Source: a virus (Duplodnaviria; Caudoviricetes). Taken from it: 64,000 nucleotides of DNA. The translations under genes and the position numbers were made by a program. Shown here in pieces: positions 1 to 64,000 of the stretch. The notes below the pieces were generated by a model that searched no databases, was not told the DNA's origin, and worked only from the letters and a program-made list of their open reading frames with translations. The DNA lies in the IMG/VR virus record IMGVR_UViG_3300032227_000318, positions 46,482-110,481 of that record; one strand, written 5' to 3'. Position 1 is the first letter of the stretch. The number at the start of each line of letters is the position of its first letter.

Positions 1-421
1 TGGAGATTACTTGCTTGACTTCTTCTTTCTTGGTGCTGACTTCTTCTTCGGTGCTGGCGACACTGGCGACACTGGCGCTGGATCCAGCGGCAAGGGCGCG
101 GATACGTTCGAGGTTTCGCTGTTCGATTTTGCTTGGGAGATTACCGCCCAGAAGTAGTATACGGCAATTCCAACCGCTAGTGCGGCAAGAATGAGGATTA
201 ATTCGATTGGCATTCTTGATTAGTTCCTTTTCTGTCTTGTGAAATTCCTTCAAGTATTCAATGATCCAGTCCTTAGCCTGATCCGAATCATAGAAATAGT
301 TATACCAGTTGTAGGCCTGAATGACCTGAGCATCTGTAACGTCACCGCGAAGGTCGGGTTCAGCGCCAAGATATTTCTCATCCGCAAACTTACCGCGAAT
401 TGCCTTTTGCTTCTTTGCCAT
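1..421 (-). CDS. Conserved T4-like phage hypothetical protein, runs off the window edge (MAKKQKAIRGKFADEKYLG...YNWYNYFY...)
   Basis: Manually translated open frame from ATG 421 with AGGA SD. No stop before position 1, so it is missing from the ORF track. Confidence 0.7.
   Translation of the reverse strand, partial: MAKKQKAIRGKFADEKYLGAEPDLRGDVTDAQVIQAYNWYNYFYDSDQAKDWIIEYLKEFHKTEKELIKNANRINPHSCRTSGWNCRILLLGGNLPSKIEQRNLERIRALAAGSSASVASVASTEEEVSTKKEEVKQVIS
7..213 (-). CDS. Possible nested small membrane protein
   Basis: N-terminal hydrophobic helix, Pro-rich linker and Lys-rich tail; lies in a different frame inside the 1-421 gene. Confidence 0.35.
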   Translation of the reverse strand: MPIELILILAALAVGIAVYYFWAVISQAKSNSETSNVSAPLPLDPAPVSPVSPAPKKKSAPRKKKSSK

Positions 422-428
422 AATGTTC

Positions 429-713
429 CTATAGCGAGTTAAAATTCCAATCTTTGAAGTTCGTAATCACACAGATACCGTCTTCAAGATAGTCATAAGT
501 ATAGCTGAGTTCTTCGGCATAGTCAAGGGCCTCTTCCAGAGTGGAAAACATCTTATCTGCATGGAAATAACTCGAAATCATTTCAGGGTCACCTTGCCAC
601 TGAAATGATTCGTCGGAAAAGTTTCCATAAATGTTGTCAATAGCCTGATGATATCCTACACGAAATTCTGGACCTTCGGTCTGTAGAATATAAATTCCAT
701 TATCGGCTGACAT
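429..713 (-). CDS. Hypothetical protein
   Basis: ORF tightly packed with neighbours. Confidence 0.6.
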   Translation of the reverse strand: MSADNGIYILQTEGPEFRVGYHQAIDNIYGNFSDESFQWQGDPEMISSYFHADKMFSTLEEALDYAEELSYTYDYLEDGICVITNFKDWNFNSL

Positions 714-988
714 TATTCAATCTCATACTCATCAAATCTCTTTTCTTGCATAGTCTTTTGTTTCCAATGTTTGCGAGGATTACCACACGCATAGCAAGAG
801 CAGGGCTTTCGCGTTTCGGCCATTCTCTTTTGATGCTGTTCCTTGTGTTCTTCACCTGAGAACCAATTCTTGTACCAAAAAAACTTCTTGACCTTGTTCA
901 GCATCCTATCATGATGATGACGGCGTTCAGCCCTGCTCTTAGCCATGTTACTTTCTCCTGTTGCGCGCCTTTCGCTTCTTTGAGCCAA
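713..988 (-). CDS. Hypothetical basic protein with CxCxxC motif
   Basis: PCSCYACGNPR; likely start at MAKSRAERR. Confidence 0.55.
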   Translation of the reverse strand: MAQRSERRATGESNMAKSRAERRHHHDRMLNKVKKFFWYKNWFSGEEHKEQHQKRMAETRKPCSCYACGNPRKHWKQKTMQEKRFDEYEIE

Positions 989-1033
989 TCTTACGGCGGC
1001 CCTTTCGCGGGCGATTCTTATGTGAATGTGGCA

Positions 1034-1309
1034 TTATACTCTATCTACTCCTATATATTGAACTTCGATCACTGAATTGACATTGAAAGACCGCCAACCC
1101 TTGTTGTCTAAATCCCAGACAGCAAGAACTTCATTATTCTGCTTTCTAGGAACATGAGCAACCTGTTCTTCACTTATGACCATAGGCAGATAATCGGCCA
1201 TTAGAGTGCAGTTCATCATTCGAACTGTACCATCACTCTTGTTGAAGACAACCTTAGCAACACACTTTGAAAGGTTCTCTTTCAGTTCAATCTTACTCAA
1301 CATTGCCAT
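1034..1309 (-). CDS. WYL_2/Sm-like SH3 barrel protein
   Basis: VVFNKSDGTVRMMNCTL...VWDLDNKGWRSF, typical of the T4-like family. Confidence 0.65.
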   Translation of the reverse strand: MAMLSKIELKENLSKCVAKVVFNKSDGTVRMMNCTLMADYLPMVISEEQVAHVPRKQNNEVLAVWDLDNKGWRSFNVNSVIEVQYIGVDRV

Positions 1310-1568
1310 ATACCCTCTGAAGTTCCATGAATTCGTCATAGTCATTCTTGGTCATGTAGTAGCCAAGAAGAACCTTCATAGCATCATGAACCTCAGCATT
1401 ACGCTTGAAGTCTTCAATCTCAAAGTCCTTCATATTGCCCATCTTGTGCTTCAACTCATGAAGTTCCTGACAGACAAATTCAAAGTCTTCCTTGAGAACC
1501 TGAGCAACAATATTGCCAGCATCTTCAAGATCAATTTCCATATTCCGCTTCACACTCACGTTATACAT
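1293..1568 (-). CDS. Hypothetical protein
   Basis: ORF in operon context. Confidence 0.55.
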   Translation of the reverse strand: MYNVSVKRNMEIDLEDAGNIVAQVLKEDFEFVCQELHELKHKMGNMKDFEIEDFKRNAEVHDAMKVLLGYYMTKNDYDEFMELQRVYGNVE

Positions 1569-1572
1569 TACT

Positions 1573-1833
1573 TTACCTTTCTGTTAGATTATGATTATCA
1601 CAATATTCAACAAAGTCTTCGTAACCACCAATGCGCTTATTATACACGAAAATCTGCGGCACTGTCAAGGGCAGATTTTCAGGCACAAGTTGTTTTAACT
1701 CGTCTCGCGTGTAGTCTACATCAAGTACCTTTTCATCATAATTGAGATGCAGCTTATTCATCAGTTCTTTAGCTTTGACACACCAAGGGCAGTTAGGCTT
1801 AGAATAGATTACGATGTTCATCGCCTTCTCCAA
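1573..1833 (-). CDS. nrdC: Glutaredoxin
   Basis: CPWC active site, TVPQIF, IGGY. Confidence 0.9.
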   Translation of the reverse strand: MEKAMNIVIYSKPNCPWCVKAKELMNKLHLNYDEKVLDVDYTRDELKQLVPENLPLTVPQIFVYNKRIGGYEDFVEYCDNHNLTER

Positions 1834-2015
1834 GTTTTGGTATCTTCAATCGCGTAGAAGAACATATAGATTACTCCAATAAAAACACTTGCAATAAAAG
1901 CAATTGCAACATATCCAAGAATTGAAGGCCACACTGTGGCTATCGCAAACAGAATGGCAATAATGCCAATCGTTATTGCGGTCTTAAACAAGGCTCTCTT
2001 AGTCACTTCGGTCAT
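1818..2015 (-). CDS. Small two-TM membrane protein
   Basis: Two hydrophobic segments. Confidence 0.55.
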   Translation of the reverse strand: MTEVTKRALFKTAITIGIIAILFAIATVWPSILGYVAIAFIASVFIGVIYMFFYAIEDTKTWRRR

Positions 2016-2719
2016 TAGTCAATCTCCACAATTAAAGGGATATAGTTTTGATACCACGGCTGTTCATTTGGATAGCCGCGAGGATTACACACAACTCTCG
2101 TATTGCCAATCATATAGTCACATCGTTCATGCGTGTGCCCATGCACGATAAGCTTCGGTGGCTTCTTCATTTCAAGAATCTGGTGCGACAGTTCAGTTGC
2201 AAAAAAGTCGTTACCACCAGATTCACGATACTTATCATGCACCGACTGAAAAGACGGCAGATGATGCACAACCCAGATATCAGCACCAGAATTAAATAGA
2301 AAATGCTTATGTGTTTCATGAGCATTCATGTATCTATCATAGTTCATACCCTTGATGTTGCGATAGTCCATCATATACTCTTTGAAGTCCCACCAACGAG
2401 TAGGTAAGATATCAGTCCAAAGAGTAGCACCAGCGATAGTGATTGTGCCACCATCAGGCTTTTCTAGAAAGAGTAGATCAGGAAAGTCCATATCAGCATT
2501 AAGAAATGTGCCGCCATAGTAGTCGTGATTACCTGGCACTGAAAAGAGTTTATCCTTGAACAGCGAATAGAAATAGTCGCGCGTCAACTTCTGCGGATGC
2601 GTATCACCTGCATTCAGATAGAATACATCAGGATCAGGCTGAAAGAACCACGGTTGAAATTCCATATGCAGGTCTGAAAAGATTCCAAACTTCACGGATC
2701 TAGTTCTTTCTCTTTCCAT
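2015..2719 (-). CDS. Calcineurin-like metallophosphoesterase
   Basis: SDLH, AGD, GNHD, HH and HGHTH motifs. Confidence 0.9.
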   Translation of the reverse strand: MERERTRSVKFGIFSDLHMEFQPWFFQPDPDVFYLNAGDTHPQKLTRDYFYSLFKDKLFSVPGNHDYYGGTFLNADMDFPDLLFLEKPDGGTITIAGATLWTDILPTRWWDFKEYMMDYRNIKGMNYDRYMNAHETHKHFLFNSGADIWVVHHLPSFQSVHDKYRESGGNDFFATELSHQILEMKKPPKLIVHGHTHERCDYMIGNTRVVCNPRGYPNEQPWYQNYIPLIVEID

Positions 2720-2870
2720 ACAATGGCTTCACTTATGACCGAGACATTATATCCACCGATCTTCTCAGCCCAAAGTATAGCAGCATTTGAGCTATCTGTA
2801 AAGACTTCGGATTGATACCAATAAACACCGATAGCATACCGAACAGTAAACTTTTTCATTTTATTCTCCA

Positions 2871-3359
2871 TTAGACATAAGCGGCACGAACCTCATCAAA
2901 ACCTTCTTCAATCGTCGGCTGTTGCAGAGAGGTTATCATCTGCTGAACAGCAAACTCAGGAATGGTCTTGCCAGGCCGAGAACCAAGCCGACGATATAGC
3001 TCTCCAGTTTCAGGAGTAGGAAAGAAGATTGCAATCTTGCGGTAAGTATTAGGCACCGCAGCAAGCTTCTGTGCGCGCGACTTCTTGTTAAGATTGGTCT
3101 GATCCCAAATGATGTTATAACCATACATGATAACATCCTTGATATGCGTCATCATGGCCTTATTAGCATAGTCAATGTTATCTTGGAACATATCATCATA
3201 AGTTGCTTGACGCATGGACGCATAGATTTCAATCAAGCGATCCGTAGATGCAACATAATGACCAGTCAGATCAGGAAAGTTTTGAGCGATCCAAGTAGAC
3301 TTGCCGGAGCCAGGGACTCCGACAAGCATATATAGCATAGGATTAGACATAATTAGCAT
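2871..3359 (-). CDS. P-loop kinase, AAA_33/polynucleotide-kinase-like
   Basis: GVPGSGKST, DQTNL...R. Confidence 0.85.
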   Translation of the reverse strand: MLIMSNPMLYMLVGVPGSGKSTWIAQNFPDLTGHYVASTDRLIEIYASMRQATYDDMFQDNIDYANKAMMTHIKDVIMYGYNIIWDQTNLNKKSRAQKLAAVPNTYRKIAIFFPTPETGELYRRLGSRPGKTIPEFAVQQMITSLQQPTIEEGFDEVRAAYV

Positions 3360-3454
3360 CCTTCAGAAAAGCTTCCTTGATCTTTGTATAAGAAGCATTA
3401 GATCCACAGTTCTTGAGTATCATAGCAACAACCGCTTAATAAGTCAAGCGTTCA

Positions 3455-3817
3455 TCACACTTTTCTCCCTAGTGTTTCAACATCAGCACCATCAGTGATG
3501 TACTGATAGCCGGTTTTATTGGCCACAGGTGCTAGACGGTTCTTCTTCTTCTCAATCTCTCTAATGGTAGCAACAGATTCCTCGCGGTCGCGCTTCCATT
3601 TGTAGTCCTCAACAGACCGCTTGAAGCCATTGCCGACCGAGTTAGACAGTGGCGCCAACTCCCTCTTCGGCAATGGCTCAGGCATATTGATAGGCCGTTC
3701 TTTAGACGAATCTTTAAGAATGGACTTGAAATACGTTTTACGTTCCTCACGAAGACGCAGTGTCTTAGCTGATGGCTTTTTACGGTCAGAAGATGTTTTA
3801 GTGTATACAAGTGCCAT
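3455..3817 (-). CDS. Hypothetical basic protein
   Basis: ORF in operon context. Confidence 0.55.
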   Translation of the reverse strand: MALVYTKTSSDRKKPSAKTLRLREERKTYFKSILKDSSKERPINMPEPLPKRELAPLSNSVGNGFKRSVEDYKWKRDREESVATIREIEKKKNRLAPVANKTGYQYITDGADVETLGRKV

Positions 3818-4005
3818 CAGTCAACCCAACCTTCCGAATATTCTTCGCGCTTATTACTATGATACTCATGGAGCCCGTCAAGGAACGAGTTGATATCGTC
3901 CAACGGAATGCTCATTATATGCTTTTTCTCAGCCACAGTCAAGATGTAATCAGCAACGAGTTGAGGAATCTCAGCATAGGTCTGGTAGTGCTTACGCATA
4001 ATCAA
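3817..4005 (-). CDS. Hypothetical protein
   Basis: ORF overlapping neighbours. Confidence 0.45.
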   Translation of the reverse strand: MIMRKHYQTYAEIPQLVADYILTVAEKKHIMSIPLDDINSFLDGLHEYHSNKREEYSEGWVD

Positions 4006-4105
4006 TCTTCTTGTGCTTAATCTTACGGGTGTAGGCCTTCTTGCTCTTGACGGTTTGTTGTCGGTACTTGGGAGACCACAGAACCTTTGCTATGTGATTA
4101 CGCAT
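3992..4105 (-). CDS. 37-aa basic peptide, ArfA-like (MRNHIAKVLWSPKYRQQTVKSKKAYTRKIKHKKIDYA)
   Basis: Manual translation; fills the intergenic gap; KK.Y.RK.KH pattern. Confidence 0.5.
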   Translation of the reverse strand: MRNHIAKVLWSPKYRQQTVKSKKAYTRKIKHKKIDYA

Positions 4106-4508
4106 CTTCCAGTTCCTCTAGTAGCTGCTTTGCAGCAGGAGCCAATACATGTTCAAGATGATAGGGCAGGCCGTTGATGTAGCACAGATACCCAACATCA
4201 CGCAAGTCATACGCTTCAGGTTTGAGCGATACGACATAGTGATAGATTGCACGATCCTCATCACAATCCATGAGGTTCTGAATCAGAGCGATCTTCTCTT
4301 CAAAGACCTTGATCTTGCGTTCCTCTTCATCACGTTCATGCTTAAGAGTCTCTTCAGCCCACTTAGAGTATGATTCGGCAATAGACTGCGCCTCAGCATC
4401 GGAACAATCCGCATCATAGAAGCGATGGGCGCGCGGGCGCATACCAGTGACAGTCTTGTAGTCTTCCCAGAACACTTCACCAGCAACCTTACGATCAAAC
4501 TTCAGCAT
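4098..4508 (-). CDS. Hypothetical protein
   Basis: GAGG SD before MLKFDRK. Confidence 0.6.
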   Translation of the reverse strand: MLKFDRKVAGEVFWEDYKTVTGMRPRAHRFYDADCSDAEAQSIAESYSKWAEETLKHERDEEERKIKVFEEKIALIQNLMDCDEDRAIYHYVVSLKPEAYDLRDVGYLCYINGLPYHLEHVLAPAAKQLLEELEDA

Positions 4509-4557
4509 GATTTCCTCATTGATTGTTAGAGTATTGTAGCAGATAGTCGCGGCCGCG

Positions 4558-4824
4558 TCAAGCCGCTTCAACCTCTTCTTCCACGCGATGGTGTTCAGCC
4601 AGCTCTTCCCAGTCAACCTCGCGCAGGGCCGCGTTCATAATATCAGCGGCAAAGCCATACTGCGGCAGGGCGCCGTCAGATTCTAGCATCTCTTCAACGA
4701 AGGACTGGATATATTCAGCATCAATTACATTGCCGTCATTCTGCATGTCGGTAAAAACATCACCATACCAGAGATTGACGAGCCAGGTTTCGTAGTTAGA
4801 CCAGCCGTTATAACCGTTAGACAT
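4558..4824 (-). CDS. Conserved phage protein (YNGWSNYETW family)
   Basis: Recurrent phage N-terminal motif. Confidence 0.65.
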   Translation of the reverse strand: MSNGYNGWSNYETWLVNLWYGDVFTDMQNDGNVIDAEYIQSFVEEMLESDGALPQYGFAADIMNAALREVDWEELAEHHRVEEEVEAA

Positions 4825-4945
4825 TATTGCTTCTCCATGAGAATTTTGACAATTTGATGGGACGGCTTACCTGCAATTCGTGCAAGTTGAGCCACAGTCA
4901 TGTTCGGCTTAGAGTCGAACAAGTCTCGGATTTCTTGTTTTGTCA

Positions 4946-5254
4946 TTACATGCTCCAGTAAGATTCAGACGAGGGCGAACAGTAGTTCGGCGTATTGATA
5001 CGCTCAAAGAACGGCTTCCCGCTCATGAGGTTGGTACGCTGGACAATCTGTTCAATGTTATCGTGGAAGTTTTGTTCGTCAGTCACAGCCAGCTGGTCGG
5101 CGGTGTACTTCCCAGACTTGATCAGGCGCGACATGTGAGACTTGGCCGCAGCGATGGAGTCAAAGATGGGTGCGTCATACTTGGCCTTTTTTCCAGCATA
5201 GCGGGTGGTGGCAATCTCAAAAACGACGAAGGTCATGGTGTCTCTCTTTCTCAT
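4946..5254 (-). CDS. Hypothetical early protein
   Basis: Directly behind the promoter at 5252-5326; C-terminal TPNYCSPSSESYWSM. Confidence 0.6.
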   Translation of the reverse strand: MRKRDTMTFVVFEIATTRYAGKKAKYDAPIFDSIAAAKSHMSRLIKSGKYTADQLAVTDEQNFHDNIEQIVQRTNLMSGKPFFERINTPNYCSPSSESYWSM

Positions 5255-5326
5255 ATACTGGATATAGTGATTGCAAGTCTGATTTTCAATGTCTAAGGAC
5301 GCTGGACTGCTATGCGTCCATCGCAT
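5252..5326 (-). promoter_or_regulatory. Sigma70-type promoter TTGAAA-N16-CTATAT with upstream ATGCG-N5-CGCAT palindrome
   Basis: Near-identical element recurs at 5651, 35321 and 38489, with a variant at 38390. Confidence 0.7.
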
Positions 5327-5570
5327 TGCTACCGTACTTGCGTTCAATATACTTTCTCATTATCTGCAAACCTTTCTCAACGTAAGTATATGCAACCTGT
5401 CTACTGACGTTAAGTTCCTTGGCAATCTCAATATATGTTAACCCATTGAAATGTCTCATATAAACCGCGCGGGCAAGGGGATGGCCACTAAGTCTTTGAT
5501 TTCCTCTGTTCTTTTTGTTCCAAAGAACGGCCAGAGCATCAAGCATCAGGTCACGGTTGTTCATAATCAT
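5310..5570 (-). CDS. HTH protein, sigma-70 region 4-like
   Basis: GLTYIEIAKELNVSRQVAYTYVEKGL. Confidence 0.7.
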   Translation of the reverse strand: MIMNNRDLMLDALAVLWNKKNRGNQRLSGHPLARAVYMRHFNGLTYIEIAKELNVSRQVAYTYVEKGLQIMRKYIERKYGSNAMDA

Positions 5571-5653
5571 TAAGACACCTTATAGTTGTAACGGGGAAGG
5601 GGGCCGATGAAGAATCGGTAGAGGGCGCGGAGGAAGGGGATCTTGGTCATCAT
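5570..5653 (-). CDS. 27-aa probable leaderless ORF (MMTKIPFLRALYRFFIGPLPRYNYKVS)
   Basis: ATG 7 nt after the -10 box; stop overlaps the next start (TAATG). Confidence 0.4.
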   Translation of the reverse strand: MMTKIPFLRALYRFFIGPLPRYNYKVS

Positions 5654-5775
5654 ATACTGGATATAGTGATGCAACCCTCTGGTTTCAACTGAGGAAATAG
5701 AATACCAGCCATACGCAAGGCGCATAGCTGGCTAAATTGTTGATTTTATTGAGATTTTGCTAAGTGCTTGATTTT
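5651..5775 (-). promoter_or_regulatory. Promoter, palindromic operator and two IHF-like sites
   Basis: TTGAAA-N16-CTATAT; ATACG-N5-CGCAT; AATCAAcaatTTA and AATCAAgcacTTA match WATCAANNNNTTR. Confidence 0.6.
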
Positions 5776-5776
5776 G

Positions 5777-5956
5777 TTAGCTTTTCAGTGCAATGATATA
5801 TTGACGAACAAATGCATCGTCCAGTTGCACTCCCATTCTCTTCAACTGGAGGTATTCTTTTGCATATTCTACACGGAACATGCGAACCAATCCAGTTTCA
5901 GTTTCATTAGAAAAACCACGTATAACATTATGCAATATTCTTTCCCATGCAGTCAT
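5777..5956 (-). CDS. 59-aa hypothetical protein (MTAWERILHNVIRG...)
   Basis: Manual translation, GAGGAG SD; below the ORF-track cutoff. Confidence 0.55.
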   Translation of the reverse strand: MTAWERILHNVIRGFSNETETGLVRMFRVEYAKEYLQLKRMGVQLDDAFVRQYIIALKS

Positions 5957-6041
5957 GGTAGGTAACTCCTCTTAATCGTCTTGTGATACACTGGTATATA
6001 TGTATTTCGCAATTGCGAGATAAGATGACGGAGTGTCGCAG

Positions 6042-6449
6042 TTATTCTTTTATGTGCGAACGGTGAACTTTCACCATTATCCAGTCATTGTAGAACCCAT
6101 CAGATTCCAAAACGTTCTCGTTCATCTGATGCCAAGCTTCCCAGTAGTTCGCTGTACCTTTAGACTTGCAGAGTTTCAATATTTCTCTCTTGAATCTATC
6201 TCGTCCCAGTTTCTCAACGTCTCCAAGAAGTGTGAGGTTCGAACCAAAGTATTCGCGCCAGTCACTTTCACTTTTGACTTTTTTCTTTCGCGTTTGGCCT
6301 TTAACTTTTTTGCTTCGGACTTTCGTGAAGTTTTTTTTACCAATATATTGTTTTCCATTTTCTAGATTGGTGATGCGATACACAAAAGACACATAGCCCT
6401 CAATATCGTCATCACCAATTTCTTTGTCGTTATATAGCCACATGAACAT
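6042..6449 (-). CDS. denA: GIY-YIG nuclease, endonuclease II-like
   Basis: FVYRITN...YIGKKNF...YFGS; next to the RNR gene as in T4-like phages. Confidence 0.7.
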   Translation of the reverse strand: MFMWLYNDKEIGDDDIEGYVSFVYRITNLENGKQYIGKKNFTKVRSKKVKGQTRKKKVKSESDWREYFGSNLTLLGDVEKLGRDRFKREILKLCKSKGTANYWEAWHQMNENVLESDGFYNDWIMVKVHRSHIKE

Positions 6450-6509
6450 ACCCTTTTAGAGTATGTATGTTACTTTCCGCGATTAGGATATCATTGTCCT
6501 GCTACATAG

Positions 6510-6671
6510 TCATTCATTTTCTTCTTCCACTTCTACTTCATCTTCATCAAAACATTCCTCACCGCAGAAGGAGCAAAAACGAACTTTACCTTGAGTCGCC
6601 TCATAATCATACAAAACTTTATATTGTGATTCACAATAGTTACAAATTACTTTTTCTACTTCTTTGGTCAT
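6510..6671 (-). CDS. Small zinc-ribbon protein
   Basis: CNYC...CSFC with acidic tail (manual translation). Confidence 0.55.
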   Translation of the reverse strand: MTKEVEKVICNYCESQYKVLYDYEATQGKVRFCSFCGEECFDEDEVEVEEENE

Positions 6672-6685
6672 ATTTTATCCTTTAG

Positions 6686-6714
6686 AAAAACTGACAGGGC
6701 ATTACCCCTGTCAG
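6686..6714 (-). terminator. Intrinsic terminator after nrdJ
   Basis: CTGACAGGG/CCCTGTCAG stem followed by T5. Confidence 0.75.
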
Positions 6715-6726
6715 TATATAGCGCAA

Positions 6727-8649
6727 TCATATCTCGCATCCTCCAACGACACACGCGAGTTCTTGAGAACCAGTGGTGTTATCACGCTTCTCATACTTAG
6801 CTAACATTGTCCAGTCAATGTTCTTCGGCATCTTAGCTGCAAGTGCTTCATATTCTTCCTTCGTGCAGTCTTGATAAGGAGCCTGCTGATAAACGTGATC
6901 GGAAAACGGCAAGAATGAAACGCCAGACATTTCATCAAAGTGATTGTAGACCCATGCACCAACTTCTGGCCACTCATCTTCCTTCACTGAGATAGTAACA
7001 GAAGGCTTATGCTCACAGAAATGACGCTGATACATCAACCACAATTCAAGCTGTTCAATAGCGGTCATATCAGTGCGGAACACAGCATTGTCAGGAGACT
7101 TCTGCGGGAATGAGAACACATAGGTATGCTCTGGCTTCATCACATCGTCTTCACATGGGAAACCCATCTCCTTCATCATTACTGCAAGGGGGTCTTTCTT
7201 GTCAGCACGAACAGTTCTAATATAATAAGGGCTATGGCGGGCATGAATGCCAGAAGCAGAGTCGACCAACTGAGAGACGGTCCCAGAAGGCTTGACACAA
7301 GTAATAGCAGCAGAAACAGGAATACCAAGTTTTGCAGCCCAAGTCTTATTAGTTCTAACGGCTTCATTGCGAAGTTCCTCCAATAGATCAGGTAATTCAA
7401 TCTCAATAGTCTTACCATTAGTATATTCATTGTCCATAATACCAGTCAGAGATACACCAAGCAAACGCTCTTCGGCACAGTTTTCTTTCCACTTCTTACT
7501 CAGGTATTTGAAGTTGGTAAGTGTGGATTGGAATGTACCAAGTATAGTTGCGAGTTTGACCTTGCGCTTGAGTGATTCCGGTGTATCATCTCCTCTGACG
7601 ACCACCTCTGTAAGATTACAGAACTCGCGTGAACGGAGAATGATTTCAGAACATGGGTTGGTGCCGAAATCGTGTTCAGGATCACGGCGTCCGAACTTCT
7701 CAGCCTGCTTCTTAGACGCAGTTCTACTAAAAATGCCGCGTTCGCCAGAGCGTGACTCATAGAGGGAAAGCCACTCACGCATGAAAAGGCCCACATCAGG
7801 CTTCTCTTTAGCAACGAAAGAGTTGTTAGCAAGAGCGCGTTGGACATTTTCTTTCCACCAGTCACCAGACTTTGCAACGCGCATTCTATCATCACTAAGG
7901 TCAGAAAGAGAAATAAGCGCGGATCTACGAACGCCGCCGACAACCACAATCTCAGCGATCTTACAAACGATGTCATGTGCCTCCAATGTAGTTAAACGAC
8001 GACCAGCAGCCTTCTTGAATGTTGCAACCACGAACTTGAATAGATCAGTTAGAGGTTGCGGCCCAGAAGCACGGCCACCAAATGTCTTGAGTGGTGCGCC
8101 AGCAGGACGAACCTTTGAAACGTCCCACTTAGGAATTTGACCAGCATACAGAAGATGCACTAGTTCTTTAAAGGCCTTTGCCCAACCAAGCTTTGAGTCT
8201 GCAACCTGAATAGTTGTTTCTGTTGTGAACATTTCATCAGGAACAATAGGCAATTGCTCTACATATTTTGATTCAACAGAGAAACCAACACCAGTACCAT
8301 TCATAAGAATGTAAAGAATTTCATCAAATGAACGTGGGCTGTCAACAGCAACATACGAACAGTTATAGCCAGCAACGTTCTCACGCTTGAGTGCTTCACC
8401 AGCAGTCATCAAGCAACGCATTGACGGCATGATTTCAAGATTAAGAACAGCATCTTCTAGCTGCTTACGCTCTTCAGTGGTGATAGTATATCCAGTAATT
8501 TCTTTGACATGCTCATCAAAGAAATTGAAATAACGGGCGACTGTTTCGTCCCAGTTCTCTCTACGATTTTCATCCCACAGCCAACGGGCATAACGAGACT
8601 TATGAATGAACTCTTGATACAGAGACGGTAACATATTACTGCCTGACAT
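6727..8649 (-). CDS. nrdJ: Class II (adenosylcobalamin-dependent) ribonucleotide reductase
   Basis: YNC, GGVRRSA, TNPCSEI, FCNLTE, TCVKPSGT, C-terminal CxxxxC; no nrdB adjacent. Confidence 0.9.
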   Translation of the reverse strand: MSGSNMLPSLYQEFIHKSRYARWLWDENRRENWDETVARYFNFFDEHVKEITGYTITTEERKQLEDAVLNLEIMPSMRCLMTAGEALKRENVAGYNCSYVAVDSPRSFDEILYILMNGTGVGFSVESKYVEQLPIVPDEMFTTETTIQVADSKLGWAKAFKELVHLLYAGQIPKWDVSKVRPAGAPLKTFGGRASGPQPLTDLFKFVVATFKKAAGRRLTTLEAHDIVCKIAEIVVVGGVRRSALISLSDLSDDRMRVAKSGDWWKENVQRALANNSFVAKEKPDVGLFMREWLSLYESRSGERGIFSRTASKKQAEKFGRRDPEHDFGTNPCSEIILRSREFCNLTEVVVRGDDTPESLKRKVKLATILGTFQSTLTNFKYLSKKWKENCAEERLLGVSLTGIMDNEYTNGKTIEIELPDLLEELRNEAVRTNKTWAAKLGIPVSAAITCVKPSGTVSQLVDSASGIHARHSPYYIRTVRADKKDPLAVMMKEMGFPCEDDVMKPEHTYVFSFPQKSPDNAVFRTDMTAIEQLELWLMYQRHFCEHKPSVTISVKEDEWPEVGAWVYNHFDEMSGVSFLPFSDHVYQQAPYQDCTKEEYEALAAKMPKNIDWTMLAKYEKRDNTTGSQELACVVGGCEI

Positions 8650-8670
8650 ACGAATACTCCTAAATTGTTT

Positions 8671-9246
8671 TTATTGATTGTGATTGTAGATTTTCTTCAC
8701 ATGCTCTATGAACACGGATTCTTCTGTGCTGCTTTTCATATTGTTACATAGCCAACAACAGGAAACACAGTTATCTCTTGTGTAGCCTTTTGACGAATCA
8801 ACTCTATCAATACCTGTGTATCTAAAATCACCGCTAGTCTTACCTTGACCCTTTTTAGTCTGTGTAAGGCTATCTCCACAGTATTGACAGTTTCCGGTTA
8901 CCAGTTGTGTGAACTCTTCGGTTGTGAGTTGATAGTCCAAGTTTCTTCTCTTTGCACTTGTTTTGTAAGTGTGTTCTAGATTGTTTCTGGCCGCTTTGCC
9001 GCTTGCGAGTTGCCAAGGTTTAGTCTTAGGACCTGATGACTTCCAAGTTTCAGGTTTTCTCTGTTGACAACCACAACTATTCATCTTCCTTATGAGATTG
9101 CCGTTCATCATTACAGTTTCATTGTTGCAGTAGTGGCAGAGGCATCTAAGACTTACATGTTGACCCGGTTTGTTGTTTGAAATGATTTCCAGAACCTCAA
9201 GTTTGCCATGGAAGTCACCAACGTTATGTGAACTCTTTCTACCCAT
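8671..9246 (-). CDS. Putative HNH-type homing endonuclease between thyX and nrdJ
   Basis: SCGC, CQYCG, GIDRVDSSKGYTRDNCVSCCWLCN; late promoter and RBS hairpin upstream. Confidence 0.8.
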   Translation of the reverse strand: MGRKSSHNVGDFHGKLEVLEIISNNKPGQHVSLRCLCHYCNNETVMMNGNLIRKMNSCGCQQRKPETWKSSGPKTKPWQLASGKAARNNLEHTYKTSAKRRNLDYQLTTEEFTQLVTGNCQYCGDSLTQTKKGQGKTSGDFRYTGIDRVDSSKGYTRDNCVSCCWLCNNMKSSTEESVFIEHVKKIYNHNQ

Positions 9247-9280
9247 TCTAGAACTCCTTATAGTGTATCCTAGAATGTAT

Positions 9281-9967
9281 TTATATAATCCACTCTTCTG
9301 AGGTACCACCTAAGGCCGCTGCAACAGAGGGAAACTGCTCACAAATGATTTTCTTACATTCAATAGCGATAAGTTTGTGTTCCTTCTGGGTACCATTTTT
9401 CTCACGGAGAGCAATGTAGGTAATCCAGCTGCGGAGACTTCCTGACATATACATGCGTGACATAGTAAGTCCTTCAGGAAGAACAGAACGAGCAACTTCC
9501 TTGGCGATGCCATTTGCAATAGCCCATTCATAGTTTTCTTGTGCATGTTCGATCAGTGCTTTTTGCATATCATGCCATGTGTCAGTTATACCCGTTTCAT
9601 CATTGAAAATCTCAATGCTGTTCTGACGATTCTTATCGTCTTGCCAACGTGCTTCGCGCGGCACAGACATCTCCTGTACAGCAGCATATCTTTGACTAAA
9701 CTCTTGAAACGAGAACGAGCGATGGCGCAGGATCTGCCTTGCAATATCTCGGGTCGTTTCAATCTCCATAACGACATGCACCATCTCAAACGGCGACCAG
9801 TGCTTGTTCTTCACAAGATACTTGAGAAGACGTTCGCTGTCTGGATTGTCCTGATTAGCAGGGTTTGACACTCGCGCACAGTATGCGATCAACTGCTCTG
9901 CACTGCACGGAGTAAACGCTTCAATACTTATCGGCTGTGTAATCCCAACTAACTTCACATTGCTCAT
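9281..9967 (-). CDS. thyX: Flavin-dependent thymidylate synthase
   Basis: HWSPFE, RHRSFSFQEFSQRY. Confidence 0.95.
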   Translation of the reverse strand: MSNVKLVGITQPISIEAFTPCSAEQLIAYCARVSNPANQDNPDSERLLKYLVKNKHWSPFEMVHVVMEIETTRDIARQILRHRSFSFQEFSQRYAAVQEMSVPREARWQDDKNRQNSIEIFNDETGITDTWHDMQKALIEHAQENYEWAIANGIAKEVARSVLPEGLTMSRMYMSGSLRSWITYIALREKNGTQKEHKLIAIECKKIICEQFPSVAAALGGTSEEWII

Positions 9968-9968
9968 A

Positions 9969-10235
9969 TTATACTTCCTGATATGTCTTGATAAAGATTT
10001 CATTCTTGCAAGGATAGAACTCACCGTTCACACCCTTGATGATCCAGTCGTTCTGCCCACCTTCCATGCGGCCTTCTAGTGTATCTATCCAAAGTGTAGG
10101 TGGGCTAGTGCTGAAACCAACAGTCGGACTGTTAATCCATTCTTCTATATCTAACACGGACTTTGCATCTGTCAATTGCATCGCCTCAATCGTTACTGGC
10201 CTCTTTCTAAACTTTCTCACTAAATTTTCTTCCAT
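9969..10235 (-). CDS. Conserved phage protein (PGDYG-like)
   Basis: TLEG...DWIIKGVNGEFYPCK..IF.KTY. Confidence 0.7.
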   Translation of the reverse strand: MEENLVRKFRKRPVTIEAMQLTDAKSVLDIEEWINSPTVGFSTSPPTLWIDTLEGRMEGGQNDWIIKGVNGEFYPCKNEIFIKTYQEV

Positions 10236-11224
10236 CTCTCAAACTCCAGCTTGGCTCTCAAATCATTGAACGTGTTATTATCTATAATACTGCGAATCTC
10301 AGCAGGAGTCGTTCCTGTCATAATAATGTCGTTTATATCTTTTCCTGAAAGATTATTTGGCAATAAACAAACATTATATTTCATATCAATCATCTTTGCA
10401 ACGTTTTTCATTACTTCTTTATTTCTTATGTCTCTATCAGGAATAAGTATGTAGTCGTGATTACCTAAGATACTACAAACTTTATGTAAAGATGCATCCA
10501 TAAGTGCTACTGCGTTATCAAGAAACATAGAGTCTATGATTCCTTCTACCACATATACTCTTTTACTGAAATCTACTCGATCAAGCCCGAAAACTTTTCG
10601 GTTATCATCATCAAGCTTGATTGTTATGTATTTGACTTTGGATTCACCTAATGCACGGCCTTGAAAGCCGAGCATGTTCTTTGCTTCATCATAGAATGGA
10701 AACACAATGCGTGGTTCATCATACAATGTCTTCTCATAGTCAGGAAGAAGTTCTAGAACGAATGACTTGAAGCTTGCAGCATAGTATATATCATCAAGCC
10801 TATCGCGCGAAATCTTGCGCTTCAGTAGATACTGCTTTGCTACGTGATCTTCTGGTAACGAATTGATTGTAGGTAGTTCAATACGCTTCTTGAACACAGG
10901 CTTTGTCTTGGCCATTGTAAAATCAGGCTTTGCAACATTACCAGTAGACTCATTCTTGTATCGTTCAAGCTGATACTCACGATACAGTGAAGGATCAATT
11001 GTCTTGAGGAAGTTACCGACAGACAGACTTGTTCCACAGTTGTGACAGGTAAAGAACAAGTCTGACTTGCGACGATAGAAATAGCCGCGAGTCTTAGCCT
11101 TGTTTTTATGGGAATCTCCGCAGATTGGGCATCTGAAAGTCCAAAGGTATTCAGACTTCTGCTTAAAACGTTCCAACTTTGTGGAAACTAAGGAAACGAA
11201 CTTCTTATCAATGTATAAGGACAT
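10220..11224 (-). CDS. gp61: DNA primase
   Basis: CPICGDS...CHNCG zinc finger, GFQGR, TOPRIM VVEG.IDS. Confidence 0.95.
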   Translation of the reverse strand: MSLYIDKKFVSLVSTKLERFKQKSEYLWTFRCPICGDSHKNKAKTRGYFYRRKSDLFFTCHNCGTSLSVGNFLKTIDPSLYREYQLERYKNESTGNVAKPDFTMAKTKPVFKKRIELPTINSLPEDHVAKQYLLKRKISRDRLDDIYYAASFKSFVLELLPDYEKTLYDEPRIVFPFYDEAKNMLGFQGRALGESKVKYITIKLDDDNRKVFGLDRVDFSKRVYVVEGIIDSMFLDNAVALMDASLHKVCSILGNHDYILIPDRDIRNKEVMKNVAKMIDMKYNVCLLPNNLSGKDINDIIMTGTTPAEIRSIIDNNTFNDLRAKLEFERWKKI

Positions 11225-11275
11225 AATGCCACCTAGTGTTACGTAAGTGGCATTATAACAGATGGTGCTAGAAAG

Positions 11276-11587
11276 TCAAAGGTTACTTACTGCCTTGAGT
11301 GGCTTAGGTTTCTTGGCTTCATTAACAAATGAATTCGCGCCACCATCTACACCTAATCTGCTTTTATCAATAGCATCGAGTCCGCCAGGGCTTTTCATTT
11401 TTGCTTTTACTCTATCAGCAACTTCTTTACCACTTTGAGCGCCATAGATGTTAGTAGATGTTGGTTGTGGTCGTGGTGCCGGTCTTGCAGAACCCATACC
11501 TGTTGCTGTTGGTCGCACAGGCGTTCCTATAGCAGACATTTCACGAAGCTGTTCTAGATTGGCATAAAAATTTTCTTTGATATCCAT
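11276..11587 (-). CDS. Hypothetical protein
   Basis: ORF. Confidence 0.5.
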   Translation of the reverse strand: MDIKENFYANLEQLREMSAIGTPVRPTATGMGSARPAPRPQPTSTNIYGAQSGKEVADRVKAKMKSPGGLDAIDKSRLGVDGGANSFVNEAKKPKPLKAVSNL

Positions 11588-11599
11588 GTTAGTTTGTCC

Positions 11600-12082
11600 T
11601 TAATTAAATATCTTGGTAATGTTGATTGCGTTGTTGGCGATCAAGAAAAGAAGGAATGAAATAATAGCAGCTATGCCATATTTCCACATTTCAATTTGAC
11701 CTAGACGATTTCCTAAACCCTTTTCACTTCCTTTTATCTCTTCACGCATCTTGTGAAGTTCGGTCAAGATTGTTTTTTCTGTGTCTTCAATTTTATCCGT
11801 AAGTTCTTTGTTTACGGTATTAATACGATTATACACATCTTTTATGTTACTATTATGTTCTTGTCTACGCATTTCCATTATGCCTTGCACTTCTGAGGTT
11901 ATTTTTTCATGATTTTCAATCCTCTGTTCTTGTAAGGCAATCATCTTGGTCAGATTGGTCGCAATTTCTTGGATCTTATCCATAGTTGTGTCAAACTTTT
12001 CAAGCAAAGCTGACATCATAGTTACATCTTTTTTCAAAAGCTCAATATCAACTTTAATTTCTTGTTCAGACACGGTCGTCAC
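11600..12082 (-). CDS. Coiled-coil protein with C-terminal TM
   Basis: Heptad-rich, hydrophobic C-terminus; upstream of primase. Confidence 0.6.
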   Translation of the reverse strand: MTTVSEQEIKVDIELLKKDVTMMSALLEKFDTTMDKIQEIATNLTKMIALQEQRIENHEKITSEVQGIMEMRRQEHNSNIKDVYNRINTVNKELTDKIEDTEKTILTELHKMREEIKGSEKGLGNRLGQIEMWKYGIAAIISFLLFLIANNAINITKIFN

Positions 12083-12097
12083 CTCTTGTTGTTTCGT

Positions 12098-12598
12098 TTA
12101 TTTATTCTTCTTAGTTACTGTGATCTGTGCCTGAGGCAATGCATTTCTATCTTGCTTTTCAATTGTACGAGAACCAAACCAAAATGCAATGATAGTTGAG
12201 AAGAGTGCCATTGTCTCAACGTCCCATACAGCATCAAGCATCGCAGGAACAGATTGACCTGTTGAGAGCATTACATACGCTGCGGAAACTTTTACTGCAA
12301 GAAATGTAATGAAGAATACGTATGTGACTACTGGGCGAACAGAAGCGCGTAGTGCGTTAATAAAGATTCCGCCATCAAGAGACTTATCATGATCAAGAGC
12401 AGATTGTCGTGACTGAGCGTCACCCTTAACCATTTCAATGTTGTAAGTGAGATCGGCTTGTCGTTCGGCCGCATCAATCTTGATTTTTGAAAGTTCAAGT
12501 TCATACTTAATCTCCTGCTTACGCTCAAATATTCTCACAATAGAAGGTAACAAACTACCTACGATACCTAGAAATGGTGATAATAGTGCTGTTAACAT
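12098..12598 (-). CDS. Putative holin (GTA 3TM-like)
   Basis: RASVRPVVTY...FWFGSR. Confidence 0.65.
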   Translation of the reverse strand: MLTALLSPFLGIVGSLLPSIVRIFERKQEIKYELELSKIKIDAAERQADLTYNIEMVKGDAQSRQSALDHDKSLDGGIFINALRASVRPVVTYVFFITFLAVKVSAAYVMLSTGQSVPAMLDAVWDVETMALFSTIIAFWFGSRTIEKQDRNALPQAQITVTKKNK

Positions 12599-12600
12599 GA

Positions 12601-13068
12601 TTAGTCCCCTTTCTTGTCTCTATTTATCGGAATGTAGTGTCTGTTAGAATATGCATTGATATCATCAGAATACCCACCTGCCTGTTTTGCTAAACGAGTA
12701 TACAATCTGTTTCTTCCACCTTCACCTGGTTTATCTGTATCTTTCTCACCAGTAAAAGTATAAGTTTTCAAGTCAGGATGTTTTTCAGCATGATCCTGCA
12801 TAATCTTCTTGACGGTAGAGATATGTCTGATGCTTCCTCTGCCGGTGGCTTCAATATTGCCTTGTTCATCAGTGAAATCTACAGAAGCTTTACCTTTGCC
12901 AACTTTGCCTGCATGATGTGAAATGTAGACATGAGTAGGTATACCTTTATGATCTTTGAAACCATAATGATGTTCCATTTCTCCTGAACTGTTTTCAAGA
13001 GAACCTAAATGATCATATTCAAAAGGTTTATCAAGTGCTTCTTTAAGATACTGTTTGAACGTCTTCAT
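12601..13068 (-). CDS. Probable internal head protein
   Basis: N-terminus MKTFKQYLKEA; ATGA overlap with the upstream gene. Confidence 0.55.
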   Translation of the reverse strand: MKTFKQYLKEALDKPFEYDHLGSLENSSGEMEHHYGFKDHKGIPTHVYISHHAGKVGKGKASVDFTDEQGNIEATGRGSIRHISTVKKIMQDHAEKHPDLKTYTFTGEKDTDKPGEGGRNRLYTRLAKQAGGYSDDINAYSNRHYIPINRDKKGD

Positions 13069-13727
13069 TTTTTTGTTTTTCTTAAATATGTTTCGCCGTT
13101 CCATGTAAACTTAGAACCTTCAGGAGCAGCAGCAAAGGCCTGCTTGAATGTTTGTTTTTTTGGAGCAAGATTAGCTGGTCTTGCTTTTGGAATTGGCGGT
13201 TTTGCATTTACTTTAGATGTTGACTTTTGATTCTCTGCTGATGCTAATTGAGGTTTAGGAATAAATTTAGCTGTAGGTTTTTTTATTCCTGTATCATTAA
13301 TAGAAGCTTTAGATTTCTGATTGTTTGTTTTTTCAATGTTTGCATCTATGTTACGATTAATTTTAAGCAATCTCATCTTTGTATCTTGACCGAACTCTTT
13401 AGTTGGTGCAACATCTGGAAATGCTCTTGTTGCCTTTTGCATTTTTTTGCCTGTTTCATCATAACCTTTTGCTGCCAACGCCCTCTTCACAGCATCATCT
13501 TTACCTATCATAGGTTTATCAGTAGTAACTTTGTATGATTTAACTTCAGGATCAGCGAATGGAGAATTTGCTCCAGTAGTATCTACTGGTCGATTAGGAT
13601 TTTCTTCAGGAGGAATAATTCCTTTACTTAAAAGCTTCATCTTGGTATCATCACCGAATTGTTTTTTTGGCGGCATATCAGGATAAATTCTTGCATTTTC
13701 TATCATAAACTCTAAGAATGTTTTCAT
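13065..13727 (-). CDS. Probable internal head protein with internal repeat
   Basis: MKTFLEFMIE; repeat (Y/F)PD..P.K.FG.DTKM(K/R)LL. Confidence 0.55.
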   Translation of the reverse strand: MKTFLEFMIENARIYPDMPPKKQFGDDTKMKLLSKGIIPPEENPNRPVDTTGANSPFADPEVKSYKVTTDKPMIGKDDAVKRALAAKGYDETGKKMQKATRAFPDVAPTKEFGQDTKMRLLKINRNIDANIEKTNNQKSKASINDTGIKKPTAKFIPKPQLASAENQKSTSKVNAKPPIPKARPANLAPKKQTFKQAFAAAPEGSKFTWNGETYLRKTKK

Positions 13728-14014
13728 TATTTTTTACCTACGGGAGTTTGAGTTGTTGATGTTTTTTCTATTTCTTCACCATTCATTATTCTTGTAATCT
13801 TCTCTTGCCCGCGCGTCCATGCTGCAACACCAATGATAGCTGCCATAGCAAGATGATAGAAGCCGCCTTCTTTCAGCGTGATAGGATTCCATTGCTGTTG
13901 TGAAAAATACATGTATGCTGCTGGGAAAATGATGAAGTCAAAAATACATACTGCAAAATACTGCCATGCAATTGCAGGTCTCCAGTATTGTTTGATCCAA
14001 GATTCTTCGTTCAT
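13727..14014 (-). CDS. Putative holin (GTA 3TM-like)
   Basis: WRPAIAWQY...DFIIFP...GVAAWTRGQEK; directly after the endolysin. Confidence 0.65.
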   Translation of the reverse strand: MNEESWIKQYWRPAIAWQYFAVCIFDFIIFPAAYMYFSQQQWNPITLKEGGFYHLAMAAIIGVAAWTRGQEKITRIMNGEEIEKTSTTQTPVGKK

Positions 14015-14015
14015 A

Positions 14016-14798
14016 TTACACCATCAGCTTGTTTAGAGTGTCTGTATCAATCGTACCTGTTACAGTCAGGCCATTATTCTTCTGAAAGTCTTTTACAGCC
14101 TGTTCGGATTTTGGACCAAAATCTCCATCAGCAGTAATATTAGCACCTTTCCTAATCAACATGTTTTGTAGATCGGCGATGTAAGGTGATTTATCACCCT
14201 TCTTTGCAACTACGATAGGCGGTATAATCGGGTTTACAGAAGGTTTAGAAGGAGCTTCAAATGTAATATTTTTAGGAATAGCTAATCTACATTTTGCAAG
14301 ATATCTTCTACGATCATCAAAACCGTTTGTACCACCATTAATCTTTCTTGTTACGCCCATTATATCATCAGCATCAGCTAAAGCGTTTAGATTGCGTGAA
14401 CGCCAATACTCAAGTGCTGTTAGAACAGAAATTTTAGGCGTTTCGGCTAGCTCTGGATTATTTTCTAGATCCGCACCTATTAGATTACCGATCTGGCGAT
14501 AATTTGCACGGCCTGTCAACTGAAAGATGCCACGACCCTTATATCGTACACCGTCACCCTTTTGTGTATTACCTAAGTCTTTACGACCCTCATATGCTGA
14601 ACCTGAAGCATATTCTTCAAGTGTTCTGAAAGAGGCGGATTCATGTGCAGCTTGGGCTAAGAAATGGCATACACGAAGCCATGTATTGACTTGATACTTT
14701 GGATCAGGCATATATTCATTTAAGTAACCAACTAAAGGAGATATAATTTCTTCTTTTGAATTTGGCGCAATCTCTCTAATCATTTCTTTGGTAATCAT
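14016..14798 (-). CDS. GH19 endolysin with C-terminal peptidoglycan-binding domain
   Basis: FLAQAAHES, YKGRGIFQLTGRANY, INGGTNG; DGDFGPKSEQAVKDFQ. Confidence 0.9.
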   Translation of the reverse strand: MITKEMIREIAPNSKEEIISPLVGYLNEYMPDPKYQVNTWLRVCHFLAQAAHESASFRTLEEYASGSAYEGRKDLGNTQKGDGVRYKGRGIFQLTGRANYRQIGNLIGADLENNPELAETPKISVLTALEYWRSRNLNALADADDIMGVTRKINGGTNGFDDRRRYLAKCRLAIPKNITFEAPSKPSVNPIIPPIVVAKKGDKSPYIADLQNMLIRKGANITADGDFGPKSEQAVKDFQKNNGLTVTGTIDTDTLNKLMV

Positions 14799-14812
14799 GT
14801 TATTTCTTTCTT

Positions 14813-15535
14813 TTATCTGCTTTTGCCGTATCGCACGTACATACACGCGCCTGTGCGCTCGTCTTCTATGATAATAGGATCTTTACACTTCTTTGCATAC
14901 TCTCTTAGGTCATGATACGCACTATCTTCATCAAGATATTTACGCCAATGCTTTCTACTCTTCTTTGCTTCTCTTAATGCATTGAATGTGGCCGATGAAA
15001 CAATGAATGTTGGTTTTCCTGCAAATTTACCTCTACGCGCCATCGGCATCATTTGTGCTGATCTGCCAGGTTCTCCGTTTGGCCCTACGCCAAGAGCAGC
15101 TATATTGCCTCCGCCTGCGGCATTCGCAGGAGCTTCTTCTTCCATTCCTACTGCTTTTCTGGCTAGTCCTAGATAGTATGGAACTTTAGATGCTTTTTCG
15201 CCAGCAGATAATGCTGCACCTACAGCAGGTATACTAGACGCAGCACCATACGCGAGTACAGGACCAACCAACTCACCAGCAGCAGCAGCCTGCTGGTGTT
15301 CTTTCTCGTCATGGTCAAGCTTTTCTTTTTCTTGGTCAAGTTCTCTTTTGTATGTTGTGCCTTTGCCATATCCTAATGCACTTGCTGTATTCTTTGCTGC
15401 ATAATCTATACCCGCTCTTGCGTACTTGTATCCGCCAAGTGTGGCAGTGTCAGCGGCTTTTCTACCAAATGCTGATATACTGTCTAACCAACCTTCGCCT
15501 TCCTGCATTTTTTTTCTTACAATAATTTTCTTCAT
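14813..15535 (-). CDS. Hypothetical virion-associated protein
   Basis: ORF; MEEEAPANAAGGG segment. Confidence 0.55.
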   Translation of the reverse strand: MKKIIVRKKMQEGEGWLDSISAFGRKAADTATLGGYKYARAGIDYAAKNTASALGYGKGTTYKRELDQEKEKLDHDEKEHQQAAAAGELVGPVLAYGAASSIPAVGAALSAGEKASKVPYYLGLARKAVGMEEEAPANAAGGGNIAALGVGPNGEPGRSAQMMPMARRGKFAGKPTFIVSSATFNALREAKKSRKHWRKYLDEDSAYHDLREYAKKCKDPIIIEDERTGACMYVRYGKSR

Positions 15536-15600
15536 CTTTTCTCTTGACTTTCTATTGACACGGGTGTATAAAGGCTATGCCCTGTAGCAAATGAATACCT

Positions 15601-15987
15601 TTAAAGGTCCTTAAGTTTCTTACCAATGATAACATCAATACCGATATCTGAAGAGTTTATGTATTTTCCTCTAATACCATTGATATACTTAGGCATGAAG
15701 TTTAGAAACAGAAGAAACGTCTTCAATATCATATAATCACCAACATCCAGTTTATAGAATAGCATTCTAACCGCAGGTTCTACTCCAAAAACATTGGAGA
15801 GAATGATAATATGGTTTAGTATCAATCTCTCCTTTAGTTCTCCGGTATCTTTATATCGATTAATCAATCTTTTGACATATTTAATTCTCTTCAAGTCTTC
15901 TTCAAATTCGGATACGATAGCATTAGGTTTATCGTAGGCCTTCATTGCATAAAGCATAAAGTTATCATCATTTAAATTGTTGACCAT
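15601..15987 (-). CDS. Conserved T4-like phage protein
   Basis: F.EDLKRIKYVKRL...ERLILNHIIIL.NVFG. Confidence 0.75.
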   Translation of the reverse strand: MVNNLNDDNFMLYAMKAYDKPNAIVSEFEEDLKRIKYVKRLINRYKDTGELKERLILNHIIILSNVFGVEPAVRMLFYKLDVGDYMILKTFLLFLNFMPKYINGIRGKYINSSDIGIDVIIGKKLKDL

Positions 15988-16746
15988 TTACTTTTTTTTA
16001 TCGTTATACTTTTGGAATTTAATGACGAGCTTTGCAGCTTTTAATCTTCTGGCTTTTGCATCTTCAGCTTCTTTTTTAGCTTCAGGTGTTTTGGTTCTAA
16101 TAGCTTTCTTTCTAGCATCTGTCTCTGTATCGTAAGCGTCATAATACTTTTCTGCTGCTTTGCGTTCGGCTCTTTTAGCTACATTTTTAAGTTCATCAAG
16201 ACGCTCTTCTTTCAAATTGCCGTCATGCTCATCTTTATTAAGAAGGTAATTATTTTGTTGATCTGCTGAAACTACAGTATCATCTTCATCTTCATCATCT
16301 TCTTCGCTGTCATCCATTTCTGATTCATAATCACCTAGAATTTCTTCTAGTTCATCATCATCTACAACTTCAGCAAATACATCAAACAATCCAAGATCAT
16401 TCATTTGATATTCAAAATATAGAAAATAAGGTGAGTCGCTTTTAGAAACAAACTCACCAGTATTTGTCTGACCATATTTCTCACCAAACTGGCTAATATT
16501 GAAAATTACATTACCTGAATTGCCTTCCATAAACTGATGTGCAGGAAGAAAAATGTGGTAATAAGCTAGAGCTTTTCTAACTCTTTCAAGAGAAACATAA
16601 GGCGTAACAACAGATTTAGTAGTAACTCCACTCAGGAGGCTGTTGATATTATCTCTTACAGAAGAGTTTTCAACACCAACAAAGTTTTTATCAGTCAATG
16701 CTTGTGGTGTAATTTCTTCATTAATATATTCTTTAAACTTCTTCAT
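15988..16746 (-). CDS. Probable internal head protein
   Basis: MKKFKEYINEE N-terminus, acidic tract, LKEE/LDEL motifs. Confidence 0.55.
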   Translation of the reverse strand: MKKFKEYINEEITPQALTDKNFVGVENSSVRDNINSLLSGVTTKSVVTPYVSLERVRKALAYYHIFLPAHQFMEGNSGNVIFNISQFGEKYGQTNTGEFVSKSDSPYFLYFEYQMNDLGLFDVFAEVVDDDELEEILGDYESEMDDSEEDDEDEDDTVVSADQQNNYLLNKDEHDGNLKEERLDELKNVAKRAERKAAEKYYDAYDTETDARKKAIRTKTPEAKKEAEDAKARRLKAAKLVIKFQKYNDKKK

Positions 16747-16766
16747 ATTGTTAGCCCTATCTTCTA

Positions 16767-17366
16767 TTAAACACCAGTGAAGTATACGTTATCTCTTGGA
16801 TCGTCACCAGTTATTGAACCCATAGCTACGAGTGTTTCGTAGTTTAGACGACCAGCACGACCGCCAAGAGTTATTGATAGACTTGGCCAAAGTGTATTTG
16901 AACCATTTGTTCTAACGTTAAGACTTGAGACGGCAGAGAATCCAGAACCACCATTGTTAATGGTAATGCTGTTGATAGTATTCAATGTTGAGTTGGATGA
17001 GAACGACTGTAGAGTGTTCTGTGAGTTGGCAATAGTGAACGAAGCATTAAAGCCTGCACCTTGTGCCAATACGCTTGAATCTGTAATAAGCAGAAAACCG
17101 GCGGCATTGATACCTGTACCACCATTGACAATATCAATACGTGTTACTGGGCCTGTACCGACCTTCTGGCTCTGCCAGCCGCCGTGTGGTCCATGAACTG
17201 CATTGTTATTCATTTCGTTAGCTGACACACCAAATACGTTGCCATAATATGCATTGGTGTTAGCCGCTGAACCATTGATTGTTGAGCTAGACGAAACATT
17301 TGTAGTGTTAGCAAATAGTGGCTTTTGATAGCCGTTTGCTGTATCTTGATTTCCCCATAGAGGCAT
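16767..17366 (-). CDS. Virion structural protein
   Basis: MPLWG N-terminus, ETLVAM C-terminus, Asn/Ser/Gly-rich. Confidence 0.6.
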   Translation of the reverse strand: MPLWGNQDTANGYQKPLFANTTNVSSSSTINGSAANTNAYYGNVFGVSANEMNNNAVHGPHGGWQSQKVGTGPVTRIDIVNGGTGINAAGFLLITDSSVLAQGAGFNASFTIANSQNTLQSFSSNSTLNTINSITINNGGSGFSAVSSLNVRTNGSNTLWPSLSITLGGRAGRLNYETLVAMGSITGDDPRDNVYFTGV

Positions 17367-17409
17367 TTTTATTACTCCTTTAAAGCTTTCTTTTATTTAT
17401 CTATAATAA

Positions 17410-17847
17410 TTATTGTTTACCAAACTGTTCAATCTCGGGTGTTATGGTAACTTTCTGACCTTTTTTCTTTGTGTCAGTAGCACCTAAATCATCTGTTTCT
17501 TCTTCAGCAACAGGTCTGGATGTATTACCATAAGTAGACGGTCTTCTCTTTTGATTTCCGTGGGCTTCATAACCCATTCTATCAGATGGCAACTTAGATA
17601 TATTGCCTACTGTTTGTTTTGGATTATGTCTAGCACCTACACCCTGCTGACGGAAAACAGATGCTTCTGCCATTCTATGAAGATAGTCATTTGGTGAAGC
17701 ATCTTTCTTATCATAAGGATCAGCAATATGTACAGGTTTGAATTGCTGCTTCTTCAAATATTTTGCATTAGCGGTTTTTGGATCCTGTTCTTGTAGCCTC
17801 TTTTTACGGAGAACTTTTATCATTTCTGCGAGTTGTTTGTTATTCAT
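17410..17847 (-). CDS. Hypothetical protein
   Basis: ORF. Confidence 0.55.
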   Translation of the reverse strand: MNNKQLAEMIKVLRKKRLQEQDPKTANAKYLKKQQFKPVHIADPYDKKDASPNDYLHRMAEASVFRQQGVGARHNPKQTVGNISKLPSDRMGYEAHGNQKRRPSTYGNTSRPVAEEETDDLGATDTKKKGQKVTITPEIEQFGKQ

Positions 17848-19727
17848 TATTTTGGTCCAAATGTTGCTGGTTTACGAACAGGTGCAGCAGCCGCCATTGC
17901 ACTTGGTGCAGCCAATGTACTATTTCTGGCAGGTTGTACACTAGGTGTAGCACTTGATGTTGGCTTAGCAGGAACAGAAGGACCACTTCTTTGTGCCATA
18001 CCAGCTTTCATCTTCAACTCAGCAGATTGTGCCGCTGTTTGTGTTGGAGTAGCTGCTGTACCGCCAGCCTTCACATCGGTCTTCATTGTCTTGTTTTGAG
18101 CAGCATTAAGATAGTTTCTTAGAATTTCTTTGCTACTTGGATCGGCTTTGATGCCTCTGCTCTGTGCCCAAGCTTGAACATCTTTAATACCAGCTTTACC
18201 TTTCTTTGCAGCTTCTCTTTGCTTGTCGCTGAATTCAAAGCTTGGCTTAGCACTCATGACATTTGCTGGTTTCAAATTGGTTTGAACATTTGTTGCAGCC
18301 GATGCTGATGGTGGTTGATTACCAACTGGTGTTGATGAAGTAGCTAATTCTAATCCTGCTCCTGCTGCTAAAGCAGAACCGCCTTTTGCAATTCTAGCCG
18401 CATTTGCTGCGGCAGCATTAGGTGTTTTTGGTCTATTTGCAATTCTGGCAATTCTGGCAGCATTTGCTGCGGCAGCATTAGGTGCGTTACCTTGTTGTAC
18501 TGCTGGTCTTGCACCAGCAGAAGATTGCGCTCTATTTGTTACAGTAGCGTTTCTACGTATTTCTCTTTTGGCTTGATCAATACGTAGCTTTGATGCATCA
18601 GCAGCACTCATATTCGTTCTAACTGGTGCAACATTTCCACTCTGCTGTCTCATCTTTGCAACTTGACCTTGCATTGTTCCCTGCACTGCTGCTGATTGTT
18701 TTTTAGGAACTAGACGCTTTCTTGTTCTAGGTCCTGAACTAGTGTTTATTTTTTCGCCGGTTCTTGTATTTACATTTCTAAGACCAGGATCAATTCTAAC
18801 CGGTCTACGAGCAAGTGTTCCTGTTTTTGCAGTACCACCACCAAATCTACCGCCACCGTAAGGTGTGTAGGGTTGACCTAAACCAGCAGTCATTCTATTT
18901 TCATAAGAATCAATATCATCCTCGTTTAAAACCGCCACGGCCTGCTTTTCAGCAGAAGCAGTTACACTCAAACCGTGGCGGTTATTAAAACCCTCTTTTT
19001 CTTCTTTCATTGCCTGCTTTGTAGCAGTGGCATACATTACTTCTTTACCGCGTCCAGGATAACGCTTTTCCCAGTTAGAGACTGGCTTCATAGACTTGGC
19101 TATTTCTTCGCGCTTTGCCATTTCAGCGTTAGTCATTTTCTTTTCTGCTAACTTCTTCATTATCTTATTCACAACAGCTTCTTTTATCGTACCTACAGGA
19201 AGAGAAGTCTTAGCAGCACGATTGACTGTCTGTGTCTTTGGCTTTGCATAGTCAGGAGTTGTTCCTGCTGGTGCATAATCAGGCTTCTTGATGCCCATTG
19301 AAGATGGTGATGTTACATCGCTTTCTTCCATTGGCTTCTTCTTAGCACGAAGCATCTTGAAATCTTTTGCTGTTAGCTTGTCCTTTTCAGGCTCATGAAC
19401 GTCAAGCTTCTGCTGATTTGGATGAAGTTCTTCTTTCATAACTTCCCAATCTTTACCAGGATTCTTCACAGAATTAATCTCTTTGCCGGAAGTCTTGTGC
19501 TTATACATCTTAGCACTTTCCTTCTTCTTCACTGGACCCATATCATCACTTTCATTTAGAACCTGCTTATAAGCAGCATCCCACTGACCCTGATGTTCAT
19601 GTGGAAGAGCCTTGCGGTCTTCAATACCAAAATATTCGTTTACTACTCTTGCAGCGTCACGTTCAGCTTGATTTCTCTTCATTACTTCCTGAACTGCACC
19701 AATTAATGGATCGTTTTTGTTAAGCAT
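17847..19727 (-). CDS. Large low-complexity probable head polyprotein
   Basis: Many hydrophobic-x-E sites; PNAAAANAARIA duplicated. Confidence 0.6.
   Translation of the reverse strand: MLNKNDPLIGAVQEVMKRNQAERDAARVVNEYFGIEDRKALPHEHQGQWDAAYKQVLNESDDMGPVKKKESAKMYKHKTSGKEINSVKNPGKDWEVMKEELHPNQQKLDVHEPEKDKLTAKDFKMLRAKKKPMEESDVTSPSSMGIKKPDYAPAGTTPDYAKPKTQTVNRAAKTSLPVGTIKEAVVNKIMKKLAEKKMTNAEMAKREEIAKSMKPVSNWEKRYPGRGKEVMYATATKQAMKEEKEGFNNRHGLSVTASAEKQAVAVLNEDDIDSYENRMTAGLGQPYTPYGGGRFGGGTAKTGTLARRPVRIDPGLRNVNTRTGEKINTSSGPRTRKRLVPKKQSAAVQGTMQGQVAKMRQQSGNVAPVRTNMSAADASKLRIDQAKREIRRNATVTNRAQSSAGARPAVQQGNAPNAAAANAARIARIANRPKTPNAAAANAARIAKGGSALAAGAGLELATSSTPVGNQPPSASAATNVQTNLKPANVMSAKPSFEFSDKQREAAKKGKAGIKDVQAWAQSRGIKADPSSKEILRNYLNAAQNKTMKTDVKAGGTAATPTQTAAQSAELKMKAGMAQRSGPSVPAKPTSSATPSVQPARNSTLAAPSAMAAAAPVRKPATFGPK
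18400..18484. repeat. Direct repeat gcatttgctgcggcagcattaggtg x2 (60-bp period)
   Basis: Copies at 18400 and 18460. Confidence 0.8.
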
Positions 19728-19769
19728 TTTAGTGTTCCTCTATGGATTTTACTTATATTTATTGAATTT

Positions 19770-22700
19770 CTATTCTTCGCAGTTCCAGCGTCTAAGCGAC
19801 ATGGCTTTACGTGTTGGTCTGCCCTTTTTATCTTTCATTGGGCCTCTCATATTACCCATTCTAGCACAGAAACGCCGGCGGCGTTTCGCTGCTTCTCCTT
19901 TTGGATCTAGTTTAGATGGTGGTGTTGTAACCGCAGTCTTGATACCAAAGTGCTTTGCACCTTTTCTTGTTAATCCTGCACCACTCTCAGTTGATCTGTA
20001 AAGACCTTTTGAATCTGCACCACGTTCATTAAGCTGCTCTTCTGCAACTTGCTTTGCTCTTGCTGTAGCAATTGCAAAAGCTTTATTTTTTGACATGCCT
20101 TTACGCTTCAGAGCCATAACAATCTCTTCGCGCTTCTTCATTTCAGCGTCAGACAATTCTCTTTCAGTTATCTCATCTTTGTTCTGCACGCCTATTGGAC
20201 TTCTAGTATCCATAGGATCTTTACCACTAGAAGCTGCCATTTCTTTTAGCTTCTTAACACTCTTTGCACCAGAATGATCACAACCACAACCAGATTCTTC
20301 TAACTTGATAGCGGCTTCAATTAATTTTTCTTCGGCTAGATGACCATACTTTTCAATAAACTTATGTTGTGTCTTTGCACTATTCATCCAGTTTTCAATA
20401 GATTCAGATAGTGTATACCCAATTGAAGTCATTGGTCTGTACTGAGTTGTAGTTGGACCTATGCCATCACCAAATGGTAAACCGCCTCTTGGTATTACGT
20501 TGTCTTCTTGGGCCAGTTTCTTTTTCTTCTTCTGACCTGGTGTGTCTTTCTTATAACGATTTGTTAGCTTTGGTGTACCCCAATCACCTGCACCATGTTC
20601 TTCCATGAATGTTTCAAATTTATTATCTAGATTTTCAGCAAGAGGTCGCTTGACTTTCTTCTTCAATCTGTTGTTCTTCTTATATTCTTTTTCCATGCTG
20701 ATTGCTTCACGGCCTTCTTCAACAGGCATTCTATTTGATTCACTTACTGTTTTCCAACCGCCACCCTTAGACTTATACCACTTTGAAGCCCAACCGTTAG
20801 CATACGCTGATGGATATACATCAAACTTTGATCTAGCAAGTGACTTTGCTTTTGACCACAATGCAGGATTGGTTGGCTTGTTCTTTTCTGTAAGTAGAGT
20901 TTCGTCTAAACGTTTACCTTCTTTATCGTACTTTCCTGATTTCTTTTTTGCTATTGCGATTGCAGCTTGTTGTGCCCAATTCTTAGCTTCTGTCTGCACA
21001 TTAATAGGCTTGTTACCTTTTCCTGGTCTATCTGCCACTGGATCCTCTCTTCTTTTTCTTCTTGCTGATTTGGCGCGCTCTTCTTTACTCATTGATCTTG
21101 CAGAAGCTAATGGACGACACTTTGGTTTACCTTCTCCAGGCTCACGCGCGCACGGACCCTTAATATTGCCTTTAGTATCAAATCTTACCCATTTTTCACG
21201 GAACCATTTATCAAGGTCTTCGTTCAACTGAACTCTGACTAGTTTGCCACCTTTACTGTGGAACATAACTTTGTTTATGCCATTTACTCTACGGCCAAAT
21301 CTACCAAAACCATAGTATGATAAGCCAAGTCTTCTTGCTTGTGACATTAATTCATTGTCTGGTTTATGTACGACCTGAGGAATAGATTGTTGAGTCTGAG
21401 TGAGTGTCTTATATCTCTTTGGTTCTTGATACTGTGTGATACCGCGCTTCTGTGCTTCACCTTCAATCCATTTCTTTGCTGCTGGATTTTGATTCTCAGA
21501 ACGAACAAACTGTTGTGCCATACGGCGTACACGATCAAATGTTGTCTGTATTGACTGCTTCTCTTCCGGTGATACTTTACGTATATCGGCTGTGTTATCA
21601 ATTACAGCAAAATTTTTATTACCAAATATCTTTTGTAGTTCACCAATATTTTTCTGAGCTAGATCCCACTTCTCTTGACGAATATCTTCTGAACCATCAG
21701 GCACACCTTGCTTATCTGTACCATCAGGAACTTTACGGTTACCCATCTTACCGCGTTCAACATTACGCTGTCTTGATACTTCATTTGATGTATTGACAAA
21801 TACCATCATGGTTTCGTAACCATCATCTTCCAGCTTTTGCTTGACTGTCTTGATCTTCTCTAGATCATCTGCTGTACCATTAATGATTAGGCCTAGACGA
21901 CCTGCTAGTGCTAACCGTTCTTTTTCTTTAGTAATATTCTTTGCACGACCACGAACGATATCACGCTCAACTTTCTCTTCATCAGGCATTTCAAGATCAA
22001 GACCATTCTTTCTCATCAAGTATTCAAACGCAACATCTGAATTTACTTCTTTTAGACCTTCGCCCTGTAGTACTGAGTTCATTACAAAGTCTTTACCAGA
22101 ACCTGGTCCGCCTGCTAAGAAGATTGCTTTTAGTTTACCAGGATCATTGATGCCTTCATTGAGTTGTGTTCTCACCGCTTTAAATCCTTTTACTGCTCTC
22201 TTTTGATATTCATTTGATCCTTTTTTATCCAACCAATAGCTTTCAACACCATTGTCTGTCCAAAGTCCTGATGTTCTATTTTGTATTTCATTGGTATATG
22301 CTTGATTGTCTAATACGTATTGCGGCACATCTGTAGGTGAAACTTCACCAGTTACATTGCCTAATCCTCTAACACCACCCATTGCCGCTGTATTTGTTTC
22401 AATTACATAGCTCTTATCAAACATTTGTGGTTGCTCTTTCGCAAACCAACGCATGATCTTACCTGCTTCTGAATTAGCTTCATTCTCAATATCAGAACCA
22501 GTTGCGCCTTCTTTTTCTATATCTTTACCTAAACGGCCGTCTTCGTTCTGCTTGTGATGTACAAGTTCATGAGCAATAGAACGAAATATGTCCATTGGAT
22601 GACGATTAACTGTGCTGATAGAAAGTTCATTTGATGAAGGATTATATGCAGCGAATGAATTGTAGTCATCATCATCTGACTTATATCTAACAGTAGGCAT

Positions 22701-23402
22701 TGACTTTAGGCCTAGCTTGTCGGATGCAAAAGACACGAAAGAGTCCAGCATTGGTGCTAGTTCTTTACGTGTTACTTCTTCTCGTAGTTGTTTGATTGTT
22801 TTTTGCATGGCACCAATCTTAGTCTTCATTAGCTTGTGAACATCAGCATCATATTTGCCAAACAAATCTTTAATAAACTCTTTTTGAGTCTTATTATCAA
22901 GAGAAACAAATTGCTTACGGAGTTCAGATGCAGATGTAGCTGGTTTACCTAAAACGTCAAATGTAAATGTAGGTGTTACAATGACATAACCTTGCATCTT
23001 TTGAGCATCACCAAATGGTTTCAGATTCTTTTCATTGCCTGCATACGGCTGAAGATATCCTGGTTTACCTGATTTGGTCGGTTGGAATGAAAAGCGAGGG
23101 TCTTCATCCATGTCTTTTTGCGACACTGCAAAGATTAGCACTGTCGTTTTTGGATCAAAATCTTTGAGAATTTCCCTAGCCATGTAGGGATTGAGAACTT
23201 GCTTGATCTTACCAGCTGGAACACCAGCTAGTCTCATCATCTGCTTTTTTTCTTGGAAGTTAAACGGGCTTTTTGGAGCTTCGACTTTATCAGATGTGGC
23301 GATATAAGCATCACCAAACTTGCTCTTTAACCACTGAAAGACCTGAGCGTGACCTTTGTGAAATGGCTGAAAACGCCCAGGATAAATTACTAATTTTTTC
23401 AT
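19770..23402 (-). CDS. Multidomain protein: HxGH nucleotidyltransferase, HExxH metallopeptidase-like domain, P-loop kinase and basic DUF modules
   Basis: PGRFQPFHKGH; AHELVH..Q...ENEAN; AGGPGSGKD. Confidence 0.8.
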   Translation of the reverse strand: MKKLVIYPGRFQPFHKGHAQVFQWLKSKFGDAYIATSDKVEAPKSPFNFQEKKQMMRLAGVPAGKIKQVLNPYMAREILKDFDPKTTVLIFAVSQKDMDEDPRFSFQPTKSGKPGYLQPYAGNEKNLKPFGDAQKMQGYVIVTPTFTFDVLGKPATSASELRKQFVSLDNKTQKEFIKDLFGKYDADVHKLMKTKIGAMQKTIKQLREEVTRKELAPMLDSFVSFASDKLGLKSMPTVRYKSDDDDYNSFAAYNPSSNELSISTVNRHPMDIFRSIAHELVHHKQNEDGRLGKDIEKEGATGSDIENEANSEAGKIMRWFAKEQPQMFDKSYVIETNTAAMGGVRGLGNVTGEVSPTDVPQYVLDNQAYTNEIQNRTSGLWTDNGVESYWLDKKGSNEYQKRAVKGFKAVRTQLNEGINDPGKLKAIFLAGGPGSGKDFVMNSVLQGEGLKEVNSDVAFEYLMRKNGLDLEMPDEEKVERDIVRGRAKNITKEKERLALAGRLGLIINGTADDLEKIKTVKQKLEDDGYETMMVFVNTSNEVSRQRNVERGKMGNRKVPDGTDKQGVPDGSEDIRQEKWDLAQKNIGELQKIFGNKNFAVIDNTADIRKVSPEEKQSIQTTFDRVRRMAQQFVRSENQNPAAKKWIEGEAQKRGITQYQEPKRYKTLTQTQQSIPQVVHKPDNELMSQARRLGLSYYGFGRFGRRVNGINKVMFHSKGGKLVRVQLNEDLDKWFREKWVRFDTKGNIKGPCAREPGEGKPKCRPLASARSMSKEERAKSARRKRREDPVADRPGKGNKPINVQTEAKNWAQQAAIAIAKKKSGKYDKEGKRLDETLLTEKNKPTNPALWSKAKSLARSKFDVYPSAYANGWASKWYKSKGGGWKTVSESNRMPVEEGREAISMEKEYKKNNRLKKKVKRPLAENLDNKFETFMEEHGAGDWGTPKLTNRYKKDTPGQKKKKKLAQEDNVIPRGGLPFGDGIGPTTTQYRPMTSIGYTLSESIENWMNSAKTQHKFIEKYGHLAEEKLIEAAIKLEESGCGCDHSGAKSVKKLKEMAASSGKDPMDTRSPIGVQNKDEITERELSDAEMKKREEIVMALKRKGMSKNKAFAIATARAKQVAEEQLNERGADSKGLYRSTESGAGLTRKGAKHFGIKTAVTTPPSKLDPKGEAAKRRRRFCARMGNMRGPMKDKKGRPTRKAMSLRRWNCEE

Positions 23403-23453
23403 ACTTCCCTCTATAGGAACGTTAATTTATAGAGGTATTTAGTAAATTACGGT

Positions 23454-24515
23454 TTACAAGTATCTGGAATTTATAACTTTTTGTCTAGCTATTCTAGCTA
23501 AAGTTTCGGTCAACGATCTATATTCTACACCAACAAACTCTTTTGCCACTCTCAATAGCTCTAGAATAGGCAGATCAACTACAATAGCATTGATTTTCGA
23601 TTCTTTGTTTGTGTTATAATCTGCTAGCCAGCGATGATGACCATCCATTATGTAACCGTCATTAGATACGATGATTTTATTGTCTGATCTTTGACCAATC
23701 AACTGATCAACCTTTGTCATATCAAATTCAGATTGAGTGGCCTTCAAGTCTTTGACTGGCAATTTCTTTGTAGTGAATGTGACATCATTCTTGGTTAAAT
23801 GTTTGAGAAAATTTGGTACCTGTTCACTTTTGATCTGCGGCATAAGTGCGCGAGAGAATGTCATACCAATCTTTGGTATCTCAATCTCTTCAGAAAGATC
23901 ACGATTATATTTTGATACTTTACCGTCTTTGACGATATATCCAATAGCTTCGACTTTCGGGAACATAGCTGCGACCTTGAATAGAATGTCAAGGTTCTTA
24001 GGATGATCATCCCACATACGCACACGGTCATACTTGCCTGTAGCTAAGTATTTCTTTAAGATTACGCCCTTATTGATATGCGCTGGTGATTTAGGATTAA
24101 GTTTAGATAGGTTGCCTGAACGCTCTACATATACATGATCGATAGGAAAACCATGATCACGAAATGCTTGCAGAAACTCTTTGTGATCATCAAAATCGGC
24201 CCGTGCCGTCAAAATAATTGAATGTGAATTCTCAGATTGATTCCATACAATTTCTTTAGCTCTATCTAAAACATTATTGATAGGTTTGAATGTGTCACGA
24301 AAGATTTTACCTGAGCGAAATTGACTAAAATCAAAACTTTCACCATCTCGTAATTTGTAATGATTGTATGCACCTGTATCAAGCACTTTAACTTGTTTGC
24401 CGTCTTTCATCACAGCCACGCGCGCGTCCGTCACGCCTAGGGTGTCATCAATGTCCCACACATTTAATGTACGGATTTCGTTCTTGTGCTTCTTCAAGTA
24501 TGCTTTGAGTTTCAT
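23454..24515 (-). CDS. HAD-family phosphatase fused to a ParB/Srx-like domain
   Basis: WDIDDTL, ILTAR, WDDH; DGHHRW. Confidence 0.75.
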   Translation of the reverse strand: MKLKAYLKKHKNEIRTLNVWDIDDTLGVTDARVAVMKDGKQVKVLDTGAYNHYKLRDGESFDFSQFRSGKIFRDTFKPINNVLDRAKEIVWNQSENSHSIILTARADFDDHKEFLQAFRDHGFPIDHVYVERSGNLSKLNPKSPAHINKGVILKKYLATGKYDRVRMWDDHPKNLDILFKVAAMFPKVEAIGYIVKDGKVSKYNRDLSEEIEIPKIGMTFSRALMPQIKSEQVPNFLKHLTKNDVTFTTKKLPVKDLKATQSEFDMTKVDQLIGQRSDNKIIVSNDGYIMDGHHRWLADYNTNKESKINAIVVDLPILELLRVAKEFVGVEYRSLTETLARIARQKVINSRYL

Positions 24516-25201
24516 TGATTATCATCTACTCCGTCATGTACCAATTCAGCATCATGGTGTCTCACTCCTCGTTTTACAGTAGTACCTGTTATTCTAATTC
24601 GTGATTTGGGATGTAATATCCAATTCTCTTCGCCGCCATGATTATACATAGATTCCATTCTTCTAGGTGGAAATTTGAAATGTCTTTGATGTGAAATATG
24701 TTCGATGTATGCTGCGCGAGTTCCTTCAGGCACTCTCAATTTTATAATATCTTTTGATTCAAATCTTTTGGCAAATGAAGGAGAACTGCCGTAAGAAGTA
24801 ATACCGTGATGTGTCCTTTCTGTTCCAGGTTTGATATCACCTTCTCCATCAAAACCACGGTACATATACATGTTACGAGGAGTTTTTGTCTTCTTTATGA
24901 CAGCTTCTATCTTTTTAGCACCTTCAGCAACTTTAGGATCGTTGTTCTCGCCTTTGTAGTGATCGTCAAATGGTTTACTACTGGCTAGGTAACTTCTTAT
25001 ATGTGGCACAGTATCATCAGGAACATTTGCGTTGGTCTGTTGATGAAATTGCTTTCTTATCTTACCCTGCTTTAAGATACTAACATGTGGCATGTCCAGG
25101 TATTCTTCGTTCTTCTTTTTCTTGAAGAGTTTACCTAAGCCAAATATCTCTTGGATATTTTCTTGATTATTCTCTGCTCTAAATTGCTTTAATGTCTTCA
25201 T
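24512..25201 (-). CDS. Putative ADP-ribosyltransferase (Alt/VIP2-like)
   Basis: YRG, ITSYGSS, GGEENWIL; MKTLKQFRAE N-terminus. Confidence 0.6.
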   Translation of the reverse strand: MKTLKQFRAENNQENIQEIFGLGKLFKKKKNEEYLDMPHVSILKQGKIRKQFHQQTNANVPDDTVPHIRSYLASSKPFDDHYKGENNDPKVAEGAKKIEAVIKKTKTPRNMYMYRGFDGEGDIKPGTERTHHGITSYGSSPSFAKRFESKDIIKLRVPEGTRAAYIEHISHQRHFKFPPRRMESMYNHGGEENWILHPKSRIRITGTTVKRGVRHHDAELVHDGVDDNQ

Positions 25202-26436
25202 TTCTTTGACCAATTCTTTGTTGCATTGAAGTTTGCTTGTGAAAATTCTAATCTGTCTACCAACTTGACTGCTTTTCCAATTTTATCTATGGCCACAAAC
25301 CCTTCAGGAGCTGTTACTTTGAGTCCAGTTGCGTCTGTTCTTAGATAAGTTCCTACAGAATCTTGCACCTGTTGCAGCTTACGTACTATCATATTTTTAG
25401 CACGAACCAACAAGTTTTGCAAGTCGAAAATTTTCTTCAACTCATTCTTGTTGTCTTTATAGAAATCCATTACAATCTTTTTTTCCATTTGGCGTTTCTG
25501 TTTTGTATCAGCTTTTTTCGCCTCTAAAATGGACTTGTTTAGCTTCTCTTCAGTTGTGGTAATTAATCCTGCAACATGCTGTGCTGTATTTGTTATTTCT
25601 TTTCCTTCACGAACCTTCAAATTATTCCATGCTTTGATGGCTATTTTATATGTATCGTTAGTGGCTATCTGATTCAGTGTGCGCGGTGATATGGTTCTGA
25701 ATAGTGAACCTGCTTGTGAAAGTATAGAGTTTAATTCGTCTGTTTCTTGTTTGGTAAATGTAGCTGTACCAGACGCATCAACAAACGAAGCATCACGATA
25801 CCATACATTCTTTGAACTCTTGAAACCGCCAATGTCCGCACCAAATGATGCTTTCATATCGGCCATAGTATCACCATTGTATGTTGTATGCCAGACAATT
25901 CCCATCTTGGCTGTTTTGATACTATTAGCTAGATTGCTATCGGCTGGTACTACATAGACGATTGTGTTTGGCTGAAATGTAATATACTTTTTATTGTCTA
26001 TAGTTTCTACTTTTAGATCGGCTGTAGTGAACATCATATCGCCTTGCATTACACCAGTAATACCAAGCTCAGGAAGATACTGTAGAGCAATCTTTAATTT
26101 CTTGTTAAGGCCTTCACCAGGATGATTTGCATCTATATCTGCATTGGTATAATTAAGCTTTGCATTCTGAGCGAATACACCTTTAGTACCAACAAAGAAC
26201 TTACCATTCTCTGGATTGATACCGGCAAAGATAGCAGGCGCTCCATCCCACTTTGTCGTTAAGTTAACGGTTCTACCAGTAGCATGACCAGCAAGCATAT
26301 CACGAAGAGACTGTAGAAAGGATATTGCACCTCTTGTGCCAGTAATTCCTCCATTTAATACTTCGTCCTCTAAGTGTTCTAAGTGAAGGTTCTTGCCTTC
26401 TTTTGATTCTTTAAGATATTGACTGAACAGAATCAT
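25198..26436 (-). CDS. DUF6267-like protein with ATP-dependent ligase motifs
   Basis: HLEHLED; TTKWDG, QGD, PEGFV, VKLVDR. Confidence 0.65.
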   Translation of the reverse strand: MILFSQYLKESKEGKNLHLEHLEDEVLNGGITGTRGAISFLQSLRDMLAGHATGRTVNLTTKWDGAPAIFAGINPENGKFFVGTKGVFAQNAKLNYTNADIDANHPGEGLNKKLKIALQYLPELGITGVMQGDMMFTTADLKVETIDNKKYITFQPNTIVYVVPADSNLANSIKTAKMGIVWHTTYNGDTMADMKASFGADIGGFKSSKNVWYRDASFVDASGTATFTKQETDELNSILSQAGSLFRTISPRTLNQIATNDTYKIAIKAWNNLKVREGKEITNTAQHVAGLITTTEEKLNKSILEAKKADTKQKRQMEKKIVMDFYKDNKNELKKIFDLQNLLVRAKNMIVRKLQQVQDSVGTYLRTDATGLKVTAPEGFVAIDKIGKAVKLVDRLEFSQANFNATKNWSKK

Positions 26437-27239
26437 AAACTGCCTCGTGTTTCTATTCTAAATGCAATACTAGTAATGCCGCCTCTTGACTTAGCTCTAA
26501 TATCCATTTTTATTTTCGATTTAATTTTTCTAACATATGCATCATCTACGATATAGAAACCGCCAGGAGATATAACAGAGTTAGCTACCGCACCTTTATA
26601 CTTATTTAATGTCTTTTGTCCTGTCAATGCTTCTTTGATTACTGCATCATAAAACTCTGGATTTTTCTCAACAAAGTCTACAAGATCGGCCATCAGTTCT
26701 GGTTTTTTATTTTGTAACCAGCTTTCATAGTCTTTATCTTTTCTTATTTTACCATTAATAAGAAACTCATCAATAATTTTTTTATTACCCTGTTCTAATA
26801 TTCTTTCCATATTAGATTGTGACATTAATCGTGTCGGTAGAGACTCCATACTTCCAATTATCTGTTGAAGTATTTTTCTTTTGGATGAATTTTGTATTGA
26901 ATCTGCCGCTGCACGAAATAGTTCAGCGGTTGATGCGCCTTGGCCAGATGCCAACTGAATACCGCCTTCCATTTTTACAGATACGAAATACTTTTTTGAT
27001 TTTGTTATAATGACAATATCTGTTTTAGGTTCTGGATTTGCAAATATACCTTTATTACTAACGCCAGGGATAGCTTCATCTGAATGATATATATCAAATT
27101 CTTTAAATTTATTTTTAATATGTCTTACAGATTTTTCAGCCTGACTTTTAATCTTTGCAGAATAATTGCGACTAGGTTTATCGCCTCTAGCAAATTCAAC
27201 TATAGCCCACTCTAAATCTACGCCTTCTGATGCCGCCAT
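26433..27239 (-). CDS. Putative PD-(D/E)xK endonuclease
   Basis: PKTDIVI...YFVSVK; CTAAATA late promoter upstream. Confidence 0.55.
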   Translation of the reverse strand: MAASEGVDLEWAIVEFARGDKPSRNYSAKIKSQAEKSVRHIKNKFKEFDIYHSDEAIPGVSNKGIFANPEPKTDIVIITKSKKYFVSVKMEGGIQLASGQGASTAELFRAAADSIQNSSKRKILQQIIGSMESLPTRLMSQSNMERILEQGNKKIIDEFLINGKIRKDKDYESWLQNKKPELMADLVDFVEKNPEFYDAVIKEALTGQKTLNKYKGAVANSVISPGGFYIVDDAYVRKIKSKIKMDIRAKSRGGITSIAFRIETRGSL

Positions 27240-27274
27240 ATTCAATACCTCTGTTTTAAGGTATTTAGCTGAAA

Positions 27275-27300
27275 TAAAAAAAGCGACCCGAAGGTCGCCT
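27275..27300 (-). terminator. Intrinsic terminator
   Basis: GCGACC-TTCG-GGTCGC followed by a T tract. Confidence 0.8.
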
Positions 27301-27304
27301 TTCT

Positions 27305-28030
27305 TTACTCTTCTTTGAGATTGAGTTTGATCTTTGTTTGGTGATCTATTGGACACTTTCGTCCGTCTGGATACACACCTTGAAAGTAATGCTTTTCCCA
27401 TGTCTTATCTATAGGTGTATTTGGATTTTCTAACATGAGTCTATCAAAATCACCTCTACTCTTTGACCACTGCTCATAGTTCTTGGCCTCTTCTTCATGC
27501 AACTCTAGAGGTCTAACGATAGAACGAAACTCTTCAGTATACTTTCTTTCCATTGGATAGAAAAACAAGAATGGTTCAAAAGGTTCAAATACAATCTCTC
27601 TGTCTGGCTCAGTCATTATCCAGTTCATAGTGAATGTAGCTGGATTCCAATCAGTCTCAACAATACCTGTTAGTGGTGCAATGCCTCTCTTCGGATTGTT
27701 TGGTGTTCCTGATACATACAGATTTACATTTTCTGGTGTACGAACAATAAAATCAGGATGAAAAGTAACTACACCACCGCCAAAGTGTGAGACACATATT
27801 CTATCACCGCCTTCGATAGTAATATCATCAACGTGGTTGCCGCCATTCCAATTTATCTTAATGCGCTGAGAAGTCGATACTTCAAAACCATTTAGATTTG
27901 CGATTGTAAGAGGAAGACAACGGTACGCATATTTGTCTTGACTATTTTCCATCCATTCACGTTCACGAACACCCTTTCGGACATGAATAGTGCTTTGCCG
28001 ATGTATACGATATAGAATAATATCTTTCAT
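27305..28030 (-). CDS. DUF6065-like protein
   Basis: AYRCLPLTIAN, GIVETDW...FTMNW, HQTK. Confidence 0.65.
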   Translation of the reverse strand: MKDIILYRIHRQSTIHVRKGVREREWMENSQDKYAYRCLPLTIANLNGFEVSTSQRIKINWNGGNHVDDITIEGGDRICVSHFGGGVVTFHPDFIVRTPENVNLYVSGTPNNPKRGIAPLTGIVETDWNPATFTMNWIMTEPDREIVFEPFEPFLFFYPMERKYTEEFRSIVRPLELHEEEAKNYEQWSKSRGDFDRLMLENPNTPIDKTWEKHYFQGVYPDGRKCPIDHQTKIKLNLKEE

Positions 28031-28051
28031 AATATAACCTTTCAAATCAAA

Positions 28052-28495
28052 TTATGACTTCTTCCCCATAGAGGCCTTGATCATCCAGTTCAGCTTTGAA
28101 TGCGCTGTGATACGGTCTTGAAGGAAATTAGACAGTGCATAGACCTTTTGTTCTTCGGCCATCTCATAGGTCTCAACAACCACGTTCATTAAATTCTCAT
28201 TGCAAGTAAATAGGTTACTCAACATGAAAGCTGCGGTTGGAATCTTTTCGTCTTCAGATATGATTGATAGCTCCTTCATACGTGTTAACGTCTGAGGCGC
28301 AAAAGCATCCAACTGACGGATATGTTCCGCTAGTGGATCTACTGCTCCCTGATAGTCTTCATAGATAGTGGCAAAGAATTCATGGAGCTGAGGAAAATCA
28401 GAACCAATAACGTTCCAGTGGTATGCTTGTGCTTTTAGTCCTGCTGCAAAGGTTGATGCTAAAACAACCTTCAACTTTTCTACTAGTTCTTCCAT
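28052..28495 (-). CDS. dps: Dps-like ferritin
   Basis: HWNVIGSDFPQLHEFF...D.LAEHIR...WM. Confidence 0.9.
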   Translation of the reverse strand: MEELVEKLKVVLASTFAAGLKAQAYHWNVIGSDFPQLHEFFATIYEDYQGAVDPLAEHIRQLDAFAPQTLTRMKELSIISEDEKIPTAAFMLSNLFTCNENLMNVVVETYEMAEEQKVYALSNFLQDRITAHSKLNWMIKASMGKKS

Positions 28496-28526
28496 TATAT
28501 TCTCCTAATATACATCTTTATATTAA

Positions 28527-28618
28527 TGGCGGAAGGTAAGGGATTTGAACCCTTGGTACCTCTTGCGAAGTACGACGGTTTAGCAAACCGCTGCTTTCGA
28601 CCGCTCAGCCAACCTTCC
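28527..28618 (-). tRNA. tRNA-Ser(GCT)
   Basis: Cloverleaf, long variable arm, encoded CCA. Confidence 0.9.
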
Positions 28619-28619
28619 T

Positions 28620-29069
28620 TTATTCTGTAATCTCTATGTATGTATTATACTTGCCATACTCATTTACGATGTGATACAACCAACGTGCATTCTGAGGGCT
28701 AAGACGAACACAACCGTGTGATGCAGGCCGACCAAGCTTCTTTACTTCTGTTGTTGCGTGAATTGCATAACCGCCGTGAAAGAAGATAGAGTGCGGCATC
28801 GGTGCATTGTCATACTTAGATGAATAGTGCATCTTCTTTACAAGATATGGTTGATACACACCAATCGGTGTACGATATCCCTTGCGTCCAGTAGAAACAT
28901 CCCACTCATAATAATCTGTAGGAGTCTCTACATACATTTTCTGGTCGGACTTATCAACGCGAATGATCACTTCATGCTCACCAAGAGGTTCAACGCCAGC
29001 TTTAACACCTGTAGCCAGCATAAAGATTGCCGCGGCCATCACAGCCAACATAACAAAAAACTTAGTCAT
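28620..29069 (-). CDS. L,D-transpeptidase (YkuD family) with signal peptide
   Basis: VSTG, AIHAT...ASHGCVRL. Confidence 0.9.
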   Translation of the reverse strand: MTKFFVMLAVMAAAIFMLATGVKAGVEPLGEHEVIIRVDKSDQKMYVETPTDYYEWDVSTGRKGYRTPIGVYQPYLVKKMHYSSKYDNAPMPHSIFFHGGYAIHATTEVKKLGRPASHGCVRLSPQNARWLYHIVNEYGKYNTYIEITE

Positions 29070-29567
29070 TTATTCTACCTTCGTTTGCGGTAAATGTTGA
29101 ATAGCGTCTTTGTAACGGTCAGCACAGTAAGATGCTGCCCACGCATTTGGCTTCACTAGCGGCACAATGTTACACATACCACGAATGTAGCCAACAGCTT
29201 CATTTATAACACAGCTTGAACCATGCTTCATGTCTGGATTAATGTCAAGATGGATTTCAGTTTCACGATCTTCTAGAACGTCATAAAGATCCATGTATAG
29301 TTGAGCCGTCTTCATCACTTCATTCATCAGACGCATACGAGGCTTATCTTTCTGCTGATCATAGTCACGTTCACGGACAATGCCACCAAATACCTTACAA
29401 CCGTTCTTGCCGTTCTTATGAACAACGACAACGTTGATGTAGTCGGCATGCCAAACACCATCAATCTGAAAACGTTCAGAGTCGCCACCTAGATATATCT
29501 TTGTTTCGGGAGTTTGTTCTTGAATGAACGCACGAACTTCGTCCAGGTTCATGTTCTTTCTGATCAT
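29070..29567 (-). CDS. RNase H-like YkuK/DUF458 protein
   Basis: YLGGDS, EIHLDIN, AASYCAD. Confidence 0.75.
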   Translation of the reverse strand: MIRKNMNLDEVRAFIQEQTPETKIYLGGDSERFQIDGVWHADYINVVVVHKNGKNGCKVFGGIVRERDYDQQKDKPRMRLMNEVMKTAQLYMDLYDVLEDRETEIHLDINPDMKHGSSCVINEAVGYIRGMCNIVPLVKPNAWAASYCADRYKDAIQHLPQTKVE

Positions 29568-29578
29568 TGTTAAGTTCC

Positions 29579-29962
29579 TTAAAAGACCTTCTTTGCTATC
29601 GATGAATAACTTTTTGGATGAACTCCATCAGCACTAGCGAACGAAGATAAGTATACAACACCATCGCCATGTTGTCTAGCGATATTTAGAGCAATCTTTC
29701 TTGCTTTTGCGTTGTTATTGGAAAGAATCCAAATAACTTTACCAGATATTTTGTTTCTGAGGATATTAAGGTATTTGGAAAAATCTGCATTACCATCATT
29801 TGATCCGAGAGATATGACAGTAGTTTTTGAGGAAGGAATATATTTGTAAGAAACTACAAAGTTTTTGCTGTTTATGCCGACCTTTGCTATAGTCTTACAC
29901 TGCGGAGTAACAGAACCAACGCCAACAGCAATACTGTCGCCCAATATTAAACAATCAATCAT
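29579..29962 (-). CDS. SGNH/GDSL hydrolase
   Basis: GDSIA, LGSND, DGVHP. Confidence 0.8.
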   Translation of the reverse strand: MIDCLILGDSIAVGVGSVTPQCKTIAKVGINSKNFVVSYKYIPSSKTTVISLGSNDGNADFSKYLNILRNKISGKVIWILSNNNAKARKIALNIARQHGDGVVYLSSFASADGVHPKSYSSIAKKVF

Positions 29963-29978
29963 TGTTAAGTTCCTATAA

Positions 29979-30052
29979 TGGTGCCTCTATCCAGAATCGA
30001 ACTGGAGCCAATCCCCTACCAAAGGATTGTTCTACCACTATACTATAGAGGC
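29979..30052 (-). tRNA. tRNA-Thr(GGT)
   Basis: Cloverleaf with CCA. Confidence 0.9.
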
Positions 30053-30058
30053 AGTGAT

Positions 30059-30135
30059 TGGTGCGCCTGGAGAGACTCGAACTCCCAACATCCGGTTTCT
30101 AAGACCGGCGCCTCTACCAATTGGACTACAAGCGC
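30059..30135 (-). tRNA. tRNA-Leu(TAG), short variable loop
   Basis: Cloverleaf with CCA, 77 nt. Confidence 0.85.
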
Positions 30136-30140
30136 GTTAA

Positions 30141-30216
30141 TGGTGCGAGATGAGAGGGTCGAACTCCCGACATCCTGCGTGTAAAACAGGCGCTACTACC
30201 ACTGAGCTAATCTCGC
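30141..30216 (-). tRNA. tRNA-Val(TAC)
   Basis: Cloverleaf with CCA. Confidence 0.9.
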
Positions 30217-30223
30217 GTTAATT

Positions 30224-30297
30224 TGGAGCGGGTAGCGGGAATCGAACCCGCGCACTCTCCTTGGCAAGGAGAAAGGCTACCATTACATCATACCAGC
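30224..30297 (-). tRNA. tRNA-Gly(GCC)
   Basis: Cloverleaf with CCA; one acceptor mismatch. Confidence 0.85.
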
Positions 30298-30315
30298 TTA
30301 CTCTATATTTATAAT

Positions 30316-30391
30316 TGGTGCGTCATGGTAGAATCGAACTACCTTTTCCGGCTTATGAGACCAGCGGGATGTCCATCACCCCCCAAGACGC
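30316..30391 (-). tRNA. tRNA-Met/Ile2(CAT)
   Basis: Cloverleaf with CCA. Confidence 0.8.
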
Positions 30392-30515
30392 ATTTACTTA
30401 TGATTCTTGCCAAACCAAGATATTTCTTTTATTCTTGGTCCCATTGCTATCGCAGAAGCAAGACATGCTTTATATATGGCGTCATATAGTTCTTTGCTCA
30501 TGTTTATTTCCTAAA

Positions 30516-30593
30516 TGGTGCAAGGTCTTGGAATCGAACCAAGTTCTTCCGCTCTTCAGGCGGACGCTGAATTACCAAACTAGCTCACCTTGC
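30516..30593 (-). tRNA. tRNA-Phe(GAA)
   Basis: Cloverleaf with CCA; 5' end overlaps the upstream endonuclease ORF. Confidence 0.9.
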
Positions 30594-31207
30594 ATTATTC
30601 TATTATACTCGTTTTTCTCAATAATTACAATCTTTTTTTCTGGGTGCTGTTTCAGAACTGCTTCCATCTTTCTCTTATCATCGCCCCACCAGTAACCTTT
30701 TATCTCAAGGAATATATCTTGATCTATCAATTGTAGATCAGGCGTGTACGATTTTTTCTTGCCGTCCAATTCATATTCCCAAACATCTCTATGAACAGCA
30801 GGTTTATACCAATCAATTCCTAACTCATCAAGTTTCTTGGCTATGTTTAGTTCCCAAGTGCCTTGTAGTTTCTGTCCTTTATATTCAAACCATTTACATT
30901 TACCGCCACGATTCTTTACACTCTGTTCAACAGACAATCTTTTACGAGCTTCTTCCCCCATTCTTGTCGGAACAAATGAACCATTAGCTATCTTAGCCTG
31001 TATTGTCTGGCTGTTTTTCTCAGCAGTTCTTCGTATTTCTTCAGAAGTTTCTTTAGTCAGCCCTTTTCTGTGGCTAGGACGACCTTTAGATTTGCTTCCT
31101 GTTTTTTGTCCGTGAGCAACGCCGTCTTTTGAATGCGATCTCCAAACATGAGCAACCTTAGCTTTATCGCTCTTTAGTTCTTTGTTACATATTGGGCAAT
31201 AGATCAT
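30572..31207 (-). CDS. Putative homing endonuclease (C2H2 finger plus PD-(D/E)xK domain)
   Basis: CPIC...H...H; YTPD...FLEIKGY. Confidence 0.75.
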   Translation of the reverse strand: MIYCPICNKELKSDKAKVAHVWRSHSKDGVAHGQKTGSKSKGRPSHRKGLTKETSEEIRRTAEKNSQTIQAKIANGSFVPTRMGEEARKRLSVEQSVKNRGGKCKWFEYKGQKLQGTWELNIAKKLDELGIDWYKPAVHRDVWEYELDGKKKSYTPDLQLIDQDIFLEIKGYWWGDDKRKMEAVLKQHPEKKIVIIEKNEYNRIMQGELVW

Positions 31208-31234
31208 AGTTCCTCCTATGATCTATTTATATAA

Positions 31235-31269
31235 CAGGCGTATGTACGCACCAGCTATACCAAGGCAGC
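31235..31269 (-). pseudogene. Truncated tRNA 5' half (Phe-like), ends at G34
   Basis: gctgcct-tg-gtat-agctggtgc-gtac-a-tacgc-ctg, then late promoter. Confidence 0.7.
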
Positions 31270-31275
31270 AGTTAT

Positions 31276-31422
31276 TCAATCACGAAGCAACTGAGGAGCT
31301 GATTCCGTCAAGTTCTTCTTTTCGTATTCTGCAAGTTTAATAGAGTATTGTTCGTTTGTCAACCCATGCCAACCGATACACTTACCAGTCGGACTTCTTC
31401 CACAACCACAATCTTTAGACAT
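31276..31422 (-). CDS. 48-aa CDGSH-like Fe-S/zinc protein
   Basis: CGCGRSPTGKCIGWH; GAGG SD (manual translation). Confidence 0.55.
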   Translation of the reverse strand: MSKDCGCGRSPTGKCIGWHGLTNEQYSIKLAEYEKKNLTESAPQLLRD

Positions 31423-31442
31423 TTATAACCTCATTCGTTAAA

Positions 31443-31530
31443 TGGCGGAAGGTGTAGGATTCGAACCCACGGAACCTTTCGGTTCTTCGCATTTCAAGTG
31501 CGATGCAATAGACCACTCTACCAACCTTCC
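31443..31530 (-). tRNA. tRNA-Ser(TGA)
   Basis: Cloverleaf, variable arm, CCA. Confidence 0.9.
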
Positions 31531-31695
31531 AATTTCGATGCGATTTCTTAAAGTGGTTACGCCCTCCACTATTGTGATAAACGAGAGTTTCCAGTCAAGT
31601 ACAGTCCACTCACAAACCTCTAGCTGCGGGATGACGGAACGCAGTACTTGCCGCCATGATGTATATATTACACTAAATCCCGCATATTGTCAAGT

Positions 31696-32055
31696 CTACC
31701 TTTTCTTCTTCCCTAAGATTTCAACCTTGACTGTGCAAATTCCACCGCAACCAATCTTTCTAGCTGCTGCTCTTGATAGGTCTAAATGTCTGCCTCTAAT
31801 GAATGGGCCCCTATCATTTATTACTACTATTACTGATCTTCCTTTGTGTGTAACCCTAAGTCTTGTGCCAAAGGGTAGTGTCTTATGTGCTGCTGTTAAA
31901 GCATTTGGATTGAATCTTTGCCCGCTTGCAGTGATTTTATTTCTACTACATTCACCAGGCTTAGCGCAATCGTACCATGATGCTTTCATAGTAGACGCAT
32001 AACTGGGCGCTGCAATTAAAAATAATGCAGCTAAGGTTGTTACTAATAGTTTCAT
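31696..32055 (-). CDS. rlpA: RlpA-like DPBB lytic transglycosylase
   Basis: ASWY, TASG, TAAHKTLPFGT, INDRGPF, DLS. Confidence 0.9.
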   Translation of the reverse strand: MKLLVTTLAALFLIAAPSYASTMKASWYDCAKPGECSRNKITASGQRFNPNALTAAHKTLPFGTRLRVTHKGRSVIVVINDRGPFIRGRHLDLSRAAARKIGCGGICTVKVEILGKKKR

Positions 32056-32071
32056 TATAGTTTTCCTTTAG

Positions 32072-32165
32072 TGGAGCATCTGACAGGATTCGAACCTGCA
32101 TCGGATATTTCTATCCACGTCCAGTTACCTTACTCTCCGTTCGTAGCGGAGGGGGCTACAGATGC
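32072..32165 (-). tRNA. Atypical tRNA-Arg(ACG)-like RNA: no canonical D arm, very long variable region
   Basis: 7-bp acceptor, CTCCG-ctACGaa-CGGAG, canonical T arm, CCA. Confidence 0.7.
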
Positions 32166-32171
32166 ATAGTT

Positions 32172-32246
32172 TGGAGGGGCTAACCAGATTTGAACTGATA
32201 CCTCAAGGATTTGCAATCCCGTGCATTACCGTTTTGCTATAGCCCC
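32172..32246 (-). tRNA. tRNA-Cys(GCA)
   Basis: Cloverleaf, U73, CCA. Confidence 0.9.
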
Positions 32247-32250
32247 GTAT

Positions 32251-32324
32251 TGGCTGCTCATCATGGATTCGAACCACAATACCCTGAGTCAGAGTCAGGA
32301 GTCCTACCGTTAGACGAATGAGCA
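32251..32324 (-). tRNA. tRNA-Gln(CTG)
   Basis: Cloverleaf with CCA. Confidence 0.9.
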
Positions 32325-32329
32325 ACAAA

Positions 32330-32403
32330 TGGTACTGCCTAGTGGAATCGAACCACCGTATTGCGTTCCACAGACGCACGTTCTACCATTGAACTAAGAC
32401 AGC
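32330..32403 (-). tRNA. tRNA-His(GTG), no G-1, U72/A73
   Basis: Cloverleaf with CCA. Confidence 0.9.
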
Positions 32404-32408
32404 ATGAT

Positions 32409-32485
32409 TGGTTGCGGGTGTGAGTGCTGCCCTCACTATCTCCGGCTTATGAGACCGGCGGCTTATCTACCTTGCCCTACCCACT
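32409..32485 (-). tRNA. tRNA-fMet-like (CAT), degenerate T loop
   Basis: A1xA72 mismatch, CAT anticodon, T loop GGCAGCA. Confidence 0.65.
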
Positions 32486-32528
32486 TTATTTCTTATAGAT
32501 TCTGAAATCTTTTTCTTTGTTAATGAAT

Positions 32529-32603
32529 TGGTAGAGCATACGGGAGTCGAACCCGTCTCTCATCCTTGAAAGGGATGTGACCTAACCGATAGTCGAATGC
32601 TCC
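32529..32603 (-). tRNA. tRNA-Glu(TTC)
   Basis: Cloverleaf with CCA. Confidence 0.9.
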
Positions 32604-32604
32604 A

Positions 32605-32679
32605 TGGAGAACCCTCTGGGATTCGAACCCAGGACAGACGGATTAAAAGCCCGCTACTCTACCACTGAGTTAAGGGTTC
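32605..32679 (-). tRNA. tRNA-Lys(TTT)
   Basis: Cloverleaf with CCA. Confidence 0.9.
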
Positions 32680-32684
32680 ATTGT

Positions 32685-32758
32685 TGGCTGGGAGACTAGG
32701 ATTCGAACCTAGATAGCAGGAATCAAAATCCTGCGTCCTACCTTTAGACGATCTCCCA
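32685..32758 (-). tRNA. tRNA-Gln(TTG)
   Basis: Cloverleaf with CCA. Confidence 0.9.
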
Positions 32759-32764
32759 ATGAAA

Positions 32765-32838
32765 TGGTAGTTCCTACTGGTTTCGATCCAGTGATGCGCG
32801 GTTATCGGCCGCGAGTTTTACCATTAAACTAAGGAACC
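32765..32838 (-). tRNA. tRNA-Ile(GAT)
   Basis: Cloverleaf with CCA; C33 and ATCGAAA T loop; overlaps the end of the HNH ORF. Confidence 0.85.
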
Positions 32839-33318
32839 ATATTTCTTTTTTCTATCTCTGCCTCGCCATGTGGTAGTTTGACTGTGGCAGTTTGGACAAA
32901 GACATTCTAAATTTTCTCTATTGTTATTAGTTCTAATGCCGTCTTTGTGTTCAAGTTCAAGTGTTAATGGCTGATCTAACCATCGGTCATTACCACATCT
33001 ATTACACTTGAAATTCTGTTCTTCTAAGACTTTTAGACGAATGGCCGCTCTGCTTTTGAAATCCGTGGTATCTCTATTCTTTCTTAGAATAGCATAATGC
33101 TCACTGAAAGCTACATTCGGCCCTATTTTCACACCTTTGTTCCAAGCAGTTCTCTCGCCTGTCTTAAAGGCGTGATTAGGATCAAAGTCAATACCCCTAA
33201 TCTTTTTCTTTATAGGTCCGATACAAGCATCCACATGTCTATCAAAGTTATTTACGGTGATGTTTCTATCACATTTATCACAGTGTTTAGTTGGCTTTTT
33301 ACTCATAGTTGTCTCCAT
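32824..33318 (-). CDS. HNH homing endonuclease
   Basis: CNRCG...LELEHKDG...NN..NL..LCPNCHSQT. Confidence 0.9.
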   Translation of the reverse strand: METTMSKKPTKHCDKCDRNITVNNFDRHVDACIGPIKKKIRGIDFDPNHAFKTGERTAWNKGVKIGPNVAFSEHYAILRKNRDTTDFKSRAAIRLKVLEEQNFKCNRCGNDRWLDQPLTLELEHKDGIRTNNNRENLECLCPNCHSQTTTWRGRDRKKKYGSLV

Positions 33319-33339
33319 AGTAGCACATCTATTTAGTAA

Positions 33340-33371
33340 AAGCGCCTACTCTACCATTGAGCTACAAGCCA
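33340..33371 (-). pseudogene. Truncated tRNA 5' half (Ile-like), ends in the anticodon loop
   Basis: tggcttg-ta-gctc-aatggta-gagt-a-ggcgc-tt, then TACTAAATA. Confidence 0.7.
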
Positions 33372-33497
33372 ATATATTCCGTACACCTTGCAGGTTTAGC
33401 CCTTTCGCGAACTGAGTCAGCAATCCTGCATTCGTAAGCTTTCCCTCATGTTGGGCTTACTAGGTCTCCCCTGTCTTATCTAGAAAGACGGGTAATT

Positions 33498-33583
33498 TGG
33501 TGGGTGAGAAAGGATTCGAACCTTCTAAGTCATAGACAACGGATTTACAGTCCGCCACAACACGCCGTCGTTGCCGCTCACCC
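33498..33583 (-). tRNA. tRNA-Tyr(GTA)
   Basis: Cloverleaf, variable arm, CCA. Confidence 0.9.
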
Positions 33584-33592
33584 GAACAAGTA

Positions 33593-33769
33593 TTATTCTT
33601 TTTCTGGCCACTGAACTATTAAGTTTGGGTCAGTAACCTTTACATCATTAATACGAATGCCACCCTGTTCAATCAATCGTCTAGCTGCACTCTTGCTTTT
33701 TGCAAATCCAGCAGCAATAACTATGTCGACTAACGAAACAGTTCTTGGTACAGTTATTTCAGGTAACAT
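33593..33769 (-). CDS. 58-aa stand-alone S4 RNA-binding domain resembling the TyrRS C-terminal domain
   Basis: LVDIVIAAGFAKSKSAARRLIEQGGIRINDVKVTD; AGGAG SD (manual translation). Confidence 0.8.
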   Translation of the reverse strand: MLPEITVPRTVSLVDIVIAAGFAKSKSAARRLIEQGGIRINDVKVTDPNLIVQWPEKE

Positions 33770-33860
33770 TGTATTCTCCTAAAAAGCGCCAACCTCACAG
33801 TTATTCGGCTGGCTGTTTGACATTCATGACGCGCATCACTGCTACGTAGTCAGATCAAAT

Positions 33861-33943
33861 TGGTGCCAAGGGAGGGAATCGAACCCCCGATGTTTGTATG
33901 CCTCCTTACAAGAGAGGTGCTGTCGCCGCTGAGCCACCTTGGC
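33861..33943 (-). tRNA. tRNA-Thr(TGT) with ~12-nt variable region
   Basis: Cloverleaf with CCA; G1 is the last base of the HNH stop codon. Confidence 0.8.
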
Positions 33944-34359
33944 TAATAACTTTTACCTTCAGCATATCGCTGTCTTCTATAGTGTCTGCCATTACCTTTA
34001 TTTGCGCCTTTGTAAGTTGGCGTTTGTGAATGGCAGTTTGGACAAATCAAACATAGATTTTCTATGTTGTTATTCTCACTGTTGCCGTCTTTATGTTCTA
34101 AATCAAATACGATTGATTTATTGTTCCATTCAGTTATACCACAAGTATAGCATTTGTTGCCGTATGTGTCAATGATATATTTTTTTATCTGTCTTTTACC
34201 AGGAACAACACCCTCTTCAAGCCAATTTTTTATCTTGTCTTTACGAGTATATTCATGTTGACACTTTTGTGAACAATATTTACCAGTAGATGAATATACA
34301 TTTCTTACTGTGTGTTCTTTATTACAATTTTGACAGACTATGATTCCTGATTTACCCAT
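33943..34359 (-). CDS. HNH homing endonuclease
   Basis: CQNC..YCSQKC; CYTCG...LEHKDGN..NN..NLCLICPNCHSQT. Confidence 0.9.
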   Translation of the reverse strand: MGKSGIIVCQNCNKEHTVRNVYSSTGKYCSQKCQHEYTRKDKIKNWLEEGVVPGKRQIKKYIIDTYGNKCYTCGITEWNNKSIVFDLEHKDGNSENNNIENLCLICPNCHSQTPTYKGANKGNGRHYRRQRYAEGKSY

Positions 34360-34419
34360 GTTATACCTCTATGTTTTGGTATAACTATTTATAATACACA
34401 AATGTTCTACCATTTGGAT

Positions 34420-34494
34420 TGGTGGAGGATAACGGAATCGAACCGTTTTCTCTGCCGTGCAAAGGCAGCGTTTCCCCAATAGCACTGATCCCCC
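34420..34494 (-). tRNA. tRNA-Ala(TGC)
   Basis: G3:U70 pair, CCA. Confidence 0.9.
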
Positions 34495-34568
34495 GTTATT
34501 TACATGCACAAATCTTCATAAAGGACAGTATGTTTCCTGTGTGTGGCAAGATCACCATCACGATCATC

Positions 34569-34597
34569 ATTGTACCACAGCGTGGTAAAAAAGTCAA
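34569..34597 (-). promoter_or_regulatory. Internal sigma70 promoter TTGACT-N17-TACAAT
   Basis: Near-consensus hexamers and spacing. Confidence 0.6.
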
Positions 34598-34630
34598 CTA
34601 TAATATCAAACATTCTATTTCCTTTTGTAT

Positions 34631-34704
34631 TGGCACCAGTGCAAGGATTCGAACCCTGACAAGCAGTTTTGGAGGCTGCCGTGCTACCGTTACACTACAC
34701 TGAT
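34631..34704 (-). tRNA. tRNA-Trp(CCA)
   Basis: Cloverleaf with CCA. Confidence 0.9.
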
Positions 34705-34710
34705 ATGAAT

Positions 34711-34787
34711 TGGTCGGAGTGGTAGGATTCGAACCCACGACCCTTCGCTCCCAAAGCGAATGCTCTACCAGACTGAGCCACACTCCG
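34711..34787 (-). tRNA. tRNA-Pro(TGG)
   Basis: Cloverleaf with CCA. Confidence 0.9.
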
Positions 34788-34793
34788 TTATAC

Positions 34794-34867
34794 TGGCGAC
34801 CTATGCGAGACTCAAACTCGCTACACCTCTTAGACAGAGAGGTGTGATATCCATTCACTAATAGGCC
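34794..34867 (-). tRNA. tRNA-Asp(GTC)
   Basis: Cloverleaf, G73, CCA. Confidence 0.85.
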
Positions 34868-34873
34868 TTGAAT

Positions 34874-34948
34874 TGGAGAACCAGGTGAGAATTGAACTCA
34901 CGACACGCGGGTTAAGAGGTCGCTACTCTACCACTGAGTTACTGGTCC
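34874..34948 (-). tRNA. tRNA-Lys(CTT)
   Basis: Cloverleaf with CCA; weak anticodon stem. Confidence 0.8.
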
Positions 34949-34954
34949 TTGAAT

Positions 34955-35030
34955 TGGCTGGATAGCTTGGATTCGAACCAAGGACATCCTCGTTAACAGC
35001 GAGGCGCTCTACCGCTGGAGCTACTATCCA
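34955..35030 (-). tRNA. tRNA-Asn(GTT)
   Basis: Cloverleaf with CCA. Confidence 0.9.
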
Positions 35031-35032
35031 AT

Positions 35033-35174
35033 ATTCTACTTTCGTCAGTAGTCACATCATCATATGAGATTCGAACTCATGCCTGCGCCGCTTCTGCGGC
35101 ACCGTGCTTCCCCTACACCAATGAATGACTTGTCGCGGTGGCCACCTGCTAGTGACTACTGACGAAAGTAGAAT
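35033..35174 (-). ncRNA. Structured RNA: perfect 23-bp stem enclosing an anticodon-less tRNA-like domain
   Basis: Inverted repeat 35033-35055/35152-35174; D-like arm, tetraloop arm and TTCGAAT T arm inside. Confidence 0.7.
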
Positions 35175-35320
35175 GTGAGGCTGTGCTGAGTCACAGACAC
35201 TCACTGGATATTTCGCTACTCAGTGCGCCTTTGAGAAGAGCAAAGGTACTCATAGGAACTTAACAATGTCAATCAGCGACCGCGTCTATCTTGCCCGCGC
35301 GGCTGGGAAACTCTCTCTTA

Positions 35321-35403
35321 CATACTGGATATAGTGTCTCAAGGTGCTGGTTTCAAGTCTTTTCTTATTCTTTTTTCGTATATCTGCTATGCACTAGACA
35401 CAA
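35321..35403 (-). promoter_or_regulatory. Promoter TTGAAA-N16-CTATAT feeding the downstream tRNA array
   Basis: Same element as at 5252, 5651 and 38489. Confidence 0.65.
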
Positions 35404-35407
35404 CCCT

Positions 35408-35446
35408 GAAAATGAAAGAACCCCGAAACTTTCGCTCCGGGGTTCT
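35408..35446 (-). terminator. Intrinsic terminator (attenuator)
   Basis: AGAACCCCGGAGC-GAAA-GUUUCGGGGUUCU followed by UUCAUUUU. Confidence 0.85.
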
Positions 35447-35469
35447 AAGAAACTAAGTCTATCTAAGAC

Positions 35470-35550
35470 TTAATACATAGAACCCCCTACACCTGCCCAT
35501 GATGGCTGGCGTGTCTCTTGATTAATCGTGAAGGGGCAATAACGTTTCAT
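35470..35550 (-). CDS. 26-aa leader peptide MKRYCPFTINQETRQPSWAGVGGSMY
   Basis: Manual translation; 22 consecutive non-repeating codons; 3' end complementary to the terminator 5' arm. Confidence 0.7.
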   Translation of the reverse strand: MKRYCPFTINQETRQPSWAGVGGSMY

Positions 35551-35574
35551 TTCCGTCTTTCTTAAACTGTACTC

Positions 35575-35615
35575 TATTTAGTATACATCCTAGCAGGATT
35601 TTATTAGGTTGTCAA
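35575..35615 (-). promoter_or_regulatory. Tandem sigma70 (TTGACA-N17-TAGGAT) and late (TACTAAATA) promoters for the leader
   Basis: Consensus matches immediately upstream of the leader ORF. Confidence 0.65.
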
Positions 35616-35624
35616 CTTTTTTTT

Positions 35625-35701
35625 TGGTGCGAAAGGTGGGACTTGAACCCACAGAACTCGGTTTTTGAGACCGATACGTATACCTATTCCGTCACTCTCG
35701 C
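35625..35701 (-). tRNA. tRNA-Leu(CAA), short variable loop
   Basis: Cloverleaf with CCA, 77 nt. Confidence 0.85.
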
Positions 35702-35705
35702 TTAT

Positions 35706-35797
35706 TGGTCGGCGTGCTTGGATTCGAACCAAGTCAAGAACACTCATCTAGTGCTAAAGGGATTATAAGGCCCTCCCGTGTACCAACACCCACGCCG
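35706..35797 (-). tRNA. tRNA-Ile(TAT) with long variable arm and minimal D arm
   Basis: 7-bp acceptor, ctTATaa loop, variable arm, T arm, CCA. Confidence 0.75.
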
Positions 35798-35801
35798 TTA
35801 T

Positions 35802-36251
35802 TTACATTACAGAAAAGAATCCAAGTGTGGCATCATTATATTTCTTGTCTCTTTTTCTATCCCAACCACGCTTTGCTCTTTCACTTCTGTCTTGTGATGT
35901 AAGTTTTGCTGCTGACGCTTTACCACCAATTGAGCCAAACTTATCTTTCACTTTATCATAACCTTTTCTGGCATTCTCTTTGGTAAAGCCACCAATGCCA
36001 CCTTTTCTCATATTATATGTCTTATTAGTGTTAAAGTCAACAGTTAGTTCGGCTTCTAGCTTGTATGCTTCATCTTTCGATTCAGTGATGAATAAGACTT
36101 CTTTTTTGAAGTTGTCTTTTCCATATTTTCTTAATGCTTCTTCAATAGCACGACCTGAACCAAAATATACATCACTTGGATTGTTTGTTTTATGAACACC
36201 AATATAGTGTTTATTGTTGATTAGATTTATTGTTTTATATACAGTATACAT
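35802..36251 (-). CDS. GIY-YIG (Seg-like) homing endonuclease
   Basis: VYKTIN...HYIGVH...YFGSG...YN...GG.GG. Confidence 0.85.
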   Translation of the reverse strand: MYTVYKTINLINNKHYIGVHKTNNPSDVYFGSGRAIEEALRKYGKDNFKKEVLFITESKDEAYKLEAELTVDFNTNKTYNMRKGGIGGFTKENARKGYDKVKDKFGSIGGKASAAKLTSQDRSERAKRGWDRKRDKKYNDATLGFFSVM

Positions 36252-36286
36252 CCATTATCTCCTCAGTGGATGTATTTATAGTAAAA

Positions 36287-36362
36287 TGGTGCGACCACCA
36301 GGACTCGAACCCGGAACCAGACAGGTATGAACTGTCAGCTCTAACCGTTGAGCTATAGTCGC
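36287..36362 (-). tRNA. tRNA-Met/Ile2(CAT)
   Basis: Cloverleaf with CCA. Confidence 0.85.
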
Positions 36363-36366
36363 TTAT

Positions 36367-36453
36367 TGGTGCGGGCGGTGGGACTCGAACCCACAACGTT
36401 TCTATTGTAGCAAATTTTAAGTCTGCCGCGGCTCACCATTACGCCACGCCCGC
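36367..36453 (-). tRNA. tRNA-Leu(TAA)
   Basis: Cloverleaf, variable arm, CCA. Confidence 0.9.
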
Positions 36454-36461
36454 TTTATTGT

Positions 36462-36728
36462 TTAGTCCTTCATTGCGCCGGACATGAAGCCCTTGCGAGG
36501 ATCACCCCACTCAGTCTCAGCACGAACACGAACATATCGCGCGCGAGTGTCGGCCGTATTAGGATTAGGCACAGTGACCCACGGGTTCTTACCCTTCAAC
36601 CAGGCTTTCTGCAAGAGTGTCCACTTATCAATAGCGGAACGTTCACGCTTGATAGCCTTTGACAGGCTGCGATTTGCTTCACGCTCACCCTTAGAGGTGT
36701 AAGCAGACTTAGACTTCGGTGCAGACAT
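36462..36728 (-). CDS. Hypothetical basic protein
   Basis: YTSKGER...AWLKGKNPWVTVPNPN; GGAG SD. Confidence 0.6.
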   Translation of the reverse strand: MSAPKSKSAYTSKGEREANRSLSKAIKRERSAIDKWTLLQKAWLKGKNPWVTVPNPNTADTRARYVRVRAETEWGDPRKGFMSGAMKD

Positions 36729-36752
36729 TCACTTTCTCCATTATACTATAAT

Positions 36753-36828
36753 TGGCGACCCCTGCACGACTCGAACGTGCGACACCCTGTTTAGAAGACA
36801 GGTACTCTATCCACTGAGCTAAGGGGCC
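36753..36828 (-). tRNA. tRNA-Arg(TCT)
   Basis: Cloverleaf, A20, CCA. Confidence 0.9.
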
Positions 36829-36840
36829 ATTGAAACTTAT

Positions 36841-37026
36841 TTATGCTACTTCGTAGGCAAATCCCTTGACATAGCAACCATCTAGAAACCGATGGCCAGT
36901 CTTATGGGCATCATCACTATCTACGAAGAACTGTTCCCAGATACAATCATCATTCTCAAAACAGTATAGCATGAATCCTACACGGTTGTCAAGAATATAA
37001 AAATCTACATCATAAGACCTAACCAT
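36841..37026 (-). CDS. Hypothetical protein
   Basis: Translationally coupled ORF. Confidence 0.5.
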   Translation of the reverse strand: MVRSYDVDFYILDNRVGFMLYCFENDDCIWEQFFVDSDDAHKTGHRFLDGCYVKGFAYEVA

Positions 37027-37289
37027 TATGCGACCTCACGAAGCTTAATGCCAGTGATTCGTTCATCCGCAATGAGAGAAACGGGATACTGAGGATTACC
37101 TGTGTGCAAACGAAAAGTACCAACGGGATCATGTCGCTCACTTGCTACTACCTTTCCAGATTTGATAGACACATTATTCATCACACCATACTTATAATGT
37201 GTGCGAACATGGATCATATCGCCAACTTTGATTTTCCACTTAGTCTTGATCATCTTGTATATCTTACTTGGTATTGATCGCCTTGTCAA
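37026..37289 (-). CDS. Hypothetical protein
   Basis: ORF in operon. Confidence 0.45.
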   Translation of the reverse strand: MTRRSIPSKIYKMIKTKWKIKVGDMIHVRTHYKYGVMNNVSIKSGKVVASERHDPVGTFRLHTGNPQYPVSLIADERITGIKLREVA

Positions 37290-37794
37290 GCTTGAAAAGC
37301 TTACCGTTCATGTACATCTTACCATTCTTGAACTTGATCTTTTCTGACTGGAGCATCACCTGATAGAACAGGTAGAGCGAACGGTCACGACCATAAGCCT
37401 CAATTTCCCAAGGCCAGTTGAAGTAGTCTTCCATAGAGTTAGTCAGTTTGAAAGTCTTACCCTGCCACTTTGCAGTGATCAACTCATTAGACAACTCACC
37501 CCTTGCGTACTGCTTCACATGCACCATTTCATGCGCGAGGCACTGGAGCATTTTGTACCGCTGCATTCCAGGTCTGATACCAATCTCAAAGGACTTAGGG
37601 CGCCGTTCAGAATCGACAGGGTAACAGCCACCCTCATTGCGCCCCTGATCCTCAAGCCGAATTTCAATATCAAGCTTTTCTGTAAGTCTGGTGCCCATGA
37701 TATAGTGGGCAAAGAAAGCAGCAGCGAACTTGAGTTCAGCCTTGCACATAGCCTTGGTTCTGCCGACGATATTAATATCCATTGAGTTCACCAT
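37264..37794 (-). CDS. HExxH zinc metallopeptidase-like protein
   Basis: LAHEMVHVKQY...PWEIEAY. Confidence 0.8.
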   Translation of the reverse strand: MVNSMDINIVGRTKAMCKAELKFAAAFFAHYIMGTRLTEKLDIEIRLEDQGRNEGGCYPVDSERRPKSFEIGIRPGMQRYKMLQCLAHEMVHVKQYARGELSNELITAKWQGKTFKLTNSMEDYFNWPWEIEAYGRDRSLYLFYQVMLQSEKIKFKNGKMYMNGKLFKLDKAINTK

Positions 37795-38021
37795 TCATAT
37801 ACATTGCATAGAAGCCCCAAATCGTGAAGCCGAGGCCGATTGTGCCCATCACAATCTGAAGTCCGAGACCAGAAGTGGCTGAGGCGCCGATAACCATGCC
37901 GAGCAGAAACCTGAGCATTAGAATATCACCGAGAAAACATTGTACCAGAACCAAATCAGAAACGCGAACGAGAGTCCGCAGAAAGTGACACGGAACAGAA
38001 TATCGAAAGAACGATTAAGCA

Positions 38022-38213
38022 TTAACGAAGTTCCCTAAGACGCAACTTAACCCACAGTTCAATTTCATCAGAATGATGGTGATATTCCTCGACGGTCATT
38101 TCAGAACCTTCGGCCAGAAAAGCAGCATCAAGCTGAGTCATCATCCATTCAGCTTCACCTTCAATCTGATCTTCCGAAGTGTAGTGCTTAGACATGTTTA
38201 TTCTCCTTACCAT
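38022..38213 (-). CDS. Hypothetical protein
   Basis: ORF with AGGAG SD. Confidence 0.5.
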   Translation of the reverse strand: MVRRINMSKHYTSEDQIEGEAEWMMTQLDAAFLAEGSEMTVEEYHHHSDEIELWVKLRLRELR

Positions 38214-38389
38214 TCAATACGATACTTGGGCATCGGGTAGTCCCGACGAAAGAACTTATTTTCATCCATCATAGCAGTACCAGACATATTCTCATACCGC
38301 TTAGAGAAGACAACCTTACCACTTTCATTTTCAGTAACAACAAGAAGGTATTCACCCCAACGATATGTCATATTAATCTCCGTTGTTAT

Positions 38390-38582
38390 ATACTATAGAT
38401 AAGATCGGCAAGTCGGTTTTTCAAGAGCAGCAAACGCAACTCTGATATGCGCGGAACGCATGTCTTGTCTGAACGTATCACCGTGTCTCATATACTGGAT
38501 ATAGTGATGCGACCCTCTCTTTTCAATGTCGAATAATGCATAGCCCTTATGCGCCATGTGCATATCGTAAGCCTTTGATTTC
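38390..38582 (-). promoter_or_regulatory. Two tandem promoters, each with an ATGCG-N5-CGCAT-type palindrome, plus an IHF-like site
   Basis: TTGAAA boxes ending at 38424 and 38526, each 22 bp from a palindrome. Confidence 0.65.
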
Positions 38583-38720
38583 ATTATTGATTTTCCACAC
38601 TCGCCTGGACGCGCGTGGAGCGTCTCCGTCTGGCGAGAGGCAGACATAGCGGCCCAGACCAGAAAAGCGCCTCCAGAGCTTTGGAAACGCTTTTTCGTCT
38701 GGATTGCTATGTGGAAGATG

Positions 38721-38969
38721 CTACGTACCGAACATGATACCAAACTTCTGGTTGATATTATCGTCAATTATGGTGGTCTCTATTGGCGTCAGTATGAAGC
38801 TCGGTGTCCATCCTGCAAAAGCGCCGCCTTGGTCCATAAATTTAGCCCTCTCTATTGCTTCTTCTTCAAAAACAAAAGCTTCAATCAATTGATCTGAATC
38901 ATTCTCCATCACACACCAGATAAAATCATGGTCGTCTGTTTCAAGTGGAATAACATTATACTTATTCAT
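38721..38969 (-). CDS. Hypothetical protein
   Basis: ORF after gp41; G.AF.GWTP.F motif. Confidence 0.55.
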   Translation of the reverse strand: MNKYNVIPLETDDHDFIWCVMENDSDQLIEAFVFEEEAIERAKFMDQGGAFAGWTPSFILTPIETTIIDDNINQKFGIMFGT

Positions 38970-38971
38970 CT

Positions 38972-40369
38972 TTACACCTTCAATGATTTGAACTTGTTTA
39001 GCTTTTTTACCATCTTATCATCTGCTCCTTGTTTTTGCCCACTATCGACAATATCCACTTGAGCAGAATTCTCTACATCATACAACTTCATTTTTGATCT
39101 GTCAATACCTATCACAAACTTTTTGTTTGTTGATGGATCATTGTATCGGTTCTTCAACTGCTTTACCATGATCTGACCCAGTTCTTCCAATGTCTCAGAA
39201 GTAATGAGTGCAAACATGAAGTCTGCTGTTGCAGGTAGACCAAATGATTCGGATGTATCCTCAAGGCCAATGTCTGTAGACACAAAGCCGCTTCTCGTTG
39301 TCTGAGTGGCCGAAACAATCGGCACTTCAAACTCAACCGCTAGACCACGTAACTCTTCAGCGATAGACTTGATATACGTGTATGAGTTGACACCATTACC
39401 AGGCTTTATACGCGAAGAGGTGCAGATGTTCAGATAGTCAATGAAGATAATATCTGGCTTGAATGACTTCTTTAGGTTCAACTCATTGAGTAGAGCCTTG
39501 AAATGCATAGAGCCGGCACCAGCCGTCGGATACTCTTTGACAATCAACCGACCATTCGTCTTTGACTTAAGAGCATTTGCTTTCTTCATGTACAAATCTT
39601 TTGGCAAAGCCATCAGATCATCAAACGTAATGTTCATAAGATTGGCATCAATACGCTTAGACACTTCTTCTTCAGCCAACTCTAGAGTGATATACAAAAC
39701 ATTCTTACCCATGTTCAAAGAAGATGCAGCAACATGACACATGAACAAAGACTTACCAACACCAGTACCAGCAAGTGCGATATTCAGTGTCTTCTTTGGT
39801 AGGCCATTCTTTGTGATCTTATTGAAGAACTCTAGATCAAACGGAATCTTCTCTAGTACCTGATGGTAATATTCATATCGTGCTTCAAAGTCGTTCAGAT
39901 AATCATGACCGACATTTGGATCAAACGATACAGACAATGCATCAGATAGAATAGATGGGATAGAACCAGTAGTCAGTGTACCATGCTTTTTATCCATAAT
40001 CTCAATTGACTTCATGATAGCATGATACAAAGCCTTTTCTTGACAGAACTTTTCAGTGCTATCAATCAACCACTGTTCATTTGGTTCACCTGTCTCTTGT
40101 GGCAAATATACATCAAGGAAGTCGATTACGCTTTTGACCTGGTCTTCTTTAATATTCTTCAGACTTTCAATTTCAATCTTTAGAGATGTTCGGTCAGGCC
40201 GAGCATTATACTTGAGAATAAAGTTTTGAATCTCGGTGTAGAGAATTCTTTCACTCTCTACACCGAAATACTCAGGCTTCAGAAACGGCAGTACCTTACG
40301 GACATAATTTTCATTCCTCAACAAATTCGTCAGAATCGTTTTCTCTAAGCTCTGATTTTGCAATGTCAC
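38972..40369 (-). CDS. gp41: Replicative DnaB-like helicase
   Basis: AGTGVGKS, IDYLNIC, SATQTTRSG, SESFGLPATAD. Confidence 0.95.
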   Translation of the reverse strand: MTLQNQSLEKTILTNLLRNENYVRKVLPFLKPEYFGVESERILYTEIQNFILKYNARPDRTSLKIEIESLKNIKEDQVKSVIDFLDVYLPQETGEPNEQWLIDSTEKFCQEKALYHAIMKSIEIMDKKHGTLTTGSIPSILSDALSVSFDPNVGHDYLNDFEARYEYYHQVLEKIPFDLEFFNKITKNGLPKKTLNIALAGTGVGKSLFMCHVAASSLNMGKNVLYITLELAEEEVSKRIDANLMNITFDDLMALPKDLYMKKANALKSKTNGRLIVKEYPTAGAGSMHFKALLNELNLKKSFKPDIIFIDYLNICTSSRIKPGNGVNSYTYIKSIAEELRGLAVEFEVPIVSATQTTRSGFVSTDIGLEDTSESFGLPATADFMFALITSETLEELGQIMVKQLKNRYNDPSTNKKFVIGIDRSKMKLYDVENSAQVDIVDSGQKQGADDKMVKKLNKFKSLKV

Positions 40370-40640
40370 TATCTACTACCTCCAGAATCATTTCATTAAG
40401 AATTATACCAATATGGTATTCAAATTCTTTGCTTCTACGCAAATTGGTTTCAGTGTGCTTTCCCATTTCAATCAGATCATAACTGAAATTGAGTTTAGCG
40501 GAACCATTTTCCAATTCACTGACACTAACATTTGTGTATCTCAGTATAACGCCTTGATACTTCTCTGTCAATAATTCTATAGGTACAGTGTCATATTTTT
40601 TAAGGTCATCACGAAACTTGTATATCTTACCAGGACTCAT
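40311..40640 (-). CDS. gp40: Head vertex assembly chaperone-like protein
   Basis: Synteny between uvsX and gp41; size. Confidence 0.6.
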
Positions 40641-41692
40641 TCGTTTTCCTCCACAGTTGTAACACTAGATTTGCCATAGAGGAATTCATCCTTACACTTT
40701 TCATCAATAAGGTCGAGAATGGCCTTAGTGAAGAACTTTTCAGGATTCTTTTCTATAGCCGATTCAAACGCTTTAGTGCCGTCCGGTAATTCAAACTTGT
40801 TTGAGACCTTCTTGAAGATACCGAACTTCTCAGCGAGGTCAAGAAGTCCATAATAAGGATCAAGACCAGTTGCATAATCAAGTAGCGTTTCAACTTTCTT
40901 ATTCTCGATTGTTAGTCGAGCCTTCTTAAGATTGGCCGTAATGATGGCACCTGTTACAGAATTATCGGACTTGTCCTTATCTTTCTTCTTAGATAAGAAA
41001 AGAATAGTTGAGGCGGCATACTCAAGGCCAGAGCCGCCACCCATCTTCTTGGTTGGCACATATGAACCAACAACATCGTAAACGTGATTGGTCACAATGA
41101 GCGGCACCTTAGCCTTGCCAAGCTTGAGAGTAAGAACACGGAATGCACCACGCACCAACTGAGCGCGGGTCATGTCGCGTGTGTCTTTACCATCTGCAAT
41201 ATCTTCCATCTCTTTAGTGGTTGATAGATTGCCAAGTGAGTCGAGAACAAACAACATCGGCGGCCGATTTTTATTTGTCTTATCTTCAATGTACTTGTCG
41301 AGGATCTTTACGGCTTGAGTTCTAAACTCTTGGATAGTTGCGACCGGCACAACAGCGACTCTCTTGGTGTCAATGTCTCTATCTGCCAGCATTTGCTTAG
41401 AGATTGCGGATTCAGATTCGAAGTAGAAGACGAATCCTGTTTCGTTGTCTCTGAGGAACTGTCTGACAATATTGATTGCGTAAAAGGTCTTGCCTGTTGA
41501 AGGTTCACCGGCGAGGGCAGTGACTTTATTAGCAGGGAGGCCGCCGTATATACTGCCAGATAACAGAGCATTGAGACTATAAGAACCAGTGCCGATGAAA
41601 CCAGTAACATCACCAGCTTCAACACCATCATCAGCAATTCCTGCATATTCATTATCAATCTCCTTAAGTAGGGAGTTAAACATATTACTCAT
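40637..41692 (-). CDS. uvsX: RecA-like recombinase
   Basis: [21 protein letters not shown]. Confidence 0.95.
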
Positions 41693-41742
41693 ATTGATTC
41701 TCCAATATTATGTGAAAGTCACGATTCTCCGTGACAGAGTAT

Positions 41743-42201
41743 TTAGCAACGAACGATATCATCTTCGCTGCATATCTCACCCATCTGAACCTCAATAGCA
41801 ATGAGTGTTTCAGTTAAGTGAGTATTCGCAATCTTATGAAGAGAAAGCTTTGGCACATGAAACGATTCGCCCTTCTTCACAGTGAAGATGCTACCGTCAA
41901 CAATGACTTTACCTTCACCCTGCACAATTGTCCAGTGTTCTGAGCGATGCTTATGATACTGAAGTGAAATTGCTTGATCAGGTAAAATCTCAAGACGCTT
42001 GACCTTGTAACCTTGATCTACATCAAGGACATGCCATTCACCCCACGGGCGTTTTGCTGATTCAACATATGCTCTTCTACGTTCCGCTACAATCATTTCC
42101 ATTATTTCATCAAAGTCTCTGTCTTTATACTCTCTACATCCTGGATCACACTCTTTGTATAATCCACACGGACATCCACCACCATGATCATATGCTGCCA
42201 T
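41743..42201 (-). CDS. Cupin, type II phosphomannose isomerase C-terminal-like
   Basis: RPWG, SLQYH.HRSEHW, EVQ.G...EDDIVR. Confidence 0.85.
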   Translation of the reverse strand: MAAYDHGGGCPCGLYKECDPGCREYKDRDFDEIMEMIVAERRRAYVESAKRPWGEWHVLDVDQGYKVKRLEILPDQAISLQYHKHRSEHWTIVQGEGKVIVDGSIFTVKKGESFHVPKLSLHKIANTHLTETLIAIEVQMGEICSEDDIVRC

Positions 42202-42222
42202 TATAAAAAAACTCCTCTAAGT

Positions 42223-42726
42223 TCATCTCTTAGTCCTTGTCATGATTACAAACTTGCCTCTTTCACGTTCACTCTTGATAATTGGACCAATAGCTCTCAT
42301 GAATTCAGGCAGATAATCCATTTGATTGATAATCAAAATATCATAGTCGATATTCTTTATGTCATCTTGGTCACCCATTATCAATTGATAGTATATATTG
42401 TTTAAGTCCATAACATAGATTGATCCATTCAAAGAATAGATGTTGTTATCTAAACCGATAACTTCGAAGCCTTCTTTTGTTAGTAGAATGTTATTAATAC
42501 CAGCACAAGTACCAATATCTAAGATTTTTTTACCTTCATATTCTTCTTTTCTCTGAATTATATATTCAGAGACGGCTGTGTTATGATCTAAAGGATCAAC
42601 TTGACCTTTATAGATATACTGAGGTACACGAACATCTTTAATTGTCAAGACTTCGCGTTTTTCCCAAGTGGCTCTATCGGCCGCATTAAAGAATTGGTAA
42701 TTATGAAACTTGATATTTTCAATCAT
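42223..42726 (-). CDS. Class I SAM-dependent methyltransferase
   Basis: ILDIGTCAG motif I. Confidence 0.7.
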   Translation of the reverse strand: MIENIKFHNYQFFNAADRATWEKREVLTIKDVRVPQYIYKGQVDPLDHNTAVSEYIIQRKEEYEGKKILDIGTCAGINNILLTKEGFEVIGLDNNIYSLNGSIYVMDLNNIYYQLIMGDQDDIKNIDYDILIINQMDYLPEFMRAIGPIIKSERERGKFVIMTRTKR

Positions 42727-45281
42727 GAAAAGAAATCTTCCAATGAGCTAACATGTTCAGTCTTCCAGCCGATGCTATCAAGAATGATCTTCAAAGGTTC
42801 CACAAAAGACTTGTCGAACTGCATATTATAGTCGATATACTTCTCTAATGCAAACTCTTTCGGCAAGGACTGCGGGAAAGCAATCACATTAGACTGCACA
42901 TGATTTGGTTCTTTAAGGAAGATAAACTTGATCTTCTCACCTTCATTGATCGTGGGCAATACCTTGTCCAGCTTTTTTGTTCTGACAAAGTTATTGTAGA
43001 TCAAAGAACCGCGAACATGTATCGGACATCCTTTGCCATAAATTGTGGTTTTATCGGAGAACTTCTTTAGTCCATTAACACCACGCGGGAATGCAATGTC
43101 AGCAATCGGCTGTTTCATAAATTCGCTGCGATGGTAATCAATGAACTCAAGCATCTCGGCCTGTGTTTTATTCAGGACAATATCAATTGATTCCCACAAA
43201 ATCTTACGGCAATACGATGGCGTAGATGACTTGACCATTTCAAGGCCCATCACCTTTACCTTCGGCTTTGCATACTCGACACCTTCGTTATTATATACAT
43301 TCAAAATGTAACGCTTCTTGGCTGTCCAGATACCCTTGTCAGCAAGAGCTTCACGCTTCATTTGCATTTTCTGTCCGTAGGCGTTAACATATTCAGCAAG
43401 TTCGCCGTAAGATTGGTCAATAAACGGTTGAATTTTATTTTCACAGACCTTATCCATGAAGGCGATAATTTGTTTTGTTGTAGCATTAGGATTCTGCTCA
43501 ACAATAGTCTTGCTGACCAATCTATCAAGAGAGAGGTAAATAGAATCTGTGTCCGACGCAATAACATAATCTTCTTTCTCCGTTTTGAGTAGCTTGTTCA
43601 TATACTCATTTAGTTTGTTCTCAATCCAGCGAATAGCCAACTGGCCGGCCGTAGTAATAGCCGAAGCCTGACGGACATCAAAGAAACGGAAGAACTCATT
43701 ACCCAATGCACCGTAAGCGGAGTTCAGAGAGACTTTCTTTGCAAGCTGTAGATTGTTATACCTTGCAATTCGCTTCTCAATATCAAAACGCTTTTCGGAG
43801 TCGGCTTCTTTTTCAAGTTCTTTCTTAGCTTCGATAGCCTTCTTTTTGTATACGCTGCGGTCATTGTACATTGTCTCCATTAGTTCAGGCAGAAACCCAT
43901 ATTGTTCTTTGCTGAAGAACTGGCCGTTGGGCGCAAGTGTTACATTAGCGACCTTTAAAATGTTAGTGTTAACTTCTTGGTTCAAGAGAGAATCAATACT
44001 CACATTGTTCTGCCCTTTGAACTCACTCAAAGTTACATCATAGTTGTCTGGTTCAATGATAGTATCAGGCGAGATATTCCACTGCATGATCAAATGTGGA
44101 TACAGGCTGTTCAAGTCGAAACTTGCGACCCAATTGTGCTTGCCAAGAAGAGGATCTTTAACGAATGCACCAATATATGCTTCAGACTTGCTGTGCTTAT
44201 CATTCTGAGGAATAATAATGTTCTTCTCTCTTAGATGATTATAGATGATAACATCCCACATGCGTACCTGCGTGAACACATCATCATAGTTACACTTGTT
44301 ATCATATGCAAGAGTTAGAACAAGTTCAATCAATTTTAGCTTATCATCTAGCTTTTCTACTAGCTCAACGTCACGAATGTTGTACTCAATGAATAGCTGA
44401 TAGTTCTCTTTGTGAAGAGTATGAAGAGAACCATATTCTTCATAAGAAAGCTTACGCTCACCAAGTTCAACATTACAGATAGCATCAAGCTTGTAAGATT
44501 CCTGAGATTGTCCGCCAGGTGCAAACTTGCGATACATCTCAATATAGTCAAGAATGGCAATACCAGCAGGCACATAAGCCTTCTGGTCACGGCCCATGAG
44601 TGTGACTGTACGTTCTGATAGAGAATTCCAAGGAGAGATACGATTAGCCATGGCTTCGCCAAATAGATTGCGAATGCGGTTCACCAGATAGGGAATATCG
44701 AAGAACTTCACATTCCAGCCAGTGACGATATCAGGATAGTTGCCTGACCATTCATCAATATACCTCTTGATCAGATCAACTTCATCTCTACACTGAATGT
44801 ATGAAACATCATCACGCTTGTTATTAAATGCACCGCAACCCAAAACAATAAACTTGCCTTGATTACTTTTTAGGGTAATGGCTGTGATGGGTTCAGATGC
44901 GGTTGCAGGCTCAGGAAAACCATTCTCTGAGCCGACTTCGATATCAATATTGACAATGTTAATGTTAGCAATATCCCAATCAATATGGCCAGAATAAGTA
45001 TCAGCAATGAACTGATATTCATATCTCTGCATTCCATAGATTTTGAAGTCTTGAACATCTTTGTATTGCTCAATAAAGTCACGCGCTTCACGCATGGTAT
45101 CCGGCTTTACTTCAGACAGATACTCATTATGAATTGTTCTGAATTCCGTTGGCTTCTGAGAAGGAACAAAAAGAGAAGGAAGATACGGGACCTTCCTTCT
45201 CTCTCTTCTTCCATTCTCTACACTGCGAAGCAGGATCTTTGATCCGTGAACTTGTATATTTGTGTAGAATGATTTTGACAT
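42723..45281 (-). CDS. gp43: Family B DNA polymerase
   Basis: DIEV, SFDLNSLYP, KVSLNSAYG, DTDS. Confidence 0.97.
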   Translation of the reverse strand: MSKSFYTNIQVHGSKILLRSVENGRRERRKVPYLPSLFVPSQKPTEFRTIHNEYLSEVKPDTMREARDFIEQYKDVQDFKIYGMQRYEYQFIADTYSGHIDWDIANINIVNIDIEVGSENGFPEPATASEPITAITLKSNQGKFIVLGCGAFNNKRDDVSYIQCRDEVDLIKRYIDEWSGNYPDIVTGWNVKFFDIPYLVNRIRNLFGEAMANRISPWNSLSERTVTLMGRDQKAYVPAGIAILDYIEMYRKFAPGGQSQESYKLDAICNVELGERKLSYEEYGSLHTLHKENYQLFIEYNIRDVELVEKLDDKLKLIELVLTLAYDNKCNYDDVFTQVRMWDVIIYNHLREKNIIIPQNDKHSKSEAYIGAFVKDPLLGKHNWVASFDLNSLYPHLIMQWNISPDTIIEPDNYDVTLSEFKGQNNVSIDSLLNQEVNTNILKVANVTLAPNGQFFSKEQYGFLPELMETMYNDRSVYKKKAIEAKKELEKEADSEKRFDIEKRIARYNNLQLAKKVSLNSAYGALGNEFFRFFDVRQASAITTAGQLAIRWIENKLNEYMNKLLKTEKEDYVIASDTDSIYLSLDRLVSKTIVEQNPNATTKQIIAFMDKVCENKIQPFIDQSYGELAEYVNAYGQKMQMKREALADKGIWTAKKRYILNVYNNEGVEYAKPKVKVMGLEMVKSSTPSYCRKILWESIDIVLNKTQAEMLEFIDYHRSEFMKQPIADIAFPRGVNGLKKFSDKTTIYGKGCPIHVRGSLIYNNFVRTKKLDKVLPTINEGEKIKFIFLKEPNHVQSNVIAFPQSLPKEFALEKYIDYNMQFDKSFVEPLKIILDSIGWKTEHVSSLEDFFS

Positions 45282-45589
45282 TATGCTCCTGGTATAATAA
45301 GACTTGAACTCGGCACTACAATGCCACCAAACATGGAGTTATATTGATTAGTAAACTCCTTGATTGGCTCCATTATACACAATACGTGCCTCTTGTCAAT
45401 CTCAAAAACCTTCTGCTCACTAAACTCTGCCCATGGAGCAAAGCCAACATTTGGCGTCTTTGGGTCAAGCTTGTTCGGCATGACAACCACACGAACAGGA
45501 TTTTGAATCTTGAGAATATCAAATGAACTAGGCATTACTTGCCCAAGCAAATCTTCACCAGTTAGAAGCCTTACAATTTGTACTGACAT
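45281..45589 (-). CDS. Sm-like conserved phage protein
   Basis: IVRLLTGEDLLG...FAPW...YNSMFG. Confidence 0.6.
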   Translation of the reverse strand: MSVQIVRLLTGEDLLGQVMPSSFDILKIQNPVRVVVMPNKLDPKTPNVGFAPWAEFSEQKVFEIDKRHVLCIMEPIKEFTNQYNSMFGGIVVPSSSLIIPGA

Positions 45590-45786
45590 TATTCCAGTTC
45601 TCCTACATAATCAAATACGCCGACTGTTGTCCACTTAGTGGGCACATAAGTCATGCGTTGGCCTGTTTCAGACTTATAGACATACTTGTTATCGTAGTCC
45701 ATAACCTTAGCAAGCTTTTCCCACTTGCCGTCATAGGCGCGCTGCGTGAACTGTGTTTCAAGAATATTCATTATATACTTCTCCAA
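45589..45786 (-). CDS. Hypothetical protein
   Basis: Coupled ORF. Confidence 0.5.
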   Translation of the reverse strand: MEKYIMNILETQFTQRAYDGKWEKLAKVMDYDNKYVYKSETGQRMTYVPTKWTTVGVFDYVGELE

Positions 45787-45787
45787 T

Positions 45788-46051
45788 TTAATTAAATTTT
45801 ACGCCGTTCATCTTTTCTTCAGTAGTAACATATACCATTTTTTCGTCATCATTAGTATAGTATACAGGGTTCATGCCTGCTTGTCTATAGTCATCACCCC
45901 ATTTTAGTGCTACATGGAAGTTGCTGTCTGGTCCCATAATTTCGGCAGCTTGTCTTATAATTTCTTCGGAAATAGTCTTGTATGCCATAGTTCTATTCCT
46001 TTTTAGATAGTTACCATACTCCGTCTTCAATGAGATTCGCTTTACCTTCAT
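45788..46051 (-). CDS. Hypothetical protein
   Basis: ORF; probable start at MAYKTIS. Confidence 0.5.
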   Translation of the reverse strand: MKVKRISLKTEYGNYLKRNRTMAYKTISEEIIRQAAEIMGPDSNFHVALKWGDDYRQAGMNPVYYTNDDEKMVYVTTEEKMNGVKFN

Positions 46052-46232
46052 TGATAAGGTTATTTATGCAGTTATCGCAGATGTCGCCTGTATCATAAAG
46101 TGGTCCGTGCTTAAGAGCGTACCGTTGCATATCATATTTTGAGCCGTATTGACCTAAAATGTAGTGTACACCGCCATACAAATATAGAGTTGCATAACAC
46201 TCACGATCATTTTCACAGGTGTTACACTTCAT
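46011..46232 (-). CDS. Hypothetical Cys-rich protein
   Basis: CNTC...CDNC. Confidence 0.5.
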   Translation of the reverse strand: MKCNTCENDRECYATLYLYGGVHYILGQYGSKYDMQRYALKHGPLYDTGDICDNCINNLINEGKANLIEDGVW

Positions 46233-46235
46233 TTA

Positions 46236-46976
46236 TCAATCCCATAAGTTCTGATAGTATTTACCGAAAAGAATAAATCCGTTCTGCTTGCGCTTGTGAT
46301 AAGCATTAAACTTTTCTTTGTTGAACTTACCACGTTCACGCTCACGCTTTTCGGACCAATATGATTCTTCTTTTTCAATCACATTGCCATCATCTTTCAA
46401 AACGCTGTATTTTCTAGGTTCAATAACTTCATCAGGAGCATAAGGATCATAGAAGCTCTTAACACATCCATCATCATCATCAAGTTTCTGTTCAAAGCTC
46501 CAAATCATCTGGTCAATAACCCAAAGCCACTGAGATTGAAACTTTTCATTCACTGCTTCAAGTTCTTCTTCAGTGGCATTCAGAGTTTTGTCGTAATGGC
46601 CGTGATCAAAAACTACACTCTCTCTTTCAGAGAAACGAAGATGTTCGGGCAAGTCTTCTTTGTCTACAAAGGGGCTGCCGTGCTTGGCATCTCTAAGCTG
46701 CTTCAACATAGGGAGAGTGATATATGCCAGCGTGTGATCCATTGACCAAGTGTCATAGCTGTCAATACGAACATTGATCTTACGCTTTCGCTTACTGATA
46801 AGCTTGTTGACTGTTACATCTAAAACAGTTTGACACCAGCTTTCAAGTTTTTCAAGAAGCTTCTCAAAACGAGTGGTGCTTTCTTCCCAATCATATCCGT
46901 ACTTCTTGTTCATATACTTGTAATGAAAATCAGCAACGTAACGATTGCCTACATGTGGTCCGATATCTACTTTCAC
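46236..46976 (-). CDS. Conserved phage hypothetical protein
   Basis: DTWSMDHTLA...LFGKYYQNLWD. Confidence 0.7.
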   Translation of the reverse strand: MKVDIGPHVGNRYVADFHYKYMNKKYGYDWEESTTRFEKLLEKLESWCQTVLDVTVNKLISKRKRKINVRIDSYDTWSMDHTLAYITLPMLKQLRDAKHGSPFVDKEDLPEHLRFSERESVVFDHGHYDKTLNATEEELEAVNEKFQSQWLWVIDQMIWSFEQKLDDDDGCVKSFYDPYAPDEVIEPRKYSVLKDDGNVIEKEESYWSEKRERERGKFNKEKFNAYHKRKQNGFILFGKYYQNLWD

Positions 46977-47977
46977 TTGTCTTTCTCCAAATTATTAACG
47001 AAGATATTCCAAACAACTTCCCACGACCAGCTGTCTCTTGCTATAATACTACACTTCTTTCGTGATAAAGTCAAACACTTTTCAATGGCTAATTCTATTT
47101 TTTCATCTAGTATTCCCGTGTACTTGTTATCCACAACATCAATTGGACCTTGGACGGGATATGCGGCAACAGGAGTTCCACAATACATTGCTTCAATCAT
47201 TACTACGCCAAAGGTATCTGCCTTGCTAGTAAAAACAAAACAGTCAGCTTGTCTGTAATACTCTGCAAGTTCTGCACCAAACTTATAGCCGACAAAGATC
47301 ACATCAGGATATTTCCTTTCTAGTTCTTCTTTGTATGGCCCATCACCAACAACAATCTTTTTATACTTGTCCGGTAGCTGGCAAAAAGCATCTAGATTTT
47401 TTTCTTTTGACAAGCGACCGACAGAGAGCAAAGTCTTTGTGCCTCTCAGGTTTGGTTTTATTCTTGCAGTGAAGATTTTAGGATCAACGCCTCTTGGCCA
47501 TATGATCTGTCTACGGCCAATCTCATTATCAATCATAAACTGCTTAACAGTTTCAGTTGGGCAGAACACTTTGCGCTTTCTATGAAACCATTTAAGATAT
47601 GATCTAGTAATCCATTCAGGAACACCAGCCACATCTTTCATAAATTTTGACCAATCTGTATGATATGAGGTTGTGTATCTTCTGTTCTTAGCGGTTAGAA
47701 TGAAAGCGGCAGCAAGACCTAGCGGTCCTTCAGTTGCGATATGATAGACGGTATCAGTTTTATATTTGAGATACTTTGAGATTCCAAAAGGGACTGCGAA
47801 TGGTATCTCAGGATAAAGCTTAGAGTAAAATTTTCTCTTAAACAACCCAGGATGAACAATAACGATATCGTATCCATCTCTCTTAGCAAACTCTACCATT
47901 TTTTTGAGTGTGGTAACAACACCACTGACTTGAGGTTCCCATGCGTCTGTTACAATGACTATTCTTTTGAAGTCCAA
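46973..47977 (-). CDS. GT4 glycosyltransferase (Agt-like DAG glycosyltransferase)
   Basis: VTDAW.PQV.GVV.TL, HIATEGPLG, DTFG.V..EA. Confidence 0.85.
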   Translation of the reverse strand: MDFKRIVIVTDAWEPQVSGVVTTLKKMVEFAKRDGYDIVIVHPGLFKRKFYSKLYPEIPFAVPFGISKYLKYKTDTVYHIATEGPLGLAAAFILTAKNRRYTTSYHTDWSKFMKDVAGVPEWITRSYLKWFHRKRKVFCPTETVKQFMIDNEIGRRQIIWPRGVDPKIFTARIKPNLRGTKTLLSVGRLSKEKNLDAFCQLPDKYKKIVVGDGPYKEELERKYPDVIFVGYKFGAELAEYYRQADCFVFTSKADTFGVVMIEAMYCGTPVAAYPVQGPIDVVDNKYTGILDEKIELAIEKCLTLSRKKCSIIARDSWSWEVVWNIFVNNLEKDK

Positions 47978-48714
47978 TGGATAATCTCCCAGGTACCGTC
48001 TGTGTGTTCTACAAGAGCGGTGCAACTTTCAACCCAGTCGCCACTGTTCATATATTCAACACCGTTAATTTCTTTGATTACAGCAGTATGTATATGACCA
48101 CAAATCACACCATCATAACCTTGAGACTTACAATAGTCTGATAGAGTATCTTCAAAATCAAATATGAAATTTACAGCACCTTTTACATTTGCTTTAAGAT
48201 ATGCTGACAAACTCCAATAACCAAAACCAAAGAACTGACGAACTCTGTTATAGAACTTGTTCAGTTTGAGTAATATGGCATATGCGTTGTCGCCAAGGTA
48301 GCTTAACCATTTTGCGACCTTATGTACACCATCAAATAGATCACCATGTACTACCAAATATCTTTTGCCGTTTAGTGCCTGATAATCATGTGTGTCTTTG
48401 ATTTCAATAGACTCAATGTCAATTGAAACGTCTAACCATTCACGAAGAAACTCATCATGGTTGCCTGTAAGATAGACAACTTTAGAACCATGACGCTGTT
48501 TGTTGATTATCTGGCGAATGACAAGTGAATGTGATTGTGGCCAGAAGACACGCTTTCTTAGCTTCCATCCATCAATAATATCACCAACAAGAAATAGATT
48601 ATCACAAGAATGATTTTTAAGGAAAGAGTTAACTCCATCTGCCTGTGATCCTTCGCTTCCTAAATGGATGTCCGATATAAAGATAGAGTTATAGTGCTTG
48701 ATCTTCTTTTTCAT
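47959..48714 (-). CDS. LpxH/PlcP-like metallophosphoesterase (phospholipase C)
   Basis: SDIHLG, VGDIIDGW, GNHDE, HGD.FD, GHIH, NSGDWVES. Confidence 0.85.
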   Translation of the reverse strand: MKKKIKHYNSIFISDIHLGSEGSQADGVNSFLKNHSCDNLFLVGDIIDGWKLRKRVFWPQSHSLVIRQIINKQRHGSKVVYLTGNHDEFLREWLDVSIDIESIEIKDTHDYQALNGKRYLVVHGDLFDGVHKVAKWLSYLGDNAYAILLKLNKFYNRVRQFFGFGYWSLSAYLKANVKGAVNFIFDFEDTLSDYCKSQGYDGVICGHIHTAVIKEINGVEYMNSGDWVESCTALVEHTDGTWEIIHWTSKE

Positions 48715-49387
48715 CTATGCTTCTTAAGGCTTCATATGTTTGTTGCCAGTTTTTTACCCAATGCGCGTGATCTGCAATTAGATAGATTGAATGATCGTTG
48801 CCGCCCACTTCACACTTATCACCAAAAAATGCGAAGGGATATACATGCTTTGCAATCTGAGACTTGTCTTTACCTTTTAGAAAGATATCAATACCAGTCT
48901 CACCACCAACTACACAATCAAGTCGTGAGAACATACTGTTCAATCTCTGGCAAATCTTTTTACGTTCGTCCGTAGCATTATCCCATTCTATGTATTGCTG
49001 CCTTTGCACTTTGTTTGCATTACGGCCTACTATAGAAAAGTTGACAGTGCCAATACGCTCTTCAATGTGATTGCCAGTACGAACAGAGAAGCCTGAAATC
49101 ATTGCTTCATTTTCAAGTGCTTCTCTTTCTTGTTCAGTAAGCTTGAAATCATTCTGATATATTTTAATACCTTTCTTTGTCAAGACATTACCAGAGCAAT
49201 TGAAAATTCCTTCTACTGCATAGCAGATATCAAAACCTAATTGATTTTCGGTTTTCTTATAGTCTGAGCCAGTAACAATATAGACGGGGTGTGTCTTACA
49301 AAAGTTTAGAAAGAATGATCCAAACTCAGGATCAATCAACTCTCTAGACGGAGTAAGAGTGCCGTCTACATCAAAAACATAGTTCAT
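48689..49387 (-). CDS. HAD-IIB phosphomannomutase
   Basis: FDVDGTLT, NFSIVGRNA, FFGDKC..GGND. Confidence 0.85.
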   Translation of the reverse strand: MNYVFDVDGTLTPSRELIDPEFGSFFLNFCKTHPVYIVTGSDYKKTENQLGFDICYAVEGIFNCSGNVLTKKGIKIYQNDFKLTEQEREALENEAMISGFSVRTGNHIEERIGTVNFSIVGRNANKVQRQQYIEWDNATDERKKICQRLNSMFSRLDCVVGGETGIDIFLKGKDKSQIAKHVYPFAFFGDKCEVGGNDHSIYLIADHAHWVKNWQQTYEALRSIDEKEDQAL

Positions 49388-49638
49388 CAGATATTTTGTC
49401 CAGGCTTCTGAGTTGCGGCCTTAATGTCATCTGCTGTAATTGACTTGCAAATGAAAAAAGTCGTACCAGCATTTGTGCCAATTTCAATCTGCTTCTTATC
49501 AACTAACTCTTGACCAGCAGCATTACATTCTTGCTCGTTATTATATTCAGGCTTGTTGGGGAAATGAACATCGGTATAAACATCACCGTTGCTCATAACG
49601 ATATTCAAAACGATAAACCAAATCATGATATGCCTCAT
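49387..49638 (-). CDS. Hypothetical exported protein
   Basis: Hydrophobic N-terminus, two Cys. Confidence 0.5.
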   Translation of the reverse strand: MRHIMIWFIVLNIVMSNGDVYTDVHFPNKPEYNNEQECNAAGQELVDKKQIEIGTNAGTTFFICKSITADDIKAATQKPGQNI

Positions 49639-49648
49639 AAAAGAAAGA

Positions 49649-49722
49649 TGGAGCGGGGTACGAGATTCGAACTCGTTTCACTAGCTTGGAAGGCTAGGGC
49701 ACAACCCATATACCAACCCCGC
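49649..49722 (-). tRNA. tRNA-Gly(TCC)
   Basis: Cloverleaf, U73, CCA. Confidence 0.9.
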
Positions 49723-49734
49723 AATTAATAGTAT

Positions 49735-49956
49735 TTAGTTCATTAGATCAGAGAGTCCGCGAAGCCATTTGTACTGACGCTCAAGAAGAACAAGTGCTTC
49801 CTTCTTATCACCACGGCGCCAGCGCCACTGAACTTCAGCCATATCTTCATCATCTTCTACTTTGTATCCTCGCGCTTTGATTTCCTCAATTAGTTCCAAG
49901 TCTGTCCATTCATCAAGACCAACTTCAACTTCGGTGGAAATATACTTCGTAGACAT
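49735..49956 (-). CDS. Hypothetical protein
   Basis: ORF with GAGG SD. Confidence 0.55.
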   Translation of the reverse strand: MSTKYISTEVEVGLDEWTDLELIEEIKARGYKVEDDEDMAEVQWRWRRGDKKEALVLLERQYKWLRGLSDLMN

Positions 49957-50013
49957 TGTATTCCTCTGTGTGTGTTTGTCAGTTTGGACATAATAGACTA
50001 TCCAGTACGGATG

Positions 50014-50217
50014 TCAACCTTTTCTTTTAGGAACAGTTACACGGCGGACAACTTTTCCTACTGGAGTATATGTTTTTTTCTCAGTGCTTTCTTTCCTTAC
50101 CACGCGCCCGCGCGGCTCTGGCAATTTCTTTTTTTCGTTCACGACTAGCGTAGAACCATTCGGTAATTTCGTCTGCTGTCCGATTGCAGCCTTTACATGT
50201 TTTTCCGTCTTGTCCAT
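50014..50217 (-). CDS. Hypothetical basic protein
   Basis: ORF. Confidence 0.45.
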   Translation of the reverse strand: MDKTEKHVKAAIGQQTKLPNGSTLVVNEKKKLPEPRGRVVRKESTEKKTYTPVGKVVRRVTVPKRKG

Positions 50218-50247
50218 ATTCGCACACCTTTGTACAAATTGAGTTTG

Positions 50248-51048
50248 TCATGCCTTGTCTTCATATAATATCCTTGGAAATATCTTTCCTGCAGGATTAT
50301 CTTTTTGATCTGGTGAATATACATTGTATACTCTAACATCATCTAAGCTACATGGCCACTGTTCATCTCTGAAACGATCACCAGCAGACTTAAGCCACGG
50401 ATCACTAGACTTATTTTTGATATTTATCCACCAATCAGTAGTAGATGGGTCAGGCAGTCTCTTAATGTAGCTTGAATTGGCCCACCAATAGTTGCCGCTA
50501 AAGTGTTTTGATGGTGCGTTATAAAAATTGACACCAGCGATATCACCAATACGCAGCGACTCAACACACTTTCTCCAGTTTTCAATAACACCCCAATTCA
50601 AGAATTGGCGCCAGTAGTAGTATGTCTTGAATGTCGTTGCACCCCATTCTGTCATCTCAAGATGCTTAAGAGTGGATGTAATGCCCTTTGAATGTAGATA
50701 TAGAATTCGCATATCTTCAGTCTGAGAATGATTCCATATCTTTCGCATGGTTATATTCTCGGTGGCCGTAGTTGGTGTTTCAATAGCGTTGAGCATGTCT
50801 TTATCATTGTTGTATGGGTTAATGATAAAGTCTATGTTCTTCGGTTTACCAATATCATACTGTGCTTGAAGATCAACAAACGCATTCATCTTGCGCTGGT
50901 TGTTCTGTGTTATAACAGTAAATTCTATCCTGTCTAATATGTCTAAGGCCTTATGATCTTCCAGCAGCTTCATATGTTCCATAAAAATAGAAGACCAGGT
51001 TCCGTAGTCATCGGTCATATACAGATGATAGTATAATACGTTTTTCAA
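50248..51048 (-). CDS. Putative glycosyltransferase-like protein
   Basis: LYLHSKG, HFSGNYWWA; glycan cluster context. Confidence 0.55.
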   Translation of the reverse strand: MKNVLYYHLYMTDDYGTWSSIFMEHMKLLEDHKALDILDRIEFTVITQNNQRKMNAFVDLQAQYDIGKPKNIDFIINPYNNDKDMLNAIETPTTATENITMRKIWNHSQTEDMRILYLHSKGITSTLKHLEMTEWGATTFKTYYYWRQFLNWGVIENWRKCVESLRIGDIAGVNFYNAPSKHFSGNYWWANSSYIKRLPDPSTTDWWINIKNKSSDPWLKSAGDRFRDEQWPCSLDDVRVYNVYSPDQKDNPAGKIFPRILYEDKA

Positions 51049-52292
51049 TGTGACACCACTAAATTTGGAAAATACTTCATGAAGCGATCATTCTTGTTGT
51101 CGCGCTTTGATTTAATCTTTCTGGAGATTTCATCAAAGAAATTCCATGCAAGAGGAATAAACATGACCTTATCATCAGAACCGAGTGTATTTAAAATATC
51201 AGCCGAAACAATAGGCACACTAGAGCCGGGTGTGAAACGGCCTTGCTTCATCGGGTTATCATCAATGATGTAGTCAATTTCATTGAAAGATAGATTCGCA
51301 TAGTTGAGTAGTGTCATGCCCTTTGCAGCGGCACCATAACCAACGATCTTATATCCTGCACTCTTTGCTCTTTTGACAGCAAATGTAAGTTCTTCAACAA
51401 CTTCATTGCACTTATAGGTATAATCATCATAAGTAGAATCGGTCAATATACCAACCTTACATTCCATATCAATCAGGTTCTTGACATTATTTGATCGTTT
51501 GTTTCTTTTCGAGACAACAAAGATATAACTATTGCCATGAAGTGGACACTTCGTCACATCAATCAAATTTAGACCAGCACGATTACATAGTTCATTCATT
51601 GAATTGATATTGTAGAATGAGATGTGTTCGTGATAGATTGTATCAAACTCATTATTCAGAATCATATCAGCCTGTGAAGTCTGAATGAAGAACAGCGAAT
51701 CATCATGCATGGTATTCTTGGCATTCTTTAAGAATGTTAGAGGATCATAGTTATGGGCAAATACGTTCTGAGCAATGAGTATGTCATACTTACCGCCGCG
51801 ATCTTCTACAAACTTCTCATCAAAGTATCCAACATAGATATCATGACCATTGGCCATAGAAGTAGCTGCAAGATTTTCGGCAGGGTCAATACCATATGTT
51901 TCAATAGTATCTGAAATGAAATACTTCAACTGCGAACCATCATTACAACCGATATCCAATACAGAACTGAGCCAGTTCCTAGACATGCTCTCGTAGTATT
52001 CTTTGCTGTATTCTGCAAACCACTTGAAATGATCATGCATGGTCTGTGATGTGCCGGACACATAGAGATAATCCTTGAACATCAAGTCCGGATTAACAGC
52101 ATGTGTCAACTGTACATGATAACACTTCTCGCAACGATTAATTGCGAGAGGAAACATCTCTAACCATTCCGTCTTATCAGAGCGGAAACTATTTGCTAGA
52201 GGCTGAAAGTTAAGATCAAGTGTCAGCTTGAGGTTATTCGATCCACAAGCTAGACACTCCTTCAGTTCAATACAATTACTTTGTGAGAACAC
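51045..52292 (-). CDS. NDP-sugar C-methyltransferase family protein
   Basis: CLAC...CEKC, DIGCNDG, FDTIYHEH, GYGAAAKG.TLLN. Confidence 0.85.
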   Translation of the reverse strand: MFSQSNCIELKECLACGSNNLKLTLDLNFQPLANSFRSDKTEWLEMFPLAINRCEKCYHVQLTHAVNPDLMFKDYLYVSGTSQTMHDHFKWFAEYSKEYYESMSRNWLSSVLDIGCNDGSQLKYFISDTIETYGIDPAENLAATSMANGHDIYVGYFDEKFVEDRGGKYDILIAQNVFAHNYDPLTFLKNAKNTMHDDSLFFIQTSQADMILNNEFDTIYHEHISFYNINSMNELCNRAGLNLIDVTKCPLHGNSYIFVVSKRNKRSNNVKNLIDMECKVGILTDSTYDDYTYKCNEVVEELTFAVKRAKSAGYKIVGYGAAAKGMTLLNYANLSFNEIDYIIDDNPMKQGRFTPGSSVPIVSADILNTLGSDDKVMFIPLAWNFFDEISRKIKSKRDNKNDRFMKYFPNLVVSH

Positions 52293-52932
52293 GTTCCATT
52301 TTCCTTTTGCCAAACTTCTCGAATACAACCATACTATCATAGAAGAATACGCCTGACAACCCACTATTTGCAATCTTGTTATGAATTTCCAGTTCACTCG
52401 TCATTTCTTCTTTCCAATCATAGTGTAGAACATCAATATATGTCTTGGCATATTCAATGAAACTTGATTTACGATTTAATCCGCCGCCATTGTAACTCAT
52501 GTAACTGGTATGGCAATCTTCACAAATATAGATACCGCCGACAGACAGCATTGGGAAAACTCTCTCAAAGGTAAGAATCTGCTGATCCATGAAATGACCG
52601 CCATCATCAATGAATACATCAATCTTCTTGTTCTGTAAAAACTTATCCCAGAAATCAGGACGGCCCTGGTCACCAATGACAACTTCAATGTTCTCATTAT
52701 CATACTTCAAAGCAGCACATTCAGGGTCAACATCAATACCTATGATCTTGGCTTCTGATCCAAAATAGTTACCCCACATTTCGAGTGAGCCGCCCTTTTG
52801 CACACCAACTTCAACAACATCAATATCGGTGCCTATGAACTTCTTTAAGTGTCGGTCGTATACTTCAAAGTATGGTTGCCACTTATCAGACGAATAGTGA
52901 GACTTCTTGTGTAATTCTTCCAAATAACTCAT
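52276..52932 (-). CDS. SAM-dependent (sugar O-) methyltransferase
   Basis: EVGVQKGGS, IDDGGH, YICED. Confidence 0.8.
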   Translation of the reverse strand: MSYLEELHKKSHYSSDKWQPYFEVYDRHLKKFIGTDIDVVEVGVQKGGSLEMWGNYFGSEAKIIGIDVDPECAALKYDNENIEVVIGDQGRPDFWDKFLQNKKIDVFIDDGGHFMDQQILTFERVFPMLSVGGIYICEDCHTSYMSYNGGGLNRKSSFIEYAKTYIDVLHYDWKEEMTSELEIHNKIANSGLSGVFFYDSMVVFEKFGKRKMERVLTK

Positions 52933-52944
52933 AGTTTAATCATC

Positions 52945-53358
52945 CTATTTCTTTTTTGATCTTTTCTTTATAACTTTTTTATCCAAGTCAATCAATTTAG
53001 CATTTATTTTCGCTTTGCCTAAAATTCGATGTATTAACAATCTATGATGGCCATCCATCACTAGATATTTTTTCTTGTGTTTGATAACAAATATTGGTTC
53101 ATGATCATCCATTTTCCATAACATATCTTCAATCGAATAAAATGTTCCTCTATGGGTTTTTATAAGCTTGTCTAGTTCTATATTGACCGTTTTAGCAGTC
53201 AAGAATGAATCAATAACTCTGCCTTTTGTTCTTTTCATTAATAGATCATAAGCATCATCGCCAAGTTTAGTTTCAGAATTTTTTAGTTCTTTCTCCTCTT
53301 GGATATAAAAATGTATTATTCTTGTAAATACCTTTTTATATTTCTTGCTCTTTGACAT
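52945..53358 (-). CDS. ParB/Srx-like domain protein
   Basis: PIFV...VMDGHHR. Confidence 0.6.
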   Translation of the reverse strand: MSKSKKYKKVFTRIIHFYIQEEKELKNSETKLGDDAYDLLMKRTKGRVIDSFLTAKTVNIELDKLIKTHRGTFYSIEDMLWKMDDHEPIFVIKHKKKYLVMDGHHRLLIHRILGKAKINAKLIDLDKKVIKKRSKKK

Positions 53359-53359
53359 A

Positions 53360-54400
53360 TCAAAGTTCAATCCATTCTTTGTTAGTAAGTGACCAGTCAA
53401 CAACTTCTTTGATACGCTCTTTTAGAGTTAGTCTAGGTTCCCAACCAAGTTCACGCATGTAGTCTCCAGACAATGCATAGCGCAAATCATGGCCTGGTCG
53501 TGAAGTATGGAAGTCAATCAACTCATACACAGGTTCTTTACCAACAGCGCCTGCAATATACTTGACAAGCTGTAGATTATCAATCTCTTCTTTGCCCACA
53601 ACGTTAAACTTAGGACACTTAGCGCCACCAAAATCAGGTGTATAGATGCTCTTTAGTTGTTCTTCATTCAAGTTCAGCAAGAAATACATTGCTTCAGCAA
53701 CATCTTTGCCGTGAATATAGAAGCGTGAACCAGGAATAGTCTTCGTTGAATCTGAATGAATGAAAATCTTTTCACCATCACGGATCTTACGAATACACAT
53801 AGGGATAAACTTCTCTGGATGCTGACGTTCACCAAAGACATTCATTGTATGAGTAATGAAGATCGGCAGCTTGTAAGTGTTCTCATATGCAACGCAGAAC
53901 TCTTCAGCAGCGGCCTTAGAAGCAGAGTAAGGATTCGTAGAGTTATAACGATCACGTTCCTTGTATGCAACACCATTTGGTGCGATGCCAAAGATTTCAT
54001 CTGTGCTGAAGTAAATGAAACGCTCAAGATTCTTTAAGGTTCTTGCGTAATTAAGCAGATGAACAGTACCAATAGTATTGTCCATAACAAATTCCATAGG
54101 ATGAGAGATAGATCGATCAACATGTGAAGACGCTGCCAAATGTAAAATTATGTTAACATCACCGATAAGATTGCGGTTAATTTCAGCAATCTCAGCCTTA
54201 AGATCATGCCAAACAATCTTGACACGCTTACGAACTTCCGGCGGATACTGTCGAACAACATTGTCTAGCCGATTTAGATTACCTGAGTAATCAAGTCTAT
54301 CTAGAGAAATAATTTCCCAATCGGTCTTCTTTAGAAAAAGATCAATGATGTGATGACCAATGAAACCTGCACCACCTGTAATTAATACTCGCTTAGTCAT
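53360..54400 (-). CDS. rmlB: dTDP-glucose 4,6-dehydratase-like protein
   Basis: TGGAGFIG, AASSHVDRS, STDE, PYSASK, RPGHDLRY. Confidence 0.85.
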   Translation of the reverse strand: MTKRVLITGGAGFIGHHIIDLFLKKTDWEIISLDRLDYSGNLNRLDNVVRQYPPEVRKRVKIVWHDLKAEIAEINRNLIGDVNIILHLAASSHVDRSISHPMEFVMDNTIGTVHLLNYARTLKNLERFIYFSTDEIFGIAPNGVAYKERDRYNSTNPYSASKAAAEEFCVAYENTYKLPIFITHTMNVFGERQHPEKFIPMCIRKIRDGEKIFIHSDSTKTIPGSRFYIHGKDVAEAMYFLLNLNEEQLKSIYTPDFGGAKCPKFNVVGKEEIDNLQLVKYIAGAVGKEPVYELIDFHTSRPGHDLRYALSGDYMRELGWEPRLTLKERIKEVVDWSLTNKEWIEL

Positions 54401-55134
54401 TATGAACCTTTCTTATATCCTGCAAATGTGATCTGTCTATCATCATATGTATAGTCAACCCCAAACTTCTCTTTCATATACTTCGGGAAAAACTCTCTCA
54501 TTAAATATTCCATATCTCTGAAAGCATCTGACTTATCGTACCAACTTTCTGTACGCATATGTTTTACTGTTGTATTATGGACAACATGTGCTGTACATTG
54601 TAGCAGATAACACATTACTTTGTCAATACCCCATTCAGAAACTTTATACTCATAATCATTCAGAAATTCCAAAAACTTTCTGAATATATCATTTCTAAAG
54701 AATGGCACACCGGTTTCAATGAAGTTGGTTTCAGTAAAGACAAATTCTGGATTATGCTTTAGGCAGTCATAGAAGTTATAAGAGATTGCTGCTTGCTGGA
54801 ATAATCTGAAATCGAATTTTCTGGCCAAAGCTAATGCATGATTGACAGATTGGATGTCTGTTGCATAATCATCATCCCATGTGCCAATGTAGTCGTAGTC
54901 TTCCCACTTGATCATCTTACAAATTTCAGGAATCAATTTGAATTTGAGTCCCTTCTTACGAATGATCATGTCATATGTACCAGGTTCTGGCTCAAAGTCA
55001 TCTTTGTAGACAACCACACAAACATCATATGTGGCTTCAGGCTTACGGAATCTCCAATGATTTTCTTTATCATATTCATCTGAGAAATAGATATTGGTAG
55101 CTGTAGGAGTTATGATTAAAGCTTTACGCTTCAT
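54400..55134 (-). CDS. Putative GT-A glycosyltransferase (DUF707-like)
   Basis: WDDD, TNFIE..VPFF, WGID. Confidence 0.55.
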   Translation of the reverse strand: MKRKALIITPTATNIYFSDEYDKENHWRFRKPEATYDVCVVVYKDDFEPEPGTYDMIIRKKGLKFKLIPEICKMIKWEDYDYIGTWDDDYATDIQSVNHALALARKFDFRLFQQAAISYNFYDCLKHNPEFVFTETNFIETGVPFFRNDIFRKFLEFLNDYEYKVSEWGIDKVMCYLLQCTAHVVHNTTVKHMRTESWYDKSDAFRDMEYLMREFFPKYMKEKFGVDYTYDDRQITFAGYKKGS

Positions 55135-56030
55135 GGGTTGATCACACCTTTATAAACATTATTTTTAAACCAAAGCCGGAACCTGTTCATATCCATATAC
55201 TTGTTATATGGTTCTTTCCAGTTATTGAAGAGAGGTTGTAAGTACATCTCTTCATATAATTCTGGCGTCTGATCTACTTTAAGGATAGCATCAAAGAATG
55301 CATCATCATTTTGATAGTCATGCCAGTTTAGAAAAGCTTTGGGATTGAAGTCACACTCAATTGTTGTGCTTCCCCAATATATAGGCACTGTGCCGCCCAT
55401 ATATGCTTCGTAAAGCTTTTCTGTAGCATAACCGGCATAGCTAGAGTTTTCGAAGCATAGATTGAATTTATAGTCATTCAAAAACTTCATCTTGGCTGAT
55501 ACAGACTCTTCACCTCTAGGTAAAACATATCCAATGTTATTGAATAGAGGGCCGCCGCTACCAACCTTCTTGTAATCATTTAATCTTAGAAAGAAATAGT
55601 TCCTCTTATCACATGCACCATTCTTAACAACAAAAGAACAAAAGTTATCATTGAATTTCTTATAAAGGTCTTCAGCATGACGTTCAATAGTCTTGGTGTT
55701 TGCAACGTTTCTAAATTGATTATCATAGTCATAGATGACATATAGTGGCAGACGATAATGACGCTCATCATCTATATGATCAAATGAAATGGCATAGTGA
55801 TAAGCATAGTTGCTAGGCCTCTCATTCTCTCCTGTGTAGAAGATTTTTATACATCTCTTATCATTGAAAGAGTTATTATTGTCACCAAAATTTCTATCAC
55901 CAAAGATAAGATAATCAGGCATAACATCGTCACGCACTATCTCATAGTCTTCAGAGAGAATATTCATAAAGAAGTTTGAAATTGCTCCAAACGTATCTGT
56001 GAATCCAAGTTTAAGAATAGGCTTAACCAT
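55131..56030 (-). CDS. GT10 alpha-1,3-fucosyltransferase-like protein
   Basis: YKFNLCFENSS..GY.TEK...PIYWG. Confidence 0.85.
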   Translation of the reverse strand: MVKPILKLGFTDTFGAISNFFMNILSEDYEIVRDDVMPDYLIFGDRNFGDNNNSFNDKRCIKIFYTGENERPSNYAYHYAISFDHIDDERHYRLPLYVIYDYDNQFRNVANTKTIERHAEDLYKKFNDNFCSFVVKNGACDKRNYFFLRLNDYKKVGSGGPLFNNIGYVLPRGEESVSAKMKFLNDYKFNLCFENSSYAGYATEKLYEAYMGGTVPIYWGSTTIECDFNPKAFLNWHDYQNDDAFFDAILKVDQTPELYEEMYLQPLFNNWKEPYNKYMDMNRFRLWFKNNVYKGVINP

Positions 56031-57054
56031 TATTAACCTGCTCCTCAATCCAGTTGTATGTCCAAATAATACCATCCTTGAGAGAATGCTTTGGTTTCCA
56101 ACCTAGTTTTTCTTCAATCAATCTATTATGTGAGTTACGACCACGAACACCGAGAGGCCCAGGTATATGTACTATCTCCAAATTCTTACCGCGGACTTGC
56201 ATTGCAGTCTTAGCAAGATTGTTGATTGTTACCATCTCTTCTGAACCAATGTTTACAGGCCCCATGAAATCGGACCCCATCAACATTCTCACAGCATCAA
56301 TGCAGTCATCAATGTACAAGAATGATCGTGTTTGTTCGCCATCATTCCATACTTCAATTGATTGATTCGCCTCAATTACCTTACGACACATAGCCGCTGG
56401 TGCCTTTTCTTTTCCGCCATTCCATGTGCCAAGAGGACCATAGATGTTATGAAAGCGGGCAATACGAACAGGAATTTTATAGTTACGATTATACGCAAGA
56501 TACAAACGTTCACTGAATAGCTTCTCCCATCCATATTCTGAATCTGGGTTTGCAGGATATGCCGAAGATTCTTCACAGTTTGGATTATCTGGGTCCAACT
56601 GATTGTGTTCAGGATACATACATGCTGATGAAGAATAAAATATCTTTGTCTTATTGACCTTATAAGTTTTGTTCATGTCAGCAACAGCATTGAGTACATT
56701 CAGATTGATGGCTGCTGAGTTATGCATCACATCTGCATCATGATCACCTGAGAAGATATAACCTGCGCCGCCCATATCGGCTGCGAACTGATAGATTTCA
56801 TCAAACGGTAAATCAAACTGTCTAGCCCATGTTTGGTGTGGCCCACGACTAGAACCTGCCCAACCAATTAATTCTTGAGCATTGACCGGATCACGTAAGT
56901 CACGTACAACAAAATGGTCTGCTTCAGACTTGCTATATTCTGGATATTTAAGGTCTACACCTCGAACCCAATAACCTTCTTTCTTCAATCGGCTGACCAT
57001 ATGATTACCGATAAAACCGCCTGCGCCTAGTACGAGTGCTGTCTTCTTAGTCAT
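56023..57054 (-). CDS. GDP-mannose 3,5-epimerase-like SDR
   Basis: GAGGFIG, AADMGG.G, SSACMYP, YGWEK, EKAPAA.CRK. Confidence 0.85.
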   Translation of the reverse strand: MTKKTALVLGAGGFIGNHMVSRLKKEGYWVRGVDLKYPEYSKSEADHFVVRDLRDPVNAQELIGWAGSSRGPHQTWARQFDLPFDEIYQFAADMGGAGYIFSGDHDADVMHNSAAINLNVLNAVADMNKTYKVNKTKIFYSSSACMYPEHNQLDPDNPNCEESSAYPANPDSEYGWEKLFSERLYLAYNRNYKIPVRIARFHNIYGPLGTWNGGKEKAPAAMCRKVIEANQSIEVWNDGEQTRSFLYIDDCIDAVRMLMGSDFMGPVNIGSEEMVTINNLAKTAMQVRGKNLEIVHIPGPLGVRGRNSHNRLIEEKLGWKPKHSLKDGIIWTYNWIEEQVNNG

Positions 57055-57952
57055 TGTATTTCTCCATGATTTTGTTCATCCACGCGGGCGTGCGATCATA
57101 TTGATGCACGATCACATACTTTGTATTATTATCTGACACAACATAACCTTCATCATTAATTTGAGGCTGAAAATCAAAATACTTTGTCATATATGAATCT
57201 AGGTTGCGAGGGTCTTGCAATACAGATTGACCTATATCACCAAAGCCAGACTTTACGGCTTCAAGTGTAGTGCCAAGTTGAATTGCCCATGCGTCACTGT
57301 TATATGTTTGCTTCATAATTTTCTTGAATGGCTTCTGTTGCAACAAAACATTATAAACAGCTTGATCAACAATAGGAATTGGTCTGTTGATCGACATTTG
57401 GAAAATCATAAAGAACATGTCTCTTACATACAAAGATTCACCTGCAATCACACCAACATTATTGATTATAGCACTCTTGTATAAGTTATGGAAGTAAGGC
57501 CCGAAAGCTTGTAGAAGATTAGTATTTCCCCAAGGTTCATCTTCATAGCGAAGACCTTCAGATGAAGATATCATCGTATAGCGTTCAAGCGTGAGATTTT
57601 CTTCAATCCATGCAGAAGGATTTGTCTGAAATACCACATCGCGCGTATCAGTGGCAATCACATAATCATAATTATCACCTTTTTGATTCAACCAATTCCA
57701 CATATAGAAGAAACGCTCAACATGAGGTGCACCATTGCTGTTCGCTTTTATGCTGCCGTCTTCTTGCATCTTGCCGTATAATTCTAGAATAACACCTTCA
57801 GACTGCAACTTATCAATAGTTACTTTGCTCATGTTTGTTGCACATAGAACAATATCACCAGTGAAACCTGAACGCTTGATTGAGTTGACCCAATACTTCA
57901 ATTGGTCCCAAGTGTAATTAGATGCGCCGCCAATAATCAAATCTTTCTTCAT
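57047..57952 (-). CDS. Putative glycosyltransferase
   Basis: TDTRDVVFQ.NP, DQAVYN, HQYDR. Confidence 0.65.
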   Translation of the reverse strand: MKKDLIIGGASNYTWDQLKYWVNSIKRSGFTGDIVLCATNMSKVTIDKLQSEGVILELYGKMQEDGSIKANSNGAPHVERFFYMWNWLNQKGDNYDYVIATDTRDVVFQTNPSAWIEENLTLERYTMISSSEGLRYEDEPWGNTNLLQAFGPYFHNLYKSAIINNVGVIAGESLYVRDMFFMIFQMSINRPIPIVDQAVYNVLLQQKPFKKIMKQTYNSDAWAIQLGTTLEAVKSGFGDIGQSVLQDPRNLDSYMTKYFDFQPQINDEGYVVSDNNTKYVIVHQYDRTPAWMNKIMEKYND

Positions 57953-57954
57953 AA

Positions 57955-58680
57955 TTAACCTTTCACGTAAAAATCATCACATCTGGAAATTTCATGGAAC
58001 TTTCTTTTGTATCCATTCTGAACTAAGAGAGCATGTATCTTTTCTCTGTCTTGAACAATGTAGTTATGCTCAACTGTCATTGTCTTGATAGTATACTTCT
58101 TTGGATTATCAAAGAAGGCCTTCAGAATAACATACTCGCTGCCTTCAGTATCAATAGAAAGATAGTCGATCTCTTCAGGTGCTTCATACTTATCTAGTAA
58201 ATCGACCAAAGAGATTGTCTTAACTAGAATGGTTTGGCCTTCGTTTCTAGCTGCTTCATGTTCGTCTTTAGCTGCAAGTTCTTTGATAGATGAAAGATCG
58301 GGAACATTAGATGCGATAAACTCAATCTCTTTGCCTGTCTCAGAGTATACACACTCTTTTGATATATGGCGATTCGACCTATTCTTCTCTAGTGCTTCAT
58401 GCCAGTACGGATTTGGCTCAGCAAGAATGCCCTGCCATCCATATTTTTCTTGCAGTAGAAGAGTATTGCTGATCGATATACCATCAGTTGCACCAAATTC
58501 TACGAAATATCCATCTCGCTTATAGTTTGTTTCATATAGAACAAAAACATCCTGATAGTTCTGAGATTGACTATCATTTGCATTAGCTAGACAATGACCA
58601 ATGAACTTAAGCTCTTCACTGATTCTGAGCATGATGTTTGGGCTTTTTCTAACCTCATATATTAAAGCTGATAAATCCAT
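57955..58680 (-). CDS. FkbM-family methyltransferase
   Basis: VEFGATDG..SNT, SIDTEGSE. Confidence 0.85.
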   Translation of the reverse strand: MDLSALIYEVRKSPNIMLRISEELKFIGHCLANANDSQSQNYQDVFVLYETNYKRDGYFVEFGATDGISISNTLLLQEKYGWQGILAEPNPYWHEALEKNRSNRHISKECVYSETGKEIEFIASNVPDLSSIKELAAKDEHEAARNEGQTILVKTISLVDLLDKYEAPEEIDYLSIDTEGSEYVILKAFFDNPKKYTIKTMTVEHNYIVQDREKIHALLVQNGYKRKFHEISRCDDFYVKG

Positions 58681-59468
58681 TATCTTTTAATCCATGGTAA
58701 GTTGTTGTTATAGTGTTCAAGCTGTCTTTTATTTCCTTCAATGAAGAACTTTCCGTCAACAGAGCCAGGGTTACCATCTAAACGATAGCAAAGTGTATGC
58801 TTGTAATTTGTATCCCACTTGGCATTATCTTTAACGCAGTATAGATACCTGCGATCACCGCCCCAACCAGAATGCCAGAGATGACATGTTTGTTGCAGGA
58901 AGTTTCGCTCAAATGCAAATGATGATGTATCTACCAGGAAATGCTCGTCTTGACCATTACGTGGATCACGTTCACCAGTATAGTTGTTATGTGTGAAATA
59001 GATAGGCCACTTACCTAATGCTTCACAGTTATCATCACAAACATATGTCTTATCAGGTTGATAAATCTTACGCAATGAATACGCAAAGTGATTACCACGA
59101 CCAAGCACTTCAACCAATGATCTGACATGTTCTGGATCATACCAGTTATCTTCGTCTAGAAAGAAAATGTAGTCGGCGTTAAGAAGATGAGGAATACCAG
59201 CATAGATGCGATGGCCATAGAAACCATCTTTGCCTGTATTAAAGGGTATTGTTGTTACTACTATATTATCAGAACTTTTGTCTTCATAATCAAGTGTTAC
59301 TGGAAGACGATCCATAACATTTTTCCAATATTCAACTCCATCAACCACAATCAAATGTTTGATGTTAGAATATGTTTGCTCTTGAACAGAGCGAATAGCG
59401 TCAGCTAATTTGGGAGAACCGATTGTCGGAGTAACAACGATAACAGATTTTTCAATATTGAGTTTCAT
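58680..59468 (-). CDS. GT2 glycosyltransferase
   Basis: VVTPT, VVDG, FLDEDN. Confidence 0.8.
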   Translation of the reverse strand: MKLNIEKSVIVVTPTIGSPKLADAIRSVQEQTYSNIKHLIVVDGVEYWKNVMDRLPVTLDYEDKSSDNIVVTTIPFNTGKDGFYGHRIYAGIPHLLNADYIFFLDEDNWYDPEHVRSLVEVLGRGNHFAYSLRKIYQPDKTYVCDDNCEALGKWPIYFTHNNYTGERDPRNGQDEHFLVDTSSFAFERNFLQQTCHLWHSGWGGDRRYLYCVKDNAKWDTNYKHTLCYRLDGNPGSVDGKFFIEGNKRQLEHYNNNLPWIKR

Positions 59469-59537
59469 GATATACCTATTAGAATGAGAGGATGCTATTA
59501 TATAGCACCCTCCGCATAGTGTCAAGTTTTAGTTTAG

Positions 59538-59687
59538 TTACCAGTTACTTCTTTGTGCATGAGACATGCGATCCCATTCACGCTGAAGATGTTCTAGATG
59601 AACTTGATCTGTAGCCTGTGAAAGATAATTATAAAGACGGTCTTGTTCACTTCTTAATTTGAACCAAGATTTGATCATCTTTAACAT
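59538..59687 (-). CDS. 49-aa DUF3563-like protein
   Basis: YLSQATD..HLE..QR.WD (manual translation); coupled to hsp20. Confidence 0.5.
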   Translation of the reverse strand: MLKMIKSWFKLRSEQDRLYNYLSQATDQVHLEHLQREWDRMSHAQRSNW

Positions 59688-60190
59688 TACTTGTCGCCAT
59701 ACTTTTCAGACAAGAACTGCTTGGTCGGTTCGCCATTATGTGCAGACTCGTTTGTTGTACCAATGTTGATCTTCTTCGGCTTCTTTTCTTCAGGAATGAA
59801 GCGTTCAAGCCAAATCTTGAGCATACCATTGATCAAGTCCGCATTCTTGACTTCAACAGTATCAGCAAGAGTAAACTGGCGAGTGAATGCTCGTTCAGCA
59901 ATACCCTTATAGATATAGTCGGCGTCTTCAGATGAAACATTACCCTTGATGGTGAGTGTACCATCTTGCAGTTCAAGTTCAAGATCCTGCTTGCCAAAAC
60001 CTGCAACGGCCAACTCAATCACATACTTGTTTTCATCAACCTTCTTGATGTTGTATGGAGGATAAGTTGGAATCTTAGGCATGGCTTCACTCATCTCAGC
60101 TAGACGCTTGAGAATAGGTTCAAAGCCGATTGTTGTATTGAATTGCTTGGCAAAAGAAAATGGATCGTAGTTTAACTTGGGTGTGTGCAT
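59687..60190 (-). CDS. hsp20: Small heat shock protein (IbpA-like)
   Basis: YPPYNI, LAVAGF, GIAERAF.R.F.LA, NGML. Confidence 0.95.
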   Translation of the reverse strand: MHTPKLNYDPFSFAKQFNTTIGFEPILKRLAEMSEAMPKIPTYPPYNIKKVDENKYVIELAVAGFGKQDLELELQDGTLTIKGNVSSEDADYIYKGIAERAFTRQFTLADTVEVKNADLINGMLKIWLERFIPEEKKPKKINIGTTNESAHNGEPTKQFLSEKYGDK

Positions 60191-60194
60191 TTGT

Positions 60195-60244
60195 AACTCC
60201 TATATTAGCAAGTTGATTATAATCTCTTCCCATTAGGCGAAGAG
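60195..60244 (-). promoter_or_regulatory. ROSE-like RNA thermometer
   Basis: AAC-UUGCU-aauau-AGGAG-UU hairpin with bulged G over the SD, preceded by a second hairpin. Confidence 0.7.
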
Positions 60245-60245
60245 T

Positions 60246-60316
60246 TGGAGCGGGGGTAAGATTCGACACTTACATCACCTTGAGGGTATCAAGGCATTTT
60301 CATTAAACTACCCCGC
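60246..60316 (-). tRNA. Degenerate tRNA-Gly-like gene (ACC?)
   Basis: GCGGGG/CCCCGC-U-CCA; no D-loop GG; 8-nt T loop. Confidence 0.5.
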
Positions 60317-60366
60317 AAATGTGAGATACGCAATACTGAATTCTCACATTGTTATATAGTTCACTA

Positions 60367-60864
60367 TTATACTACATTTTTACTATTAGTCAATCTTTTT
60401 TTGAGAAAAGATATAAGTTCTGGTCGACCAATATGGGTTACTCCAGCGCGTTCCTTTATCTCTTTATTAGTAGGAAAACGATTTAATTCATCGAAGAGTT
60501 CAATAACTGCTGTTGTTATTTTTCTTCCATGATGGATATTTTTTACTTTACCTTTTCCTTTCGCTCTATTACATGAGAAACATAAAACTTTTAAATTATT
60601 AGAACGATGATCCGTAGAATCTGAGTTTATATGATCTAGTCCTAATCGCAGTTGACTACCACATTGAACACATCTATAGTCTGCATTTTCAAAAAATTGC
60701 TTGATAGTTTTTGTATCCGGAGATGAGCAACCGAACTGAGGTTGTCTATTCCAATTCTGCTTCATCGGACCTATTTGTGGAGGACTAATTGCAGCGACTA
60801 AAGCTGATATAGCTTCTTCTTCTGAAATGCCTGTCACTTCTATAAGTCTAGATAAAGTTTTCAT
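60367..60864 (-). CDS. HNH endonuclease
   Basis: CVQCG...LDHI...NL.VLC.SCN. Confidence 0.8.
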   Translation of the reverse strand: MKTLSRLIEVTGISEEEAISALVAAISPPQIGPMKQNWNRQPQFGCSSPDTKTIKQFFENADYRCVQCGSQLRLGLDHINSDSTDHRSNNLKVLCFSCNRAKGKGKVKNIHHGRKITTAVIELFDELNRFPTNKEIKERAGVTHIGRPELISFLKKRLTNSKNVV

Positions 60865-60975
60865 GATTCCGCAACAACTTTTTTTGGTCTACCGCGACCT
60901 CTTTTCACAGGTGCTTCATTAGGAATTGTAATCTGTGCTTCAGACACTAATGCTAATCCTACTTGTCCTGTTGTG

Positions 60976-61494
60976 CTATATTATTTTTACGTTTATTCCG
61001 GTAGAACCCATACCGCCTTCACGTTCAGACTTCTGACCTGGTCTTTCAAAAATTTCCCAGAGTACATACTTCTGCATCTGAATCATTTCGCCTTGTGCGA
61101 TACGATCACCGTTATTAATCATGTGGCCGTTGTCTGACAAGTTATACATGAGAATGTAGAGTTCATCAACATAATCAGCATCAATGACACCTTCACTATT
61201 AGCCAGAGTTAGACCCTGCTTCAGTGAAATGCCTGAACGCGGATGAATTCTTACTGAGTGACCTTCGGGAATATCCAGAATTAGTCCTGTTGGAATTAAA
61301 ACTCTTTCGTGAGGTCCAACATAGATATTGCCGTTCTTCATACCGCGAGTGAATGCTGAATTGAAGTTGTTATATCCTTTGAATTCAATTTTACCATACG
61401 TTTGACATGCAATATCAAAACATGCAGCTTGCTTTGTCAGAAATGTTGGAAGCGACACTGAAGGGTGTGTCTTGTAAACATTTAGTCTATCCAT
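60976..61494 (-). CDS. dut: Trimeric dUTPase
   Basis: FDI, PRSG, NSEGVIDADY, RIAQ, R.GGMGSTG. Confidence 0.93.
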   Translation of the reverse strand: MDRLNVYKTHPSVSLPTFLTKQAACFDIACQTYGKIEFKGYNNFNSAFTRGMKNGNIYVGPHERVLIPTGLILDIPEGHSVRIHPRSGISLKQGLTLANSEGVIDADYVDELYILMYNLSDNGHMINNGDRIAQGEMIQMQKYVLWEIFERPGQKSEREGGMGSTGINVKII

Positions 61495-61512
61495 AATATA
61501 TCTCCGTTGTTA

Positions 61513-62811
61513 TTATCTTGAAATTTCTTCCCAGTCCATAGATCCGTAGACACTCTCGCCATTAGTTTTAGCTGCCAACACAAGAGAGATTTCTAACGGC
61601 GTTCCCGTAAAACTGTTTCTTTCTAGCTGAAATTTAAACAGTGCTTCTTTGAGAATATCCACAGATACGCTGGTGCTTGCCGTTGATGTAAAGTAACCAG
61701 ATGCAAGGGTTCTGCCACCTGAAGTGCCAGTGCCTGTTATGTTATATTCAACAGCACTATCAGCACCTGCACTTACCCATGTTCCGCCTGTTGTAGTGGT
61801 GCTTGCTCTTACCTGCCAGTTGAAGTTACTTGCTGTGTCAGCGATACAAGATAATGCAGTAAGAATTACTACAGCATCTAGTGAGGTTGTTTTTAGTCTT
61901 AATGAAACAATTGGGTAAAATGTTCCTGCTGTAGCCAAACTACGTGACGCAGTTATTGGAGTACCTATTGCTTGCTGCGAACCTCGAAGTTCGTATCCAC
62001 CTTCAGAGATTACAGATGAGCAGACTTGTTTTAACAAGCTATTGCTGGTTGTTTCGCCTGTGTTTTTGATTTCATATCTCAAAGGTAGAGATGCTGTTGT
62101 CATGTAGGTTGATGTGATATAGTTTGCATGATGAAACGAATGACAATGAATAAGTCTACCGTCAATCACAAAGCCACATCTAACTGTACCTAAACCTAGC
62201 CACTCAATATCAGAAAAGAAAATCTGAGCTTTTGTCAGATCAAGTGTTATCAAAGAAGGACCAGTGCCATCTAGAGGGTCAAAATTCCAGTCAGCCTTTT
62301 CAACTCTGGTTTCTGTTACTGCACCTGTATTGAAACTTCTTTCAACAAAGTAAATGTTTGTGCCGTCTTGTTCAAGATAGATACCGTTGTTAGCACCATA
62401 ATAACCAACTCTCTGTCTGAGATTAGTTTTAGGTGGTGACATAACTAACGTGTTCAATATTTGTAAAGATTTACCTGGCTGATAAGAGAATACTTTTGTA
62501 GTTTCACGGATAATTTCATCGTTATTGGCTGTACCGATGGCCAAGTTCATAAGGCCTTCGTTAGCTGAGAATGTAATAGATGTGTTGTTGGTGTTTGACT
62601 GAACCCAAAGACCGTTGTCTCTATATCTATGTGATGAATCAAATAGAGTCAATGGTGTTGTTACTCTAGCACGACCGAATGCATCAACTGACATACCTGA
62701 AGGATTTGCTGGACCAACAATATTGCCATACTGATCAGAATGCATCATAACTTCAAATATTGTCTTACTGTCTGGTAAGTATTGGTTGGTATCTCTACGG
62801 TACTGGGCCAT
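61513..62811 (-). CDS. Probable virion structural protein
   Basis: DAFGRARV, YQPGKS, DIEWLGLG; beta-rich. Confidence 0.55.
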   Translation of the reverse strand: MAQYRRDTNQYLPDSKTIFEVMMHSDQYGNIVGPANPSGMSVDAFGRARVTTPLTLFDSSHRYRDNGLWVQSNTNNTSITFSANEGLMNLAIGTANNDEIIRETTKVFSYQPGKSLQILNTLVMSPPKTNLRQRVGYYGANNGIYLEQDGTNIYFVERSFNTGAVTETRVEKADWNFDPLDGTGPSLITLDLTKAQIFFSDIEWLGLGTVRCGFVIDGRLIHCHSFHHANYITSTYMTTASLPLRYEIKNTGETTSNSLLKQVCSSVISEGGYELRGSQQAIGTPITASRSLATAGTFYPIVSLRLKTTSLDAVVILTALSCIADTASNFNWQVRASTTTTGGTWVSAGADSAVEYNITGTGTSGGRTLASGYFTSTASTSVSVDILKEALFKFQLERNSFTGTPLEISLVLAAKTNGESVYGSMDWEEISR

Positions 62812-63215
62812 TAAACTTCCTTGCGCTTCTTGCCTATGTTATATTTAGCTACAAGGTTCCACTCAGACTTTTCTTTATGAGAGATGATCTTGATCTGCGA
62901 TAGCGGCGCTGTTAAATCTTTACTCTTATTAGGATTTACTAGATCACAAAGATTCCATTCATGTAATAGATTAGCGATTGTATTTCTACGTGCTTTATCA
63001 TCATCATCAAAATCTGATTTTTTACCGTCTAATAAAAACAACTCTTTGAAATGAACGATATAATATTTACCTTGCTTATGTAAAATATGACAAGATTGAT
63101 ATAATGTCTTTTCTTTTTTTGAAGCTACGCCGATACGAGAAAGAGTTTCTTTGACTTTCAGAAAATCGTCCGGCTCATTTAGTACCACCTGTATTAGTTC
63201 TTCTAGGTTTAGCAT
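62811..63215 (-). CDS. regA: Translational repressor
   Basis: FLKVKETLSRIG, LYQSCHILHKQG.YYIVHFKE. Confidence 0.97.
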   Translation of the reverse strand: MLNLEELIQVVLNEPDDFLKVKETLSRIGVASKKEKTLYQSCHILHKQGKYYIVHFKELFLLDGKKSDFDDDDKARRNTIANLLHEWNLCDLVNPNKSKDLTAPLSQIKIISHKEKSEWNLVAKYNIGKKRKEV

Positions 63216-63261
63216 TCAGACCACCTTTATTTTATTATTATAGTCAATTTTATAGTCTGAT

Positions 63262-63678
63262 CTATTTAGTAGTTTGATGTTTTAGGTACTCCAACACTTT
63301 CTCAATATCTTCTATTGATACGTCCGACTTGATCTTATTGGCTTTCATAGATATCACTTCTACGTTGCCTGGCACATATCCTTGATTAAGACTAATTCTA
63401 TCTAAAGATGGTGAAGTGTCAGACGGTCCTTGGCCAACGCCTATTACCAACTCTGTCCCTAAAATTGGACAAACTTTAGGAATTACTATATCGGAAGCAG
63501 TCAATTCAAAAGGTATACCCTTTCTCTTGGCTCTGCTTTCTGCGCGTTTCAACATCGCATACACATAACGTCCTCTATCGGATTTGTAACGTGTTCGGTT
63601 TCTTTCTAATATGATATCGCGGTTCTTCTCACGATATCTTTTTATGTTCTCTTTTTGCTTTTCAGTTCTTGGTGCCAT
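63262..63678 (-). CDS. HNH-like endonuclease
   Basis: CPILG...SLDRI...GYVPGNV.VIS..AN. Confidence 0.8.
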   Translation of the reverse strand: MAPRTEKQKENIKRYREKNRDIILERNRTRYKSDRGRYVYAMLKRAESRAKRKGIPFELTASDIVIPKVCPILGTELVIGVGQGPSDTSPSLDRISLNQGYVPGNVEVISMKANKIKSDVSIEDIEKVLEYLKHQTTK

Positions 63679-63713
63679 CTATATACCTATATTTGCTAAT
63701 AATGGTATTTAGA

Positions 63714-64000
63714 TTATTTACGTTTTACACCACCGGTATCCAGTTCGGTTTTGATGTAGGCAATATCAGCATCACTCAAAATACTCAAAGCCTCTTTGGC
63801 TTTCTCGTTGGAATATCCATAGTATTCTTTTACTATATTCAAGTTCTTTGGATCAACCCGCTTCTGCCAAGACTGGAAAGGTCTCTTATACTTTCGCACA
63901 GAGTTGAGCAAATAGTGATATTGCAGCAATCCTTCAGCCGAGGGCATCATATTCATCTGGTTAGCCGCCATCACCATGTCCAAATGAAAGGAGATAGAAC
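63714..64000 (-). CDS. gp62: Clamp loader small subunit (C-terminal part)
   Basis: AN.MN, KEYYGYSNEKAKEAL.IL, GG end; upstream of regA. Confidence 0.9.
   Translation of the reverse strand, partial: SISFHLDMVMAANQMNMMPSAEGLLQYHYLLNSVRKYKRPFQSWQKRVDPKNLNIVKEYYGYSNEKAKEALSILSDADIAYIKTELDTGGVKRK

Follow-up and report, generated by a model that had tools for sequence, protein, structure and literature searches.

A probable free-standing homing endonuclease cassette that breaks a phage tRNA-Phe gene in the anticodon loop and carries a complete replacement tRNA-Phe

Homing endonucleases are thought to persist in conserved genes by means of self-splicing introns or inteins, or else to lie between genes. 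Group I introns sit in the anticodon loops of bacterial tRNA genes, as in the case of I-Ssp6803I in tRNA-fMet. SegB of phages T4 and T6 is encoded by a free-standing GIY-YIG homing endonuclease gene in a tRNA cluster (PMC2988022; PMC13096335), and fungal mitochondrial mORFs create gene hybrids, including those in Allomyces atp6 and in Glomus atp6, atp9, cox2 and nad3 (PMC3630166). In Aeromonas phage Aeh1, mobE is an HNH gene embedded in a ribonucleotide reductase gene, a case of "genes in pieces" (PMC2988022). A late promoter has been described in front of T4 homing endonuclease genes, and for I-TevI/II/III, segB and Aeh1 mobE it is combined with a hairpin which sequesters the ribosome-binding site (RBS) and whose 5' arm is absent from late transcripts; the sites cut by free-standing T4 endonucleases are often hundreds of bp away from the endonuclease gene itself (PMC2988022). 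Our literature search, whose coverage left out most subscription journals, found the association of homing endonuclease genes with tRNA genes (SegB) and the mORF hybrids, and no phage endonuclease which splits a tRNA gene and brings a replacement.

The locus described here lies in a 64,000-nt stretch of DNA (positions 46,482 to 110,481 of IMG/VR record IMGVR_UViG_3300032227_000318), hereafter called the window. The host phage is T4-like, with a gp43-type polymerase ~50% identical to those of cyanomyophages and with UvsX-like and DnaB-like genes. The features of the locus are:

31235..31269, minus strand: orphan 5' half of the resident tRNA-Phe(GAA), from position 1 through G34 (in 14 viral contigs, intact tRNA-Phe genes begin with the same sequence, 35/35)
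31224..31231, minus strand: late-promoter motif TATAAATA of the T4 type, at the cassette's left end (read from the sequence)
31198..31227, minus strand: RNA hairpin over the Shine-Dalgarno sequence and start codon (−15.6 kcal/mol, z = −4.7)
30572..31207, minus strand: nuclease ORF, 211 aa (PF05367 match, PHROG, phmmer, AF2 model)
30516..30593, minus strand: complete replacement tRNA-Phe(GAA) (ARAGORN; Rfam tRNA, 35.5 bits)
30572..30593, minus strand: dual-coding overlap of 22 nt, in which the (M)QGELVW-stop codons are tRNA positions 1-22

The orphan half (31269..31235, GCTGCCTTGGTATAGCTGGTGCGTACATACGCCTG, 35 nt) consists of the acceptor 5' strand, the D arm and the 5' strand of the anticodon stem, and ends in C32-U33-G34. 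It is followed directly by TTATATAAATAG, with TATAAATA at 31231..31224; the break can be placed at either U33|G34 or G34|A35, one base apart. At the other end of the locus the ORF closes with MQGELVW-TAA and its last 22 nt are the first 22 nt of the carried tRNA, the Met codon contributing its third base as G1 and the TAA stop lying within the D-loop. The acceptor strands of this downstream tRNA are fully complementary to each other (GCAAGGT / ACCTTGC), and the GCTGCCT of the orphan half needs AGGCAGC as its partner. No AGGCAGC-type 3' half was found in the window or in the whole 110-kb record, outside which ~33% of the genome lies, and the carried tRNA is the sole tRNA-Phe that ARAGORN finds in this record. 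The original prediction, made from the letters of the window, had described the half, the hairpin, the ORF, the overlap and the tRNA correctly to the base. We propose that the mobile unit runs from TTATATAAATAG through the 3' end of the carried tRNA and comprises a late promoter, an RBS hairpin, the nuclease gene and a whole tRNA-Phe.

As in the case of SegB, a free-standing endonuclease gene is found in a T4-like tRNA array together with a late promoter and an RBS-sequestering hairpin; SegB also has its cleavage sites inside tRNA genes, and neighbouring tRNA genes are co-converted as it spreads ("intronless homing"). However, SegB is a GIY-YIG enzyme encoded between intact tRNA genes, which prefers the T-loop-like sequence RAWTSGAAC and has no isotype preference, whereas the enzyme described here is T7-endonuclease-I-like, is associated with tRNA-Phe only, and is encoded by a gene which lies within a broken tRNA gene and overlaps the complete tRNA replacing it. 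No GIY-YIG domain was found in it using Pfam or PHROGs. The mORFs share with our locus an intron-less endonuclease ORF inside a conserved gene, a foreign copy of the displaced part which restores function, and a native part which stays as an unexpressed remnant matching close relatives. They differ in being mitochondrial, in encoding LAGLIDADG or GIY-YIG enzymes and in replacing the 3' end of protein-coding genes (C-terminal replacement), which leaves a 3' remnant; our locus belongs to a phage and involves an RNA gene and a PD-(D/E)xK enzyme, a whole tRNA is supplied and the remnant is a 5' half lying upstream. The mitochondrial mORF is nevertheless the closest concept, and the cassette works alike but is no member of that group. 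Aeh1 mobE is similar in being a free-standing endonuclease gene of a T4-like phage which splits a host gene without an intron and is subject to hairpin regulation, but both Aeh1 pieces are functional and join as protein, whereas in our locus one piece is dead and an entire new gene has been brought in.

The hairpin in front of the nuclease gene (31227..31198) has 12 bp; its loop contains the GGAGG Shine-Dalgarno sequence (31216..31212), and the ATG lies in the 3' arm. Equivalent hairpins, retained via G-U changes, are found at four homologous loci (L026, L028, L029 and L033). Because the 5' arm overlaps the 3' end of the promoter, late transcripts should be without that arm.

From the N- to the C-terminus, the ORF product has a C2H2-like zinc finger, a helical linker and a T7-endonuclease-I-like PD-(D/E)xK domain. 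Residues 119-204 match Pfam family PF05367 (Phage_endo_I) with 31.9 bits against a cut-off of 29.1, and this is also the precomputed Pfam family of most homologues. The ORF additionally matches phrog_945 ("endonuclease") at 1e-15 and, using phmmer, the T7 endonuclease I structures (1m0d, 2pfj) at 4e-7. The AF2 model (pLDDT 84) contains a zinc-finger-like unit, helices and the nuclease domain; it is a monomer model, and its rmsd to 2pfj is high, in line with what a domain-swapped dimer would give. The top Foldseek matches were T7 endonuclease I followed by the catalytic domain of I-Bth0305I, with nothing at E ≤ 0.001, so the fold assignment rests on the sequence matches (Pfam, phmmer). I-Bth0305I is a homing endonuclease of the EDxHD family from the recA intron of a Bacillus phage. 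As the second-best fold match (3r3p; probability 1.00, TM 0.55 on target) it resembles our enzyme in its restriction-endonuclease-like core and its phage origin, but it is intron-encoded and the match has a Foldseek E of 0.014 and an identity of ~19%. T7 endonuclease I is a structure-selective junction resolvase of 149 aa which has no zinc finger. The catalytic domain found here is homologous to it, with all four active-site residues present (E119, D157, E168 and K170, equivalent to T7 E20, D55, E65 and K67); these are invariant in 15 homologues at 28-94% identity, and the active site appears to be intact and under purifying selection, as expected of a homing endonuclease. Unlike T7 endonuclease I, the nuclease has ~115 extra N-terminal residues (zinc finger and helices), has no C-terminal tail of the T7 kind, and its genetic behaviour is that of a mobile gene with site specificity.

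We compared the locus to other viral sequences; all of the relatives compared are metagenomic contigs. The first 20 nt of the half are present in 24 IMG/VR contigs, in every one of which they belong to an uninterrupted tRNA-Phe(GAA) reading on as ...CGCCTG|AAGAGCGTGGGG...AGGCAGCACCA. Over its full length the half matches 35/35 in 14 of these intact-allele contigs and 34/35 or less in the other 10; it is therefore not a chance resemblance. The tail of an upstream 48-aa ORF is also common to the window and several of the intact-allele contigs. When nuclease-free relatives (L002, L008, L009, L010 and L018) were aligned to the window by blastn, the flanks were 85-91% identical, the match ended exactly at 31235 (G34) and it restarted at a tRNA-Met at 30392-4, with ~840 nt in the window standing in place of ~43 nt in the relatives.

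A second filled site, found in contigs L026 and L048, contains a cassette with 92% nucleotide and 94% amino acid identity to that of the window, behind a different half (GCAACCTTGGTGAAGC...CGCCTG). L048, which has the nuclease, is 95-99% identical over ~9 kb to L150, which does not, and both flanks are identical (L048 6962-7770 corresponds to L150 8829-9637 and L048 8440-9048 to L150 9628-10236). In L150 and L151 the resident allele (GCAACCT...) is intact and has the same 40 nt upstream and the same downstream flank as the cassette-bearing L026 and L048. The difference between L048 and L150 consists of 679 nt after G34, bounded by a 10-nt repeat, and of a tRNA 3' half which has been converted to its end. 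The presence of the nuclease is thus polymorphic at one precise site among close relatives, as expected of a free-standing homing endonuclease, and the comparison indicates at least two events, in which cassettes almost identical to each other were inserted at one and the same position of different resident alleles. A tandem duplication of tRNA-Phe with insertion into one copy was also considered and is ruled out, as the empty sites have a single tRNA-Phe and both flanks are identical. A scan of viral contigs for the junction pattern CTGTTATATAAATAGAT returned mostly unrelated late promoters, and the only relevant contigs, L048 and L063, had both already been found. The intact allele in relatives, on which the original prediction depended, exists in 24 contigs, and there are two independent empty/filled pairs. 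These also bear out the proposals of a mobile endonuclease cassette inside the anticodon loop of a resident tRNA-Phe gene and of a complete, foreign tRNA-Phe brought in with it.

The tRNA 3' half was converted in both the window and L048. The conversion tract of L029 has its end within the T arm: the 3' acceptor strand pairs at 6/7 positions with its own half and at 3/7 with the cassette 5' strand, and ARAGORN calls no tRNA at this partly converted gene. A scan for an intact resident allele of the L029 type matched only L029's own contig, and the L029 case therefore rests on the acceptor-pairing counts. Flanking markers were co-converted with variable tract ends, fully in the window and L048 and partially in L029. 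The recipient half is unchanged (35/35) in both documented events, an indication that the break was at the junction or very close to it, and the position of the junction suggests that the nuclease cuts in or near the anticodon loop. Taken across contigs, the comparisons show the unit within the anticodon loop of a resident tRNA-Phe gene, at 33/34 or 34/35; the 5' half of this gene has been kept and its 3' half has been overwritten to the tRNA 3' end.

Viral and metagenome scans identified 101 loci with 76 distinct ORFs, including that of the window. The ORF end overlaps or abuts a tRNA-Phe(GAA) in 50 of the 76, a tRNA-Phe lies just upstream of the ORF in 5 more, and the exact 22-nt overlap with a GELVW C-terminus is present in 31. 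When a tRNA-Phe HMM was applied to the regions upstream of the ORFs, the matches covered only model positions 1-9 to 29-36 (G34 being model position 35), in at least 19 distinct loci. The ~22 distinct halves are all different, all have U8 with none of the G8 type, and are all broken in the anticodon loop; (T)ATAAATA follows each of them and has been kept at the same place behind the half in ~25 distinct loci. The half ends in CTG in the window's clade and as ...CT|T-AGG-TATAAATA in other clades, which puts the break at 33/34 or 34/35. The nuclease family contains more than 100 protein clusters, none of which has a functional name (all are "hypothetical"). Searches of cultured phages (blastn, tblastn) gave tRNA-level matches and homologues at ≤ 36% amino acid identity only, and no named phage with the cassette. 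In the tRNA region of Tequatrovirus vB_Eco_F25, a homologue with 29% identity is annotated as "endonuclease I".

The cassette-type tRNA was found in 54 viral contigs, 26 without the nuclease, many of them with the tRNA directly behind another tRNA, and 27 scored as nuclease-bearing. It should be noted that three of those scored as nuclease-bearing (L175, L176 and L190) have only a short 3' stump of the nuclease, fused behind another tRNA, that another (L206) has an 81-aa remnant, and that one counted as nuclease-free (L171) has nuclease-like 3' sequence out of frame. Full genes, remnants of 34-81 aa and clean nuclease-free cassette-type tRNAs are all found, forming a series of gain, decay and loss. 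The idea that the overlap locks nuclease and tRNA together is weakened by the 26 of 54 contigs in which this tRNA has no nuclease and the three more which have a stump only.

The same layout exists on tRNA-Ile elsewhere in the window, at an HNH gene (33318..32824) unrelated to the nuclease ORF. Here the tRNA-Ile half GGCTTGTAGC...GGCGCTT is followed by TTACTAAATAG, with the break after U33, and the intact allele (…CTT|GATAGGCG…) is found with an identical flank in L002. L159 and L160 form a second filled/empty pair for tRNA-Ile. The HNH/tRNA-Ile cassette appears to be a convergence on the same architecture.

The best sequence and fold matches of the nuclease are to the Holliday-junction resolvase of T7, and tRNA arrays are prone to recombination; the protein could on these grounds be a housekeeping junction-resolving or repair nuclease of the T7 endonuclease I type, a passenger of ordinary tRNA-array recombination which does not itself make the break. 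We think this improbable, although it fares best among the alternatives. A housekeeping role fits poorly with patchy presence among close relatives and with remnants which show the gene to be dispensable, and it does not account for the strict link to one isotype with a break that is always in the same loop. The extra zinc-finger and helical DNA-binding region, the late promoter and RBS hairpin resembling those of T4 homing endonucleases, and the same scar made on tRNA-Ile by an unrelated HNH gene also argue against it.

The layout is shared by homologues down to ~40% identity, and truncated halves are found in L027, L103, L108 and L035, as could result from a single ancient insertion followed by vertical descent, the half being a decaying pseudogene, the nuclease immobile and the layout due to common ancestry only. 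The near-isogenic filled and empty sites make this very unlikely, and L048 and L150 contradict it directly. The halves moreover match the resident alleles found locally at 35/35 positions, and they vary independently of the nuclease (the nucleases of the window and L026 are 94% identical, but their halves match at only 26/35 positions), and the catalytic residues are invariant.

We also examined the carried tRNA across 29 cassettes. In these, 99.5% of cells are paired and 15/20 pairs have compensatory double changes, a result reached by 0/500 shuffles, indicating that the carried tRNA is under selection as a tRNA. It has the GAA anticodon, A73 and encoded CCA expected of a functional tRNA-Phe. 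U8 is near-universal in tRNAs; the cassette tRNAs depart from this and from the canonical D arm, with G8 invariant in 29/29, a D stem of 3 bp and a loop of 13-15 nt. With G8 in place of U8, full function of the carried tRNA is not guaranteed. Positions 5-23, which fall in the overlap, are nearly invariant. A U8 within the overlap would give TAG, and in a sister clade with a 10-nt overlap the stop is U8-A9-G10. The absence of G8-type halves (0 of ~22) is consistent with the carried allele being immune to the nuclease. In L048/L150, the target and the carried tRNA are identical over the 25-nt anticodon-arm core around the putative cut, so any discrimination between alleles must read the D arm or the T arm, or self-immunity does not exist. 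The suggestion that swapping anticodon-arm sequences matters for escape from anticodon nucleases found no support: the swap leaves the anticodon loop unchanged, and in the stem 3 positions differ in the window and 0 in the L048/L150 pair.

The odd D arm, with its G8 and long loop and with almost no variation within the clade, and the strict isotype link would also suit a nuclease which acts additionally, or instead, on RNA, cutting host or rival tRNA-Phe in the anticodon loop while the G8 tRNA serves as a resistant substitute (a toxin/immunity pair used in takeover or in competition between phages). There is little chance of this given a scar which is in DNA and which RNA cleavage cannot produce, the fold and catalytic set of a DNA enzyme, and identical anticodon loops in the resident and carried tRNAs.

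Although 34/35 is the classic insertion site of bacterial tRNA group I introns and the PD-(D/E)xK homing enzyme I-Ssp6803I resides in one, we regard a degenerate group I intron, or a split or permuted tRNA whose half is joined as RNA to a distant 3' half, as the least credible alternative and reject it for the available sequence (~33% of the genome being outside the record), because no intron family is found by Rfam at E ≤ 1 between 28000 and 37500, the window and the 110-kb record contain no 3' half, and the ORF runs into a self-complementary tRNA whose acceptor is unable to pair with the half. The early reading that this is not an intron thus stands. The locus does resemble tRNA group I introns in being a mobile element in an anticodon loop, where a PD-(D/E)xK-fold homing enzyme has a precedent, but it has no ribozyme and no 3' exon, and the gene is rescued by duplication and not by splicing.

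We conclude, with a probability of roughly 0.8, that this locus represents a homing endonuclease cassette which is free-standing and has become specialised for the tRNA-Phe genes of T4-like phages. The nuclease would be produced late in a mixed infection, solely from late transcripts, and where a co-infecting phage has a tRNA-Phe gene without the nuclease, it would cut this gene in the anticodon loop or close to it. The recipient's left end (...CGCCTG-3') could then anneal to the end of the orphan half in the donor, where a short stretch is identical, and prime copying through the nuclease gene and the tRNA, and the right end would be captured in the tRNA 3' half or T-loop, giving co-conversion of the 3' half. 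At ~35 nt and ~74% identity the left arm is short for recombinase-driven invasion, and we infer that annealing of the left end is primed by microhomology. The orphan half would on this mechanism act as a portable left homology arm in tRNA arrays with scrambled gene order, while the carried tRNA would maintain the tRNA-Phe supply of the phage with no need for an intron. The nuclease gene may later decay and be lost, leaving the carried tRNA allele behind.

More tentatively, and with somewhat less than an even chance of being right, self-rescuing homing cassettes of nuclease plus replacement tRNA may constitute an undescribed and general class of gene drive acting on tRNA genes, invented repeatedly by unrelated nucleases (T7-endonuclease-I-like, HNH and others). 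The orphan half might then be both the left homology arm and possibly an operator beside the late promoter, the G8, long-D-loop tRNA-Phe might be a nuclease-immune allele whose determinant is co-encoded with the nuclease C-terminus, and sweeps of such alleles might shape phage tRNA repertoires.

Our comparisons define a large, unnamed, isotype-specific nuclease family whose natural scars and empty sites predict the nuclease target. They also provide a rare case in which a protein C-terminus and a tRNA 5' end come from the same 22 nt, U8 apparently having been given up for the overlap. Phage tRNAs are now seen as counter-defence genes (PMC13096335), and the cassette would offer a mechanism for the horizontal replacement of phage tRNA alleles. 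Intron-free invasion of an RNA gene by a nuclease with a spare tRNA is well supported by comparison between contigs, and would add to introns or inteins and intergenic positions a third route for homing endonucleases in phages, whereby the element lies inside an RNA gene and the damage is paid for by a complete substitute.

The design of the tRNA-Phe cassette was found a second time in the window, on a tRNA-Ile and with an HNH nuclease (ORF 33318..32824, minus strand) which is unrelated to that of the tRNA-Phe cassette.

Features of the window discussed here
30394-30501, minus strand: ORF of 35 aa with the cassette tRNA-Phe on one side and tRNA-Met on the other, without a match in family searches
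31276-31422, minus strand: 48-aa Cys-rich ORF (MSKDCGCGRSPTGKC...), stopping 6 nt upstream of the orphan tRNA-Phe half
31696-32055, minus strand: DPBB (RlpA-like lytic transglycosylase) ORF, 119 aa
32765-33372, minus strand: second cassette, HNH nuclease and tRNA-Ile, designed as the tRNA-Phe cassette
33943-34419, minus strand: HNH ORF (34359..33943) adjoining tRNA-Thr(TGT)
35802-36286, minus strand: GIY-YIG ORF (36251..35802) between tRNA-Met and tRNA-Ile(TAT)

In the tRNA-Ile cassette, a 5' half GGCTTGTAGCTCAATGGTAGAGTAGGCGCTT leads into TTACTAAATAG; then come the HNH ORF and one complete tRNA-Ile(GAT), which overlaps the ORF by 15 nt and differs from the tRNA-Ile of the 5' half. The half's allele is present intact (…CTT|GATAGGCG…) in the nuclease-free relative L002, where the 30-nt flank is identical to the window's, and also in the viral contigs L156-158, L160 and L023; L159 is a further filled site.

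At tRNA-Thr(TGT), the last base of the HNH ORF is the first base of the tRNA, and upstream of the ORF lie TATAAATA and an 8-bp GTTATACC/GGTATAAC hairpin covering the RBS. The 60 nt separating this ORF from tRNA-Ala include a D-arm-like AAATGGTAGAAC, which could be a decayed tRNA fragment. With the GIY-YIG ORF come TATAAATA and, around its RBS, a CATCCA/TGGATG hairpin, but no tRNA half, which makes this ORF an intergenic insertion of the ordinary seg-like kind. The DPBB ORF, whose protein looks secreted, is also inside the tRNA array, flanked by tRNA-Ser and tRNA-Cys.

Beside the tRNA-Phe cassette, the 35-aa ORF was found neither in nuclease-free relatives nor in other cassette carriers. Family searches gave no match for the 48-aa ORF; its tail is kept immediately 5' of an intact tRNA-Phe in L005, L007-10, L017-19 and L023.

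Decaying copies of the tRNA-Phe cassette's nuclease gene were found in five viral contigs. In L175, L176 and L190 only the last 30-50 nt (…GTTGAAAAAGAACAATACGAAAAG…) persist, 5' of a cassette-type tRNA-Phe and joined directly 3' of a different tRNA, while the remnant is 81 aa in L206 and out of frame in L171.

Among cultured phages, the Tequatrovirus Escherichia phage vB_Eco_F25 (L154; OP870144.1, 69682-70341) encodes a 29% identical nuclease homologue, annotated as "endonuclease I" and located in the tRNA region, roughly at the position of T4 segB. Acinetobacter T4-like phages also have similar genes.

Follow-up and report, generated by a model that had tools for sequence, protein, structure and literature searches.

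A candidate leader-peptide attenuator in the tRNA array of an uncultured T4-like freshwater phage

The tRNA array and its phage

The window analyzed here is a 64,000-nt stretch of a 110-kb IMG/VR virus contig (IMGVR_UViG_3300032227_000318) that is rated 67% complete. According to ARAGORN, the window contains 23 tRNA genes downstream of the element described below, rather than the 25 counted in the first-pass annotation, and five more lie just upstream of it. The array is thus divided into a five-gene block and a 23-gene block, and the division falls exactly at the terminator of the element, which is the sole strong intrinsic-terminator-like hairpin in the 11-kb tRNA region (window 27500-38500).

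The DNA polymerase of the phage is a gp43-type enzyme whose closest matches are cyanomyovirus polymerases (~50% identity), and on this sequence evidence the phage is T4-like, in agreement with the late-promoter motifs of the region. A T5-like identity, which the size of the polymerase and the homing endonucleases among the tRNA genes had suggested, is ruled out by the gp43-type polymerase. The sequencing runs containing the stretch are lake and freshwater metagenomes, and its origin is an uncultured freshwater phage. The element is absent from the isolated phages in the collection, and BLAST searches with the element and with the whole tRNA region returned tRNA matches only.

One tRNA gene of the array, tRNA-Ile with the anticodon UAU, has a long extra arm and a length of 92 nt that is kept in relatives; its best Rfam match is tRNA-Sec, at a sub-threshold 27.9 bits against a threshold of 47. 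In addition, a segment just before tRNA-Asn is variable among the relatives in the alignment, and at the corresponding place one of them, L023, has an odd tRNA with a two-base anticodon (ARAGORN).

Anatomy of the element

The element lies on the minus strand throughout (Table 1). The first-pass annotation had described sigma70 and late promoters before the leader, a 26-codon ORF, an exact complementarity of the 3′ end of this ORF to a segment beyond an inner hairpin, and a 13-bp GAAA-loop terminator with a U-rich tail, all of which were recovered at the positions listed.

Table 1. Positions of the element, its parts and neighboring features in the window
Feature	Position	Strand	Remark
Sigma70-type promoter P1, TTGACA-17-TAGGAT, TG-extended -10	35587-35615	-	Score 10 of 12, plus TG
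T4-type late-promoter motif	35574-35582	-	24 nt upstream of the start codon
A-rich 5′ UTR with weak Shine-Dalgarno-like GGA	35551-35573	-	
Leader ORF P0001, 26 codons and TAA	35470-35550	-	Open and in frame in 13 relatives
Region 1, C-rich, codons 5-7, predicted partner of region 2	35531-35537	-	MFE folds of the nascent prefix
Central hairpin in the ORF, codons 13-21, possible pause hairpin	35489-35512	-	Predicted in 13 of 13 sequences
Region 2, antiterminator 5′ strand, codons 22-25	35478-35486	-	Exact complement of region 3
Inner hairpin from the stop codon, stacked within the antiterminator	35452-35474	-	7-9 bp stem
Region 3, terminator 5′ arm and antiterminator 3′ strand (shared)	35439-35447	-	
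Intrinsic terminator, GAAA loop, U-rich tail	35404-35446	-	13-bp stem, 35446-35417
Sigma70-type promoter P2, directly downstream of the terminator	35328-35356	-	Hexamers conserved, spacer variable
Structured RNA of ~150 nt	35165-35317	-	
Variable segment before tRNA-Asn	35033-35174	-	
tRNA-Ile(UAU)	35706-35797	-	
Late-promoter motif	36273-36280	-	
Late-promoter motif	34386-34393	-	
Late-promoter motif	33329-33337	-	
Late-promoter motif	31224-31231	-	
Late-promoter motif	30306-30313	-	No ORF identified

A promoter-like hexamer pair is found directly 5′ of the leader in every relative, in a register that differs by clade, and the aligned position of the late motif holds either the variant of the window or the exact T4 late consensus TATAAATA. 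The late promoter and the leader ORF are spaced as in genuine protein genes of the array. The final 12 nt of the 5′ UTR, including ATG AAA, are invariant in the 13 sequences compared, an invariance that is partly forced because some search patterns required this stretch. Pairing of the leader Shine-Dalgarno sequence with the anti-Shine-Dalgarno sequence amounts to -2.1 kcal/mol, which is weaker than in 82% of the genes of the phage, most of which, unlike the leader, have clear GGAG-type sites.

The terminator stem has 13 pairs, of which seven are G-C, and closes on a 4-nt loop. Its 3′ arm, region 4, is a near-copy of region 2, and both compete for region 3, so the four-region layout is that of the trp attenuator. 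The leader ORF ends 23 nt before the terminator stem, and only 5 nt separate the end of region 2 from the stop codon. The footprint of a ribosome is large enough to cover a sequence 5 nt before a stop codon, and with this textbook size a ribosome terminating on the leader would cover region 2.

Several properties set the element apart within the contig. The 110 kb contain 14 terminator-like hairpins, and in none of the other 13 is 6 nt or more of the 3′ arm repeated upstream, as it is here; the contig has no second copy of the element. Compared with shuffled sequences, the RNA between the predicted start and the tail has a folding z score of -5.9. In an Rfam search of positions 28000-37500 with E values up to 1, all convincing matches were tRNA genes and none fell inside 35404-35615; at the same cutoff, the covariance models of the Trp, His, Leu, Thr and Phe leaders and of the T-box did not match the element.

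Relatives of the element

Pattern scans of viral and metagenome contigs yielded 25 loci, among which the element occurs in 13 distinct versions; these come from independent assemblies. The first pattern required regions 2, 3 and 4, so the invariance of these parts is partly forced. Later ones were built on the start region and the inner hairpin stem, which forces the invariance of the stem in four relatives. The informative variants L023, L025 and L030 were retrieved with patterns that left regions 2-4 free. Four matches of the first pattern (L003, L005, L008, and L012) were unrelated chance hits, and a pattern derived from the 3′ end of tRNA-Leu matched unrelated phages. Anchoring a scan on the inner hairpin yielded nothing new apart from a truncated duplicate of L022. 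In 80 loci near relatives of the helicase (60-65% identity, one 86%), nhmmer detected no homologue of the element; these loci are uninformative as a comparison because only four of them carry tRNA arrays, which are differently placed.

Wherever a contig includes the flanks, tRNA-Leu(CAA) precedes the element and tRNA-Asn(GUU) comes after it, with the tRNAs for Lys, Asp, Pro, and Trp next in order. This position in the array is kept despite extra ORFs upstream or replaced cargo downstream; in L022, for example, a 72-residue ORF takes the place of the cargo. L004, L009, L010, L015, L002, and L011 carry insertions that separate tRNA-Leu(CAA) from the leader promoter; one group of these has a short Cys-rich ORF, and L002 and L011 carry 1.4-2 kb of extra DNA. 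The unit of promoter, leader, and terminator is intact in all these relatives.

A check of RNA libraries, based on Logan contigs, gave a 217-nt freshwater metatranscriptome contig from a close relative with a 3-nt insertion variant. The contig matches window 35351-35541 and extends from codon 4 of the leader through the terminator to part of the P2 spacer, and because its depth is ~4 and DNA carry-over is possible, it demonstrates neither transcription nor read-through.

Conservation of the leader ORF

The leader ORF is open in all 13 sequences with a length of 26-28 codons, and the other two frames contain stops. A peptide of 26 residues falls below the customary length cutoff of gene callers. 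The ATG, the second codon AAA, and the position of the stop are fixed in all of them. Four separate indel events within the ORF all involve 3 nt, whereas those outside the ORF in the same alignment involve 1-2 nt. Variable columns are evenly spread over the three codon positions (15, 14, and 14). The dN/dS ratio of the ORF ranges from 0.2 to 0.97, lying mostly at 0.4-0.7 in deep comparisons and nearing 1 in close pairs. Eight residues are invariant (Met, Lys, Thr, Asn, Gln, Pro, Trp, and Gly), and the peptide has a fixed T-x-N-Q block in addition to its fixed Trp. Several conserved residues show synonymous third-position changes, and the synonymous sites in region 2 are frozen in 11 of the 13 sequences.

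This pattern, in which the frame is strictly kept, the sequence is loose, and RNA constraints overlap the coding sequence, resembles what is expected of a translated leader, and it would also be compatible with a functional micropeptide. The in-frame conservation of the ORF and its weak Shine-Dalgarno sequence both bear on the predicted translation. The stalling window expected for an attenuator contains no run or cluster of one codon type: within codons 2-18, no residue occurs more than twice, and the relatives have at most a tandem Asn, apart from one with four Gln residues. The leader shows no more than a slight excess of rare codons (P = 0.08), which are located in the paired regions.

Competing pairings of the terminator and antiterminator

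Both helices were scored on the alignment of the 13 sequences. The antiterminator helix is 97.4% paired, with two compensatory pairs: a G-C pair is replaced by A-U in L025, and an A-U pair by G-C in L023 and L030. Pairing amounts to 97.6% in the terminator helix and 89% in the central hairpin, the latter with three pairs changed on both sides; taken together, these two are 94.5% paired, with four pairs changed on both sides. When the partner strand was slid by 1-3 columns as a control, pairing decreased to 15-58%. The stem of the inner hairpin is invariant, and its loop differs in length and sequence. L023 and L030 each have one mismatch or small internal loop in the antiterminator, and the helix is therefore imperfect there.

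The most telling variant is L025, where region 3 has a C-to-U change and regions 2 and 4 each have the matching G-to-A change; in region 2, the substitution converts one Gly codon into another. This change on three strands is explained only by the pairing of both region 2 and region 4 with region 3. Covarying terminator and antiterminator pairs in relatives, which the first-pass annotation had put forward as a check, were thus found, although the covariation consists of few events among 13 related sequences.

The same two states are obtained when the 13 sequences are folded: all of them adopt the antiterminator fold if region 4 is left out, and 12 of the 13 complete RNAs adopt the terminator fold. 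The terminator state is 2-9 kcal/mol more stable than the antiterminator state, as expected for a kinetically controlled switch. In the nascent prefix before region 3 emerges, both the window and most relatives are predicted to pair region 1 with a run of G residues in region 2; the partner segment differs in L023 and L030, with no single register kept, and this is the least certain of the modelled pairings. A pairing between the start-codon region and the U-rich tail appears in the fold of the window and is absent from the relatives.

Downstream promoters and cargo

In the 11 sequences that could be aligned there, P2 has conserved hexamers and a variable spacer, and it lies 60-90 nt after the terminator. 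L022 has a different promoter-like hexamer pair before its different cargo. Further late-type motifs are found inside the array before homing-endonuclease ORFs. Because P2 and these motifs lie within the array, the downstream tRNAs can be transcribed independently of read-through. The switch would therefore at most add read-through transcription, modulating the expression of the array rather than gating it. The proposal of the first-pass annotation that the element controls the array stands only in part: late or boosted expression is plausible, but gating is not, since the conserved P2 follows the terminator. Sigma70-type promoters of T4-like phages are shut off late in infection. The late motif before the leader makes a boost in the late phase the output that we would consider most plausible.

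Of five further late-promoter motifs in the region (Table 1), four lie 11-27 nt upstream of homing-endonuclease ORFs that are scattered among the tRNA genes and belong to the GIY-YIG, HNH (two), and PD-(D/E)XK-like (one) types. A conserved structured RNA of ~150 nt directly follows P2. Its stems, for example a hairpin at ~35225-35250 and a long stem at ~35185-35235, change on both sides between clades, and it has no Rfam match with E values up to 1; L022 has its 72-residue ORF in this place. By analogy with the non-tRNA species of the T4 tRNA cluster, it may represent a stable RNA.

Explanations for the element

If the 26-28-residue peptide were itself the product, the unit would be an ordinary small-protein gene with its own promoters and a plain terminator, and the pairing of regions 2 and 3 would either affect only the mRNA, through its stability or the termination of translation, or have no consequence. 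The kept frame, the eight invariant residues with the T-x-N-Q block and Trp, the synonymous changes at conserved residues, and dN/dS values below 1 in most comparisons (0.2-0.75) are in line with such a gene, as are a layout of late promoter and ORF that is the same as in neighboring protein genes and a new promoter immediately after the unit. However, this explanation accounts neither for the change of regions 2 and 4 together with region 3 nor for the frozen synonymous sites of region 2, variable columns are as frequent at third as at other codon positions, dN/dS nears 1 in close pairs, and the peptide has no family matches; we therefore regard it as improbable. It is still less probable that an RNA-binding protein or the RNA fold by itself decides between the two states and that the ORF is incidental, in which case the terminated transcript of ~160 nt might also serve as a small RNA, as does the Sinorhizobium trp attenuator RNA. 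The transcript is strongly structured, the invariant inner stem with its variable loop is what would be expected of a protein-binding hairpin, and the Shine-Dalgarno sequence is weak. Moreover, independent functions are possible for liberated attenuator RNAs and for leader peptides (PMC6614838, PMC7968998), and T4-like tRNA clusters encode stable RNAs to which no function is assigned, such as that of the species I RNA gene mentioned in PMC2330249. Against this stand the four ORF indels, all of them multiples of three with none such outside, the frame that is open in all 13 sequences between a fixed start and a fixed stop, and the lack of an Rfam family match with E values up to 1.

The attenuator architecture claimed in the first-pass annotation, in contrast, is supported by the comparison of the relatives: a short ORF whose frame is maintained, mutually exclusive pairings with compensatory changes, the same two folds, and an unchanged position in the array. 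The element is probably a leader-peptide transcription attenuator, operated by the ribosome, within the tRNA array of a T4-like phage. The points that weigh against this assignment are the weak Shine-Dalgarno sequence, the absence of a run of one codon, the presence of P2 after the terminator and of late-type motifs inside the array, the shifting register of the pairing between regions 1 and 2, the two antiterminator mismatches, and the small number of covariation events. Translation of the ORF, the direction of control, the stalling window, and the signal that slows the ribosome are deduced from the geometry of the element and the textbook model of attenuators, which suggest the following course of events. 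Transcripts would enter from the sigma70-type P1 and the T4 late-type promoter, and probably also from the upstream tRNA block. Upon prompt translation of the 26 codons, a ribosome at the stop codon would cover region 2, allowing regions 3 and 4 to form the terminator and transcription to stop. A ribosome delayed in approximately codons 3-18 would leave region 2 free to pair with region 3, stacked on the inner hairpin, and once this antiterminator had formed, the polymerase would continue towards tRNA-Asn and the remaining array. In the case that no ribosome is present, regions 1 and 2 would probably pair, resulting in termination by default. The switch would provide additional array transcription, for which slow decoding in the late phase of infection is the most plausible occasion.

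The signal to which such an attenuator would respond may be slow decoding in general, or a delay at Asn and Gln, the conserved pair that lies in the stalling window just ahead of tRNA-Asn. The first-pass annotation had gone further, proposing that the leader is selected to contain nearly every amino acid and codon once, so that the array is induced whenever any one tRNA is lost, whether by an anticodon nuclease, by starvation, or by decay. Its counts for the leader are correct, namely 17 kinds of amino acids, 23 distinct codons, and 22 codons or 12 residues before the first repeat. Against 26-codon windows of the phage's own genes as a baseline, both the 17 amino-acid kinds and the 23 distinct codons have P = 0.03, and the 22 codons before a repeat have P ~0.001, although this statistic was picked after seeing the data. 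The leaders of the relatives contain 15-19 kinds, and in one clade 19 of the 20 occur in 27 residues (P = 0.0008). Furthermore, phage tRNAs are known counter-measures to tRNA-cleaving defences (PMC10264068, PMC11555353). The diversity of the leader is nevertheless largely due to the eight invariant residues, which are all of different kinds: when these are fixed, the variable positions are no more diverse than expected by chance in seven of eight lineages (P = 0.06-0.67). Leu, the second most frequent residue in the proteins of the phage, is absent from nine of the 13 leaders and Asp from seven, and beyond approximately codon 18 a ribosome already occupies region 2, so that the codons there are unable to signal. 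Non-redundancy of codons in relatives, another check suggested at the outset, is not conserved, with a tandem AAT AAT in three clades and 20-25 distinct codons per leader. The reported match of leader codons to downstream tRNAs is at the background level (20 of 25 versus 76%, P = 0.41). Likewise, the reported avoidance of codons read by upstream tRNAs is not significant, since these, with ATG, make up 8% of the phage's codons (P ~0.1-0.4), and the leaders of nine of the 13 relatives have an AGG codon. It also counts against this proposal that known attenuators respond weakly when an amino acid is represented by a single codon. A designed sampling of all tRNAs is thus not supported, and the proposal as a whole seems unlikely. 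An attenuator that acts as a general sensor of decoding speed and feeds back on the phage's own tRNA supply is a somewhat less doubtful but still tentative possibility. Slowed leader ribosomes would then lead to late and read-through transcription into the 23-gene tRNA block, and the ribosomes could be slowed when any of several tRNAs runs short, for instance through cleavage by host anticodon nucleases.

Relation to known regulatory systems

Leader-peptide attenuation is a textbook mechanism of bacterial operons for amino-acid biosynthesis. The trpL, hisL, leuL, thrL, pheL, and ilv leaders share with the phage element a short leader ORF that is followed by an intrinsic terminator, a common strand of antiterminator and terminator, a possible pairing of regions 1 and 2, a stop codon at which a terminating ribosome covers region 2, and a terminator that is thermodynamically favored over an antiterminator formed first. 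Unlike these enterobacterial leaders, the phage element has no codon run for one amino acid and no sequence or Rfam match to them, precedes tRNAs and structured RNAs rather than biosynthetic enzymes, and is viral, with late-type and sigma70-type promoters and a second promoter after the terminator. Judged by its sequence, it appears to have the structural features that define an attenuator, without the defining codon run. A possible response to several kinds of slow codons would liken it to the multivalent attenuation of ilvGMEDA and thr, whose leaders contain 3-15 codons for each amino acid sensed, whereas most residues occur once or twice in the phage leader. In the coupling of the pyrBI/pyrE type, the leader ORF extends into or past the terminator, and a ribosome close behind the polymerase blocks the hairpin, but the phage ORF stops short of it by the 23 nt given above.

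Other systems are similar in some respects. T-box riboswitches also link tRNA status to read-through at a terminator-antiterminator switch; however, they bind uncharged tRNA directly, without an ORF, and regulate genes for synthetases and amino acids, and no T-box match was found here. The arrest peptides TnaC and SecM and the Erm leaders could be regarded as analogous in that a short ORF with few invariant residues, including Trp, lets the state of translation control downstream expression. Their motifs and spacings appear to be absent from the phage element, and they act through Rho access or the unmasking of a ribosome-binding site rather than an intrinsic terminator and antiterminator.

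A genomic parallel is the T4 tRNA cluster, which is likewise T4-like, with homing-endonuclease genes and non-tRNA stable RNAs interspersed, several promoter classes, and long read-through transcripts. In PMC2330249, which cites Broida and Abelson on this cluster, transcription is described as continuing through the whole cluster and ending at a terminator that follows the species I RNA gene, and that paper mentions no leader ORF or terminator-antiterminator switch in the cluster. A full-text literature search revealed no leader-peptide attenuator reported either from phages or ahead of tRNA genes. Infection is rescued by phage tRNAs when host defences cleave tRNAs (PMC10264068, PMC11555353, PMC12409363), and the paper proposing phage tRNAs as counter-defence does not discuss how these tRNAs are regulated.

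Concluding remarks

The element described here is small, self-contained, and conserved, and would show a known mechanism at work where it was not expected. Provided that the switch functions as proposed, the virus would gauge the decoding by ribosomes and adjust the transcription of its own tRNA genes. Such a capacity would bear on the old question of why large phages carry tRNA arrays, as well as on the rescue of phages by their tRNAs from tRNA-cleaving defences. Should the reading of the leader as a general sensor of decoding speed also be true, it would constitute a homeostat from translation to tRNA transcription and a trigger of counter-defence, which have not been described for any tRNA genes.
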